A stretch of DNA of 62,290 nt, the filler included, from Sandaracinaceae bacterium (GTDB lineage: Bacteria; Myxococcota_A; Polyangia; Polyangiales; JADJQN01), in NCBI GenBank assembly GCA_947483975.1. It is 12 parts of 12 records of this genome, joined end to end, with 100 filler letters (N's around TTAATTAATTAA, not from the genome) between each part and the next. Parts side by side here need not be neighbours in the genome. Positions count along the whole stretch, not along the records: positions 52,214 to 57,205 come from CANKOL010000381.1; 11 more parts are not named here. One strand, 5' to 3'. Below the pieces are notes generated by a model, which was not told the origin of the DNA, did no database searches, and was given only the letters and a program-made list of their open reading frames with translations. The translations under genes and the position numbers were made by a program. Of the stretch, positions 1-62,290 are shown in pieces. How positions within the stretch are numbered: the first letter of the stretch is position 1; each line of letters begins with the position of its first letter.

Positions 1-354
1 GAGCAGCGCCGTGATCGGGGCGGCGATTTGCCCTCCCTGCCGCTGCGCCGCGCGCCGGACGACGAGGGCCGACGCGAGGGCGATCAGCGCGAGCCCGAGC
101 GCCTTCTGCGCGGCGATGGGCGAGAGCCCGACGAGCGCCGCGAGCACGCCCGGCAGCAGCCACAGCGGCCCCGTCACGCCGTCCGTCGGCGGGCCGTCGA
201 CGACGGTGAGCCCGTGCCCGCTCGCGAGCCGTGCCGCGTAGTGCGCGGTGATGAACGCGTCGTCGATCGTGAACGGCCACGCCGCGGCGCCGACGGCGAG
301 CACCGCGAGCGCCGCGAGAGGCGCCGAAGCGCGGGCCAGGTACGCGCGGATCAC
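1..354 (-). CDS. Membrane glycosyltransferase-like protein (GT-C fold, AftB-like N-terminus), 3'-truncated by window edge
   Basis: Not in the ORF track. Manual translation from GTG at 354: MIRAYLARASAPLAALAVLAVGAAAWPFTIDDAFITAHYAARLASGHGLTVVDGPPTDGVTGPLWLL. A TM helix followed by DDAFI..YA..L..G.G is typical of GT-C enzymes. Confidence 0.65.
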   Translation of the reverse strand, partial: MIRAYLARASAPLAALAVLAVGAAAWPFTIDDAFITAHYAARLASGHGLTVVDGPPTDGVTGPLWLLPGVLAALVGLSPIAAQKALGLALIALASALVVRRAAQRQGGQIAAPITALL

Positions 355-428
355 AGCCCGTTCGTTACCACGCAGCGCGGCGAAGCAGGCTCGGGAATAT
401 CTGCACTCTGCTACGCTCGGCCACGAGC

Positions 429-1934
429 ATGGACGGGGGAGACGAAACATCCGATGCGCTCGCGCGCACGCTCGAGGCGGGCACTCCGCGCGAGCGCCTC
501 GCGGCTGCGGCGACGCCTCGCCCCCGCGCGTCGGGTGACCCGCGCGCCACCGACTCGCTGCTCGGCTTCGATCTCGACCATTTCACGCTCGAGCGCCGGC
601 TCGGCCAGGGCGGGATGGGCACCGTCTACCTCGCGCGGGACCGCTCGCTCGACCGCCGCGTCGCGCTGAAGATGCTGCGCGACGACCTGAACCAGCGGTC
701 GGGGCACGAGGAGCGCTTCCTCCGGGAGGCGCGCGCGCAGGCGCGGCTGACGCACCCGAACGTCGTCCAGATCTACTACATCGGCCATCGCCCCAAGCGC
801 GCCGACGGCGCGGGCGGCTCGCTCTACTTCGCGATGGAGCTCGTCGAGGGCGGCTCGCTCGACGAGTCGATCGAGCGCGGCGAGCGGCTCCCGCCGGAGG
901 ACGCGCGCAAGGCGATGATCGAGGTCACGCGGGGGCTGCGAGCCGCGCACAGGGCCGGGATCATCCACCGCGACGTCAAGCCGTCGAACCTGCTGCGCGA
1001 CGCCAACGGCTTCATCAAGATCGCGGACTTCGGCCTCGCCAAGCCGCTCGAGCAGCCCGACGACGCCGCCATCACGCAGGAAGGCGCGATGATCGGCAGC
1101 CCCGCGTACATGGCACCCGAGCAAGCCCGCGGCGCCCCGCTCGACGCGCGCTGCGATATGTACGCGCTCGGGGCGTGCTTCTATCACCTGGTGACGGGCC
1201 AGCCGGTGTTCACGGGGCAGTCGCCGCTCGCCGTGATCGCCAAGCACCTGACGCAGCCGATCGTGCCGGTGAACACCGTCGCGCCCGAGGTGCCGAAGAA
1301 GCTCGCCGTCATCCTCGAGCGCCTGCTCGAGAAGGACCGCGAGCAGCGCTACGCGGACTACGACGCGCTCCTCGAGGAGCTCGAGGCGGCCGCCCCGCGC
1401 ACGGTCGAGTACGCCGGCTTTTGGACACGCAGCGCGGCGGTGTTGATCGACATGATGCTCGCCGCCGGGCTGGTCGCGCTGCTCGGCTGGCCGGGCATGG
1501 TGCTGCACTTCGCGCACGTGATCCTCGGCCACGCGTACTTCGGGCAGACGCTGGCGAAGTACTTCCTCCGCATCCGCGTCGTGCGCCTCGACGGGACACG
1601 CCTCGGGCTCTGGCGCTCGTTCGTGCGCACGGTCGCGTCGCTCTGGTTCTTCGTCGTCGCCGGGGGCTCGATGGCGCTCTACAGCGGCTACGGCAAGCTG
1701 CTGACGACCGTCGAGCTCATGCGCCCCGACCAGATCGAGGAGGCGCAGCACCTGCTCGTCGCCGCAGCGATCTCGAACGGGATGCTCACGCTGCTCTTCG
1801 CCGCCGGGCTCGGGCTCGCTGGCTTCCACAAGCAGAAGCGCGCGTTCCACGACCTGATCGTCGGCTCGATGGTGACCTACACCGTCGGCGCTCCTGCCCG
1901 CGCGCCCGCCTCGTCACGGTTGAAACCCGGTTGA
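429..1934 (+). CDS. Ser/Thr protein kinase with C-terminal RDD-family membrane domain
   Basis: LGQGGMGTVY, VALK, HRDVKPSN, DFG, APE motifs; C-terminus AGFWTRSAAVLIDMML...GQTLAKYFLRIRVV...KRAFHDLIVGSMV matches the RDD pattern. Confidence 0.9.
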   Translation: MDGGDETSDALARTLEAGTPRERLAAAATPRPRASGDPRATDSLLGFDLDHFTLERRLGQGGMGTVYLARDRSLDRRVALKMLRDDLNQRSGHEERFLREARAQARLTHPNVVQIYYIGHRPKRADGAGGSLYFAMELVEGGSLDESIERGERLPPEDARKAMIEVTRGLRAAHRAGIIHRDVKPSNLLRDANGFIKIADFGLAKPLEQPDDAAITQEGAMIGSPAYMAPEQARGAPLDARCDMYALGACFYHLVTGQPVFTGQSPLAVIAKHLTQPIVPVNTVAPEVPKKLAVILERLLEKDREQRYADYDALLEELEAAAPRTVEYAGFWTRSAAVLIDMMLAAGLVALLGWPGMVLHFAHVILGHAYFGQTLAKYFLRIRVVRLDGTRLGLWRSFVRTVASLWFFVVAGGSMALYSGYGKLLTTVELMRPDQIEEAQHLLVAAAISNGMLTLLFAAGLGLAGFHKQKRAFHDLIVGSMVTYTVGAPARAPASSRLKPG

Positions 1935-2005
1935 GGTAGGTCTACCGTGCCGCCTGCTCGGCTGTCGCGCGGCGGCAGGCGTGCAGCGGACGCACGACCG
2001 CTCCC

Positions 2006-3781
2006 ATGCTCAGAACCAGACTCATCGCCGGTCCGATCGCTGGGCTCGTGCTGTCGGCCGCGTTCGCCACGGTGCTCGTGGCCGTCGCCGCGTCCGAGAC
2101 GCTGATCGCGCCGCTGCGCGTGAACCCGGACGAGCCGGCGCCCGTCACGCTGCGCCTGCCCCCGGTGACCATCCGCGAGACAGCCGACAGCGGCGGCGTC
2201 GAGCTGCGCACGATCCATCCGATGATCCCGCGGGGCGAGCTCGCGCCGGACGCCCGCGTCGCGGCCCTCGCGCGCGTCTTCGAGCACGGTCGGCGTCCGC
2301 CGCGCGTCGGAGCGCTCGTCGGCTTGTGGTCGTTCTACTTCCTGCTCGCGGTCCTGCTGACGAGCTACCTGCGCACGTTCATCCCGAGCCGCGGCGCGCT
2401 GCTCCGCACGCAAGCGGGCGTCCTCGGGCTCAGCGCGGTCCTGCTCTTGATCGCGAAGCTCTTTCTGCTCTTCACACCGTTCCCGGTGACGTTGATCCCG
2501 GTCGCGGCGCTGCCTCTCTGGGCCGCGCTGCACCTCGACCGGCGCACCTCATTCATCGTCAGCACGACGCTCGCCTTCCTCACCGCGTCCTTCGTCGGCT
2601 TCAGCCTGACCGCGGTCACCGTGTTCATGGCGAGCGGCGTCGCGGCGGTCTTCTCCTTCCGCGACAAGAAGCACAGCCGGGCGCTCGTGCCCGCCGGCGT
2701 CGGCGCCGGGGTCGCGGGGGCGCTCGTGCTGATCGCGGCGAAGATGCTCTTCGAGGGCGGCATCGACATCGTCGCCGACGTCAAGCGCGTGTGGGAGTCG
2801 GAGCTGCTCGCGACGTTCGCCGGAGGCGTGCTCTCCGGCATCCTGGCGTTCCTGCTCGAGCCGCTCGCCGTCACGATCCTCGGCGTCGCGACCCGCGCCC
2901 GGCTGCTCGACCTGACCGACCTCGAGCAGCCCCTCTTGCAGAAGATCGCCCGCGAAGCGCCCGGCTCCTGGGAGCACTCGCGCGCGATGGCGAACCTGGC
3001 CGAGGCCGCCGCGGCGGCGATCGGCGCTGACGCGCTCCTCACGCGGGTCGGCGCCTACTACCACGACGTCGGCAAGACCTGTCAGCCCCAGTACTTCGTC
3101 GAGAACCTCGTCAACGGAGAGTCCTCACCGCACGCCGACCTCGAGCCCGAGGTGAGCGCGGATGCGATCATGGCGCACGTCGTCGAGGGCGTGAGGCTGC
3201 TACGCGAAGGCGGGATCCCGGAGCCCGTCGTGGAGTTCAGCTACACGCACCACGGCACCAGCGTCATCGAGTACTTCTGGCACAAGTGCCTCGAGCGCGG
3301 GAACCCGAAGAACCTGACCGAGACCTTCTTCCGCTATCCGGGGATGCGCCCGCGGAACAAGGAGACGGCCATCATGATGCTCGTCGACGCGATCGAGGCG
3401 GCGGCGCGCACCGTGAGCCCGCCCGAGCGGGCGATGTTCGAAGAGCTCGTGCAGCGGATCATCTTCGTGAAGCTGAAGCAGGGGCAGCTCGATGAGAGCG
3501 GGCTGACGCTCGAGGACCTGCGCATCATGTCGACGCGCATCGTCGAGGCGCTGGTCGGCGTCTACCACGGGCGCGTTCGCTACCCGTGGCAAGAGCGGAA
3601 GGCGAAGGGCGAGGCGCAGCTGCCGGTGCCCGGGGCCGCGACCGAGGCGGAGGTCGAGCGCGATCGCGCGGCGGCGGGCCTCGATGCCGCGCCGGCCGTG
3701 ATCGACGAGCCTCTGACCGAGCCCGAGGTCGACGCTCGCGTCACGTCGGCCGAGCCCGACGACCAACAGCCCGGTCACTGA
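2006..3781 (+). CDS. 7TM-HD (HDIG) phosphohydrolase, PgpH/YqfF-like
   Basis: Multiple TM helices, then APGSWEHS..MANLAEAAA, AYYHDVGK, YFVEN, HHGT, FRYPG, MLVDAIEAAAR. Confidence 0.88.
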   Translation: MLRTRLIAGPIAGLVLSAAFATVLVAVAASETLIAPLRVNPDEPAPVTLRLPPVTIRETADSGGVELRTIHPMIPRGELAPDARVAALARVFEHGRRPPRVGALVGLWSFYFLLAVLLTSYLRTFIPSRGALLRTQAGVLGLSAVLLLIAKLFLLFTPFPVTLIPVAALPLWAALHLDRRTSFIVSTTLAFLTASFVGFSLTAVTVFMASGVAAVFSFRDKKHSRALVPAGVGAGVAGALVLIAAKMLFEGGIDIVADVKRVWESELLATFAGGVLSGILAFLLEPLAVTILGVATRARLLDLTDLEQPLLQKIAREAPGSWEHSRAMANLAEAAAAAIGADALLTRVGAYYHDVGKTCQPQYFVENLVNGESSPHADLEPEVSADAIMAHVVEGVRLLREGGIPEPVVEFSYTHHGTSVIEYFWHKCLERGNPKNLTETFFRYPGMRPRNKETAIMMLVDAIEAAARTVSPPERAMFEELVQRIIFVKLKQGQLDESGLTLEDLRIMSTRIVEALVGVYHGRVRYPWQERKAKGEAQLPVPGAATEAEVERDRAAAGLDAAPAVIDEPLTEPEVDARVTSAEPDDQQPGH

Positions 3782-3794
3782 CGCGCGAGTCGCC

Positions 3795-4238
3795 GTGCGC
3801 CCGTCCCAGCTACCGAATCGCGCGCTCTGGGGCGCCCTCGTGGCCTGCGCGATCGCCCTCCCCGCCTGCGAGGCGCTCGGCAACCCGCCGAGTCGCTACC
3901 GCACGCCGGAGACCGAGACGCAGGTTGGGCCGTACACGTTGACCACGCGCACGGAGACCGTGCCTTCCGAGCACGCCTCCGAGCTGATGCGGCGGATCGA
4001 GGGGCGCCCGCATCACGTCGACGAGGTCGCGGCGCCGTTCCTCACGCTGGTGGTCGTGGACGTCGAACCGAGAGGCGCGGTGCTCCCACGCTATGTGTCC
4101 CTCGCGACGGACCTCGACTTCCGGGCGGGCCCGTCCGCGCGGCGGCGATGGGTCGCCCCGGGCGACGCGCGGCCGTTCGTCGCGGTCTTCGGCGCGCTCT
4201 CACCTCCGGTGGGGGCTCGCACGATCCGCAGTCGCTGA
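3795..4238 (+). CDS. Hypothetical putative lipoprotein
   Basis: Co-oriented ORF 13 nt after the HD gene; hydrophobic N-terminus ending ALPAC (lipobox-like). Confidence 0.55.
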   Translation: MRPSQLPNRALWGALVACAIALPACEALGNPPSRYRTPETETQVGPYTLTTRTETVPSEHASELMRRIEGRPHHVDEVAAPFLTLVVVDVEPRGAVLPRYVSLATDLDFRAGPSARRRWVAPGDARPFVAVFGALSPPVGARTIRSR

Positions 4239-4336
4239 CCCAGACATTCCGGTACGGCAGGAACTGACAGGCTTGAAGTGGGGCCCGCTCCGTGGTGGAA
4301 TCGGGCACCGCGTCTTGTCCGCGACCAGGAGCCCCG

Positions 4337-5187
4337 ATGCACCGCCTCTCTATGCAGTCCGCGCTCACGCTGTCGCTCGCCGGGATTCTGTGCGCTGTTG
4401 CGCTCGGCGCCGCGCCTCGAGTTCAGGCCCAGGCTGAGCAAGTCAAGCCGTACTTCATGGTGATCGTCGACAACTCCGGGTCGATGACCGCCGCGACCAC
4501 GGGCGCCGGCACGAACTCGTGCGGGCAAGCGCGGACGCGCATGAGCGACGCCAAGTGCGTGCTGCAGCGCGTGCTCGCGGGCTCAGGCGACGCGGTCTTC
4601 GGTCTCGAGCGCTTCCGCGTCGGCACGGCGGGGACTGCGTCGAGCCCATGCGTGTCCACCTGCGGCTGCACCTCCGGCCTCGTGAACACGTGCACGGGCG
4701 ATGCGTCCGCCCCCAACAGCGTCGCCGCCCACGGTCAGGTGCTCGTCCCGATCCAGGAGAGCAACACCGCGAGCCTGCTGGAGTGGGTCAACTTCACGGC
4801 CGCCTCGTGCGGCGCGACCGCGGGGACGAACCCTGAGTTGACCGCGGTCTCCAACACCCCGCTCGCTGGCGCGCTCCGCGGCGCACGCCAGTACTACTCG
4901 GGAGGGGACCTGACGTTCCCCACGAGCCCGATCATCGGCGACACGTTCCGGGGCTGCCGCCCCTACTACGTCATCCTCCTGACCGACGGCGACGAGACGT
5001 GCTCGACGCAGGCGACGTCCAACCTCGCCGCGACCGAGCTGCGCACGACGGTAGTGCCCGGGGTCGGCACCATCGACATCAAGACGTTCGTGATCGGCTT
5101 CGGGTACACGGCGGCCGACCCCGGCATCGAGGGCCTCGCGAGCGCCGGTGGCACCGACGCGCCCGGCGCGAACCTGGGCTTCTACGC
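4337..5187 (+). CDS. Secreted VWA-domain Cys-rich protein, 3'-truncated
   Basis: ATG 4337 with AGGA upstream; signal peptide; MIDAS DNSGS; TPLAGAL; VILLTDGDETC; TFVIGF. Paralogous to the gene at 43305. Confidence 0.8.
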
Positions 5188-5287
5188 NNNNNNNNNNNNN
5201 NNNNNNNNNNNNNNNNNNNNNNNNNNNNNNNTTAATTAATTAANNNNNNNNNNNNNNNNNNNNNNNNNNNNNNNNNNNNNNNNNNNN
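5188..5287. other. Artificial contig linker
   Basis: 44 N + TTAATTAATTAA + 44 N. Confidence 0.99.
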
Positions 5288-5321
5288 CGCACCCGGGCAG
5301 TGCGCTCCCCGAGGTGGTCGA

Positions 5322-6233
5322 GTGGTGAGCCGCGCCCTCGCGACCTTCGCGGCGTTCGCGCTCGCCGCGAGCCTCGCGCTCAGCGCGCAGGCCCAGGACG
5401 CGACGCAGGCGCGCGCCCTCTTCGAGCGGGGCCGCGCGAGCTCCGCCGCGGAGCAGTGGGTCGAAGCGCTCGACCTCTTCCAGCGCTCGCGCGCGATCGT
5501 CGAGCGCCCGGGGACGGTGTTCAACATCGCCGCCGTGCTCGTGCGACTCGGCCGGGCGCGCGAGGCGATGGAGGCGATCGACCGCTTCCTCGCGATCGCC
5601 GACGTGCGCCGTGATGCGGCGATGCGCGCGACGGCGAGCACGCTGCGCACGACCGCCGAGGCGAGCCTGCGGCACGTGGTGCTGCGCGTCTCGCCGGACG
5701 CCGCGCGCGTCGAGGTCGACGGCCAGCCGGTCGACTCGAGCGGCACGCTGCGCTCGCTGCTGCTCGACCCTGGCGCGCACTCCATCGCCGTCTCGCTCGA
5801 TGGGCACGAGACGGCGCGCTTCGACCTCGCGCCCGGAGACGACGCGCGTGAGGTGACGCTCCGCCCGCGTGACGGGACGCTCGTCGTCCGAAGCTCGGTG
5901 CCCACGGCCACGATCGCGATCGACGGCGAAGGCGCGGGCATCGGCCAGGCGGAGCGCACCGTCGCGCCCGGCCCGCATCAGGTCGCGCTCGCGGCCGAGG
6001 GCTACCTCGGCTTCCTGCGCACCGTCGAGATCAGCCCGGGCGAGCGCGCGCTCGTCGAGGCGGCGCTCGACCCCGAGCCTCAGCGCCACAGCGTGCTGGC
6101 GAGCCCTGTTTTCTGGGGGCTGACCGCGGGCGGCGTCGCGGTCATCGTCGTGTCGTCGATCCTGATCGCCCTCGCGACGGCGAGCACCGACGCGCCCTAT
6201 GGCGGGTCGTCGAACGTCGTGCTCGCGCCGTAG
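5322..6233 (+). CDS. TPR + PEGA domain secreted protein
   Basis: Signal peptide ending AQA-Q; TPR-like ARALFERG...FNIAAVLVRLGRAREA; two PEGA-like beta repeats; C-terminal hydrophobic segment. Confidence 0.8.
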   Translation: MVSRALATFAAFALAASLALSAQAQDATQARALFERGRASSAAEQWVEALDLFQRSRAIVERPGTVFNIAAVLVRLGRAREAMEAIDRFLAIADVRRDAAMRATASTLRTTAEASLRHVVLRVSPDAARVEVDGQPVDSSGTLRSLLLDPGAHSIAVSLDGHETARFDLAPGDDAREVTLRPRDGTLVVRSSVPTATIAIDGEGAGIGQAERTVAPGPHQVALAAEGYLGFLRTVEISPGERALVEAALDPEPQRHSVLASPVFWGLTAGGVAVIVVSSILIALATASTDAPYGGSSNVVLAP

Positions 6234-6342
6234 CGCGCCGCCGGCCCGCGCGAGATTCGTCGCGAACAGCCTCCCTTTGCGCTGAACATCGTTCAACACA
6301 GCGCGCGACTCTGGCATTCTCTCCGCACCCGGAGGTCTGCCC

Positions 6343-8334
6343 TTGTCGACTCGTCTGTACTCGCGCGCGCTCGTGTTCGCTGGTCTGCTCGCCTTCCTCG
6401 TCGGCTGCGGCGACGACGCGACCCCGACGCCTACACCCACGCCTCCGATCGAGCTCGGCATCGCGCAGGACTGCAACCCGCTCGCGATGAGCAGCGAGTG
6501 CCTGTTCCCCTTCCCGAGCCGCTATTTCCAAGCGGCTGACGCGACGACGCCGACCGGGGTGCGCGGCTCGCTGCACGATCACGTCATCGAGTTCCCGCCG
6601 GACTCCGACCCGCTCGATCTCACGGTCTTCAACCGCGCGGACGGCTACTCGCCCTCGGCGCCGCTGCTCGTGCACCTCGGCGTCGACGTCGCGCCGACGC
6701 AGCTCGTCGGGCAGCGCGACCCGGCGCATTGGGCGTCCGCGGGGGCGCCGATCGCGCTCTTCGACATGGAGACGGGCGACCAAGTCCCGATCCTCACCGA
6801 GATGGATCAGAACGCCCGCACGGCGCAGTACGTCGGGCGGCACGCGCTCATCCTGCGGCCGATGGTGCCGATGACGCTCGGGCACCGGCACGTCGCGGTG
6901 CTGACGAGCGCGCTCCGCGACGCGACGGGCGCGGCGCTCCCCGCCTCGCGCGGCTTCGAGGCGCTGCGCGACGACACGCCGACGACGCACACCGCGCTCG
7001 AGGCGTCGCGCCCCGCCTACGAGGAGGTCTTCACGTTCCTCGCGAGCAAGGGCTACGCGCGCGCAGACCTCGCGCTCGCCTTTGATTTCAAGGTCGCGAG
7101 CGAGCGGCACGTGCTCGGCGGCATCCTCTCGATGAAGGACCAAGCGCTCGCCATCGCGGCGATGCCGGGCGAGCTCGCGTACACCGTCGACCGCGTGATC
7201 GACGCGCCGAACGCGAACGTGCTGAAGATCGTCGAGGGCACGTTCGAGGTGCCGACGTTCCTCCAAGCCGACAACCGCATCGCGCGCGACGACGCGGACG
7301 GCGCCGTGCTGCAGCCGACTCGGCAGAGCTTCCCGTACACGATGGTCATCCCCGCGCAGGCGGCGACGAGCGGGCCGCTGCCGCTGGTTCTCTTTGGGCA
7401 CGGCGTCTTCGGCGAGGGGCGCGACTACCTCGAGGGCGGCATCGGCACCGACCTGATTCAGCCGCTCGCGCAGGAGCTCGGCGCCGTCGTCGTCGCGACG
7501 GATTTCATCGGGCTCTCCTCGAGCGATCAGTCGCTCTTGACCGACGAGCTCGTCACGGATCTGAACCGCGTCGTCATCGTGATGGACCGCCTGCAGCAGG
7601 CGATCGTCAACAACCTCGTGCTCGTCGAGCTCGTGCGGAACGTCATCGCGGACGACCCGATGGTGCGCGCCGTGCCGACGACGCCGATGCTCAACGACGA
7701 GGTCTACTACTACGGCGTCAGCCTCGGTGGGATCCAGGGCGCGAGCATCGTCTCGCTCTCGCCGCGCATCACGCGCGCCGTGCTCGCCGTGCCGGGCGGC
7801 GCCTGGGCGACGATGCTCACGCGCTCCGTCGTCTACAAGCCGATCAAGGAGCTCGTCGAGCTGCAGTATCCCGACCCGCTGGTCGAGCAGCTGTTCATCT
7901 CGCTCCTGCAGGAGCGCTTCGACGGCTCGGACGGCGCCAACGTCGCGCGGCTCGCGTTCCGCGACCCGCTGCCCGACGCGCCTGCCTCGCGCCGCGTCGC
8001 GATCTTCGAGGCGATCGGCGACTGCCAGGTGCCGAACCTCGTCACGCGCATCCTCGCGCGCGCGATGGGCGCCAAGCAGATGACGCCGTTCGTCGAGGAG
8101 ATCCCGCTCCTCGAGACGACGACCTCGCCGACGACGGAGCCGACGGTGATCCAGCTGCGGATGCCGACGAACCTCGCCGAGTACACGCCGCCCGACGAGA
8201 ACCTCGTGCCCGATCACGACAACGGCACGCACTCCGGCTCGCTGTCCCTGCCGAACGCGCTCGACCTCGTGCGCGGCGTGCTCGGCGAGGACGTGATCCG
8301 GCAGACCTGCATGGGCGCGTGCGACCCTGACTGA
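6343..8334 (+). CDS. Lipoprotein with alpha/beta-hydrolase (lipase-like) domain
   Basis: Lipobox LVGC; CLFPFPS and DGYSP N-terminal motifs; FGHGVFG; nucleophile elbow GVSLGG; GDCQVPN; C-terminal His. Confidence 0.78.
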   Translation: MSTRLYSRALVFAGLLAFLVGCGDDATPTPTPTPPIELGIAQDCNPLAMSSECLFPFPSRYFQAADATTPTGVRGSLHDHVIEFPPDSDPLDLTVFNRADGYSPSAPLLVHLGVDVAPTQLVGQRDPAHWASAGAPIALFDMETGDQVPILTEMDQNARTAQYVGRHALILRPMVPMTLGHRHVAVLTSALRDATGAALPASRGFEALRDDTPTTHTALEASRPAYEEVFTFLASKGYARADLALAFDFKVASERHVLGGILSMKDQALAIAAMPGELAYTVDRVIDAPNANVLKIVEGTFEVPTFLQADNRIARDDADGAVLQPTRQSFPYTMVIPAQAATSGPLPLVLFGHGVFGEGRDYLEGGIGTDLIQPLAQELGAVVVATDFIGLSSSDQSLLTDELVTDLNRVVIVMDRLQQAIVNNLVLVELVRNVIADDPMVRAVPTTPMLNDEVYYYGVSLGGIQGASIVSLSPRITRAVLAVPGGAWATMLTRSVVYKPIKELVELQYPDPLVEQLFISLLQERFDGSDGANVARLAFRDPLPDAPASRRVAIFEAIGDCQVPNLVTRILARAMGAKQMTPFVEEIPLLETTTSPTTEPTVIQLRMPTNLAEYTPPDENLVPDHDNGTHSGSLSLPNALDLVRGVLGEDVIRQTCMGACDPD

Positions 8335-8344
8335 CGCCGTCGCG

Positions 8345-8941
8345 GTGCCGCGCGCGGCGCAGGTCCGCGTCGCGCAGCCGAGCTCGATCACGGTCACCCG
8401 GCCGGCGTCCAGCGGAGGCGCGGGTGTCCCTCGCGGCGCGGGACAGCCCGCGCGCGGGCGCCTCGAGATCGTGCGGCGTTGGGGCGTCCCCGCCGACAAA
8501 GGCTGGCTCGCCTTCGCCGTGCTCTTCGGGGCGAGCGTCGCGCTCTGGCCCGCGCGGTTCTTCGCGACGGAGGTCGCGTATCCGGTGCTGCACGCGTGCT
8601 TGGCCGTGCCCTTCCTCTATTGGTGCGTCGTCAACCTCGTCAACCGCACGCGCATCGTGCTCGACGGCGCGACGCTGACGCTGCGCCATGGCCCGCTGCC
8701 CGCGGGCCGTGGCCAAGACCTCGACCTCGCGCGCATCGGCCGTTTCCTCGTCCAACGCCTGGATACCCCGAGCAAGAACGGCGGGATGTACTCGAGCTAC
8801 TCGCTCAGCGCGGAGGTCGACGGCGTCCCCGTCGACCTCGTGGGCGGCCTGCAAGAGCGAGACGAAGCGGACTATCTCGCGCAGGTGATCGAGGAGCACC
8901 TCGGGCTCACCAACGCAGCGCCGGCGAGTCCGAAGCAGTAG
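8345..8941 (+). CDS. Hypothetical membrane protein
   Basis: Two hydrophobic helices then a soluble beta-rich domain; follows the upstream gene by 10 nt; start uncertain. Confidence 0.65.
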   Translation: MPRAAQVRVAQPSSITVTRPASSGGAGVPRGAGQPARGRLEIVRRWGVPADKGWLAFAVLFGASVALWPARFFATEVAYPVLHACLAVPFLYWCVVNLVNRTRIVLDGATLTLRHGPLPAGRGQDLDLARIGRFLVQRLDTPSKNGGMYSSYSLSAEVDGVPVDLVGGLQERDEADYLAQVIEEHLGLTNAAPASPKQ

Positions 8942-8950
8942 CGCGCCGCT

Positions 8951-9334
8951 TCAATCGACGAGCGCGATGACCTCGATCTCGACGCGCGCGTCGCGCGGCA
9001 GTCGCGCGACTTGCACCGTCGAGCGCGCGGCTTGCTCGCTGACGAAGTACTTGCCGTAGACCGCGTTCACGGCGGCGAAGTCGTTCATGTCGGCGAGGTA
9101 GAGGGTCGTCTTCACGCAGCGCTCGAAGCTGCTCCCGCCCGCGGCGAGCACGGCGCGGAGGTTGTCGAGCGCGCGCGTCGCCTGCACCGTCACGTCGCCC
9201 TCGACGATCTCGCCGGTGGCGGGATCGAGCGGGATCTGCCCCGCGGTGAAGAGGAAGCCGCCCGCGCGGATGGCCTGCGAGTAGGGGCCGATGGCCTGGG
9301 GTGCGTCCTTCGTGCTGATCACCGTGCGCGTCAT
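8951..9334 (-). CDS. ridA: RidA/YjgF family reactive intermediate deaminase
   Basis: APQAIGPYSQAI, GQIPLDP, VKTTLYLADMNDFAAVNAVY, ARSTVQVARLP, VEIEVIA; start corrected to ATG 9334 (GGAGG upstream). Confidence 0.93.
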   Translation of the reverse strand: MTRTVISTKDAPQAIGPYSQAIRAGGFLFTAGQIPLDPATGEIVEGDVTVQATRALDNLRAVLAAGGSSFERCVKTTLYLADMNDFAAVNAVYGKYFVSEQAARSTVQVARLPRDARVEIEVIALVD

Positions 9335-9383
9335 CTCGAACCTCCGTTGGCGTGGGGCGCGCGAAAATAGCACCATCGCGCGG

Positions 9384-10160
9384 ATGTCGATCGCCGTCGT
9401 GACCTGGAACGTCAACTCCATCCGCGCGCGGCTCGAGCGCCTGCTCGCGTTCCTCGCGCGGCACTCGCCGGACGTCGTCTGCCTGCAAGAGCTGAAGGTC
9501 GAGGACGCGCAGTTCCCGCTCGAGGCGGTGCGCGGCGCCGGCTATCACGCCGTCCTCGCCGGGCAAAAGACGTACAACGGCGTGGCCATCCTCGCGAAGG
9601 AAGAGCCGACGGATGTGCGGCGCGGGCTCGACGACGGGGAGGACGATCCGCAGGCGCGGCTGATCGTCGCGACCGTGCGCGGCGTGCGCATCGCGAGCGC
9701 GTACTTCCCGAACGGCGGCGAGCCGACCTCGCCGAAGTATCCCTACAAGCTCGAGTGGATGAGGCGCCTGCGCGCGTACCTCGACCGGCACATCGATCCG
9801 GCGTCGCCGTTCTTGCTGTGCGGCGACTTCAACGTCGCGCCGACGGATCTCGACGCGAAGAACCCGGAGCACTGGCGCGACAGCGTGCTCGCGAACGACG
9901 AGGTGCGCGCTGCGCTCGAGCACGTGCGCGCGTTCGGGCTCGAGGATGTGTTCAGGAAGCACCATCCGGGCGAGGCGATCTACTCGTGGTGGGACTACCG
10001 CATGCTCGGCTTCCAGAAGAACGACGGGCTGCGCATCGATCACCTCTACGGCACGCCCTCCATCGCCGCGCGGTCGCTGAGCGCGTCGGTCGATCGCGAA
10101 GAGCGCAAGGGCAAAGCCGCGAGCGATCACGCGCCTGTGTTCTGCTCGTTCTCGGAGTGA
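9384..10160 (+). CDS. xth: Exodeoxyribonuclease III
   Basis: TWNVNSIRAR, CLQELK, QKTYNGVAI, YFPNG, GDFNVAP, YSWWDYR, GLRIDH, SDHAPV. Confidence 0.95.
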   Translation: MSIAVVTWNVNSIRARLERLLAFLARHSPDVVCLQELKVEDAQFPLEAVRGAGYHAVLAGQKTYNGVAILAKEEPTDVRRGLDDGEDDPQARLIVATVRGVRIASAYFPNGGEPTSPKYPYKLEWMRRLRAYLDRHIDPASPFLLCGDFNVAPTDLDAKNPEHWRDSVLANDEVRAALEHVRAFGLEDVFRKHHPGEAIYSWWDYRMLGFQKNDGLRIDHLYGTPSIAARSLSASVDREERKGKAASDHAPVFCSFSE

Positions 10161-10189
10161 CGCGCGGAGTGACGCGCCGAGTGAACGCG
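10155..10189 (+). repeat. Tandem 12-bp repeat (about 3 copies) spanning the xth stop codon
   Basis: GAGTGACGCGCG / GAGTGACGCGCC / GAGTGAACGCG. Confidence 0.65.
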
Positions 10190-10206
10190 ATGAGCGACGT
10201 GCGCGC

Positions 10207-10463
10207 GTGACGCTCTCGACCGAGGCGCTCTGGCCGCTCGGCTTCGCGCTCGGCGGCGCCGCGCTCGTGCCGCAGCTGACGGCGCGGGCGCTCGCGCTGC
10301 TGCTGCTGCGCAAGCTCCCCGACGAGGGAGCCGAGCGACCGCGAAAGCTGTTCGCGTTTCGGCAGGGCGCGTTCCTCGTCGGGCTCGTCCAGATTCAGCT
10401 CGCGTGGACGTGGGGCCTCGCGCGCGCCGTCGCGCCGTCGCTCGAGCGCGTCGGGGGCGGGCC
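10207..10463 (+). CDS. Hypothetical membrane protein, 3'-truncated
   Basis: Hydrophobic ORF running into the linker. Confidence 0.5.
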
Positions 10464-10563
10464 NNNNNNNNNNNNNNNNNNNNNNNNNNNNNNNNNNNNN
10501 NNNNNNNTTAATTAATTAANNNNNNNNNNNNNNNNNNNNNNNNNNNNNNNNNNNNNNNNNNNN
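10464..10563. other. Artificial contig linker
   Basis: N44-TTAATTAATTAA-N44. Confidence 0.99.
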
Positions 10564-10740
10564 GACGTAGGCCTGGGCGACGGATGGCGGCGCCGGCACG
10601 GGGGACGGCGGGATCGGCGAGACCTGCGCGCTCGCGTGCGCTCCGCTGAGCGCGACGACGAGGCCCGCGAGCGACGCGAAGGAGGCGCGCGCGATTCTGC
10701 CTGGGGAGCGAAGGAACGACCGATGTGCGTTTGTCTTCAT
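10564..10740 (-). CDS. Secreted protein N-terminus, truncated
   Basis: MKTNAHRSF...LAGLVVALSGAHASA-Q signal peptide, then a Pro-rich linker. Confidence 0.6.
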
Positions 10741-10925
10741 AGCTTTGTCTTCAGGTGACTGCCCCAAACCAAGACACTCGGGCGGCGCGGAGCCGACCGA
10801 AGCGCCGATGGGTCGCTCGCCGCGCGCAGGCGCGACGACGAATCCTCCCATCGACGCTTTTTTCATTGAACGGGCGGTCAACGCTAGAACACCCCCGGCA
10901 GACGTCAAGGTCGATGCGCTCCGGA

Positions 10926-10955
10926 TTGACGCGGCGCCCCACGGCCGTCTATACG
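10926..10955 (+). promoter_or_regulatory. Putative sigma-70 promoter of asd (leaderless configuration)
   Basis: TTGACG-N18-TATACG ending 6 nt before ATG 10962; no SD. Confidence 0.5.
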
Positions 10956-10961
10956 CGGCCC

Positions 10962-11984
10962 ATGACACGGCGCTTCAAGGTGGCGGTGGTGGGTGCGACT
11001 GGGCTCGTCGGGCGCGAGATGCTGCGCACGCTGGAGGAGCGGGCGTTCCCCGTGAGCGAGATCGTGCCGCTCGCGTCGCCGCGCAGCGCGGGGATGCTGG
11101 TGCGCTTCGCCGGAGCGGACGTGGAGGTGCAGCCCGTCTCGGAGGCTGCCTTCGAGGGCGTCGAGGTCGCGCTCTTCTCGGCGGGCGCGGGCCCCTCGCG
11201 CGAGTGGTGCCCGGTCGCGGCCAAGGCGGGCGCGCTGGTCGTCGACAACTCCTCGGCGTGGCGCATGGACCCGGACGTGCCGCTCTGCGTGCCCGAGGTG
11301 AACCTCGACGCGGCGCGCACCCGCCCGAAGGGCATCATCGCCAACCCGAATTGCTCGACGATCCAGCTGGTCGTGGCGCTCAAGCCGCTGCACGACGCCG
11401 CCAAGATCACGCGCATCTTCGTCGCGACGTATCAGGCCGTGAGCGGCGCGGGCGCCGGCGCCGTCGCGAGCCTCGAGGCGCAGCAGCGGCAGCTCGCGGC
11501 TGGGCAGCCGATCGAGCGCGGCGCCCTCCCCGGCATCCTCGCGGGCAACCTGCTGATGAGCTGGAAGGTCGACCCGGCGACGCTCTACCAAGAGGAAGAG
11601 CTGAAGATGATCTACGAGACGCGCAAGATCTTCGGGGACGACACCATCCGCGTGTCGCCGACGACCGTGCGCGTGCCCGTCGTCAACGGGCACAGCGAGG
11701 CGGTGACGATCGAGACGGAGCGCGCCATCTCGCCGGAGCAGGCGCGCGCGCTGCTCGCCCTCGCCCCGGGCGTAGAGCTGATGGACGACTTCGCGCAGGG
11801 CATCTATCCGCAGCCGCGCGACGCCTCGGGCAAGGACGCCGTGCTCGTCGGGCGCATCCGCGACGACCTCGGGCGCGCGCCGGGCGCGCACGGGCTCTCG
11901 CTGTGGATCGTCGGGGACAACCTGCGCAAGGGCGCGGCGCTCAACGCCGTGCAGATCGCTGAAGGGCTGCTCCTCGGGCGTTGA
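10962..11984 (+). CDS. asd: Aspartate-semialdehyde dehydrogenase
   Basis: VAVVGATGLVG, VVDNSSAWRM, IANPNCSTIQ, YQAVSGAG, RVPVVNGHSE, DNLRKGAALNAVQIAE. Confidence 0.97.
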   Translation: MTRRFKVAVVGATGLVGREMLRTLEERAFPVSEIVPLASPRSAGMLVRFAGADVEVQPVSEAAFEGVEVALFSAGAGPSREWCPVAAKAGALVVDNSSAWRMDPDVPLCVPEVNLDAARTRPKGIIANPNCSTIQLVVALKPLHDAAKITRIFVATYQAVSGAGAGAVASLEAQQRQLAAGQPIERGALPGILAGNLLMSWKVDPATLYQEEELKMIYETRKIFGDDTIRVSPTTVRVPVVNGHSEAVTIETERAISPEQARALLALAPGVELMDDFAQGIYPQPRDASGKDAVLVGRIRDDLGRAPGAHGLSLWIVGDNLRKGAALNAVQIAEGLLLGR

Positions 11985-12121
11985 CGAAATGTCAGCCGGC
12001 CGCGCGCGCGTCGGCGCGGCTCTGTCAGAATGGCGGAGTCGCTCGCACGGCCGTTCGCGGTACGCCTACAAAACACAGTGCAAGCGGAGTGGAGCGGACC
12101 TTGCTAAGAGTCGTCCCGAAC

Positions 12122-13123
12122 ATGGCCCGACACGTCTCCACGGCGCTCGCCGTTCTCTCTGGCTCCCTCGCCCTGCTCACCTTCGCGAGCGTCGGGCACG
12201 CGCAGCTCACGGTCACCGTCAACGCCGTGCAGGACCGCGACGTGAGCACGCGCCCGCTGACCTCGCCCTACCTGTTCAGCAAGGTGGAGTGCGACGGCGC
12301 GAAGGAGCTCGATCTGACGATCGCGGGGATCCCGACGGGCTCCTCTGTGCTCGACTTCTGGAGCGGGACCGGCTGCGATCAGGTCGAGCCGCGCACGTCG
12401 ACGACGAGCTCCGCGTGCACCTACTTGTTCTCGCTGACGAGCTTCTCGACGCCGAGCGCGCAGTTCTGGGGCGGCGAGGTGACGGTGCCTGACCTCGGCG
12501 GCTGCACGACGACCGCAGACAACACGAGCGTCAACATCTACATCCTCGCGGCGACCTCGGAGCACACGAGCGAGACGATCACGAGCTTCGCGCAGCTCGC
12601 CACGGCCTTCGACGTCGTGGCGCCCGCGCCCCCGACGGGGGTCACGGGCGGCTCGGGCAGCAGCGCGGTGCCGGTCTCGTGGACGGGCACGACTGGGACG
12701 GTCAACGGCTACCGCGTGTACGTCGGCTCGGTCACGTCGAGCGCCGAGGGCGGCGCGTGCAGCGCGGGCGGGCTCGTCGCGGGCGAGGCTCCGCCTGCGA
12801 GCGCGACCCTCGCCGCGACGGCGTCGGGCACGGCGGGGAGCGTCAACCTCAACCTGGCGACGCTCGGGCTCGCGATCGGCGACAGCGTGAGCGTCGGGGT
12901 CGTCGCGCGGGACACCGCGCTCAACGAGGGCGTGCTCTCCAACCTCAGCTGCGTGACGCGCGTCGAGACGTGCGGCTATCTCTGTCAGCGCGGCGGCACG
13001 ATCTCGACGTGCAGCGCAGTACCTGGCGCGCGGCGCGCGGGCGGGGCGGTCGGCGCTGCGCTCGCGGGGCTGATGCTCGTCGGGCTGGGCATGCGGGTAC
13101 GTCGCAGCAGGAGCGTCCGATGA
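12122..13123 (+). CDS. Secreted FN3-like protein with C-terminal MYXO-CTERM-like tail (resembles MXAN_2561 family)
   Basis: Signal peptide (GHA-Q); DVVAPAPPTGV...VSW...GYRVY FN3-like; tail CSAVPG + hydrophobic helix + RVRRSR. Family name from recall. Confidence 0.7.
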   Translation: MARHVSTALAVLSGSLALLTFASVGHAQLTVTVNAVQDRDVSTRPLTSPYLFSKVECDGAKELDLTIAGIPTGSSVLDFWSGTGCDQVEPRTSTTSSACTYLFSLTSFSTPSAQFWGGEVTVPDLGGCTTTADNTSVNIYILAATSEHTSETITSFAQLATAFDVVAPAPPTGVTGGSGSSAVPVSWTGTTGTVNGYRVYVGSVTSSAEGGACSAGGLVAGEAPPASATLAATASGTAGSVNLNLATLGLAIGDSVSVGVVARDTALNEGVLSNLSCVTRVETCGYLCQRGGTISTCSAVPGARRAGGAVGAALAGLMLVGLGMRVRRSRSVR

Positions 13124-13836
13124 GCCGCCGATGGATGGGGATCGTGGTCGCGTTCGTGGCGCTCAGCGCTGGCGCGCTCGGCTTGCCGAAGGTCGCTGCG
13201 GCGCAGGACGCCGTCGCTGAGTGGTCGGAGCCGACGAGCCCGGACTCGCCCGAGCGCTTTGCCCTCGAGCTGAGGTTCGGACCGTACACGCCGGACACGC
13301 AGGACACCGCGTTCGACAAGGTGTTCGGCGGCTCGTCCCTGCTGATCGCGGGCGAGTTCGACGTCGCGCCGTTCCGCATCGCGGACGTGCTGACGCTCGG
13401 CATCGGCGGCGGCATCGGCTACGTCAGCTACTCGGGCGTCGCGAGCACGCTCGACGGCACGACGACGAGCGAGAAGACGTCGCTGACGCTCGCCCCGATG
13501 AACGTGCTCGCGGTGGTGCGGGTCATCGCCCTGCCCCGCTTGCTCTCCATCCCGCTCGTCTTCACCGGCAAGCTCGGCCTCGACCTCGTGTACTGGAGCT
13601 CGAGCACGGGCAGCGCGCAGCAGGGCGAGGGCGTGAGCCCTGGGCTCCGCTGGGCGGTGCAGGGCGCGCTCGAACTCGACTTCTTCGAGCCGCGCGCGGC
13701 GCGGGCGCTCGACGACGAGTGGGGCATCAACCACTCGTTCCTCTTCTTCGAGCTGTACGGCTCGAGCGCGGGCGGCAGCTCGCTCCCCGTGGGCACGCCG
13801 CTCGGCTGGGCGACGGGCCTCGGGTTCAACTTCTGA
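13120..13836 (+). CDS. Outer-membrane beta-barrel protein (resembles MXAN_2562 family)
   Basis: ATGA overlap with upstream gene; signal peptide; SPERFALELRFGPYTP, LELDFFEPRAARALDDEWGINHSFLFFE; C-terminal GLGFNF Bam signal. Confidence 0.78.
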   Translation: MSRRWMGIVVAFVALSAGALGLPKVAAAQDAVAEWSEPTSPDSPERFALELRFGPYTPDTQDTAFDKVFGGSSLLIAGEFDVAPFRIADVLTLGIGGGIGYVSYSGVASTLDGTTTSEKTSLTLAPMNVLAVVRVIALPRLLSIPLVFTGKLGLDLVYWSSSTGSAQQGEGVSPGLRWAVQGALELDFFEPRAARALDDEWGINHSFLFFELYGSSAGGSSLPVGTPLGWATGLGFNF

Positions 13837-13837
13837 G

Positions 13838-14674
13838 ATGAGCGAGCCGCCGGTGAGCCTGCACGGGGTGCGGCTCGTGGTCGCCTACGACGGCGCTGAC
13901 TTCGCAGGCTGGCAAGAGCAGCCCGCGCAGCGGACCGTGCAGAGCGTGCTCGAGGAGGCGATCTCGAGCATGGCCGGGCACGCCGTCAAGGTGCGCGGCG
14001 CCGGGCGCACGGACTCGGGAGTGCACGCCGAGGGGCAGGTCGCCGCCTTCGACGCCGTGCGCCTGATCCCGCCGCGCGGCTGGATGCTCGGCATCAACCG
14101 CCTCCTCCCGGTGGACCTCGCGGTGCGCGCCGCGTTCGAGTGCGCGCCCGGCTACAACCCGCGCTACGACGCGCTCGACAAGCTGTACCGCTACGTCCTG
14201 CTGCTCGGGGACCCGCGCGATCCGCACTGGCGCGGGCGCGCCTGGCACGTCGCGCGGGTGCACACCGACGGCGACGGCAGCCGCCGCCTCGACCTCGACG
14301 CGCTCCGCGCCGGCGCGGCGCGACTCGTCGGGACGCACGACTTCGGCGCGTTTCGGGCGGCCGACGACGAGCGCGCGGTGACGGTCCGTACAATCCACGA
14401 CATCCAGGTATTGCCGACTTACCTCGGGCACCCGGACCTCCTCGCCATCGAGGTGCGCGGCACGGCGTTCCTCAAGCAGATGGTGCGGATCCTCGTCGGC
14501 ACGCTGCTCGAGGTCGGTCGCGGCAAGCGGGCGCCAGAGTCGCTGTCCGCGCTGCTCGTGCCGGGCGCCGCCCGCGGGAGCGCTGGCATCACTGCGCCGG
14601 CGCACGGGCTGACGATGGTGCGAGTGCGCCTCGGCAAGAAGGACGCCGAGCGCGCGGCGGCGGGCGAGCCCTAG
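13838..14674 (+). CDS. truA: tRNA pseudouridine(38-40) synthase
   Basis: YDGADFAGWQ, AGRTDSGVHAEGQVA, GTHDFGAF, AFLKQMVRILVG, TAPAHGL. Confidence 0.96.
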   Translation: MSEPPVSLHGVRLVVAYDGADFAGWQEQPAQRTVQSVLEEAISSMAGHAVKVRGAGRTDSGVHAEGQVAAFDAVRLIPPRGWMLGINRLLPVDLAVRAAFECAPGYNPRYDALDKLYRYVLLLGDPRDPHWRGRAWHVARVHTDGDGSRRLDLDALRAGAARLVGTHDFGAFRAADDERAVTVRTIHDIQVLPTYLGHPDLLAIEVRGTAFLKQMVRILVGTLLEVGRGKRAPESLSALLVPGAARGSAGITAPAHGLTMVRVRLGKKDAERAAAGEP

Positions 14675-15450
14675 ACCTTCGAGGGAGCGTCCTCGCGGCT
14701 GCGCGCGCGGCGCGGCGTGTCGTCGAGGGGCATCGCGGCGAGCGCGGCGATCTCGGCGCGGACGCGCTCCATGGAGCCCTCGAGCCCGAGCGATTCGAGC
14801 TCGGTCGGCGAGATCGGCGCGCCGATGTGCACGCTGACGTCGCCCGAGCGGATCATGCGCGAGTGCCGCGGCAAGAGCGCGCGCGTCCCGCGGATGCCGA
14901 TCGGCACGACGGGTACGCCCGCCCGCAGCGCGAGGTGAAAGCCGCCCTTCTTGAAGACGGCGACCGCCTCCCGCTCGTTGCGGGTCCCCTCCGGGAACAC
15001 GACGATCGACGCGCCGCCGCGCACGACGCGCGCAGCCTCGTCGATCGCCTCGATGGCCTGCGTGCGCTGGCGGCGGTCGATGAAGACGTGCCCGCCGACC
15101 TCCATCGCGGCGCCGAGGATCGGCACGCTGCGCAGCTCTTTCTTGGCGAGAAAGCCGGGCATCAGCGGCAGCGCCTCGATCAGCGCGACGATGTCGACGT
15201 GGCTCTGATGGTTCGCCATGAAGAGGTACGTGCCCGCGGGGTCGACGCGCTCCGCGCCGTGGGTCTCGACGCCCATCCCCCAAGCGCGCGCGAGCCCCGC
15301 GGCCCACGTCTGCTCGAGGCGGCGAAAGCGCTCGCCGTCGCCGCTGAGCGCGTGCACGCCGATCAGCCCCGCGCAGACGGAGGCGGTCCAGGAGCCGGTG
15401 AAGAGCAGGCGCAGCGTGCCGGAGACGGTGGGCATCGGGTGCGAATGCAT
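14671..15450 (-). CDS. 1-acyl-sn-glycerol-3-phosphate acyltransferase (PlsC family)
   Basis: NHQSHVD, FLAKKEL, FIDR, FPEGTR, FKKGGF; start uncertain (15450 or 15435). Confidence 0.9.
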   Translation of the reverse strand: MHSHPMPTVSGTLRLLFTGSWTASVCAGLIGVHALSGDGERFRRLEQTWAAGLARAWGMGVETHGAERVDPAGTYLFMANHQSHVDIVALIEALPLMPGFLAKKELRSVPILGAAMEVGGHVFIDRRQRTQAIEAIDEAARVVRGGASIVVFPEGTRNEREAVAVFKKGGFHLALRAGVPVVPIGIRGTRALLPRHSRMIRSGDVSVHIGAPISPTELESLGLEGSMERVRAEIAALAAMPLDDTPRRARSREDAPSKV

Positions 15451-15492
15451 AGCGGACAACCTCGTGGCCCGTCGAGGGGCTACGCTCACGGC

Positions 15493-15716
15493 GTGCAGAC
15501 CGTCGGCTGGATGACCGCAGCGCTCAGCGCCCTCGCCCTCTGCGGCGCGACATCGGCGCGCGCGCAGGACGCGGTCGCGCCGAAGGTCGCGGTCGTCGTC
15601 GTCGGGGACGCGGACGCGCGCCTGCGCGCAGCGGCGGTGCGCGTCGAGGACGCCGTCGTCGGTGGAGGGCTACGGGTCGCCGACGACCTCGGGCTGCGCG
15701 GCGCGCTCCGCGGTGA
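15493..15716 (+). CDS. Secreted hypothetical protein, truncated
   Basis: GTG start 6 nt after TACGCT; signal peptide ending ARA-Q. Confidence 0.55.
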
Positions 15717-15816
15717 NNNNNNNNNNNNNNNNNNNNNNNNNNNNNNNNNNNNNNNNNNNNTTAATTAATTAANNNNNNNNNNNNNNNNNNNNNNNNNNNN
15801 NNNNNNNNNNNNNNNN
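15717..15816. other. Artificial contig linker
   Basis: N44-TTAATTAATTAA-N44. Confidence 0.99.
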
Positions 15817-17302
15817 CCTCCTCGTGGTCGCGCGCGGCGCTCGCCTTGGCCGCGCGCTCGTCGGCGCGCTCGGTGCGCGTCAGCACCGAGATGCGCGCGG
15901 CGAGCGCTGCACCGAGCCGCTCGAGCGCGCGCAGCTCCTCGAGCGCGAGGCCGCTGAACCGACGCCCGCGCGCCACCAGCAGCACGCCGTCGAGCTCGCC
16001 GCTCGTCGAGAGCGGCACGACGGCGAGCGTGTCGAGGGCGATCAGCGCCTCGAGCAGCGGGCGATCGGTCGGGCGCCGCACGATGCGGGCCTCGATCGGA
16101 CCGCGCGCGAGCACCTCGCCGGGGCGCTCGAGCAAGCGCCCGAGGAGCGCCTCAGGCAGCTCGCGTCGGTCGAGGTGAGGCTCGCCGGCAGCGTCGATGC
16201 GGGCGCTGCGCGCGGGCGTGACGGTGTAGAGCTGAGGCTCGGCGTCCCGCTTGCCCGAGGCCTCACGCAGCGGGCCGAGCACCGCGCGCGCGACCTCATC
16301 GAGCGTCGTCGCGGGCACGAGGCGCTCGAGGGCATGGTCGATCGCGTCGAGGAGGCGGCCACGCGCCGGCGCGAGCGTCCAGCGGACGAGCGGGTAGAGC
16401 GCGCGATAGAGCACGACCGCCGCGAGCAGCGAGGCGATGGCGCAGAGACCGAGCGTGAGCGGGTCGCGCGGCACGAGCGCGTGCAGCGACGCGGTGAGCG
16501 CGCCGACGACGAGGAGCGTCAGCGCCGTCGCGACCGCGCGTCGCGTCGCCCGCCCGGCCGCAGGGCGCCCCTGCGGATCGACGAGCCGCACATGCCCGAC
16601 CACGAGCGCGAGCCCCGACAGCGCCGCGAGGCTCCGGACCCACGTCGAGTCGAGGCTGAGCACGCCCACGGTCGCGCTGAGGAACGCGAGCGTGGCGAGC
16701 AGCGCGGCCGGCACCAAGCCGAGCTGCGCCCAGGCGTTCGCGGCGAGCTCGTCGGGCCCCGTGCCGAGCCTTCGTCGCAGCCCACGGAGCGCGACCGCAC
16801 CGAGGAGCGCGACGAGCGCAGCGCCGGGCGCGAGGGCCGTCAGGCTCGGTCGCACGAGGAGCGCCTCTCCGCCGAGGGACGGCGCGGGGAGCACCGCGAG
16901 CAGGCCTGCGAACCCCGCAAGACCCGCGATCAGCCATGGCGCGACTCGCTGCCACGGCGCCGCGAGCGCGCGCGGACGGTCGGGGACGGTCAGCGCGAGA
17001 TCGAAGACGAGGCCTGCGACGGCCGCGTAGGCGAGCCCCTCGACGACCTCCGCGACGAGCGAGAGCGAGTGCGGCGCGACGTTCCCGACGAGCGCGAGGG
17101 CCGCGGCGACCCCGAGCGCGCCGACGCGCCGAGCGCCCGCCCCGCCTTCTCGAACGAGAAACGGCGCGAGCGCGAGCACGCACGCGACGGCCGCGACGGC
17201 GAGCCCTGCGCGCGTGACTCCGCCCGCCGAGGAGACCACATCGGCCACCAAGTAGAGGACGGCCGCGAGGCCGATGAGCGAGAGCGTGCGCGACTTCTTC
17301 AG
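15817..17302 (-). CDS. Polytopic membrane sensor with GAF-like domain, 3'-truncated
   Basis: Many TM helices then LAVVPLSTSGELDGVLLV...EELRALERLGAALA (GAF-like) and a coiled coil; possible CTG start at 17302, else TTG 17251. Confidence 0.7.
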
Positions 17303-17373
17303 ATCGTGTCCTCGGCTCAGGCGGCCCGTGCAGGGTGCTGTCGCACGGCGGCTTGAGCGGCGCGGGGCGCTGA

Positions 17374-19467
<2,094 letters not shown>

Positions 19468-19506
19468 AGGACCGTCGGCGGCGCGAGGGCGCTCCTGCCG
19501 ACAGTC

Positions 19507-20964
19507 TCAGAATTTCGCTTTCCCCTCGGACTCCCACCATTGCAGGTACTTGCCGTGGACGCGCTCGCGCTCGCGCCGCGGCGAGCCCGGGTGATAGCCG
19601 TAGTACTCCTGCGTGAGCTTCTTGAGCTCGTCGCCAGCGGCTGCGCGGACCGGCTCGTCGTTGTGGAGCAGCGCGTCGATCAGCCACTCGACGCGGTGCG
19701 CGTGGCCGTGCTTCTCCGCCCACTGCTCCCAGCGCTTGCGCTGATCGCCGAAGTCCTGCTTGGTCAGCGTGACGAGCGCGCGCTGCGCCTCGCCCCGTAC
19801 GCCGTCGTCCTCGTCGTCGAGCACGGTGATCAAGATCGGCACCGCCCGGGCGTCGCGTAGCTCCGCGAGCGCGCGGATCGCGATGCGTCGCCGGGCGACG
19901 TCGCGGTGCAGGTTGCGGGCGATCGCCCGGATCGTCTCGAGCGTCGAGGCGTACTCGGGCAGGTGCTGGTACCGCTTGAGCACGTCGAGCGCGAGCAAGC
20001 GCGTGCCGGCATCCTCGTCGAAGACGCGCCGACCGAGCGCGTCGAGCAGCCCGCCGTGCACGATCTCCGACGCGAGCAGCGTCGTGTAGAAGCGGGCGTC
20101 TGGGTCCTTGCCGTCGAGCAGCGAGGGCAAGTACGGCGTCGCGCGCTCGCGGAAGGCGACGAGCGCCCGCGCGATGGCGGACACATCACGCCCGCGCGGC
20201 AGGCGCGCGTGCGGCGTGCGACGGTCGAACCAGAGCGGCCCGGGGAAGTGCTGGACCAGCGCGGGCAGAGCCGCATCGCCGACGCGCAGCAGCCGCGCGA
20301 TGACGCCATCGTCCTCGTCGGGCGCAGCCGAGACCAGCTCTTGGATCATGCCCTCGACGTTCTCGCCCATGTCGACGATCACGGACGGCTCGTCGCGCGG
20401 GCTATCTGGCTTGCGCTTGTCGCGCGAGAACGGCGTCTCAGGTCGGGTGTCCTTCGAGACGCGGCCTGACGACGCGGGCGAGGCCGCGGGCGTGACGTGC
20501 GCGTTGGCCTGCGAGCCGTTGCCGCGAGGTGGCGGCTGGCTCGGGCGCGTCGCGGAGGTGTTGGGCGGGACGCTCCGCTGCGCGCGGCGGGGCCTCGTGG
20601 TGAAGACCTCTTCCGTCGCATCCCGAACGCTGTACGAGCCGTCCACGCGAGGGGGAGGGTTGCTCGGTCGCTCGGGCTCGCTGGGCTCGCTGGGACCGAG
20701 GGGCGTCTCGGCCTCGCTCGCACCCGCGGGCGAAGTCTCTTCGAAGTCCTCGAGATCGTCGTCGTCGTCGTCGCTGCTCGACGTCACCTCGACGATGACG
20801 TCCTCCTCGTCGTCCGCCGCGACGGGCGCCCGCGGCACCTCCGCGACGGTCGGCACGGCAGCTGGCGTCGGCGCGGTGAACGGCTCGGGGGTGGCTGAGC
20901 CCGGCCGCCTCGGCCGCGGCGGCGGTGGGGCGCTCCGCGGCACCGCGAGCACTGAAAGCGCGCC
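19507..20964 (-). CDS. HEAT-repeat protein with long Pro/acidic disordered linker, 5'-truncated (possibly FrgA-like)
   Basis: AIRALAELRDARAVPILITVLDDEDDGVRGEAQRAL HEAT repeats; the FrgA resemblance is recall only. Confidence 0.7.
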   Translation of the reverse strand, partial: GALSVLAVPRSAPPPPRPRRPGSATPEPFTAPTPAAVPTVAEVPRAPVAADDEEDVIVEVTSSSDDDDDDLEDFEETSPAGASEAETPLGPSEPSEPERPSNPPPRVDGSYSVRDATEEVFTTRPRRAQRSVPPNTSATRPSQPPPRGNGSQANAHVTPAASPASSGRVSKDTRPETPFSRDKRKPDSPRDEPSVIVDMGENVEGMIQELVSAAPDEDDGVIARLLRVGDAALPALVQHFPGPLWFDRRTPHARLPRGRDVSAIARALVAFRERATPYLPSLLDGKDPDARFYTTLLASEIVHGGLLDALGRRVFDEDAGTRLLALDVLKRYQHLPEYASTLETIRAIARNLHRDVARRRIAIRALAELRDARAVPILITVLDDEDDGVRGEAQRALVTLTKQDFGDQRKRWEQWAEKHGHAHRVEWLIDALLHNDEPVRAAAGDELKKLTQEYYGYHPGSPRRERERVHGKYLQWWESEGKAKF

Positions 20965-21064
20965 NNNNNNNNNNNNNNNNNNNNNNNNNNNNNNNNNNNN
21001 NNNNNNNNTTAATTAATTAANNNNNNNNNNNNNNNNNNNNNNNNNNNNNNNNNNNNNNNNNNNN
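20965..21064. other. Artificial contig linker
   Basis: N44-TTAATTAATTAA-N44. Confidence 0.99.
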
Positions 21065-21150
21065 GGAGGATCCCTTCTGGGCGCTCGCCGTGGAGGCGCT
21101 CGGCCGCGCTCGCGCGGGGGCGCCCGAATTGCCCCGCCCTTGCCCCCCCC

Positions 21151-21178
21151 TTGACCCGCGCCCCCCCCTCGCTAGACT
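21151..21178 (+). promoter_or_regulatory. Putative sigma-70 promoter of rpsO-pnp
   Basis: TTGACC-N16-TAGACT followed by a GC-rich discriminator. Confidence 0.6.
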
Positions 21179-21235
21179 GCGCGCCCTTTCGAGAAACGGG
21201 TGACGGGGCCACGGCTCTGCACTACGGAGATACGC

Positions 21236-21502
21236 ATGCTGCAACCTGAGAAGAAGACCGAGCTCATCGAGAAGTACCGTCGCCACGACGGCGACACCGG
21301 CTCCCCCGAGGTCCAGATCGCGATCCTGACGGAGCGCATCCAGTACCTCACGGAGCACTTCAAGACCCACGCGAAGGACCACCACTCGCGCCGCGGGCTG
21401 CTTCAGCTGGTCAGCCAGCGTCGCCGCCTCCTCGACTACCTCCGCAGCCGGAGCGTCGAGCGCTACCGGAACGTCATCACCTCTCTCGGCATCCGCAAGT
21501 GA
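21236..21502 (+). CDS. rpsO: 30S ribosomal protein S15
   Basis: [52 protein letters not shown]. Confidence 0.98.
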
Positions 21503-21518
21503 TGCTCTGAGTTGGACG

Positions 21519-21549
21519 GGGCCGGCGACATGGTGTCGCTGGCCCTTTT
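21519..21549 (+). terminator. Intrinsic terminator after rpsO
   Basis: GGGCCGGCGACA-TGG-TGTCGCTGGCCC-TTTT. Confidence 0.8.
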
Positions 21550-21799
21550 CGTATGTGCGCGCTTCTGCTCCGCAGCGGCGCGCATCGCTCTCTGAAGACC
21601 CGCCCGAGCTCGTGCGCCCTGGACGCAGTTCGGACTTCGTTTCGAGTCGTCGAAGCGCCCCCTGCTCACGCCACACCGAGTGTCGCGTGACCCGGGCGCC
21701 CATCGAACCCTGGAACCGAGGACCGAGCCTCCCGGCTGCCCGATCGAAGGCACCATCGCCTGTGCACGCGGAGCGCGCGCAGGCCCGAGGCTCGAACCC

Positions 21800-24010
21800 A
21801 TGTTCATTCGCGAAAACGTCAAGATTGGCGACCGGCTCATCACGCTCGAGACCGGTCGTATCGCCAAGCAGGCGAACTCCGTGCTCGTCACCTGCGGCGA
21901 GACCATCGTGCTCGTCACCGTCGTCGGCACGGACTCGTCGCGCCCCGGCATCGACTTCTTCCCGCTCAGCGTCGACTACGTCGAGAAGACGTACGCCGCC
22001 GGCAAGATCCCCGGCGGCTTCTTCAAGCGCGAAGGGCGCCTCCGCGACGAGGAAGTGCTCGTCTCGCGCCTGATCGACCGGCCTTGCCGCCCGCTCTTCC
22101 CGGAGGGCTACAAGAACGAGGTCCAGATCATCGCGACCGTCCTCTCCTACGACAAGGAGAACCCCTCGGACATGCTCGCGATGCTCGGCGCCTCGGCGGC
22201 GCTGCACATCTCGAACATCCCGTGGGACGGCCCGATCGGCGGCGTCCGCGTCGCCCGCGTCGACGGCAAGCTGATCGCCAACCCGACCTTCGCCGAGATG
22301 GAGAAGGCGGACCTCGAGATCGTCGTCGCCGCGTCGAAGAACGCGATCATGATGGTCGAGGGTGAGGCCAGCGAGGTTCAGGAGAACGACCTCGTCGAGG
22401 CGATGTTCTTCGGCCAGCAGGCCGTGCAGGACGCGATCAACCTCATCGAGCGCATGCGCGAGGTCGCGGGCAAGCCGAAGATGGCGTTCACCGCCCCCTC
22501 GACCCCCGAGAACATCGTCGCCCGCGTCAAGGAGCTTGGGCTCCCGGGCGTGCGCGAGGCGTGCAACGTCCGCGTCAAGCACGAGCGCTACGGGGCGTTC
22601 AAGACCGCGAAGAAGGCCGTCGTCGCGCAGGTCGTGAAGGAGCTCGGCGCCGACGCCGAGAACCACGCGAAGACCGCGTTCGAAGACCTCCGCTACGAGA
22701 CGATGCGCCTGCAGATCGTCGACGAGGGCCGCCGCGTCGACGGCCGCGACCTCACGACCGTTCGCCCGATCTCGATCGAGGCGGGCCTCCTCCCCCGCGT
22801 GCACGGCTCCTCGCTGTTCACCCGCGGCGAGACGCAGGGCATCGTCACCGTGACGCTCGGCACGGGCCAGGACGAGCAGCGCATCGACGCGCTGATCGGC
22901 GGCTCGTTCAAGAACTTCATGCTGCACTACAACTTCCCGCCGTACTCGGTCGGCGAGGCGAAGATGATGCGCGGCCCGGGTCGCCGCGAGGTCGGCCACG
23001 GCAAGCTCGCCGAGCGCGCGATCTCGAAGGTCCTGCCGGCGAAGGTCGACTTCCCCTACACGATCCGCATCGTCTCGGAGATCACCGAGTCGAACGGCTC
23101 CTCCTCGATGGCGACCGTCTGCGGCGGCTCGCTCTCGCTGATGGACGCGGGCGTGCCGATCAAGGCGCCCGTCGCCGGCGTCGCGATGGGCCTGATCTCG
23201 GAGCACGGCAAGTTCGCCGTCCTCACGGACATCCTCGGTGACGAGGACGCGCTCGGCGACATGGACTTCAAGGTGTGCGGCACCTCGAAGGGCATCACCG
23301 CCATCCAGATGGACATCAAGATCAGCGGGCTCGCCCGCGACGTCGTCACGCGTGCGCTCGCGCAGGCGAAGGACGGTCGGCTCCACATCCTCGGCAAGAT
23401 GAACGAGGCGCTCGCCACGCATCGCGCCGATATGTCGAAGTACGCGCCGCGCATCGTGACCATCAAGGTCAAGCCGGATCAGATCCGCCTCGTCATCGGG
23501 CCGGGCGGCAAGATGATCAAGGCGATCGTCGATCAGACGGGCGTGCAGATCGACGTGCAGGACGACGGCACCGTCGCGATCGCGAGCTCGGACAGCGTCG
23601 CCGCGCAGCGCGCGATCGACATCATCCGCGGCATCACGCAGGAGCCGGAGATCGGCGCGACCTACAAGGGCACCGTGCGCCGCGTGGAGCCTTACGGCGC
23701 GTTCCTCGAGATCATGCCGGGCAACGACGGCCTGCTGCACATCTCGGACATCGACTGGGCGCGCATCGACTCCGTCGAGGACGTGATGAAGCTCGGCGAC
23801 ATCGTCGACGTGAAGGTCACGAACATCGACCGCGAGGGTCGCATCCGCCTGAGCCGCAAGGAGCTGCTGCCGAAGCCGGAAGGCTACATCGAGCAGCCGC
23901 CCCGCGAGGATCGCGGCGGCAGTGACCGTGGCGGGGATCGCGGCGGGAGCCGGGATCGCGGCCCGCGTCGTGACGGCGGCGGCGGCGGACGCGGCGGCCC
24001 GCGCCGCTAG
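21800..24010 (+). CDS. pnp: Polyribonucleotide nucleotidyltransferase
   Basis: [48 protein letters not shown] and S1 domains, RGG-rich tail. Confidence 0.98.
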
Positions 24011-24027
24011 TCATCAGGCCATCGCAC

Positions 24028-24525
24028 ATGACCGACTCTCCCTCTGAAAAGAGCGGAGGCGACGTGAGCCCGGAGCTTCAGGTGTTCGTCCTGAAGCCCG
24101 GGCTCGCTTCGCTTCCGAGGTACGCCACGGACGGCGCGGCGGGGCTCGACCTCGCGGCCGCGCTCGAGGCGCCGCTGACCATCGCGCCTGGCGCTTGGGT
24201 CGCGGTGCCGACGGGCTTGGCGCTCGCGCTGCCTGCGGGGCACGAGGGCCAGGTGCGTCCGCGCTCTGGGCTCGCGGCGAAGCACGGCGTCACGGTGCTG
24301 AACGCGCCCGGCACGATCGACGAGGACTACCGCGGCGAGGTGAAGGTGCTGCTCGTCAACCACGGGCTGAGCGACTTCATCGTCCTGCCGGCGGACCGCA
24401 TCGCGCAGCTCGTCGTCGCGCCCGTCGTGCGCGCGCGCGTCGTCACCGTCGAGAGCGTCGAGCGGCTCGGCGAGACGACGCGCGGCGCCGGCGGCTTCGG
24501 CAGCACGGGCGGGGTCGGCGGCTGA
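24028..24525 (+). CDS. dut: dUTP diphosphatase
   Basis: [46 protein letters not shown]. Confidence 0.96.
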
Positions 24526-25004
24526 TGGCGGGGTGCGCCGAGCACGACGCCGACACGCTCTGCGTCGGCGTCGCGCTCGGGCGCTACTCGCGCGCGGACG
24601 TGCGCGACTGGGTCGACGCGGAGGTGCTGCGCCGGGAGAAGCTGCCCGACGCGCTGCTCGAGCTGACGACGCTCGCGCACCGGGAGGTCGAGGAGATCGC
24701 GGCGCTCCTGCGCGCGCTCTCGACGGGCGACCCGGCGCGGCTCTGGGGCCTCGCGGTCGAGCTGCTCGCGGAGGACTATCGCGGCGGCGCGTGCGCGCTC
24801 GAGCCGACGATCGAGCGGCTCGTCACGGCGGCGCACCTGTATGGCGCGTACGACACTCCAGCCGAGGCCGAGCTGTACTTCTTGGAGGACGGGCTCACCC
24901 TCGCGCGAGACGGCACCTGGGGCACGCTCGACGACGTGCGCGCGCACCTCGAGCAGTTCTTCGCGGAGCACGAGCGGGGCGTCCGCGCGACGCACCTCGC
25001 CTGA
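24525..25004 (+). CDS. Hypothetical alpha-helical protein
   Basis: ATG overlaps dut TGA (TGATG); GC3-rich coding pattern; no recognised family. Confidence 0.65.
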   Translation: MAGCAEHDADTLCVGVALGRYSRADVRDWVDAEVLRREKLPDALLELTTLAHREVEEIAALLRALSTGDPARLWGLAVELLAEDYRGGACALEPTIERLVTAAHLYGAYDTPAEAELYFLEDGLTLARDGTWGTLDDVRAHLEQFFAEHERGVRATHLA

Positions 25005-25033
25005 GGCGCGCGCCGCAGCGCCGTGCTCGCTTG

Positions 25034-25169
25034 GCGCTCAAGAGCTGTAGAAAAATAGTCCGAGAGCGAGCGCGCCCGGAGCGCAGACCCGAGGAATACT
25101 CCTGTATTTCGCAGGGTCTGCGTGAGGACGTAAGCCGCTATCGGGCATTTTTCGACAGCTCTTCAGCGC
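25034..25169. repeat. 136-bp imperfect palindrome (MITE/REP-like) between convergent genes
   Basis: Left arm GCGCTCAAGAGCTGTAGAAAAATAGTCCGAGAGCG; right arm reverse complement GCGCTGAAGAGCTGTCGAAAAATGCCCGATAGCG; inner stem CGCAGACCC...GGGTCTGCG. Confidence 0.8.
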
Positions 25170-26196
25170 GGGGCGCGGTGGGCGAGCCAGGTCGCGATGA
25201 CGCGCAGGTCGTCGGCGGAGAGCGGCGGCAAGCCGAGCGGCATCCCGACCGCCGCCTCGGAGCGCGGGGCGCGCGTCGGTGAAGCCTCGTGCGCCGCCTC
25301 GAGGTGACGCGTCAGCAGGCGCGCGAGGAGCGGCGCGGTGCCGCTCGCGTCCGGGGTGACGATGGAGCGGTGGGTGCCGTCGGGGAGCACGACGCCGGCC
25401 ATGACCCCCTCGTACGACGAGAGGTCGAGCGCCGAGCGCGGGAAGCCAAACACGGCAGAGGCCTGCTCGCCCGTGGTGTGCGCGTGGCAGTGAATGCACG
25501 AGCGCCCGAAGAGCCTGCGCACGTCGGCGAAGCGCACGGCGCGCGGCAGCGGCGTGAGCTCGCTCTGGACGACGACGTGCGGGGCGGGCGCCGGAGCGCC
25601 GAAGTCCCCGAGAAAGAGGTAGTCGCGGAGCGCGAGCGCGACCTCGCGGCGGAGCGCGACGCGCGGCATATGGGCGTCCCGATCGACCGACTGCGGGTCG
25701 AGGATCCAGGCGAGCGCGACGTCGGGATCGAGGGAGTCGCGCGCGAGCCGCAGGTCGGGCCCGAGCACCGCCTGGGCGCCCATGGCGCGCAGCGTGTCGG
25801 GCGGGATGGAGAGCGCCGGCTGGGCCGTGCCGAACGAGTGGCAGACCGGGCACCCAGAGGCCTGAAAGGCGCGCCGCCCGGCCTCGAGGTTCGAGCGCTG
25901 CGGCGCGGGGCTCGGCGCGGCAGCGCGGGCACCGGCGGCGACGCGCAGGTACGCGACCATCGCCCGCGCGTCGGTCTCGGTCACCGGCAGCTGAGGCATC
26001 GACTCCTCGAGCCGCGGCCGTCGGTGCGTCGGGTCCTGGAGGTACGCGACGAGCGCGTCCGCTCGCATCCGTCTAGCCGCGCTCGCGAGCGAAGGCACGA
26101 AGAGGTAATGGCGGACGGCCGGGGCGCTGCCGAGGCCGCTGTGCCGCGCGCGCAGCACCTCCGCGTGGCAGGCGACGCAGCGGGCGCCCGCGCCGA
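25163..26196 (-). CDS. Multiheme c-type cytochrome, 5'-truncated
   Basis: In-frame CVACH (upstream of the called start), CPVCH and CIHCH; C-terminal LDLSSYEGVMAG...MP...LSADDLRVIATW resembles the planctomycete-type cytochrome c domain. Confidence 0.82.
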
Positions 26197-26296
26197 NNNN
26201 NNNNNNNNNNNNNNNNNNNNNNNNNNNNNNNNNNNNNNNNTTAATTAATTAANNNNNNNNNNNNNNNNNNNNNNNNNNNNNNNNNNNNNNNNNNNN
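26197..26296. other. Artificial contig linker
   Basis: N44-TTAATTAATTAA-N44. Confidence 0.99.
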
Positions 26297-27581
26297 GCTC
26301 GCGACCGTGGACGCCGCAGCCGATGGTCGCCTCGACGCGGCAGCGAGCGTGCACGCGCTCGCGCTGCGCTCGGTCGCCGCCGTGCCGCTGCGCCTCGGTG
26401 ACGACGCCGCGGGCGTGCTCTACCTCGACGACCGGCTGCGCGCGGGCGCGTTCGGCCCGAGCGACGTCGCGCTGCTCGTCGATCTCGCGGAGCTCGCCTC
26501 GCTCGCCCTCGCGAACGCGGAGTCCCTGCGTCGCGAGCATCGCAGCGCGAGGCGCCTCGAGCGCTTGCGGCGGCAGCTCGAGGAGACCGTCGAGCGACAG
26601 GGGCTCGAGCTCGTCTCGTTGCGCCGCGTCGGGAACGTCGAGCCGCTCGCGGGGCTCGTCGGCGGCAGCGAGCCGATGCGTCGCGTCGCGGAGCTCGCCT
26701 CGCGCGTCGCCGCGTCGGAGGTGCCGGTGCTCGTGCTCGGCGAGAGCGGCGTCGGCAAGGAGCTCGTCGCCCGCGCGGTGCACGACCTCAGCGCGCGCAA
26801 GCGCGGGCCGTTCATCAGCGAGAACTGCGGCGCGATCCCCGAGCCGCTGCTCGAGAGCGCGCTCTTTGGTCATGTGCGCGGCGCCTTCACCGGGGCGGAC
26901 CGCGCGCGGCAAGGGCTCTTCGAGGCGGCGGACGGCGGCACGCTCTTGCTCGACGAGATCGGCGAGATGAGCGCCGCGATGCAGACGAAGCTGCTCCGCG
27001 TGCTGCAGGACGGAGAGGTGCGCGCGGTCGGCGGCGAGCGCACTCGGAAGGTCGACGTGCGCGTGCTCGCCGCGACGCACCGCGACCTCGACGCGATGGT
27101 GCGGACGGGCGCGTTTCGGCAGGACCTCTACTACCGCCTCGCGGTGATGACGATCGCCGTGCCGCCGCTGCGGGCGCGCAGCGAGGACGTCGCGCCGCTC
27201 GTCGCGCACTTCGTGCAGAAGCACGCGCGTGGGCGCGAGGTGCGCGTCGATCGCGCGGCGCTCGCGGTGCTGCAGGCCTACGCGTGGCCGGGCAATGTGC
27301 GGCAGCTCGAGAACGAGGTGCAGCGCGCCCTCGTGATGGCGAGCGACGTCATCCGCCCCGAGCATCTCTCGCCGACGGTGCTCGGCACCGCGCACGGCGC
27401 GGGCACCACCAGCGACGCGCCGCGCGCGCTCGATCTACGTGGTCAGACCGACGCGCTCGAGCGCACGCTGATCCGACGCGCGCTCGCCGAGCACGGCACG
27501 CAGACGGCCGCGGCCAAGGCGCTCGGAGTCTCGCGCTTCGGTCTGCAGAAGATGCTGAAACGCCTGGGGATCGCGCCGTAG
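26297..27581 (+). CDS. Sigma-54-dependent enhancer-binding protein (GAF-AAA+-Fis HTH), 5'-truncated
   Basis: [51 protein letters not shown]-terminal HTH. Confidence 0.93.
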
Positions 27582-27642
27582 GGCCAGGTTTCAAACCTGC
27601 CCAGCGTCGGTGGGGCAGGGCGGGTTTGAAACCCGCCCCTAC
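27578..27642. repeat. Inverted pair of GTAG-family REP elements (REPIN-like)
   Basis: GTAGGGCCAGGTTTCAAACCTGCCC ... GGGCGGGTTTGAAACCCGCCCCTAC. Confidence 0.82.
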
Positions 27643-28937
27643 TTGGCTGTGTACGCCGCGAGCGCCGCCGCGTAGACGAGCTTCAGCGGCACGCCGTGCG
27701 CGAGCGCGGCTGCGCGGCAGGCGTCGTGCTCGGGGGCGACGTTCGGCGGCAGATCGTCCCCGTCGGCGATCTTGAGCGGGATGCGCCCATACTCGGTGTC
27801 GACCTCGAGGATGCGGCGCGGGCGCTCCTGTCGGCGCACGTCGCGGAGGCGCACACCGAGCGTCGTGGTCTCCGCGAGGAGCGAGCGGGCGACGGCGCTC
27901 GCGTCGGCGCGGCGGGTGACGGCCGAGAGCAGGTACGCCGGGCGGCCCTTCTTCATCATAATCGGCGTCGCCCAGGCGTCGAGCGCGCCCTCGGCGAGCG
28001 CCCGCTCGAGCGCGTAGGCGGCGACCTCGCCGCTCATGTCGTCGAGGTTCGCCTCGAGCACCGTGTGCGTCTCCGCGCCTGGGCTCGCCGTGTCGTCGGG
28101 CGCGCCGAGCACCACCCTCAGCAGGTTCGGGCGGTCGCTCAGCTCGCGCGTGCCGCCGCCCCAGCCGGAGCGCTCGGGGCGCATCGAGGGCCAGCGCGCG
28201 AAGCTCGTCGCGCACGCGGCGACGAGACAAGCGCCCGTCGGCGTGACGAGCTCCGCGGCGCTCGCCGTGTCGACCGTCGGCACGCCGCGCAGCGCCATCA
28301 CCGTCGCCGGCGCGGGGACCGGCAGGATGCCGTGCTGCGCCTTGATGAAGCCGCGCCCCATCGGCAGCGGCGAGCACACGACGCGCGCGCCGAGCCAGTC
28401 GAGCGCGACGGCGCACGCCACGGTGTCGACGATGGAGTCGACCGCGCCGACCTCGTGAAAGTGCACCTGCTCGAGGGGAATCCGGTGCACGTCCGCCTCC
28501 GCCTCGCCGAGAATTCGAAACGCGCGCAGCGCGAGCGCGCGGGCGCCGTCCGTCAACGGCGCCTGCTCGAGCATCCCGCGAATCGCGGCGTAGCTACGCT
28601 GCGGCTGCCCCGCGTCGACGTCCACGACGAAGCGCAGCGCGACGATGCCGGAGCGCGAGATGTCGAACGTGCGCACGCGATAGCCGTCGATCGGAAGCGC
28701 GGCGAGCGCCTCGTCGATCGGCGCGCGCGGCACGCCGAGATCGAGGAGCGCCGCGACGAGCATATCGCCCGCCAGCCCGCTGAACGCGTCGAGGAAGAGC
28801 AGCTTGCCCGCGCCCGCCCCGCGCGCGAGCGGGAGGTTTCGTGGGCCCGCGGCCGCGTGCACGTGCCCGTCCCCGTGCGCGTGAGCGTGCCCGTGAGCGT
28901 GCGGATGCGCGTCGTCGTGCCCGTCGCCGTGCGGCAC
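27639..28937 (-). CDS. larC: Nickel-pincer cofactor biosynthesis protein LarC (Ni insertase)
   Basis: DAFSGLAGDMLVAALLDLG, VHFHEVGAVDSIVD, HGILPVPAPAT, ELVTPTGA, EANLDD, MKKGRP, ETTTLGVR; His-rich N-terminus. Confidence 0.95.
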   Translation of the reverse strand: MPHGDGHDDAHPHAHGHAHAHGDGHVHAAAGPRNLPLARGAGAGKLLFLDAFSGLAGDMLVAALLDLGVPRAPIDEALAALPIDGYRVRTFDISRSGIVALRFVVDVDAGQPQRSYAAIRGMLEQAPLTDGARALALRAFRILGEAEADVHRIPLEQVHFHEVGAVDSIVDTVACAVALDWLGARVVCSPLPMGRGFIKAQHGILPVPAPATVMALRGVPTVDTASAAELVTPTGACLVAACATSFARWPSMRPERSGWGGGTRELSDRPNLLRVVLGAPDDTASPGAETHTVLEANLDDMSGEVAAYALERALAEGALDAWATPIMMKKGRPAYLLSAVTRRADASAVARSLLAETTTLGVRLRDVRRQERPRRILEVDTEYGRIPLKIADGDDLPPNVAPEHDACRAAALAHGVPLKLVYAAALAAYTAK

Positions 28938-29693
28938 TCAGGTCTCCCGCCGGTTGATCATGCTCGCCGCGTAGGCGGCGCCGAAGCCGTTGTCGATGTT
29001 GACGACGGTGACGCCTGGCGCGCAGCTGTTGAGCAAGCCGAGCAGCGCCGCGATGCCGCCGAAGCTCGCGCCGTAGCCGACGGACGTCGGCACCGCGATG
29101 ATCGGTCGCGGGACGAGGCCGCCGATCACGCTCGCGAGGGCCGCCTCCATGCCGGCGACGACGATCAGCACGCTCGCCGCCTCGAGCTCCGCGCGATGGG
29201 CCAAGAGCCGATGGATGCCGGCGACGCCGACGTCGTAGATCGTGCGCACCGCGTTGCCGAGAGCGCGCGCGGTGACGGCGGCCTCCTCGGCGACGGGTTG
29301 GTCGCTCGTGCCCGCGCTGACGATGCAGATCTCGCCCCGCCCGCGCAGCTCGATGTGCCGCTGCTCGAGCACGAGCGTGCGCGAGAGGCTGTCGTAGTGG
29401 AGCGCGGGGACCTGCGTCATCAGCCAGTCGCCAGCCTCCGGCGAGACGCGCGTCGCGAGCACGTTCTGCCCGTGCGCGGCGATCTCTCGGACGATGCCGA
29501 GGAGCTGCGCCGCGGTCTTGCCGGCGCCGTAGATCACCTCGGGGTGGCCGATCCGCAGCGCCCGATGGTGGTCGACGTTCGCGAAGCCGAGGTCGCGGAA
29601 CGGCAGATCGCGCAGCGTGACGAGCGCTTCGTCGACGTTCGTCTCGCCGCGCTGCACGGCCTCGAGCATCTCGCGCAGGGCTTTCGGGTCCAT
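28938..29693 (-). CDS. larB: Nickel-pincer cofactor biosynthesis protein LarB
   Basis: DLGFANVDHHRALRIGHPEVIYGAGKT, AGTSDQPVAEEA, DVGVAGIHRL, AVPTSVGYG, VVNIDNGFGA; start ATG 29693. Confidence 0.95.
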   Translation of the reverse strand: MDPKALREMLEAVQRGETNVDEALVTLRDLPFRDLGFANVDHHRALRIGHPEVIYGAGKTAAQLLGIVREIAAHGQNVLATRVSPEAGDWLMTQVPALHYDSLSRTLVLEQRHIELRGRGEICIVSAGTSDQPVAEEAAVTARALGNAVRTIYDVGVAGIHRLLAHRAELEAASVLIVVAGMEAALASVIGGLVPRPIIAVPTSVGYGASFGGIAALLGLLNSCAPGVTVVNIDNGFGAAYAASMINRRET

Positions 29694-29701
29694 CGGGCCG
29701 G

Positions 29702-29710
29702 ACCTTAGCA
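29702..29710 (-). promoter_or_regulatory. Extended -10 element (TGcTAAGGT) upstream of larB
   Basis: Lies 8 nt before the ATG; no SD. Confidence 0.45.
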
Positions 29711-29836
29711 GGAGACGGGGAAGGGGGACCGGAGGAGCGAGCGCGACACGCGCGGACCGCGAGCCCAGCGCGCGCCCGATGTTATGCTGCGGGCACTCAT
29801 GCGGCGGATGCTCGCGCACCTCATCGTGACGGCTGA

Positions 29837-31060
29837 ATGATCCGCACGGGCTTGCTCGGCACGGACGCAGGCGGGCAGCTCGTGCTGAGGCGCGTGCGCG
29901 TGCGCGTCGTGTCGGGGCCGGACGCTGGGCGGGAGGTGCTGCTCGAGGGCGGCACGCTCGCGATCGGCACGCACGCCGACGTGGAGCTGACGCTGCGCGA
30001 CTCGACGGTGTCGCGCTATCACGCGGAGCTCGCGCTGCTCGGCGAGGGCGTGCGCGTCCGCGATCTCGGCAGCACGAACGGCACTTTCGTCGGCACGGCG
30101 CGCATCGAGGGGATGGTGCTCGTGCCGCCCGCGGAGCTGCGCGTCGGGCGCACGCGCATCGAGCTGTTGCCGGCGGATCTGCCGGCGCCGGACGCACCCG
30201 GCGAGCGCACGGACTTCGGCGCGCTCGTCGGGCAGAGCCCCGCGATGCGGCGGCTCTTCGGGCTGCTCGAGCGGGTCGCGCAGACCGACGCTCCGCTCGT
30301 GCTCGAGGGGGAGGCGGGCACGGGCAAGAGCCTCGCGGCGCGGGCCGTGCACGAGGCGTCCGCGCGCATGGAGCGCGCGCTGCTGGTGCTCGATCTCGGC
30401 ACGACGGCGGACGCGGCCGCGGTGCGCGAGGCGTTCGTCGCGGCGCGCGGTGGGACGCTCGTGCTCGACCGGCTCGACGAGGCGCCGGCGCACATCGCCG
30501 AGGCGGTGGCCGCAGCGCTCGACGCGCGGGAGCGGGGGCAGCTCGACGTCCGCCCCATCGCGACGAGCCGGACTGATCTGCGCGCGCGCGTCGAGTCGGG
30601 CGCGCTCCGGCGTGACCTCTGGTTTCACCTCGCGGCCGTGCGCGCGCAGCTACCGCCGCTCCGGGAGCGCACCGAGGACGTCCCGCTGCTCGTGCGCGCG
30701 CTCATCGCAGAGCTCGGGCACCCACAGCTCGCGATCGCGCCTGCCGAGCTCGCGCCGCTGCGGGAGCGCGCTTATCAAGGGAACGTTCGCGAGCTGCGCC
30801 TGACGCTCGAGGGAGCGCTCGCCTCCCGCGCGCCCGTGACGAGCGGAGTGTCGCCGCGCCCCCCCGGGATGCCGCCGCTCCCGCCGAGCGCGGCGTTCGA
30901 TTACCGCGCCGCCAAGGAGCAGGTGCTCGACGCGTTCGAGCGCGCGTACGTCGCCGACCTGCTCGCGGCGCACGAGGGCAACGTCTCGCGCGCAGCGGCT
31001 GCCGCCGGGCTCGACCGCAATCACCTCGCGAAGCTCGCCAAGAAGCACGGCGTCCGCTGA
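29837..31060 (+). CDS. FHA-AAA+-Fis regulator with degenerate sigma-54 activator domain
   Basis: FHA (VSRYHA, DLGSTNGT); Walker A GEAGTGKS; no GAFTGA; PPLRER, GNVREL; HTH GNVSRAAAAAGLDR. Confidence 0.87.
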   Translation: MIRTGLLGTDAGGQLVLRRVRVRVVSGPDAGREVLLEGGTLAIGTHADVELTLRDSTVSRYHAELALLGEGVRVRDLGSTNGTFVGTARIEGMVLVPPAELRVGRTRIELLPADLPAPDAPGERTDFGALVGQSPAMRRLFGLLERVAQTDAPLVLEGEAGTGKSLAARAVHEASARMERALLVLDLGTTADAAAVREAFVAARGGTLVLDRLDEAPAHIAEAVAAALDARERGQLDVRPIATSRTDLRARVESGALRRDLWFHLAAVRAQLPPLRERTEDVPLLVRALIAELGHPQLAIAPAELAPLRERAYQGNVRELRLTLEGALASRAPVTSGVSPRPPGMPPLPPSAAFDYRAAKEQVLDAFERAYVADLLAAHEGNVSRAAAAAGLDRNHLAKLAKKHGVR

Positions 31061-31076
31061 GCAGCTCGCCGCGCGC

Positions 31077-31424
31077 CTACGGCAGCTCGACGCGTCCGGG
31101 CGGCAGCGTGCCCGGCGCGGCCCGATCGCTCGACGTCACCGCCAGCCCAATGCCGACGCCTGCGCCGCCGACGACGACGCCGATCGCGGTCCAGAACCAC
31201 CAGCGCTCGTAGATCGCGGCGCTCGCCGGGTGCCCGACGTCGCGCACGTCGATCGAGAGCGGCGCCGATGGCTCGCCCGCGCGCGCGACCAACCGGCCAC
31301 GCGCGTCGCGTGCCTCGGCGTAGAGCTCGAGCACGTCGGCGGAGGTGCGCGGCGGGAGCGTGACGACGAAGGTCGCGCCCTCGCGTACGGCGTCGACCGC
31401 CTGCCAAGCGTCGTCGGTCTGACC
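31077..31424 (-). CDS. C-terminus of a secreted/TPR-type protein, 5'-truncated
   Basis: IYERWWFWTAIGVVVGG hydrophobic tail common in myxobacterial TPR/PEGA proteins. Confidence 0.6.
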   Translation of the reverse strand, partial: GQTDDAWQAVDAVREGATFVVTLPPRTSADVLELYAEARDARGRLVARAGEPSAPLSIDVRDVGHPASAAIYERWWFWTAIGVVVGGAGVGIGLAVTSSDRAAPGTLPPGRVELP

Positions 31425-31524
31425 NNNNNNNNNNNNNNNNNNNNNNNNNNNNNNNNNNNNNNNNNNNNTTAATTAATTAANNNNNNNNNNNNNNNNNNNN
31501 NNNNNNNNNNNNNNNNNNNNNNNN
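31425..31524. other. Artificial contig linker
   Basis: N44-TTAATTAATTAA-N44. Confidence 0.99.
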
Positions 31525-32775
31525 CACGCGCACCGCGCGCTTGCGCCCCGCGGCGGTCATGCGCGGCCAGGCGGCGGTCGTCGGCCCGAGCGCGGCGCTG
31601 CCGAGGCGCGCGAGCAGATCGGCCGCAGGGCCTGCATCCTCTCCGTCTCCGACCAGCGCGCGAACGACGCGCTCGACGCCCCCTTCGAAGTCGAGATCCG
31701 TATAAAGCTCGAGCCCCGCGAGCGCCGTGCGCGTCGCGGCGTCCTGTGCGCCGACGGGCAGGTACGCCTCGTCGAGCACGACCGACACGCACGTCCAGGC
31801 GAGCGGTTCGCGCGGCACGACCCAGTAGCGCTGCCCGGGGTGTAGCAGCGCGTCCTCGGGCAGCGTGACCCGGAGTCGCGCGCCCGCGTCGCCGACCAGC
31901 CAGAGCACCTTGGGCCGACCGAGGTGCGCCGCCGTCGCGTCGACGGGCGAGGGCGTCACGGCGAACGCGCGGACCGCGAGCCCTGACGCCACCCGCTGCG
32001 CGCTCACGAACTCGCCCCGCCCAGAACCGCCGCGCCCCTCGGCCCAGTAGCCCTCCTCGGGACGCTCCAGCGTGCGCGGGGCGCCGACGGCGGAGACGTC
32101 TTCCCCCGCGCCGTCTTGGCTCGACGCGCCGACGAAGCGCAGCCCCGCCACGAGCGGCGCGCCCTGCGGTCCGGGCGACGTCGGCGTCGCGACGATCTCC
32201 TGCTGCAGCCCCGCGGTCGGCACCTGAAAGAGCACGACCGCGCGCAGCGTCTGCGTCTGCGGATCGACGGCGCGCGGAAACAGGAGCGTGCGTTCTGTCC
32301 CGCAAATCCGGGCGTTTTCTGCGACTGTCCCGACGATCACGTCGAGCGCGCCATCCCCCGTGCGGTCAGCGACGTCGACGACGGTAGCGCTCCGCTCGCC
32401 GGGATCGCCGTGCAGATCCGTGCGCCCGCTCCACAACACGCGCGGCCTACCCCCCGGCTGTGCGACCAGCGCCGCTGCCTCGCGCCCGTCGCCGCGCGCG
32501 CGCACGACGACGACGACCGTGCCGCCAGCCAGCGTCACCTCCTCGACCGTGGCGTCCGTCGCGCTCTCGAGCGGCAGCGCCGCGTCGATCGAGCCGATCC
32601 GCACGTGCACCGCTCCGTCGCGCGCCTCGACCCGGAGCGCCTGCGCCCGCGCCGGGCGGCCGAGCTGCACGCTGCGCGCGAGGGGCAACGGTTCGGCGCG
32701 CACCGCGGTCGCCACGGACAGCGTCGCGAACGAAAGGGTGCAGCCGACCAGACCGAGCGTGACGAACTTCCGCAT
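31525..32775 (-). CDS. Secreted protein, probably HEAT-repeat-containing, 3'-truncated
   Basis: True start MRKFVTLGLVG...VRA-E signal peptide within the long 31477..34938 ORF; helical repeats begin at the contig edge. Confidence 0.72.
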
Positions 32776-33009
32776 GTCGTGGCCTCGAGAAAGCGCGAGC
32801 GTGGCACGGTCGTCGCGCAGCGCGAAGCGCCGGCGACTCAGGTCGCCACCTAGCGCGTTCCCGGCCAGCGGACACGGCAGAACTGAAATGGCGCGTCCCA
32901 TCCGCGCCACATACGGAACGTCGAATGAGCTAAGGGGTTGACAATTTGCGGTGCGCAGTCGATACCGCTGCCCCTGTCGAGACCGGACCAGGAGCCCCAT
33001 AGGACTGCC

Positions 33010-34980
33010 ATGCACGTGCCCAAGGCCAGCCGGGCGACCTCCGCGAAGTCGAAGAAGTCGGACCCCAACGTCAAACCCGGGGAGTCCCGCGATCGTCGAC
33101 CCGTCGGTGGCACGCCCCGTGCTCCCGTGAAAGGCGTGAAGACCACTGTAGCGCGTGCGCCCGCCGGGCGTACCAATGCAGCGGCCGCCACGACCACCCA
33201 AGCCAAGGCTCCGGCCAAGGCCCCCACGGGCAAGAATTCGCCCTCGCAGCCTGCGCCCAAGTCGACCGCATCGAAGGCGGCGAAGCCCGCACCGAAGCCG
33301 ACCGCCCCCAAGGCGTCCCCGGCAGTTCCCCAGACGACCACCAAAGTTCCCGAGATGCGCGCCTCGAGCACGCCCCCCGGGAAGAACAGTGGTCCGCCGC
33401 GTGTCTCCTCTCAGCGCCCCATCGTGGGAATGAAGAGCGCGCGACCCGCAATCGGTGCCAAGGCAAGCATGGGCGGCGAGTCCGAGTCGAAGCAGCACGG
33501 GAGACAGCCCATGGTCAAGCAGCAAGCAGTAGGCATTTCGGCCAGACCACAGCAGAGCGCGACGGGCAAGCCAGCGCTTACCGGTCGGCCCCAGCCTGTC
33601 GCTGCGTCCGGGAAGTCCCAGGCAGGCGCCTCGTCGAAGGCGCAAGCGAGCAAGCGCCCCGCCGGCAAGGCGGAGACGGACGAGAAGGAAGAGCGCGAGG
33701 AGGAGTCCGAAGAGGGCTCCAACGAGAACGAGCCTTCCAAGGAAGACCTCGCTGAGGCGCAGGCCGAAGCCGAGAAGGCGCTCAAGGAGATGGAGCGGCA
33801 GGGCGGGGGAGACTCCACGCTGAGCCGTTACTTCCGCGAGATGGCCAACCACCGCGTGCTGCAACCGCACGAGGAGGTCGAGGCCGCCAAGGAGGTCGAG
33901 CGCCTGGAGATCGGCTACTGGGAGGCGCTCCTCTCGTATCCGCCCGCGCTCGAGACGGTCGCGCAGGTCCTCGACAAGCACCTCGAGGTGCCGATCCCGG
34001 ACGTCGCGACCCTCCGCAAGCTGGCCAAGCCGCTCAAGACGGCGACCGCCAAGCCCTCGAAGGCCGTGCAGCAAAAGTGGGACGAGACCGTGAAGATCGT
34101 CTCGACGCAGCTCCGCGTCGTCGACTCCGACCGCATCTTCGTCAACCAGAGCGACAAGGCCGTCCATCGCCTCGCGGGGCTGCTCTCGGAAGAGCGCGAC
34201 ATCCTCGGTGACGAGGTCCGGATGGTGCCGGCCTTCAAGAAGTTCCTCAGCCTGGTCGAGGGGGCGCGCCGCGCTCAGCAGCGCGCGAAGAACCGCTTCG
34301 TCTCGGCGAACCTCCGCCTCGTCGTCAGCATCGCGCGCCGCTACAACCGCGGCCGCCTGCCGCTGATCGACCTCATCCAAGAGGGCAACATCGGCCTGAT
34401 GAAGGCCGTCGAGCGCTTCGACCACAACCGCGGCTACCGCTTCTCGACGTACGCGTCGTGGTGGATCCGCCACGCCATCAGCCGCGCGCTCGCCGACAAG
34501 GGCCGCGCGGTCCGCATCCCCGTCCACATGCTCGACACGTACAACCGTGTCGCGCGCGCCACGCAGGCCATCGCGACCCGCACCGGCGCCGAGCCCTCGC
34601 CCGAGGAGCTCGAGAAGGAGACGGGCATCGCCGCCGAGAAGCTCGAGAAGATCAAGGGCTACTGGGCCGAGACCCCGTTCTCGCTCGACCGCCCCGTCAA
34701 CGACGAGGACGGCCGCAAGTTCATCGACTTCCTCGAGCAGGAGGGCGTCCCGACGCCCTACGAGAACCTCGTCTCGCAGACGTGGAACGACGAGGTCCGT
34801 CGCCTCCTCGAGACGCTCTCCCCGATGGAGGCGCGCATCCTGCGCTGGCGCTTCGGCCTCGACGACGAGGACGAGCTCACGCTCAAGGAGATCGGCGACA
34901 AGTACAACCTGTCGCGCGAGCGCATCCGGCAGCTGCAAGAGCAGGCGCTCGCCAAGATCCGTCGGCAGATCAAGGAGTAG
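33010..34980 (+). CDS. RpoD/SigA-family sigma-70 factor with long low-complexity N-terminus
   Basis: Region 1.2 [64 protein letters not shown]...[12 protein letters not shown] before ATG 33010. Confidence 0.93.
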
Positions 34981-35051
34981 AGCGTTCCGCTGGTCGGCAG
35001 ATCAAGGAATAGAGCGTTCCGCTGGTCGGCAGCTCAAGGAGTAGAGCGTTC
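34961..35051 (+). repeat. Tandem 32-bp repeat (about 2.8 copies) duplicating the sigma gene 3' end
   Basis: GTCGGCAGATCAAGGAGTAGAGCGTTCCGCTG at 34961, 34993 (1 mismatch) and 35025 (partial, 1 mismatch). Confidence 0.92.
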
Positions 35052-35119
35052 GGCGGGGGGGCTTCTCCTCCGCCCAAAGTTCCCCGCACGCCGCGACAGA
35101 GATGTCGCGGCGTTGCTGT

Positions 35120-36625
35120 TTAATCCTCCGCTGCCCCCGACGTCGCGGCTGCGGTGCCCGGCGGCTGATAGGTCGGGTGAAGCTGCGCGACCAGCGCCCG
35201 GACCGTCTCGTCGCAGAGCGTGCGCGCTGGCCCGTGCTTGCCGGCGACGCCGTTCGTCAGGACGCTGAAGGCGTAAGCCTCGTCGTTGGGCCCGAGCACG
35301 AAGCCTGAGAGCGCGATCGCGTTGTTGAGCGTGCCGGTCTTGGCGCGGACGACGCCGCGCGGCACATCGCGCAGGCGATTCGTGAGCGTGCCGTCGACGC
35401 CCGCGACCGCGAGCTGCGCCAGATATTCGCTGCGCAGGGCAGGGTCGCGGTAGACGTGGCTGAGGAGCTTCGTGAAGTGCGACGCAGCGACGAGGTTTCC
35501 GTCGAAGAGCCCCGACCCGTTCACGATCGTGGCGGCGCCGTGCGGCACCCCCGCGACCTCGAGCAAGGCGAGCGCGGCGGCCGCGCCATCGGCGGTGCGC
35601 CCCGGGCGATGGCGCTCGGCGCCGACGACCTTGAGGACCATCTCCGCGACGAAGTTGTCGGAGTCCTTGCCGAGCGCGCTGAGGATCTGCGAGAGCGGGG
35701 CGGAGCGATGCGAGGTGATGAGCGGAGCGTCCGGCGGAGTCGCCGCGACGCGGACGCGCACCGGAGCGCGGATGCCGAGCCTGCGCAGCGCCTCGACGAA
35801 CGCATGACCGGCGAACGGCACGGGATTCTCGACGCGCCGCCGGTACGAGACGCCGCGGATGCCGAGCGGCACGGTGCCGCGCACGCGCAGCGTGAGCGTG
35901 TCGCCCGCCCCGCGCTGATCGGCGATGACGTGCGGCTCGCCACCCGCCGTGGTCGTGACCTCGTTGGTCACGGTGAAGTAGCCGGCCGCCGCGAGGCGCA
36001 CCGTGGCAGCGTCGCCCTCGGCAGCGCCCGGCACGATGCGCAGATCGTAGGCGTTCTCATCGACGGCGAGGGCGGAGATGGGCGCGCGGAACGCTGCGAC
36101 CTCGTTGGGCTGCTGCTCGAACGACGGCGGCAGCACGTGGTCGTCGAAGTACGTCCCGTCGACGACGACCTCGTCGATGCGCCGCACGCCGCGGTCGACG
36201 AGCGCCTGCGCGAGCTCGACGAAGTCCGCGAGGCGCAGCGTCGGGTCTCCGCCGCCCTTCAGGTAGACGCCGCCGACGACCGCGTCGCCCTCGATCCGCC
36301 CGTACACGCCCGTCAGCATGCGGAAGTCCGCGCCGAGCGCGGTGAGCGCCGTCGCGGCCGTGATGAGCTTCTCGTTCGACGCGGGGTTGAGCGCGAGGTC
36401 CGGGTGATGCGCGAAGAGCACGCGCCCCGTGCGCGCGTCGACGACCGAGACGCCGACGCTGTCGCCGAGCGCGGCGCGCGTGACGAGGTCGCGGAGCGTG
36501 CGCTCGAGCGGCGCGGCGGGCGCGGCTGGGTGCGGGGCGTCCTGCGCGGCGGTGTGCGGCGAGCTGAGCGCCGCGAGCGCCGTGACGAGCAAGAGCGCGC
36601 GGAGCGCGGAGCGTGGCGAGCGGAC
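35120..36625 (-). CDS. dacB: D-Ala-D-Ala carboxypeptidase/endopeptidase (PBP4, peptidase S13); 5' end at contig edge
   Basis: PASNEK (SxxK), GGGDPTL, KDSDNF (SxN), NGSGL, AKTGTL. Confidence 0.93.
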   Translation of the reverse strand, partial: VRSPRSALRALLLVTALAALSSPHTAAQDAPHPAAPAAPLERTLRDLVTRAALGDSVGVSVVDARTGRVLFAHHPDLALNPASNEKLITAATALTALGADFRMLTGVYGRIEGDAVVGGVYLKGGGDPTLRLADFVELAQALVDRGVRRIDEVVVDGTYFDDHVLPPSFEQQPNEVAAFRAPISALAVDENAYDLRIVPGAAEGDAATVRLAAAGYFTVTNEVTTTAGGEPHVIADQRGAGDTLTLRVRGTVPLGIRGVSYRRRVENPVPFAGHAFVEALRRLGIRAPVRVRVAATPPDAPLITSHRSAPLSQILSALGKDSDNFVAEMVLKVVGAERHRPGRTADGAAAALALLEVAGVPHGAATIVNGSGLFDGNLVAASHFTKLLSHVYRDPALRSEYLAQLAVAGVDGTLTNRLRDVPRGVVRAKTGTLNNAIALSGFVLGPNDEAYAFSVLTNGVAGKHGPARTLCDETVRALVAQLHPTYQPPGTAAATSGAAED

Positions 36626-36725
36626 NNNNNNNNNNNNNNNNNNNNNNNNNNNNNNNNNNNNNNNNNNNNTTAATTAATTAANNNNNNNNNNNNNNNNNNN
36701 NNNNNNNNNNNNNNNNNNNNNNNNN
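36626..36725. other. Artificial contig linker
   Basis: N44-TTAATTAATTAA-N44. Confidence 0.99.
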
Positions 36726-36727
36726 CA

Positions 36728-36973
36728 GGCGAAGCCGCCGCCCCAACGCCGCCCGCCGCCGACGGCGCGCTCATCGTCGCGACTCCAGGCGGCTGGGCCG
36801 CCGTGTACGACGACGTCGGGCGCCTCCTCGGTCATACGCCGCTCGTGACGCGACTCCCCGCGGGCGACCACACTTTGTCACTCCGCCCCTTCGGCGAGCC
36901 GCCCGCGGTGTCGGTGAGCATCCGCATCCTCGAAGGCGACACCGTGCGCGTGAGCCACCCGCTGCAGGAGTGA
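36728..36973 (+). CDS. C-terminal PEGA-like domain of a truncated protein
   Basis: Not in ORF track. Manual translation: GALIVATPGGWAAVYDDVGRLLGHTPLVTRLPAGDHTLSLRPFG...VSHPLQE*. Confidence 0.65.
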   Translation, partial: GEAAAPTPPAADGALIVATPGGWAAVYDDVGRLLGHTPLVTRLPAGDHTLSLRPFGEPPAVSVSIRILEGDTVRVSHPLQE

Positions 36974-37042
36974 GCACCCATCCGCGCAGTCTCGCCTCCC
37001 GCCAACGTCGCCCCGCGCTGAACCCCTTATATTCATTGGCGG

Positions 37043-37124
37043 TGCGAGGAACGGGACTTGAACCCGTACGCCTTACGGCACTGGATCCTAAGTCCAGCGC
37101 GTCTGCCAGTTCCGCCATCCTCGC
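37043..37124 (-). tRNA. tRNA-Leu (anticodon TAG)
   Basis: GCGAGGA acceptor stem, TGGCGGAACTGGCAGACGC D-arm, CTGGA-CTTAGGA-TCCAG anticodon arm, long variable arm, GGTTCAAGTCC T-arm; followed by CCG rather than CCA. Confidence 0.96.
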
Positions 37125-37261
37125 GCAACGCAGGGGGCGTCGTGGCGCGCGCAGGCTCGCGCGTCAAGCGTCGCTGACGAGCGCTCGGCGATGAACGCGG
37201 AGCGCTGCGCAGGCAACGGTGCCCACCGTGGTGCGCGCTGCGCGGTGACTGACGGGGAAGA

Positions 37262-37291
37262 TTGACGGGGGAGCGCTCGGGTTCCTATCCT
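37262..37291 (+). promoter_or_regulatory. Putative sigma-70 promoter
   Basis: TTGACG-N18-TATCCT upstream of SD GAGGAG and ATG 37330. Confidence 0.45.
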
Positions 37292-37329
37292 GTCGGCCGC
37301 ACACGCAGGGTGTGTCGAGGAGACTTCGC

Positions 37330-38499
37330 ATGAATCGGTTCTTTCTCGCGGCTGCCGTAGCGCTGACGGTGACGCTCTCCGCTGGCACGGCGGCGGCTCA
37401 GTCGGACGCGGACCGCGAGCACGCGCGCAGTGAGTTCGACCGCGGCGTGGCGCTCTACGCGAGCGAGAATTTCCAAGGCGCGCTCGAGGCGTTCCAGGAG
37501 GCGTTTCGCCTTCGCCCGCACCCGACGGTGCGGCTGAACATGGCGAACTGCTACGACCACTTGAACCGCCCGATCGAGGCGATCTTCCACTACGAGCACT
37601 TCCTGACGGAGTCGGGGCGCGGCGCTCCGGCGGACCAGCGGCACGCGGTCGATGACTCGCTGCGCCGCCTCCGGGCGCGGGTCGGTTCGCTGACGCTGCG
37701 CATCGCCCCCGACGGCGCCACCGTGATCATCGACGAAGGCGACTCGCGCCGCTCGCCGATCCTCGACGCGGTCCAGCTGACGGCGGGGACGCATCGCCTC
37801 GAGACGCACCTCGCGGGCTACCGCACGGATCGCCGCGTCGTCGAAGTTCCGGGTGGCGGCACCGTCGAGGCGCAGATTCGCCTCGAGCGCGAGGGCGCGG
37901 CGGTGGTCGCGGTCACCCCTCCGCATCCGCCCGTGGACGTGGCCGTCCCGCCGGTCACGACGACGGTGGCGGTGACGCCTCCGGCGGCCGACCCGACGCC
38001 CCCCTCGGACCCGACGGCGGCGACCGCGCTCGAGCCTCCTCCCGACGGCAGTGGCGCCGTGCCGCCCCCCGTCGTCGACCCTGGCCCGTCGGACAGCCCT
38101 TCGACCGGCCTCGTCTTCGCGCAGACGACGATCATCGTCGGCGCCGCGTCGGGCGCGCTGCTGATCACGGCGATCATCACCGGCGCGATGGCCTCGAGCG
38201 CGAACTCGGAGTTCAACGATCTCAAGGCGCTCCTGGGCGAGCCGAGCTTGACCGTCGCGGAGGACGCCGCGATCCGCGCCAACGCGATCGACAAGGCGAA
38301 CCAAGCCAACTCGCTCGCCCTCGCGACGGACATCCTCGGCGCAGCGAGCCTCGTCGGCCTCGGCGTGACGGCCTATCTGTTCATCACCGACCAAGGTGGC
38401 TCGCGTGAGCGCGCGAGCGCGTCGCTCGGGCCGCGCTTCAGCGTCACCCCGGCTTTCTCACGCGATGGCGCGGGAGTCTCTGTGCACGGCTCGTTCTGA
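37330..38499 (+). CDS. TPR + PEGA domain secreted protein
   Basis: Signal peptide AAA-Q; AREFDRG-type TPR (FQEAFRLRPHPTVRLNMANCY); PEGA; Pro-rich linker; C-terminal GVSVHGSF. Confidence 0.85.
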   Translation: MNRFFLAAAVALTVTLSAGTAAAQSDADREHARSEFDRGVALYASENFQGALEAFQEAFRLRPHPTVRLNMANCYDHLNRPIEAIFHYEHFLTESGRGAPADQRHAVDDSLRRLRARVGSLTLRIAPDGATVIIDEGDSRRSPILDAVQLTAGTHRLETHLAGYRTDRRVVEVPGGGTVEAQIRLEREGAAVVAVTPPHPPVDVAVPPVTTTVAVTPPAADPTPPSDPTAATALEPPPDGSGAVPPPVVDPGPSDSPSTGLVFAQTTIIVGAASGALLITAIITGAMASSANSEFNDLKALLGEPSLTVAEDAAIRANAIDKANQANSLALATDILGAASLVGLGVTAYLFITDQGGSRERASASLGPRFSVTPAFSRDGAGVSVHGSF

Positions 38500-38543
38500 G
38501 GTCCCACGTTCGAGGCCGCGCGAGCGCGCGGAAGGTGTCCCCC

Positions 38544-40298
38544 ATGTCACTTCGCCGAGACTATTCGCCGCTCGCCATCCTGGTCGTCGCTGCGCTCACC
38601 GCGAGCTGCAGCGCCGCGGTCAACGCGGATCCGAACAGCCTCCCACCACCTCCGGGCTCCGACGGCGGGCGCACCGACGGCGGGCAGCGAGACGCCACGG
38701 TCCCGCCGACCGACGGCGGCGGGCTCTGCGTCGGCGGCTGTGACGACGGCGTCGAGTGCACGGCCGATGCTTGCGGCGCGAGCGGCTGCACGCACACGCC
38801 GAACGACGGCTTCTGCGAGGGCTCCGAGCGGTGCAGCGTGCTGATGGGCTGCATCGCGCAGCTCTGCGCGAGCGACGCCGCCTGCAGCGACGGGCTCTTC
38901 TGCAACGGCGTCGAGCGCTGCAACAGCGGCGCGGCGGGCGCCGATCCGGCGACGGGCTGCCTCCCCGGCACCGCGCCGCGCTGCTTCGACGACTTCAGCT
39001 GCACGACGGACTTCTGCGACGAAGGGTCGGACTCGTGCGTCTACGAGCCGAACGACGCCGCCTGCTCCGACGGGGTGAGCTGCACGATCGACGCCTGCGA
39101 TCCCGCAACCTCGACCGCCGCGAGCGGCTGCGTCGCGCGTACAGACAGCGGCCTCTGCGCGGGCGCGTGCGCGACCATCGGCCCGGCAGCCGCGGTTCGC
39201 CCCGGCGTCTGCGGCGCAGGCACCACCGGCTGCACGCTCGGCGCGCCGGTGCTCTGCGACGACGGCAACGCGTGCACGGTGGACACCTGCGACGCCAGCG
39301 CATGCGGCGCGCGTCCCGTCGACGCCGACAGTGACGGCTTCCTCCCGCAGTCGGTCGGCGGCACGGCGTGCGGCGGCGACGACTGCAACGACGGCAGCGG
39401 CGCCGTGCACCCCGGCGCGACGGAGCTCTGCAACAGCGTGGACGACAACTGCAACGGCACCGTCGACGAGGGCTGCACGACGAGCCTGCCGGACAACTGC
39501 GCGACCGCCGCGGCCCTGACCGCGAGCGGGGGCGGCGTCTTCACGGCGACCGGCTCCTTCGCCTCGCTTGCGGACGACTACGTCACGACCTGCGGAAGCG
39601 CGATGGGCGGCGTAGGCGGGCACGACGCCGTCTACTACTTCGACCTGACCGCTTTGAGCGATGTCGTCATCACCACGAACGGCGGCACGCTCGACACGGT
39701 GCTCGGCGTCGGCACCGAGTGCTCCGCGGCGGGCTTCGGTCTCGGCTGCGACGACGACATCACCTCGTCGAACACCTCGAGCCGGATCTTCCTCCACCGC
39801 TTCGGCCCCGGCTTCGGCACCGCGTCGCTGCGCGTCTACGTGCTCGTCGACGCGTACGGCGCCGGCGTCACAGGGGACTTTACCGTGACGGCGACGGTCA
39901 CCGCGGCGACCGCCGACTCCTGCACGGCGCCCATCAACATCACGGGCGGCGGCACGCTCGTCGGCGAGATCGGCTTCCCGATGGGCCCCGGAGGGCTGCA
40001 CGGCTCGTGTCAGCCGATGACCGATTGGATCGACCCGGAAGGGGTCGCCTCCTACACAGGCTCGGCCGACGGCACCGAGGGCTTTTACGCGCGCGCGGCC
40101 ACGTTCAACCCGACGCTCTACGTCCGCGAGGCCATGTGCTCGAGCGACGCCTCGGAGCGCGTGTGCGTGCTCGGCACGGTGGCGGGCAGCGGGGGAACCG
40201 CGACGCTCAACGCGATGACGGCGAGCACCACGACCGGCTATCTCTTCATCGACAACGGCGCGTCACGCGGGCGCTACTCGGTCGACTACACGCCGTGA
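38544..40298 (+). CDS. Cys-rich lipoprotein with a MopE-like putative metal-binding motif
   Basis: Lipobox LTASC; CDDG..CT.D.C repeats; DADSDGF...DCND...VHPGATELCNSVDDNCNGTVDEG; C-terminal beta domains. Confidence 0.82.
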   Translation: MSLRRDYSPLAILVVAALTASCSAAVNADPNSLPPPPGSDGGRTDGGQRDATVPPTDGGGLCVGGCDDGVECTADACGASGCTHTPNDGFCEGSERCSVLMGCIAQLCASDAACSDGLFCNGVERCNSGAAGADPATGCLPGTAPRCFDDFSCTTDFCDEGSDSCVYEPNDAACSDGVSCTIDACDPATSTAASGCVARTDSGLCAGACATIGPAAAVRPGVCGAGTTGCTLGAPVLCDDGNACTVDTCDASACGARPVDADSDGFLPQSVGGTACGGDDCNDGSGAVHPGATELCNSVDDNCNGTVDEGCTTSLPDNCATAAALTASGGGVFTATGSFASLADDYVTTCGSAMGGVGGHDAVYYFDLTALSDVVITTNGGTLDTVLGVGTECSAAGFGLGCDDDITSSNTSSRIFLHRFGPGFGTASLRVYVLVDAYGAGVTGDFTVTATVTAATADSCTAPINITGGGTLVGEIGFPMGPGGLHGSCQPMTDWIDPEGVASYTGSADGTEGFYARAATFNPTLYVREAMCSSDASERVCVLGTVAGSGGTATLNAMTASTTTGYLFIDNGASRGRYSVDYTP

Positions 40299-40455
40299 AG
40301 CGAGGGGCCCGTGTCGGCCGACCCGGGGCGTCCCGGGAAGGAGTCGACACGGCGGCCCAAGGTCCGTGATATCGTCGCGCCGGTTTTCGGCAGTACGAGT
40401 GAATCGACTGGGGGCTGACCCTGTCCGAGGCGCGCCTAGCGCAGGAGGAAAAAAC

Positions 40456-40947
40456 GTGAATTCAACTAAGTGGGCTCGGTGGGTCGGTGGGATGGGCGTC
40501 GCGATTCCGCTTCTCGCGTGCGCAGCGAGCGGCAGCTTCCACGTCGTGAGCCGGGAGCAGACCGGCGGTGAGCTGGCGCTCGAGGGCGACCAGACCAAGG
40601 CGATGGAGCAGGCGACGCTCGCGATGCAGCAGCACTGCGGCGGTCCCGGCAGCTACGCCGTCGTGCGCGAGGGGCAGGTCGCCGTCGGCCAGGTGACCCA
40701 GACGCAGGGTGCGGCGAACAGCGGCACCAACTACAACCGCAGCGGCTCGTCGACCGGCTCGTCGTACGGCGAGACGCAGACGACGCAGCAGCTCACCGAG
40801 TACCACATCTGGTACCAGTGCGGCGGCGCGCCGGCGGTCGTGGCTCAGCCGCAGGCTGCGCCGGTTCAGCAGGACCCGAACGCGCAGGCCGGCGGCAGCG
40901 TGCAGGTCCAGGTCCAGGGTGGCGCGGTCGTCGGACAGCCGCAGTGA
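40456..40947 (+). CDS. Small Gln/Ser/Thr-rich lipoprotein
   Basis: SD AGGAGG before GTG 40456; lipobox LLAC; followed by a terminator. Confidence 0.75.
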   Translation: MNSTKWARWVGGMGVAIPLLACAASGSFHVVSREQTGGELALEGDQTKAMEQATLAMQQHCGGPGSYAVVREGQVAVGQVTQTQGAANSGTNYNRSGSSTGSSYGETQTTQQLTEYHIWYQCGGAPAVVAQPQAAPVQQDPNAQAGGSVQVQVQGGAVVGQPQ

Positions 40948-40987
40948 CCCGCGGTCGGGCGAGCTGAACTCAGCTCGACTCGACGAC

Positions 40988-41029
40988 ACGAAAAGAGGCT
41001 CCGTGGGCAACCACGGAGCCTTTTCTCGT
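40988..41029. terminator. Probable bidirectional intrinsic terminator
   Basis: AAAAG-AGGCTCCGTGG-GCAA-CCACGGAGCCT-TTT between convergent genes. Confidence 0.85.
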
Positions 41030-41068
41030 TGCTAGGGCCCCTATCGCAGGGACCCGCGCCGCACGACT

Positions 41069-41803
41069 TCAGATGACGAAGTCGGCCGCTTCGAGGATCT
41101 CGACGATGCGGTAGAGGAACGTGTTCGCCGCGACGCCATCGACGATGCGGTGGTCGTAGCTCAGCGACATGAACATCACGGGACGCAGCGCGATCAGGTC
41201 CTCGCCGTCGTGCTCGACGACGACGGTGCGCTTCTGAATCTCGCCGATGCGCAGGATGCCCACGTTGGGCTGCGAGATGATCGCGCCGCCGTGCAGGTTG
41301 CCCTTGAGCCCCGGGTTCGAGACGGTGAACGTCTTGCCAGCGAGGTCGTCGGGCGTGAGCTTGCCGTCGCGCGACTTCTTGGCGAGCTCGTCGATCGCGC
41401 GAGCGAGCCCGCGCACCGTCAGCTCGTCGGCGTGCCGGACCACGGGCACGACGAGCCCGTCCGGCGTGTCGACGGCGATGCCGAGGTTGATCTCGCGGAG
41501 CAAGACGTAGGCGTCGTCGAGCATCCGCGCGTTGACGCCGCGGTTCTCTCGCAGCGAGCGCGCCACGGCCGCGCAGATGAACGAGAGGAACGTCAGGTTG
41601 ACGCCCTCCTTCTTCAGCGTCGCCTTGTGCTCGTCGCGGAGGCGATTGGTGCGGCGGAGGTCACACTCGGCGACCGTCACCACATGGGGCGACGTCAGCT
41701 TCGAGTAGACCATGTGGTCCGCGATGATCCGCCGACGACGCGTGAACTGAATGACCTCGTCGCCGGGCTTCGGCTGATACGCCGGCACCTGGAACGCGCG
41801 CGG
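41069..41803 (-). CDS. 2-oxoacid dehydrogenase E2 (dihydrolipoamide acyltransferase) catalytic domain, 5'-truncated
   Basis: RRIIADHM, INLGIAVDTPDGLVVPV, TFTVSNPG, IISQPNVGIL, LSYDHRIVDG. Confidence 0.93.
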   Translation of the reverse strand, partial: PRAFQVPAYQPKPGDEVIQFTRRRRIIADHMVYSKLTSPHVVTVAECDLRRTNRLRDEHKATLKKEGVNLTFLSFICAAVARSLRENRGVNARMLDDAYVLLREINLGIAVDTPDGLVVPVVRHADELTVRGLARAIDELAKKSRDGKLTPDDLAGKTFTVSNPGLKGNLHGGAIISQPNVGILRIGEIQKRTVVVEHDGEDLIALRPVMFMSLSYDHRIVDGVAANTFLYRIVEILEAADFVI

Positions 41804-41903
41804 NNNNNNNNNNNNNNNNNNNNNNNNNNNNNNNNNNNNNNNNNNNNTTAATTAATTAANNNNNNNNNNNNNNNNNNNNNNNNNNNNNNNNNNNNNNNNN
41901 NNN
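41804..41903. other. Artificial contig linker
   Basis: N44-TTAATTAATTAA-N44. Confidence 0.99.
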
Positions 41904-43139
41904 GACGACGAGCCCCTGCGCGACGTCGAGCTCGACGACGCAGCGCGGGTTGCGCACGGTGACGTGCAGCGTGTGCTCGACGCGCGCGAGCGCGCGCAGC
42001 AGGCGGCTCGGGCCGACCAGCTCGAGCCGGGTGTCGAAGCTCGCCTCGGCGCCGGCGCGCGCCGCGATCGTTCGGTCCGGCTCGATCAGCGGCGCGAGCC
42101 GCGAGGCGAGCCGCGCCATGTCCGGGCTGCGCGCGCTCTCAGGCCAGACCTCGTCCCACTCGACGACGAGCATCGACGCCCACCGCAGCCGCGGGTCGCG
42201 GCGACACGCCTTGACGACCGCGAAGCCGGGCCCCTCGATGCCGGCGGCGTCGATGATCACGACCTCCGGATCGAGGCCCCGCGCCCGCTCGAGCCCGCGC
42301 CCGCTCGCGTCCGTGACGGCGACGGTCGCGCCGCGCGCGCGCAGCTCCGAGGCGAGCGCGTCGGCGCGCACCGGGTCGAGCACGACGAGCAGCACCCGCA
42401 GGCCGTTCAGCGCCGCGAGGTCGCCCTCGCCCTCGCTCGCGCCGCCCGTCTCGGAGTCGAGCAGCCCGAAGCGCGCGCCCGCGTGCTCGAGGAGCTCGTA
42501 GCGCAGCGGCTCGGCCTTGCTGACGAGCGGGCGAAGCTGCGCGACGAACGCCTCGACCGCCTTGGCGACGGGCCGACCGGCGCCGAGCACGAGCCGGAAC
42601 GAGGTGCTCACGTCCGTCGTCCCGCCGCCGCCCGCCTCGACCGAGAGGATCCCGCTGCGCAGCTCCTGCTTGACCAGCTTCATCAGCTCATCGAGCGTCG
42701 CCTCGCCGAGCTCGCCGCTCTGCTCGCCCTCGCGCTCCGGCATCTCGCGCGCGACGTCGGCGATCTTGCGCGCCATCTCGTCGACGCTCGCCGTGCGCGG
42801 CACGACGGCGACGGCGCCGTGCCGAAACGCCGCGAGCCGCTCGCCGAGCGCCGCGTCATCCGAGAGCAGCACGACGGGCACGAGCTGCGTGAGCACGTTC
42901 TGCGCGAGCCGCGCGAGCACCGCCTCGCCCGCCGCGCGCGCCGCGTCGCCGACGAGCAGCACGAGATCCGGCGCGGCGATGCGCGTCGCCTCCACCGCGT
43001 CGAGCGTCGTCACGCGCTCGACGTCGAGCCCGTGGTGGTCGAGCGCCGCACAGATCGCGTCGTCCATCGGCTCGTCGTCTCCGACGATGAGCACGGTCGG
43101 GCGCACTGAGCCCGGAACGGGCGGACGTGCGTCTGCCAT
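41904..43139 (-). CDS. Multi-domain protein with two degenerate receiver domains, 3'-truncated
   Basis: VLIVGDDE...PDLVLL...VPVVLLS...AFRHGA; second LRVLLV...PEVVIID; intervening SGELGEATLDELM...RSGILSV resembles DUF4388. Confidence 0.75.
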
Positions 43140-43145
43140 CTCACC

Positions 43146-43151
43146 AGCCTA
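43146..43151 (-). promoter_or_regulatory. -10 element TAGGCT 6 nt before ATG 43139 (leaderless configuration)
   Basis: TAGGCT-GGTGAG-ATG on the minus strand. Confidence 0.45.
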
Positions 43152-43304
43152 CACGCGCTGGGGCCTCGGGCGCCAAATCGCCGTGCCTCGCCGCGCGGGC
43201 GTTCCGCGAGAGCCTTAGGGGGATCGTTGACGCCTGCCGCCGCGACGTGTTTGGATCAGCGGTTGATCCGCTGCAATCGGCGCAGCGCGAACCGAGGTGC
43301 CTCG

Positions 43305-46969
<3,665 letters not shown>

Positions 46970-47069
46970 NNNNNNNNNNNNNNNNNNNNNNNNNNNNNNN
47001 NNNNNNNNNNNNNTTAATTAATTAANNNNNNNNNNNNNNNNNNNNNNNNNNNNNNNNNNNNNNNNNNNN
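46970..47069. other. Artificial contig linker
   Basis: N44-TTAATTAATTAA-N44. Confidence 0.99.
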
Positions 47070-47986
47070 ACTCCGTGCGGTTCCTGCCAGCCGTGGGCGG
47101 AGGATATGTGCCCGCGCTGCCTGCGGAGACCGACGAAGCCAGCGCCGCCACGCTCGCCGTCGCGTTCGGTGGGGCCGTGACGCGCGGCCCGGCGCCCGCC
47201 GCGGACGCGCTCGCGCCGCTGCTGCTCTGGACGACGGGCAGCTTGCACGTGCGCGCTGAGCCATCGCCCTCTGCGCCCGACGTGAGCGCGCTGCAGTCGC
47301 ACGTCGTGCTCGTCGGGGTGCGCGGCGCGGTCGACGGCGTGCCGTCGGCGACGAACGTGCGCACGGACTGGAGCTATGTGGCGGTCGACGCCCACGAGGC
47401 TGGCTGGTCGTCGGCGTCGTACCTCGAGCCCTACACGCGCTGCCTCCCGCCCCTCGACCCGTTCCTCTTGGAGCTCCCTGAGGCTCGGCGCGCGGCGCTC
47501 ACCCCGGACATCTCCGTGCGCGCGATCCCTACGCTCCTCGTCGGAACGCGGCGGCGCCTCGGCTACCTGCTCGCCGTGCACGACGCCCTCGAGCAGCGCT
47601 CCTACGTCGGCGTCTACTCCGCCGCGCGCGACTGCACGCTCGAGAAGGTGGGCGTCTACCAACAGGACCATCCCATCGACAACGCGTTCTTCGTGGACGC
47701 CGCGCCGTCGTCGGGCCCCGCGCTCATCGTCCTGCGCGGCCCCGTGCTCGACCCCCGCTTCGAGGGCGCGGAGCTGTGGCAGGCGTTTCTGCTGGGCGGC
47801 AGCGAAGAGGTCTGGCGAGCGGTGCTCCCGTCCGCCGAGACGGTGCTCTGGAACGATCGCGCCCGCGTGACCTTCAGCGAGACCTCCCGCTATGGACTGC
47901 CAGGCTACTGGCCCGCGCGCGTCCGCTTCGGCGAGACCGAGCAGTTCTATCGCTGGGACGGCGCGGCGCTCGTGCTCGATCCCTGA
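47070..47986 (+). CDS. Hypothetical protein, 5'-truncated (possible SH3-like segment)
   Basis: Open frame from contig edge; LHVRAEPS...WSYV...GWSSASYL resembles bacterial SH3. Confidence 0.6.
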
Positions 47987-48053
47987 GCGAAGCCCGCCTG
48001 CCGCGTCCGCCGCAATCCTTGCGCTGCGCGGCGGTATCCGTGACCATGCGGGC

Positions 48054-49508
48054 ATGAAGCTCACGGCTCTCACGGTCGCGCTCGCGGGCGGCCTCTGTCT
48101 GCTCGTGGGTGCGTGTGGCGATGACGACGCCGTCACGCCTCCCGTCCCGGACGCCGGCGCGCCGGACCTCGGGCGGCCGCTGCCCGAGTGCACGCTGCCG
48201 ACGCCGCTCGTCGCCGGCACGCCGGAGACCGACGCCCTCGCCAACGCGCCCGCGCGCTGCGGCGCGCCTGCGTATTCTTGGCTGCGCGACGCGAACCTCG
48301 GCGAGGTCGTCGACCGGCGGCGGATCTCTTCGTACGCCGCCGATCAGCTCGCGGCGCTCGCCGTCGCGGTCGAGGTCTCGCTCCCGCGCCCGCCCGAGCA
48401 CAACGTCTACGTCGAGCGCGTCGCGTACAAGACGCAGGACCGCGGGCGCGCGGTGGAGTCGTCGATGGGGCTCGCCTTCCCGACGGACGACGCGACGGCG
48501 GCGGAGCGGCCGATCCTGCTCTTCTTGCACGGCACCTCGGGCTTCACCGCGAACTGCGGGCCGTCGATGGACGGCAACTATCAGATCCTCGCCGCGCTCC
48601 TCGCCTCGTACGGCTGGATCGTCGCGATGCCCGATTATCTCGGCCTCGAGTCGCTCGGCACGCCCTACGGCGCGCTCCACCCGTACCTCGTCGGCGAGCC
48701 GACCGCGATCGCCTCGCTCGACGCCGCGCGCGCCGCGATGCACGCCGTCGCGTCGCGCCCGGGCAACCTCTGCGCCTCGACGAAGCTGCTCGTCATCGGC
48801 ATGTCGCAGGGCGGTCATGCGGCGCTCTGGGTCGACCGCCTCGCGCCCTATTACGCCCGCGAATTCGAGCTCGCCGGCGTCGTCGCGTCGGTGCCCCCGG
48901 CGGACCTGAACGCCGAGATGGAGCGCGCGCTCACCGAGCTCGTCGACGGCACCTCCAACGCCATCGCGACGATCGGCGCCGTGCCGCAGTGGTATGGCTT
49001 CGCCGACCGCGTCGGCGAGGTGCTGCGCGCGCCCTACGACGTCGACGTGCCCGCCGCGCTCGCCGGCGACTGCAACCCCGGCGCCGCCATCGACACGCCC
49101 GCGACGCTCGCGGACGTCTTCACGGACGCGCTGATCTCGCAGGTCGCGACGGGCAGCATCGCGGGCTTCGCGCCGTGGGACTGCGTCGTCGCCGAGAACA
49201 GCCTCACCTCGACGCCGATCCCGCGCATCACGCCGGCCTCCTCGTCCTACGGGATCCTCTACGTGCTCGGCGAGGCCGATCAGCTCGTGCACACGCCGTT
49301 CGAGCGCGCCTCCTACGACACGCTCTGCGCGGCGGGGATGCCGCTGCAATACGCCGAGTGCGCGGGCGCGGGGCACGTCGACGCCATCTACTGGTCGCTC
49401 CCCGAGTCGCTCGACTTCTTGACCGCGCGCGAGCACGGCGAGCCCTTCACCCCGCAGTGCACGCGCCCCGCGGCGGCGACCTGTCGCGGCACTCCCGCAG
49501 CGCCGTGA
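48054..49508 (+). CDS. Lipoprotein, secretory lipase (LIP)-like alpha/beta hydrolase
   Basis: Lipobox LVGAC; FLHGTSG, MPDYLGL, HPYLVG, LDAARAA, GMSQGGHAA, GEADQLV, GAGH. Confidence 0.88.
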   Translation: MKLTALTVALAGGLCLLVGACGDDDAVTPPVPDAGAPDLGRPLPECTLPTPLVAGTPETDALANAPARCGAPAYSWLRDANLGEVVDRRRISSYAADQLAALAVAVEVSLPRPPEHNVYVERVAYKTQDRGRAVESSMGLAFPTDDATAAERPILLFLHGTSGFTANCGPSMDGNYQILAALLASYGWIVAMPDYLGLESLGTPYGALHPYLVGEPTAIASLDAARAAMHAVASRPGNLCASTKLLVIGMSQGGHAALWVDRLAPYYAREFELAGVVASVPPADLNAEMERALTELVDGTSNAIATIGAVPQWYGFADRVGEVLRAPYDVDVPAALAGDCNPGAAIDTPATLADVFTDALISQVATGSIAGFAPWDCVVAENSLTSTPIPRITPASSSYGILYVLGEADQLVHTPFERASYDTLCAAGMPLQYAECAGAGHVDAIYWSLPESLDFLTAREHGEPFTPQCTRPAAATCRGTPAAP

Positions 49509-50743
49509 TCTCACCTACGGCGTTCGGCCAATATCGCCTGCTCAAGCGCATCGGCTCCGGCGGCATGGCGGAGGTCTTCCTCGCCGAGGCGCGCGGGATC
49601 GGCGGCTTCGAGACGCTCCTCTGCGTCAAGTGCATCCGGCAGGAGCGCGCGGCGGACAAGGACTTCATCCGCCTCCTCGTCGAAGAGGCGAAGATCGTCT
49701 CGCACATCGTCCACCCGAACGTCGCGCAGGTCTTCGACCTCGGCTGCGTCGATGATCGCTACTACATCGCGATGGAGTACGTCGACGGCATCGACGCCTT
49801 CGGCATCCTGAAGGCCGCCGCCGAGCGTGGCATTCACCTGCCAGTGCCTGCGGCCGCGCTGATCGTGCGGGAGCTCGTCAACGGGCTCGCCGCCGCGCAC
49901 GGGCAGACCGACTCGGCGGGGCAGCCGCTCCACATCATCCACCGCGATATCTCGCCCCACAACGTGCTCGTCTCCTTCGACGGCGACGTGAAGATCATCG
50001 ACTTCGGCGTCGCGAAGGCCGCGCTGCGCGACGCGACGACGCAGGCCGGCGTCATTAAGGGCAAGTACAACTACCTCTCTCCCGAGCAGGCGCGCGGGCA
50101 GCCGCTCGACCACCGCACCGACATCTTCTCGGCGGGGATCGTGCTCTTCGAGCTCCTCGCGGGCGAGCCGCTCTATCCGGGCGATCACATCGCGGATCTG
50201 CTCGATCAGACGCGGCGCGCGAAGGTGCCGCCGCTCAAGCGCTATCGCTCGGATGTGCCGAAGGCGCTCTCCGCGATCTTGTCGAAGTCGCTCGACCGCA
50301 ACCTCGACCGCCGCTACGCGAACGCGCAGGCGATGTCGGCGGATCTCGACGCGTTCCTCGCGCAGCACGCGGGCGGCTACGGCCGCGGGGACCTGACGGC
50401 GCTGCTCGCCTGGCTGGTCAGCGAGGAGCATCGCGTCTCGCAGGCGCCGCCTCCGCCTCCCGCGCCCGCCGGGGCGCGCGGGGAGCCGACTGGCAAGGTC
50501 GACGCGTTCGCCAACCGGGTGCGCTCGGCCGACGAGCTCGAGGCGGAGCCGACGCGCGTCGCGAACCCCGAGGACATTCGCGCGCGGCGGCAGGCGCGGG
50601 CCGCTGGCTTCGAGGTCCCGCCGACGCCCGTCTTGAAGCGCGTCCGCCGACGGAAGCTGCTCCCGCTCTATCTCGGACTCGCCGCGCTCGCGCTCGTCGG
50701 AGTGGGTGGTGTGCTCGCCTTTCTGCACCTTGCGGGGAGATGA
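49505..50743 (+). CDS. Ser/Thr protein kinase with C-terminal TM helix
   Basis: GTGA overlap; IGSGGMAEVF, VKCI, HRDISPHN, DFG, KGKYNYLSPEQ. Confidence 0.93.
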   Translation: MISPTAFGQYRLLKRIGSGGMAEVFLAEARGIGGFETLLCVKCIRQERAADKDFIRLLVEEAKIVSHIVHPNVAQVFDLGCVDDRYYIAMEYVDGIDAFGILKAAAERGIHLPVPAAALIVRELVNGLAAAHGQTDSAGQPLHIIHRDISPHNVLVSFDGDVKIIDFGVAKAALRDATTQAGVIKGKYNYLSPEQARGQPLDHRTDIFSAGIVLFELLAGEPLYPGDHIADLLDQTRRAKVPPLKRYRSDVPKALSAILSKSLDRNLDRRYANAQAMSADLDAFLAQHAGGYGRGDLTALLAWLVSEEHRVSQAPPPPPAPAGARGEPTGKVDAFANRVRSADELEAEPTRVANPEDIRARRQARAAGFEVPPTPVLKRVRRRKLLPLYLGLAALALVGVGGVLAFLHLAGR

Positions 50744-50761
50744 GTGGTGTAATACCCACCC

Positions 50762-52113
50762 ATGAGCAACGATCCCTTCGTCCCCAAAGGCGTCACGCAG
50801 AAGAAGGGGAAGGGGCAGTTCAACAACAAGTTCGCCTCGACCGTCATGGGCACGGCGATGTTCGTCGCCGAGATGCAGCGCAAAGTGCCGCTGCGCACGA
50901 AGCTCCTCGTGGTGCTGGTGCTGCTGACGGCGGGCGGGCTCGGGACGTGGGCGTACCTCGACATGGTCGGCAAGGAGCGCTCCGCGGCGGAGCTCGCGCT
51001 CGCGGTCGTCGAGCCGCACGAGACGGGCGCGCCGCACGTGCGCGCGATGCTCGAGAAGGGGCTGCACTCGAGCTCTCGCGCGGCGGCGTATCGCTACCTC
51101 GGCGAGGCGCAGGACGCGGCGAGCGTGCCGTTTCTCCAGGACGGGCTGCGGGCGAGCCCCGAGGAGCGCAAGGCGGCGGCGGAGGCGCTGTCCCGCATCG
51201 GCGCGCCCGCGGCGCTCCCCGCGCGCGACGGGCTCGCGGCGATGCTCGCGAGCACCGACCCGAGCGAGGCGCTCCTCGGCGCGTGGGTGCTCGCTTCCCT
51301 CGGTGATCCGCGCGGGCTCGAGCCGTCGATCGCGGGGCTCGCGAACGGCGCGCTGCAGCAGGTCCCGACCTACGACGCGGGCAAGCTCGCGACGCTGCTC
51401 GGGCCGGCGGGGATGATCCCGCGCCTGCAGGACACGCATCCGTCGGTGCGGCAGTTCGCGGCGACGTGGCTCGGGCCGGTCTGCGACGAGCGCGCGGCCG
51501 CCGCGCTGACGCAAGCCTCGCACGACGCCGTGCAGGAGGTCGTGGTCGCCGCGTGCGTCAGCCTCGGCCGCTGCGGCACGCCGCAGGCGCTCGAGGCCGT
51601 CGTCACCGCGCTGCGCGCCAAGCCCGCGCTGCGTGAGCCGCTCGGTCAGGCGTTCAGCCACGAGGTCGGCGCGCCCGGCCTCGCGCTCTTGCTGCAGACG
51701 ACCGACGACCGCTCGACGCGCGCGCTCCTCGTGCGCTTCATCTCGGAGCTCTACGACCTGCGCGCGGGCGACGCGCTCCTCGTCGAGCTCGAGCGCACGA
51801 CCGAGCCCGCGGAGCGCGCCGCGGTCGCGACCGCCCTCGCCGAGATCGGCGACCCGCGCGTCGTCGCGGCGGTCGGGCCGCTGCTCGAGCAGACCGAGGG
51901 CGACTGGGCGCGGCAGGGCATCGAGCTGCTCGGTCGCTCGGGCAACGCCGAGGCCGTCGGGCCGACCCTCCAAGAGCTGCTCCGGACCCGGCGCGACCAG
52001 CAGGGCGCCGTGCTCGTCGCGATGGGCGAGGGCTCCGTGTGCGGCGAGGACGCCGTCCGCGCGATGCAGGGGCTGCTCGGGCCCGCGGCGACCGCGCCTT
52101 GGGCGCTGACCGC
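50762..52113 (+). CDS. Membrane-anchored HEAT-repeat protein, 3'-truncated
   Basis: One TM helix, then repeats such as AAEALSRIG, VRQFAATWLG, ATALAEIGDPRVV. Confidence 0.8.
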
Positions 52114-52213
52114 NNNNNNNNNNNNNNNNNNNNNNNNNNNNNNNNNNNNNNNNNNNNTTAATTAATTAANNNNNNNNNNNNNNNNNNNNNNNNNNNNNNN
52201 NNNNNNNNNNNNN
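52114..52213. other. Artificial contig linker
   Basis: N44-TTAATTAATTAA-N44. Confidence 0.99.
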
Positions 52214-52860
52214 AGCGCCCAGCGGCGCGTCGCGAGCAGCCACTCATCGTGCAGGCGCCCGGTGACGAGCGCGGCGATGACGAACGCGAACGGGATCGAC
52301 CAGCCGACGAAGCCCGCGTAGAGCATCGGCGGGTGGATCGCCATCCAGTAGTTCTGGAGCAGCGGGTTGAGCCCCTCACCGTCGGCCGGCGCGCCGGAGG
52401 CGTTGAGCGCGAAGGGGTTGGCGGCGAAGAGCATCAGCACACCGAAGAACAAGAACACGGTCATCAAGGTCGCGAGCACCCAGGGCTGCAGCTCCGCGTA
52501 GCGCTTGCGCATCCAGAGCGTGCACGCCGCCGTGTAGCAGGACAGCAGGAACGCCCACCAGAGGAGCGAGCCGTCCTGTCCGCCCCAGAGGGCGGTGAAC
52601 AGGTAGACCGTCGTCATGCTCCGGTCGGAGTAGCGGCTGACGTAGTGGATGCGGAAGTCGTGCGTCTGGAACGCGTACGCGAGGAGCGCGACGGCGACCG
52701 CGACGAGCGCGCAGGTGGCGAACGTGCCCATGCGCGCCGCCTGCAGGAAACGCGGGCGCCCGCGTGTCGCGATCAACGCTGTCATCAGCGTGTAACCGGC
52801 AGCCAGCATCATCGTGCACAGCACGACCGTTCCGAGGGAAGGAATGTCGATTGGCGGCAT
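52214..52860 (-). CDS. ccmF: Heme lyase CcmF/NrfE family, 3'-truncated
   Basis: DFRIHYV, ALWGGQDGSLLWW, ANPF, DGEGLNPLLQN, IHPPMLYAG. Confidence 0.93.
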
Positions 52861-52955
52861 CGCGGGGCGACTCTAGGACCCGTGCACCCCTGCGGCAAGC
52901 GCCCGAAAAGTCGAAAGATCCGGTCGATTGGCCGCTGTCAACAGCGGCCGCTCGC

Positions 52956-54863
52956 TCAGCCGAAGATGACCGTGATCTGCTCGAGGTTCAGCCCGCCAGG
53001 GTAGGCGTACGAGGTGTACTGCCCGAGCCCGTACACGATGATGCCGAACGGCTCCGCGCCGCGCATCGTGTGCGTGCCGCCGTTGACCGGCACGATGCCG
53101 AGCTCACGTCCGCCGGCGACGCTCCAGGTGGTCGAGACGGGCGCGCCGTCGAGCACGACCTCGACGCCCGGCGGGCGCGAGACGAGCACGTACGACTGCC
53201 CGCTCGTCCCCGCGTTGTAGGAGCTCGGCGTGATGAAGGTGTAGTCGGTGCGGTACTGCTCGCGCGGCACGAGGACCGTCATGCCGGGGTCCCCGCGGGC
53301 GGCGGCGGGGCTCGAGTAGTTCTGGCCGAGGAGAAATTGCGCGACCTGGATCGCCTGGTCGCTCGTCACCTCGAACGGGCCGGTCGCGATGAACTGCACC
53401 CAGTCGCCCGCGGCGAGCGTCGCGGTGCTGATGCCGCCCTGCGGCGGGTTGACGTTGAACGTGGTGCCGTCGAACGCGGCGATGACGCGCACGAGGTTCG
53501 CGCTGCTCGTGCCCGGGTCGACCATCGGGGTGCTCGCGAAGTTGCGACCCCACGTCTGGATCGGCGCGAGCTGCGTCTCGAGATGGTCGCAAGCCTCGCT
53601 GAAGTACGGCACATAGGCGCAGACGTGGCCGCCGAAGACGGTCACCGGCTGGTCGGCGTGGATGCGCGAGCCGGTGAGGTCGAAGCCGACCTCTTCGCAG
53701 GTGTCGAAGAAGTCGCAGATGCCGAAGGTGCAGTCCTCGGTGTGGTGGAAGTTCGGGCGCGAGCTGTCGCAGTTCGGCGGCATCCCCGCGACGACGTGCG
53801 CGACCTCGCCGCGCGACAGCGAGAACGAGATCGTCCCGCCGCGCGGCGTCGCCGCCCAGCGCCCGCCCGCGTCGGCTGCGACGTTGGCGCTGAGCACGAT
53901 GCTCACCGTCGTCGGCGTCGGCGTGACGCCCACGACGGCGAGGTAGCCCGGATATTTGAGCGAGTCGGAGCTCGGGAAGCCGCCCGTGCTCCCCGTCGTG
54001 CGCGAGAGCGGCACATAGCTCGCGCCGACGTAGTCGCCGGTGAGGACGTGCTGCGGGAGGAGCAGCGTCGCGTCGTTGGTGTACGAGTAGGTGCCGCCGC
54101 TCTCGTACTCGAAGGGGTTGAACTGCGTGACCGCAACGGGCGCGCTCGAGGTGAGGCGATACGCGCCGTTCGCGACGGCGAAGCTCGACCAGGTGTTCGT
54201 CGGGATGTTGAACGACTGCTCGGCGATCCACGGCAGCGAGATCTCGGCGAGGTCGCCCGGCGCGATGGTGCGCTCGTCGACCGCCGCGCCCCCGCGCGTG
54301 ACGTGCACGACCGCCGGGTCGGTGCCCGGGTTCACGACGACGACGCGGAAGTCGAAGAGCGCGGAGTTCAGCTCGGCGGTGTTCGCGAGCGGCGTCGGCC
54401 AGTACTCGCAGCCGGTGTTCGACTTCGCGGCCTCGGCCCGGCCGCACGCGTCGTCACAGAAGCCATCACCGCCACACGCGGAGCCCCAATCGGCGCAGTC
54501 GCGGCCGAAGACCCACGCGCTGCCGTCCGGCGCACACGCGCGAGAGACGCTGCCCTCGCAGGAGCGCGTGCCCGGTCGGCAGACGACGCAGCCGAGCGTC
54601 GGATCACACGCGCTGTCGCAGGCGACCTCGGCGGTGCGCGAGTGCCCGTCCGTCCCGCAGACGTAGTGCGTGTTGCCGTAGCAGGCGGCCTGAGCCGGCG
54701 AGCAGACGAAGCCGCCATCGGGCGTCGGCGGACGGCTGCCATCGACGAGCCCGCCGTCGCGCGGCGTGCCGCGGGTCGGCCGGCCCCCGCGGTCCGAACA
54801 GGCGACGACGAAGCAAGAGACCGCGACGCACGCGGCGAAGAGACGAAGCGAGGATGACGACAT
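52956..54863 (-). CDS. Lipoprotein with IgGFc-binding-like domain
   Basis: Lipobox VVAC; Cys-rich N-terminus; SNTGCEYW, QFNP, SYTNDATLLLP, CDHLETQL.P..TWG, GDPGM..VP..QY, SYAYPGG. Confidence 0.85.
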   Translation of the reverse strand: MSSSSLRLFAACVAVSCFVVACSDRGGRPTRGTPRDGGLVDGSRPPTPDGGFVCSPAQAACYGNTHYVCGTDGHSRTAEVACDSACDPTLGCVVCRPGTRSCEGSVSRACAPDGSAWVFGRDCADWGSACGGDGFCDDACGRAEAAKSNTGCEYWPTPLANTAELNSALFDFRVVVVNPGTDPAVVHVTRGGAAVDERTIAPGDLAEISLPWIAEQSFNIPTNTWSSFAVANGAYRLTSSAPVAVTQFNPFEYESGGTYSYTNDATLLLPQHVLTGDYVGASYVPLSRTTGSTGGFPSSDSLKYPGYLAVVGVTPTPTTVSIVLSANVAADAGGRWAATPRGGTISFSLSRGEVAHVVAGMPPNCDSSRPNFHHTEDCTFGICDFFDTCEEVGFDLTGSRIHADQPVTVFGGHVCAYVPYFSEACDHLETQLAPIQTWGRNFASTPMVDPGTSSANLVRVIAAFDGTTFNVNPPQGGISTATLAAGDWVQFIATGPFEVTSDQAIQVAQFLLGQNYSSPAAARGDPGMTVLVPREQYRTDYTFITPSSYNAGTSGQSYVLVSRPPGVEVVLDGAPVSTTWSVAGGRELGIVPVNGGTHTMRGAEPFGIIVYGLGQYTSYAYPGGLNLEQITVIFG

Positions 54864-54919
54864 GAGACGCTCCCGGCGCACACGCGGCGCGCCGAGACCG
54901 TATCACGCCGCCCGGGGCC

Positions 54920-57205
54920 TCACTGAGCCTGGACGCAGCCCTCGAGCGTGCGCACGCCGCCCGTCGGAGCGGGCACGAGGATGTGGAACTCGACGCGCCG
55001 GTTGGTCTGCCGTCCGGTCCGCGTGTGGTTCGACTCGCTCGGGTGCAGCTCGCCACAGCCCCAGCCCTCGAGGCGCGCGGCCGTGATGCCGTGCTCGACG
55101 AGCCAGCGCACGACGCTCGCCGCGCGTCGACGCGAGAGATCGAGGTTGGCGTCGTCGCGACCACGATCGTCCGTGTGCCCCTCGATGCGCAGGCGCTCGA
55201 TCGCCGGATTCGCCGTGAGCACGCTGTGCACCTCCTGCAAGAGCGGGAAGCTGCTGTCGAGGATCACGTCGCGGTTGGTGGCGAACTCCACGCGCCGGAG
55301 CGCGAAGATCGTGCCCGTCTCGCGGTCGATGCGGATGGTCGCCGGGCAGCCGTGCGTCTCGACGGTGCCGGGATCGATCGGGCACTGGTCGTCGGGGTCG
55401 AGCACGGTGTCGGCGTCGTTGTCCGGGTCGGGGACGCCGTCCTCGTCCTGGAAGCCGTCGCGGTCCTCGGGGATCAGCGGCGCGCCGTCCGCGGCGTCGA
55501 GCACCTGATCGTTGTCGTTGTCCGGGTCGGGGCAGCCGTCCTCGTCCTGGAACTGGTCCGCGTCCTCTGGCTCCGTCGGGCAGCGGTCCGCCGGATCGAA
55601 GATCCCGTCGCCATCGGTGTCGACGGGGGCCGGCGGTTCGACGACCGGCTCCACCACCGGCACGACGACCGGCTCGACGACCGGCGCGACCTCGCAAGAG
55701 GCGGTCGAGACGCCGATCTGCAAGACCGCGCGGACGTCCGGCGCGCCGTAGCCGCGCGAGACGCCCGTGCCCGCCGCGAGGCCGACGGTCAGCGCGCAGA
55801 CGGGCCGCGCGCGCACGCCGCCGAGCACCTCGAAGGGCGAGGAATTGCGCCCGAAGAGGTCCGCGAAGCGGCTCGCGCCGTAGACCTCCGCGAGCAGCTC
55901 GAGCCGCCCCGGGATCAGGTCGACGCCTAGCCCCGCGCCCGCCGTGGCTTCGCTGCCAACGGTCAAGATCTGCGACGCCGTCTCGCGGCGCACGCGCGCC
56001 CCGAGGTTGAGCGTCAGGTGCACGCGCGAGCCGAGGCGAAACTCGCCCGAGACGCGCGGCAAGAGCGTCAGCCCGCGGTCGCCGGCGTACGCCTGCCCTG
56101 CGCTCACGAGCTCCGCGAGGGGCAGCGAGACGCCGAGCTGCGCGCCGAGCGTGAACAGCGCGCCCGCCTCACCGAAGAGCCGCGCGCGCCCGCCGAGCAC
56201 GAGGTCGCCCGGCAGCATCCCGCTCGTGCTGGGCACGCCCGCGACGGTGTCGCCGGTCATCCAGAGCGCCACGGGCAGCTGCCCGTACACGGCGAAGCGC
56301 TCACCGAGCCCGAGCGCCGCGCCGAGCGTGCCGACGAGCTGATTCGACACCACCGCCGCCGCCTCGCTGGCGGCGTCGCCCCGGCGCGTCTCGAAGACGA
56401 GCGGGTCGTTCGCGTAGTCCGCGACGAGCCCCGCCGAGAGCACGAGGTGCCCCGGCGTCAGCGGGCGCGACACGGCGAGCCCGTCGGTCACGGTCTCTGC
56501 CGCGCGGAACTGGTCGAGCGCGAAGCCGCCCGCCTGCGCGCTGGCGCCGCTCGGCACGGAGACGAGCAGCGCGAGCCCCAGGGATAATGCGGCGAGGGTC
56601 CGACGCCGGCGACGCAGCGCGAGCGCGAGCACCGCGACGAGCCCGAAGAGCCCGGCTCCGCCGCCATGCTGCGCGCCGCCCGGCACCGCGCAGCCACACG
56701 CGCCGCCCGAGAGGTCGCCCGTCGTCAGCGGCGAGACGCTGCCGTCACCCGCGCCACCATCGCCCACGCTGCCGTCGCGCGCGCCGCCGTCGCGCACGCC
56801 GCCGTCGGGCATGACGACCGTCGCGGGATCGAGGTAGTCCGGCACGCCGTCGCCGTCGCTGTCGACGAGCCCCTCGGTCTCGTCCGGGATGCCGTCGCCG
56901 TCCGACTCGGTGTCGAGCCAGTCGGGCGCGCCATCGTTGTCCACGTCGTTGCCGTAGAGCACGCCGTCCGCACGCTCGCGCGCGGTGGGGATGCCGTCAC
57001 CGTCGTCGTCGGCGTCGAGGTAGTCGGGCACGCCGTCGCCGTCCGTGTCGACGTCGACGTTTCCTGGGCGCTCGTCGCGCGTCGGGATGCCGTCGCCGTC
57101 GTCATCGGTGTCGAGGTGGTCCGGGATACCGTCGAGGTCCGTGTCCTGGGGGACGCCGCCGGGCGCCTCGATCAGCGTCGGGACGCCGTCGCCGTCGTCG
57201 TCGGG
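54920..57205 (-). CDS. Fusion ORF: Ca-binding DxDGDG repeats, internal MYXO-CTERM-like tag, second signal peptide, OM beta-barrel, TSP3 repeats, OmpA C-terminal domain (TraB-like); 5'-truncated
   Basis: Frame open from contig edge (PDDDGDGVPT...); GGACGCAVPG-TM-RRRRR-TM-ASA|Q; barrel (YANDPLV, GYGAPDVR); D.CP..PED.D.FQDEDGCPDPDND repeats; IEGHTD, NLDLSRRRA, NRRVEF. Confidence 0.88.
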   Translation of the reverse strand, partial: PDDDGDGVPTLIEAPGGVPQDTDLDGIPDHLDTDDDGDGIPTRDERPGNVDVDTDGDGVPDYLDADDDGDGIPTARERADGVLYGNDVDNDGAPDWLDTESDGDGIPDETEGLVDSDGDGVPDYLDPATVVMPDGGVRDGGARDGSVGDGGAGDGSVSPLTTGDLSGGACGCAVPGGAQHGGGAGLFGLVAVLALALRRRRRTLAALSLGLALLVSVPSGASAQAGGFALDQFRAAETVTDGLAVSRPLTPGHLVLSAGLVADYANDPLVFETRRGDAASEAAAVVSNQLVGTLGAALGLGERFAVYGQLPVALWMTGDTVAGVPSTSGMLPGDLVLGGRARLFGEAGALFTLGAQLGVSLPLAELVSAGQAYAGDRGLTLLPRVSGEFRLGSRVHLTLNLGARVRRETASQILTVGSEATAGAGLGVDLIPGRLELLAEVYGASRFADLFGRNSSPFEVLGGVRARPVCALTVGLAAGTGVSRGYGAPDVRAVLQIGVSTASCEVAPVVEPVVVPVVEPVVEPPAPVDTDGDGIFDPADRCPTEPEDADQFQDEDGCPDPDNDNDQVLDAADGAPLIPEDRDGFQDEDGVPDPDNDADTVLDPDDQCPIDPGTVETHGCPATIRIDRETGTIFALRRVEFATNRDVILDSSFPLLQEVHSVLTANPAIERLRIEGHTDDRGRDDANLDLSRRRAASVVRWLVEHGITAARLEGWGCGELHPSESNHTRTGRQTNRRVEFHILVPAPTGGVRTLEGCVQAQ

Positions 57206-57305
57206 NNNNNNNNNNNNNNNNNNNNNNNNNNNNNNNNNNNNNNNNNNNNTTAATTAATTAANNNNNNNNNNNNNNNNNNNNNNNNNNNNNNNNNNNNNNN
57301 NNNNN
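57206..57305. other. Artificial contig linker
   Basis: N44-TTAATTAATTAA-N44. Confidence 0.99.
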
Positions 57306-58016
57306 CGCGCGCTGCGGCCTGCTCTGCGCGCGCAGCGCCGCGAGGATCTTCGCCTCGCGCGCGAGCCGATGCGCGAGGTACGCGGTGAGCTTCTCGTGCG
57401 CCGCGTGGATCGGCCCGCCGTGCGCCGGCAGCAGCATCGTCGGCTCGAGCGCGTCCATCGCCGCGAGCGACGCGAGGTACTGCGCCATGTCGCCGTCGGT
57501 CGTCTCGACGAGGATGGTCCCGACGCTCGCCACCATGTCGCCAGCGAGCAGCACGCCCGAGCGCTCCTCGTAGAAGCAGAGGTGCCCCGGCGCGTGCCCC
57601 GGCGTGTGCACGGCGCGCAGGCGCAGCGGGACGTCGCCATCGAGCGCGAGCACCTCTCCGTCGACGAGCGTGCGGTCGAACGACACCGCCCCCGCGAGCC
57701 GCTCGAGCGTCGCCGCGTGCCCCCAGAGCGGCGCGCCGAGGCGCTGCGCGAGCGCGCTCGCACCGCCGATGTGGTCGGGGTGATGGTGCGTCGCGAGGAT
57801 CGCGCGCAGGCGCTTGCCGTCGCGCAGATGCGCCTCGACCCACGCGACGGCGCGGTCGAGTTCGTCGGCGTACGGCGACCCCGGATCCACGAGCACGAGG
57901 TCGCCTGTGCCGACCAAATAGGCGTTCGTGTGCGTCGCCGGCGGGACCGTCGGCGTGCGCAGCGGCAGCGCCTCGAAGCCCGGGGCGATCATCGACTGCC
58001 CGTCAAGCACGCTCAC
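57306..58016 (-). CDS. MBL-fold metallo-hydrolase (LACTB2-like), 3'-truncated
   Basis: RTPTVPPATHTNAYLVG, VDPG, THHHPDHIGG, TPGHAPGH, AGDM, PAHG; GTG 58016 lies 7 nt after TAGGGT. Confidence 0.9.
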
Positions 58017-58120
58017 GCGCGCCACCCTACTTTGCCTCCGCCTCCCGCGCCACGCGCGCCGGAGCAGCGTGCTGAGCGCCGCGGCGAGCCCACGATGTCG
58101 TTGAGGTCGCGCCCTCCGAC

Positions 58121-58158
58121 CTCCTCGCCCCGCTTGCGGGGAGAGGATTGAGGGGGGG
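58121..58158. repeat. REP-like palindrome
   Basis: CCTCGCCCCGC-TT-GCGGGGAGAGG followed by a G-rich tail. Confidence 0.65.
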
Positions 58159-58381
58159 CCGAACACCGCCGTGCGCCCCACGCGCCGCGGTGTCGCCCGC
58201 GACCAGCCGACGCTCGGCGAGGACGCTGAGCAGGACGTGCTCGCGGCTCTTCGCCGGATCGGGGTCGCGGCCGAGTAGGCGCAGCACGAGCGAGATGGCC
58301 GCGCTCAGCGTCGGCCGGTGAACGATGCCAGGGTCACCTGCCCGTATCCGTGAGCCGCGGCGGCAGCTTGCGCGATAGGTC

Positions 58382-58409
58382 TTGACTGATATGTATCATG
58401 ACACATTAT
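58382..58409 (+). promoter_or_regulatory. TA operon promoter with overlapping palindromic operator
   Basis: TTGACT-N16-CATTAT; palindromes TGATA-TG-TATCA (58387-58398) and imperfect ATGTATCATGACACAT (58391-58406) in an AT-rich patch. Confidence 0.7.
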
Positions 58410-58415
58410 GGAGGT

Positions 58416-58692
58416 ATGGCGACGTCGGTGTACGGCGACTTCGAATGGGACACGGACAAGGCCACCGCCAACCTCGCCAAGCACGGTGTCGACTTCGAGG
58501 AGGCCGCTTCCGTGTTCGCCTCGAGCGACACTCAGGAGGGCGCCGACTTGGGCGACCCGTCTCGTCACGATCGGTTTCTCCGCCGCCGCGCGCGTCTTGC
58601 TCGTCGTCACCACGGACACCGCCGTCCGTACCCGCATCATCAGCGCACGTCGCGCCACCCCGGTCGAGCGCCGGGCATTTGCCAAGAGGTGA
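58416..58692 (+). pseudogene. brnT: Frameshifted BrnT-family toxin
   Basis: Frame A: FEWDTDKATANLAKHGVDFEEAASVF; frame B: VTIGFS...LLVVTT...RIISARRATPVERRAF*; shift near 58560. Confidence 0.88.
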
Positions 58693-58696
58693 GCCC

Positions 58697-59023
58697 ATGT
58701 CGACCGCAGCGAAGAAGAAGACCGTGGACCGCGACGAGCCGGCGTTCGACCAATCGAAGATGAAGCGCGGCCCCAGCCGGCACGCCGGCAAGCGGCTCGT
58801 CCTGCCGCTGGCGGGCGTGCGTGCGGCCGCCGCCAAGACGCAGAACGATGTGTCGAAGGCGAGCGGCATTCCTCAAGGGGAGATCTCCCGCATCGAGAAC
58901 CGCGACGACCTCGAGGTGATCGCCATCTCGACCCTACGCCGCTACGTGGCGGCGCTCGGCGGCGAGCTCGAGCTCGCGGCGCAGTTCCCGAACGGGGCGC
59001 GGATCATCATCGCCACGAAGTAG
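58697..59023 (+). CDS. XRE-family HTH protein, putative antitoxin
   Basis: LAGVRAAAAKTQNDVSKASGIPQGEISRIEN...ISTLRRYVAALGGELELAAQFP; starts 4 nt after the toxin stop. Confidence 0.88.
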   Translation: MSTAAKKKTVDRDEPAFDQSKMKRGPSRHAGKRLVLPLAGVRAAAAKTQNDVSKASGIPQGEISRIENRDDLEVIAISTLRRYVAALGGELELAAQFPNGARIIIATK

Positions 59024-59057
59024 GCCTGACGCGCCACGAGCCCGCGAGTCGATTCAC

Positions 59058-59158
59058 TCCTGCCTCTCCCGCCCAATGCGCGAGCTGCACGCACTCCCCC
59101 TCTCCACGTTCATGGAGAGGGGTATTTGGCGCACTCCGTACAATGCGGGGAGAGGCCC
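59058..59158. repeat. 101-bp hairpin element, copy 1
   Basis: Near-identical to 59280-59380; ends GCCTCTCCCGC / GCGGGGAGAGGC; central CCCCTCTCCA...TGGAGAGGGG stem. Confidence 0.9.
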
Positions 59159-59279
59159 GAGCGCGTGAAACGCGAGCGCGCCGGTCGCGTCGCGCACGTA
59201 GACCATGGCGCGCAGAAGCGAAGCGACGAGCATCACTTGGTCGAGAAACAGCGAGTGCACATGGACGCTGAGGCGATAG

Positions 59280-59380
59280 TCCTGCCTCTCCCGCTCATTG
59301 CACGAGCTGCACACACTCCCCCTCTCCACGTTCGTGGAGAGGGGTATTTGGCGCACTCCATACATTGCGGGGAGAGGCCC
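59280..59380. repeat. 101-bp hairpin element, copy 2
   Basis: Direct repeat of copy 1 at offset 222 with a few substitutions. Confidence 0.9.
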
Positions 59381-59737
59381 AGAGCGACGGGCGGGGGACG
59401 AGCGCAGCGGACGGCGCGCCCGCAGCGATGGTTTGCCGGGGCGTTTGACCGTCGTCTCCAGGCGCTCGCGAGAACGCGGGCCCCGGCCGACGAGCACGTC
59501 ACGCGCCCGGCGCGGCGCCCCTCGATCAGCGCCGAGCAGAAGCCGCGCAGATTCGCGAGCTTGGCGAGCAACTCGACGCGCATCGGAAGCGGCAGCAGGC
59601 GGTGTATCCCGCGCCGACCATCACGGGCATGTATGACGTGCTCGAGCAGCTCGGCGCAGTAGGACTCGCGCATGCGTGTGGTGGCGCGATGGGACCTCGC
59701 GGTGACCGATGACGCCGGTCTTTTGTGATTCAGATGC

Positions 59738-61408
59738 TCACGGAGCGCACTCGGACGCGAGCGGCAGCAGGTCCGTGCGCGGCAGCCCGTCCGTGCCGAG
59801 GTAGCCGCCGAGCAGCGTCATCAGCTGCATGCGCACGCTCTCGAGCGTCTCGTCGGTGCGATTGACGGTGCCCGTCTGCGTCGCGGGAACGTTTTGTACG
59901 CAAATGAACTTGGGCGTGCCGCACGCGTCGAAGTCCTCGCAGCTCGTGTTCACGGCGGTCGCCAGCTCGAGCGCGAGGTCGCCGTAGTAGGCCTTCCCGT
60001 CGATGATCGTGAGGCGCACATCGCGCGCGTCCGCATCGATTACAGCGTCGTACGGATCCCCGCCGACGCGCCCGATGACCGCGATGTCCGCGCGCCCGCC
60101 GACCTCGAGGCGGCCGATGTTCGGCGCGAGCCCGACGACCTCTGCGCCGTCGAGCGTCGCCATCTGCCAGAGGCGCTGCGAGGTGAGCGCGGCGACGCCC
60201 GCGCTGTGCCCGTACGCCCGCGCGTACTTGAGCTCGCCGAGCATGTCGTCCTCGCCGGAGAGCGTCCAATCCGGCCCGAGCCCGACCGTCAGCCCGAGCG
60301 AGAGCCACGCGCCGATGTCCGAGGTTGCGCCATAGAGCACGATGTTGGACGACGGCGACCACACCATCTTCGAGTGCGTGTCCGCGGCCTCCATCAGCTG
60401 AGCCGAGGTGAGCGGCACCGAGTGAATCAGCACCGCGTCCCCGCCGTAGCCCGCGCCGGACAAGAGCGACGTGCCGTTGTGCCGATTCATCCGCGGATCG
60501 CGCCCCGCGAACGAGTCGAACTCGCTCACGAGCGACGGGTCGGTCCCCTCGGCCATGTGCACAGCGAGGCGCGTGAGCGGCGACGCCGCCCTGAAGCGCA
60601 CGAGGTACGCGGCCGCCTGCGCGTCGGTGATGTCGCCAGGGTTCGCGATGTTCGTCGCGAGCTGTTCGTTCCCGATGCCGTCGTAGTGATCCGGGTTGCG
60701 CACGAAGACGTTGACGCAGCCCTGCTGCGCCGAGCCGCCGAGCACCGTCGTCGTGCCGTGCACGATGGAGCGAAGCTCGCCCCACTTGGCCGCGGGGCAG
60801 TAGACGGCGCCGGTGCTGCGCATGTCGGCGTACGGCGCGATGAACGCCTCGTACGTGGGGTCGTTCGCCCAGGTGTAGCGGTCGACGTACGGCATCGGCG
60901 CGATCCACTCGCCGAGGAAGTCGTAGGCGAGGTGATTGTGCGAGTCGATGAGCCCAGGCGAGATGATGCCGTGCGTGTCGACGATGGTCGCCGTGTCCGC
61001 GCCGGTCGTCGCGCTGCAGTCCGCCGCGACGCAGGTGAGCAGGTTCCCGACGATCAGCACCTCGCCGGGGTCGATCACGCCCGTCGGCGTGAGCACCGCA
61101 CCGCGCAGGAGCAGCCCAGCCGTGCCGGTGCGCACGACCTCGGCGGGCGGCGCCGCCGTCGACGACAGTCCGCCACCATCGAACGGGCCGGCGTCGTGCG
61201 GACCGGCGTCCAGCGTTCCGGCGTCGGTGGGACCGCCGTCTGCGCCCCCGCCGTCCATCGACACGTTCGCGTCGACGTCGCTCGCATCATAGCCACCGTC
61301 GCCGGGCGCGACGGGCTTGCGTGCACCGCCACAACCGGCGGCCAGCGCGGCGGCGACGAGCGTGACCGAGAGCGCGAGGCGGCGAGCGGGCACGGCAGGA
61401 AAATGCAT
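59738..61408 (-). CDS. Lipoprotein amidohydrolase (metal-dependent deaminase-like)
   Basis: Lipobox LAAGC; DAG-repeat linker; PGLIDSHNH, VHMAEG, IHSV, WSPSSN, GLGPDW, IGRLEVGGRAD. Confidence 0.88.
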   Translation of the reverse strand: MHFPAVPARRLALSVTLVAAALAAGCGGARKPVAPGDGGYDASDVDANVSMDGGGADGGPTDAGTLDAGPHDAGPFDGGGLSSTAAPPAEVVRTGTAGLLLRGAVLTPTGVIDPGEVLIVGNLLTCVAADCSATTGADTATIVDTHGIISPGLIDSHNHLAYDFLGEWIAPMPYVDRYTWANDPTYEAFIAPYADMRSTGAVYCPAAKWGELRSIVHGTTTVLGGSAQQGCVNVFVRNPDHYDGIGNEQLATNIANPGDITDAQAAAYLVRFRAASPLTRLAVHMAEGTDPSLVSEFDSFAGRDPRMNRHNGTSLLSGAGYGGDAVLIHSVPLTSAQLMEAADTHSKMVWSPSSNIVLYGATSDIGAWLSLGLTVGLGPDWTLSGEDDMLGELKYARAYGHSAGVAALTSQRLWQMATLDGAEVVGLAPNIGRLEVGGRADIAVIGRVGGDPYDAVIDADARDVRLTIIDGKAYYGDLALELATAVNTSCEDFDACGTPKFICVQNVPATQTGTVNRTDETLESVRMQLMTLLGGYLGTDGLPRTDLLPLASECAP

Positions 61409-61478
61409 ATCGTTGGAGAGAAGGAGAGCACGTCCCGCGGCGCGCTGTCGATAAGCGCCGCGTGAAAGGGAGGTTCCA

Positions 61479-61892
61479 ATGTCCGGAGTGAGCGTTGCGG
61501 CGGGGCGGTTGTGCGGGTTGGGCTTGTTGCTCGTGGTGGGGGCGAGCGGATGCAAGATCGAGCGGACGAGCGGCGAGCGGACAGGAACCGCGAGCCACGC
61601 CGCGCAGACGGGCGAGGACGCGGCGGCGCGGGCTCGCTACCGAACGGCGGGCGACCCCTGCGTGACGCTCGCGGACTGCCCCGCGCTGCCCGGCGCGCGC
61701 TGCCTCGAGTGGCCCGACGGCTACTGCACCGCGCCCTGCTACCCAGACGGCGCCTGTGACGAGGGCATCTGCGCCGACGCGCCTGGGATCGGGCTCAGTT
61801 GCTTGCGCGAGTGCGCGAACGACCGCGAGTGCCGACCGGGCTATCGCTGCGAGTGGACCATCGACGGGCAGGTCTGCGCGCCTGCGGAATAG
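61479..61892 (+). CDS. Small Cys-rich lipoprotein
   Basis: SD GGAGG; lipobox ASGC; WPDGYCT..C, CLREC...ECRPGYRC. Confidence 0.8.
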   Translation: MSGVSVAAGRLCGLGLLLVVGASGCKIERTSGERTGTASHAAQTGEDAAARARYRTAGDPCVTLADCPALPGARCLEWPDGYCTAPCYPDGACDEGICADAPGIGLSCLRECANDRECRPGYRCEWTIDGQVCAPAE

Positions 61893-61913
61893 CCCGCTCG
61901 GCGTGGCGAGCGA

Positions 61914-62290
61914 CTACTCGTCCTCGGCGTCTGCGGAGTCGTCGTCGCGCGCGTGCTCGCTCGCCGACTCGTCCGACGACGTCTCCGGGCTGACGGTGAC
62001 CTCCTCGGTCCCCTGCCCGTGGTCCAAGGAGAGGCTCGGCACGCGAGAAGCTCTCGGGATCGACGGCGCGCGCAAGTCGACGGGCGACGCGGGCTCGGCG
62101 GGCGTCGCGAGATCGACCGGCGTCGCGGGACCGCGCGGGGTCGGAGCGTCGCCGGGCCGCGTCGCCGCTGGCGGCGTAGTGCCTGGGAACATCGAGGCGC
62201 GCGCGCCTGGCAGCACGGAGTGCGAGCGCCCCTCCTGCATCATCGCCGGGTCTCCGAGCAACGCCAGGCAGCTCTTGACGATCGCCTTGA
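61914..62290 (-). CDS. Disordered Pro/acidic C-terminus of a protein truncated by the window edge
   Basis: Frame open to the window end (KAIVKSCLALLGDP...); PATPVDL / PASPVDL repeat. Confidence 0.55.
   Translation of the reverse strand, partial: KAIVKSCLALLGDPAMMQEGRSHSVLPGARASMFPGTTPPAATRPGDAPTPRGPATPVDLATPAEPASPVDLRAPSIPRASRVPSLSLDHGQGTEEVTVSPETSSDESASEHARDDDSADAEDE

Follow-up and report, generated by a model that had tools for sequence, protein, structure and literature searches.

The closest described systems come from Myxococcus xanthus. In the outer-membrane-exchange pair TraA/TraB, the gene for a MYXO-CTERM surface protein lies directly upstream of that for TraB, whose N-terminal region measures about 400 residues and which also has an OmpA domain; with a four-base overlap between the two ORFs, a small change could fuse them, as judged from the available part of that report (Pathak et al. 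2012, PMC3325183). MYXO-CTERM tags are defined in the accessible text of Guo, Haft & Wall by a short motif with an invariant Cys, a hydrophobic helix and an Arg-rich tail (PMC11980579). In MXAN_5598, also of M. xanthus, a single ORF carries a large N-terminal adhesin region, an internal MYXO-CTERM, an outer-membrane β-barrel and an OmpA domain that binds the cell wall; in the sections available, the authors describe it as a fusion of two TraA/TraB-like genes, with an N-terminal part that would, on their proposal, be processed and anchored at the surface (Guo, Haft & Wall, mBio 2025, PMC11980579).

Sorting signals in mid-protein have precedents elsewhere. A Haloferax volcanii ArtA substrate has a non-C-terminal tripartite sorting signal that, in the part of the report available, is taken to be cut mid-protein (Abdul Halim et al. 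2017, J Bacteriol). The NCBIfam family midcut-by-XrtH (NF033207) likewise has its tripartite signal of motif, helix and basic cluster in mid-protein, as does the gene described below. As far as the accessible text on them goes, both systems differ in relying on an archaeosortase or on exosortase H rather than on a myxosortase. In the cytochrome b/c1 precursor FbcH of Bradyrhizobium japonicum, signal peptidase splits one translation product at a signal sequence that lies inside it, after a membrane helix; FbcH is a respiratory-chain protein with neither a sorting tag nor an outer-membrane product. A literature search for polyproteins that bacteria divide at an internal signal peptide returned nothing relevant, and a search for the midcut-by-XrtH family returned no mention of it; the text of the Haft preprint 10.1101/2023.06.07.544157 does not mention fusions, internal tags, OmpA or TraB.

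The stretch of DNA analysed here (the window, 62,290 nucleotides) consists of 12 contigs of a metagenome-assembled genome (MAG) joined by N/TTAATTAATTAA/N spacers. One of its genes, taken together with contig C11 of the same MAG, is of the MXAN_5598 type, with all four parts in the same order in one ORF. The architecture, whose novelty the sequence-only reading had left open, is thus already described, at least in the available sections of PMC11980579. Those sections make no mention of a second signal peptide, or of a signal peptidase cut, for the C-terminal part of MXAN_5598. New here are a conserved internal signal peptide, repeated fusion and fission, and two further internal-tag families with lipoprotein-type signals. 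TraA/TraB differs in being two genes where there is one here, and a role in membrane exchange is not implied; the tight two-gene layout seen in the available account of TraA/TraB recurs in six split relatives of the window gene. The locus is a genuine conserved gene fusion in the MAG of a freshwater, Polyangia-type myxobacterium, in the order signal peptide, adhesin, MYXO-CTERM-type tag, internal signal peptide and TraB-like anchor, and we think it probable that its product would be processed by two cuts.

Layout of the fused gene

The minus strand of 54920-57205 translates into 761 residues with zero stops. The partial ORF ends at a stop codon at 54920-54922 and its frame is open at the 5′ end, where contig C381 ends at the artificial, non-genomic spacer (57206-57305; N run, TTAATTAATTAA, N run) that separates it from contig C382. 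A single frame running from Asp-rich repeats through a tag and a second helix to OmpA had been read from the sequence, and this translation bears it out. The 761 residues make up the C-terminal part of a gene that encodes adhesin and anchor as one chain of about 2000 residues. All features named below are on the minus strand. Read from the translation, the adhesin tail consists of Asp-rich DxDxDG-type, thrombospondin-type-3-like (TSP3-like) repeats (residues 1-128; 56822-57205), for which NCBIfam gave weak matches, far under cut-off, to the TSP3-bearing families BamM (43.8 bits) and MtsC (15.9 bits). A low-complexity Asp/Gly-rich linker follows (residues 129-166; 56708-56821).

The N-terminus had been placed off-contig, and it does lie outside C381, but it is not lost: it was found on C11, which overlaps C381 end to end over 472 nt at 97.2% identity without gaps. 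The 13 mismatches in these 472 bases possibly reflect two strains. The C11 ORF comprises 1394 residues, with its 3′ end cut by the contig edge; at its start, Met is followed by a hydrophobic core and by A-Q-A ahead of Q, which we read by eye as an N-terminal signal peptide. Its adhesin domains are DUF11, seven Big_13 Ig-like repeats, Big_6 and one myxo_disulf_rpt. TraA combines a PA14 domain, Cys-rich repeats and a MYXO-CTERM tag; domain profile searches of the C11 adhesin part found no PA14 or TraA match, and the N-terminal partner is not TraA but an adhesin with seven Big_13 repeats and DUF11. In a second genome of the same genus (G001), an adhesin of the C11 type is contiguous with the barrel part, and the gene order is the same.

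The neighbours of the fused gene are dnaK, on C11, and on the other side a gene for a lipoprotein with an IgGFc_binding domain, whereas MXAN_5598 adjoins ftsA/ftsZ according to the available part of its description. The latter gene (52956-54881) encodes a predicted lipoprotein of 641 residues (PF17517, 230.3 bits) and begins 38 bases past the fused gene's stop on the same strand; the two may be co-transcribed. It is directly downstream in G001 too (75% identity) and is absent from this position in the other loci compared. Because it is kept there only in the genome of the same genus, we leave it out of the system.

The internal tag and the predicted second signal peptide

Fusion recurs in relatives. 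Among 51 distinct barrel loci, 20 are fused, 6 split and 24 stand-alone, and 1 lies at a contig edge; homologues are thus not always two genes. The fused loci include named Sandaracinaceae, Haliangiales, Vitiosangium and Myxococcaceae records and two one-contig genomes (G045 and G039), and their barrels are 34-66% identical to that of the window. G001 is fused as well, with 57-61% identity over the junction query. At the six split loci the tag-bearing ORF ends 77-189 nt before the barrel. Relatives in which a stop codon behind the Arg cluster separates two genes mark the window gene as the fusion of an adhesin/anchor gene pair.

The MYXO-CTERM-like tag of the window (residues 167-202; 56600-56707) was delimited from the translation and from its alignment to TIGR03901, which extends over model positions 2-34 of 34. 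It has the full tripartite build, with a Cys motif at 56707-56690, a hydrophobic helix at about 56659-56615 and an Arg-rich tail of five Arg at 56614-56600. The earlier identification as MYXO-CTERM stands as far as this build is concerned, and falls short in the NCBIfam scan, where the tag scores under cut-off both on TIGR03901 (15.9-16.5 bits; cut-off 20) and on TIGR03382 (12.5 bits; cut-off 15.85). Nor is the tag C-terminal, since 559 residues follow its Arg cluster. Tags of 31-39 bits at protein C-termini in the same genome resemble it closely. Over cut-off, the genome has 24 MYXO-CTERM matches: 21 end no more than 15 residues from the stop, 2 are internal and 1 is partial, near an N-terminus. 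Of the 20 fused junctions, 6 pass the TIGR03901 cut-off, 8 pass that of either MYXO-CTERM model, and 7 are without any TIGR03901 match at E up to 1. A regular-expression search found Cys, hydrophobic run and Arg cluster at every one of the 20. NF033207 matched the junctions of two relatives weakly (14.3 and 12 bits; cut-off 45). Two further internal-tag families in this genome, of the C6 and C246 types, carry lipoprotein-type signals and are conserved in two and four, respectively, of five related genomes searched.

Directly behind the Arg cluster lies a signal-peptide-like segment, delimited from translation and alignment (residues 203-223; 56537-56599), with a hydrophobic core and A-S-A. The A-S-A motif predicts a signal peptidase I cut before Q224, at 56537/56536, and the position given for this cut by the sequence-only reading agrees with the translation. 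By rules of thumb rather than a trained predictor, the five Arg, the hydrophobic core and A-S-A before Q have the build of a Sec signal peptide with a signal peptidase I site. The segment can also be aligned with the signal peptides that begin stand-alone paralogues and relatives, which upholds its assignment as a Sec-type signal peptide. The motif is conserved: in all 20 fused junctions, [AVSTG]-x-A stands before Q or D, 18-51 residues past the Arg cluster and behind a hydrophobic core (regular-expression search). A stricter home-made rule recovered a signal-peptide-like site next to the barrel in 17 of the 20 and missed it in 3; as a control for chance, this crude rule gave 27 such sites in 18,091 residues of adhesin bodies. 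In 11 of the 20 fused loci the Arg cluster abuts the hydrophobic core (loop plus signal peptide, 18-22 residues). With Arg immediately before the core, the cluster would be able to serve the tag as its tail and the signal peptide as its n-region at once, a double role that had been suggested and that these loci make possible.

Proposed processing of the product and its alternatives

One of nine CPBP-family ORFs in the genome is MrtC (233.4 bits, cut-off 195) and also matches Mrt_core (108 bits, cut-off 100). The genome has, in addition, two signal peptidase I matches over cut-off and three secretins. A two-cut polyprotein model fits this complement. In such a model, Sec would thread the adhesin across the inner membrane until the tag helix acted as a stop-transfer sequence, with the Arg cluster remaining in the cytoplasm; the next hydrophobic segment would then re-enter the membrane as a reverse signal, and the two helices would form a hairpin. 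Signal peptidase I would cut after A-S-A and free the barrel/OmpA module, which BAM would insert in the outer membrane. The barrel starts within about 5 residues of the second helix, and only a cut there would let it reach the outer membrane. The tag Cys would be lipidated and the tag cut by the myxosortase (MrtC), sending the adhesin to the cell surface, probably via a type II system, and a hairpin of about 50 residues would be discarded. We infer each cleavage step, the membrane topology, the 1:1 ratio and the partnership of the two products. There is a precedent in the available part of PMC11980579, where TraA extended past its tag by a C-terminal FLAG is still cleaved by MrtX. Should both cuts take place, the gene product would be a rare bacterial secretory polyprotein whose chain crosses the inner membrane twice and is turned by two proteases into a lipid-anchored surface adhesin and a wall-bound outer-membrane partner. 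The loci also offer a natural test bed for myxosortase action on internal tags, for the role of TraB-like barrels for MYXO-CTERM partners, and for the ease of fusion and splitting among adjacent envelope genes.

That the junction results from assembly or sequencing error, whether a lost stop, a frameshift or a chimera of a MYXO-CTERM gene and a downstream TraB-like gene, is close to refuted, and we give it hardly any weight. The source MAG is 81% complete and in 524 contigs, and C11 ends at the equivalent of 56734, about 25 nt before the tag; this end, with the 97.2% overlap between C11 and C381, indicates that the assembly graph branches nearby. The tag, Arg cluster and signal peptide (56707-56537), however, all lie on the unique side of the branch point. 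Continuity was checked on assembled contigs of sequencing runs, not on raw reads. The junction is crossed with no insertion or deletion by a contig of run X1 (3751 nt) and by one of run X9 (1566 nt), which come from two further lake-metagenome studies; among the differences listed, 11 of the 15 codons changed in X1 and 11 of the 17 changed in X9 are synonymous, and no stop codon arises. In an RNA library, 56493-56641 is represented by a contig of 151 nt. The lack of cover over bins 56692-56735 in run X5 might be held in favour of an artefact, but this run, available as contigs only, is uninformative. The same in-frame junction, moreover, is present in 19 other loci, including the two one-contig genomes.

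A real fusion might instead be processed at one end only, or its anchor be made separately: a relic tag would then act as a stop-transfer anchor that holds the adhesin back in the inner membrane, with the barrel alone released by signal peptidase, or the barrel would come mainly from an internal start, the fused product being minor or a dead end. We consider this unlikely. The tag is under threshold on both models in the window and in 12 of the 20 fused junctions, in-frame GTG codons lie within the window's tag helix, and in the available parts of the reports processing of internal tags has been shown for few substrates, in other sortase-type systems (Navarre & Schneewind 1994; Abdul Halim et al. 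2017). A relic tag does not, however, explain why all 20 fused junctions, across barrels of 34-66% identity to the window's, retain the Cys in its G/S-rich surroundings, and the window tag is nearly the same as the genome's C-terminal tags of 31-39 bits. As to a separate anchor, there is no stop codon, so each ribosome that starts at the adhesin start must make the fused chain. No Shine-Dalgarno (SD)-like motif precedes the in-frame GTGs of the window, and an in-frame start codon with such a motif occurs at the junction in only 4 of the 20 fused loci, the window having none; an internal translation start was accordingly rejected as the source of the anchor for want of a consistent SD-flagged start. 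A fusion uncut at the second hydrophobic segment, that is, one inner-membrane hairpin protein with its C-terminal 'barrel' in the periplasm, seems highly improbable. Against it stand the [AVSTG]-x-A motif preceding Q or D, which every fused locus (20 of 20) shares with stand-alone homologues that have a normal N-terminal signal peptide, the alternation of close relatives between fused and split forms, and the predicted fold of the module as a closed barrel like the outer-membrane channels FapF/COG4313. Processing by two cuts remains the reading that we prefer.

The barrel/OmpA module and the history of the fusion

Residues 224-503 (55697-56536) were assigned to an outer-membrane β-barrel domain from an AlphaFold2 (AF2) model and Foldseek. 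Mean pLDDT of the barrel module was 83.7; strands span mature residues 33 to 277, with block pLDDT mostly 80-97, and pLDDT was only 53-76 in the spacer and TSP3-like repeat part. The barrel is modelled as of a 12-strand type, closed like those of the FapF/COG4313 outer-membrane channels. These channels are also its best structural matches (E about 1e-10 to 4e-9, TMt 0.59-0.73): Foldseek matched FapF (5o65/5o68) at E about 1e-10 and the COG4313 channel 4rl8 at E 4.4e-9, TMt 0.73 and 12% identity. Sequence identity to the channels is only 11-15%, and any channel function would be putative. A literature search for a link between TraB and FapF found nothing relevant. The Pfam family Phenol_MetA_deg (PF13557) matched the barrel at 14.6 bits, under its cut-off of 22.

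The barrel is followed by a Pro/Val-rich spacer and Asp/Cys-rich TSP3-like repeats (residues 504-640; 55286-55696), which show invariant D/C/G/P columns in alignment A1; a Pfam search of the 761-residue ORF listed no match to TSP_3. The OmpA-like peptidoglycan-binding domain behind them (residues 641-736; 54998-55285) scores 55.3 bits on PF00691 against a gathering cut-off of 27.2, and its Foldseek matches have TMt values of 0.72-0.85. Repeats and domain together match the periplasmic portion of Capnocytophaga OmpA (5wtl, E 6.5e-15). With a signal peptide, a long N-terminal region and an OmpA-like C-terminal domain, the C-terminal module has the build of TraB. Its description as a TraB-like barrel-OmpA protein holds in this respect, but on the TraB model NF033763 (cut-off 700) the whole ORF scores 234.9 bits and the C-terminal module 244.3.

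A quick tree search left out 5 rows and gave 43 inner branches, 16 of them without support; on its well-supported branches the fused state must change at least five times. The window's own clade of eight rows has four fused, three split and one stand-alone. A broader proposal, which we find plausible while leaning slightly against it, is that tag helix, Arg cluster and next signal peptide make up a general, repeatedly evolved self-splitting linker by which Myxococcota would obtain two envelope proteins per ORF, the Arg serving both signals. Such a linker would exist in a signal peptidase I form (the 20 loci, with at least five gains or losses) and in a lipoprotein form (the two families), and the FapF/COG4313-like barrel would serve the adhesin encoded with it as a dedicated dock or conduit in the outer membrane.

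Two copies show irregularities: in G001 there is a frame change within the adhesin part, and in G054 a TAG within the barrel, so some copies are possibly decaying or carry sequencing errors. The fused Vitiosangium locus (L054) sits in the other main branch of the tree, and the sole FtsZ_C match of its genome is on contig C13, at 86 kb.

The fused reading frame and its missing N-terminal part

Translation of the gene under study (54920-57205, minus strand) gave 761 residues without a stop, so that the frame runs uninterrupted across the tag and the second helix as the sequence-only reading had claimed. Asp-rich DxDxDG-type repeats (residues 1-128) and a D/G-rich linker (residues 129-166) are followed, on the same strand, by a Cys motif, hydrophobic helix and five Arg (residues 167-202, 56707-56600) and by a second hydrophobic stretch that ends A-S-A before Q224 (residues 203-223, 56599-56537); the earlier coordinates and predicted cut at 56537/56536 were reproduced. 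The NCBIfam MYXO-CTERM model aligned over its whole length to residues 167-202, and the tag is nearly identical to C-terminal tags of the same genome that score 31-39 bits, but its own score of 16.5 bits lies below the cut-off of 20.

Such a frame could be an assembly artefact, through a lost stop, a frameshift or a chimera. Independent cover, taken from assembled contigs of other sequencing runs rather than raw reads, led us to reject this, because two contigs cross the junction gap-free and without stops. A 3751-nt contig of run X1 spans 55900-57205 with 17 differing letters, and a 1566-nt contig of run X9, from a different study, spans 55911-57077 with 27; no insertions or deletions against either were reported over the spanned stretch. 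Among the differences listed (10 more lie outside this comparison), changed codons were synonymous in 11 of 15 for X1 and 11 of 17 for X9, and none became a stop. Within the tag-to-signal stretch each contig carries two synonymous changes, together with V215I in X1 and G185A in X9. Identical short pieces from run X5 also tile the junction, with 56692-56735 lacking cover. A 151-nt contig from an RNA library covers 56493-56641, weakly suggesting that transcription runs through the junction.

The N-terminus is indeed off-contig, the gene being open at the end of its contig, C381 (window 52214-57205). This end is that of a metagenome-assembled contig and not of the chromosome, because the window is not a single molecule: it joins 12 short contigs (C370-C379, C381 and C382) of a 5.29-Mb assembly (524 contigs, 81% complete) through artificial spacers (N, TTAATTAATTAA, N; 5188-5287, 10464-10563, and so on to 57206-57305), across which features are not to be read. 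A full end-to-end overlap of 472 bases joins the tail of C381 to the head of contig C11 (97.2% identity, 13 mismatches, no gaps), and C11 holds the remainder of the frame, which opens with Met and a signal peptide whose last residues, A-Q-A, stand before Q. The adhesin part on C11 consists, in order, of DUF11, one Cys-rich acidic repeat, seven Big_13 Ig-like repeats (306 bits) and Asp-rich repeats. In G001, a genome of the same genus, an adhesin of this type (61% identity over 1110 residues) immediately precedes the tag/barrel part on one contiguous stretch. The overlap and this contiguous layout indicate that C11 and C381 carry a single gene, about 2000 residues long; the 13 mismatches suggest that two strains are present. 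Since a domain search of the C11 frame found no PA14 domain, the adhesin partner is an Ig-repeat adhesin and not TraA. The G001 locus (L032, G001:C5) has one reading-frame change in the Ig-repeat zone, at about 4469-4541, which is either a real frameshift or an assembly indel error.

Recurrence, fusion and fission

ORFs with internal MYXO-CTERM motifs have been described as rare cases (Guo, Haft & Wall, mBio 2025, PMC11980579). One of them, MXAN_5598 of Myxococcus xanthus, carries, after a large adhesin region, an internal MYXO-CTERM motif followed by an outer-membrane barrel and then an OmpA domain; the authors considered it the probable product of fusing two genes similar to TraA and TraB, and proposed that its N-terminal part is processed (PMC11980579). 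MXAN_5598 is also listed as vesicle cargo under the name 'OmpA domain protein' (PMC4158809). Because it was described with the same parts, the architecture is already known, and the window gene is a further example. The part of PMC11980579 covered makes no mention of a second signal peptide in MXAN_5598. Nor did we find in print universal retention of a cleavable internal signal peptide, repeated fusion and fission of adhesin and anchor, a spread of the fusion over Polyangia and Myxococcia, or a FapF/COG4313-like fold for the barrel.

A 321-residue junction query was run against 61 genomes (its own and 60 relatives within its order), and stop-free matches across the junction were numerous. Close inspection covered 12 returned loci and 17 more regions picked for long open frames; fused counts are therefore lower bounds, and more fused copies may have been missed. 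The inspected loci included at least 13 fused junctions in 12 genomes (own included) and 8 tool-coded families, with G001 and the one-contig genomes G045 and G039 among them. A scan of named genomes returned 78 loci, in 27 of which (one at a locus edge) the barrel query matched the N-terminal part of the barrel; eight of the 27 were fused, one being a duplicate of G039, under the labels Sandaracinaceae, Polyangiales, Haliangiales, Vitiosangium (a cultured strain), Myxococcaceae and unclassified Myxococcota.

Homologues are accordingly not always two genes. Among 51 distinct barrel loci, a sample biased to relatives of the query, 20 had the internal tag and OmpA-family module fused, as the sequence-only reading had proposed to seek in other Myxococcota, and 24 were stand-alone. 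In six, the split loci, a tag-bearing ORF stops 77-189 nt short of the barrel (three in the barrel's frame, three in another), and one locus lay at a contig edge. In a quick maximum-likelihood tree of 46 mature modules (five partial or interrupted rows left out; the careful search unfinished), fused rows were scattered over many places, and well-supported branches forced at least five changes of the fused state. The window's own clade (eight rows, support 100) holds four fused, three split and one stand-alone member. Split relatives have an in-frame stop a few codons ahead of a new Met, or overlapping frames like those of traA/traB, which overlap by four bases (PMC3325183). From these sequences, a point change or one-base indel would suffice to switch between states, and their alternation among close relatives argues that both forms give the same mature products.

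One fused copy (L036/L014, G054:C161) is interrupted in frame by a TAG some 30 residues after the barrel begins, which may reflect a pseudogene or a sequencing error. Four close relatives of the fused gene (L051, L057, L062 and L114) come from public metagenome-assembled records labelled Amaricoccus, Enterobacteriaceae, Rickettsiales and Enterobacterales; the first adjoins G052 in the tree, and these records are probably mislabelled or drawn from mixed bins.

Junction signals, proposed processing and the C-terminal module

Every one of the 20 fused junctions combines a Cys, a hydrophobic run and an Arg cluster with a downstream [AVSTG]-x-A motif, which stands before Q or D and behind a hydrophobic core, 18-51 residues after the Arg cluster. 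Eight pass the MYXO-CTERM cut-off on either model (TIGR03901 or TIGR03382), six of them on TIGR03901, which gave no match in seven of the 20. Under a stricter home-made rule, 17 of 20 fused, 22 of 24 stand-alone and five of six split loci have a signal-peptide-like site at the barrel, against a background of 27 sites in 18,091 residues of adhesin bodies; the three fused misses had a short hydrophobic core or an alignment anchor starting further downstream. The suggestion that the Arg cluster serves as both tag tail and n-region fits 11 of the 20: there, loop and signal peptide together span only 18-22 residues, so the Arg cluster itself would be the n-region. Separate translation of the anchor would be another explanation, and four of the 20 junctions do have an in-frame start codon with an SD-like motif; since the others, including the window junction, have none, we rejected it as a general explanation.

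The proposed polyprotein reading, in which one chain would yield two products, is well supported by sequence comparison. The N-terminal signal peptide would begin export, the tag helix would act as a stop-transfer with the Arg cluster staying inside, and the next hydrophobic core would re-insert, N-in/C-out. Cleavage by signal peptidase I after A-S-A would release the barrel/OmpA module for outer-membrane insertion, while the tag Cys would be lipidated and the hairpin removed by myxosortase before the adhesin moves to the surface. Because the barrel starts at most about five residues past the second helix, the outer membrane would be out of its reach without the signal peptidase cut. TraA with a FLAG extension behind its tag is still cleaved by the myxosortase MrtX (Guo et al., PMC11980579). 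By analogy with TraA/TraB, a 1:1 ratio and physical partnership of the two products are plausible. The genome encodes 24 MYXO-CTERM matches over the cut-off, an MrtC-type myxosortase (233.4 bits, cut-off 195), two signal peptidase I genes and three secretins. The MrtC-type gene and a gene with a C-terminal MYXO-CTERM tag are about 2.3 kb apart (C1:28552-28851, minus strand, and C1:31144-31245, plus strand).

The order of barrel, TSP3-like repeats and OmpA domain was borne out by Pfam, AF2 and Foldseek. Pfam OmpA matched residues 641-736 (55.3 bits, cut-off 27.2). An AF2 model of the mature part, from an alignment of 20 sequences, had a mean pLDDT of 83.7. Its 13-14 strands, which lie within mature residues 33-277, have high confidence and the OmpA domain is confident as well; the Asp-rich middle is poorly defined. 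Foldseek matches for the barrel included FapF (E about 1e-10) and, among COG4313 channels, 4rl8 (TMt 0.73); the repeats together with the OmpA domain matched Capnocytophaga OmpA in its periplasmic portion (5wtl, E 6.5e-15). The module is TraB-like in build but is not a TraB equivalog, scoring 235-244 bits against a cut-off of 700.

Other internal tags and neighbouring genes

Two more ORFs in this genome have an over-cut-off MYXO-CTERM tag in mid-protein, and in both the frame continues into a lipoprotein-type signal, whose hydrophobic core ends in Cys. L129 (C6:31861-36393, minus strand; 1511 residues) has its tag at residues 573-607, then the signal and 903 residues of Cys-rich repeats; its junction is kept without stops in G045 (49-52% identity) and G001 (50-56%). 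L130 (C246:2905-7185, plus strand; 1427 residues) starts with a lipoprotein signal and has a tag at residues 835-868, the second lipoprotein-type signal and 558 further residues. Its junction is kept without stops in G001 (75-76% identity), G045 and G002, and the two flanks also match a single open frame in G003, where the junction itself is unaligned. Aligned relatives of both families retain the tag as well as the second signal's Cys. Counting the window's sub-threshold tag, internal tags followed by a second export signal make up 3 of about 25 in the genome.

Downstream, 38 bases past the fused gene, is a gene for a predicted lipoprotein of 641 residues with Pfam IgGFc_binding (230 bits; window 52956-54881, minus strand). 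It is conserved at the same place in G001 (75% identity), and a paralogue of 29% identity lies on C26. The genome also has many paralogues with Asp-rich repeats and OmpA, on at least 10 contigs and with several different N-terminal modules; only those on C199, C185 and C350 share the window's barrel type. Elsewhere on C11 (L038, 5150-6919, plus strand), a Pfam 'NAD-GH' match runs antisense to dnaK (5021-6916, minus strand), which we take to be the known shadow-ORF artefact opposite hsp70 genes and not a gene.
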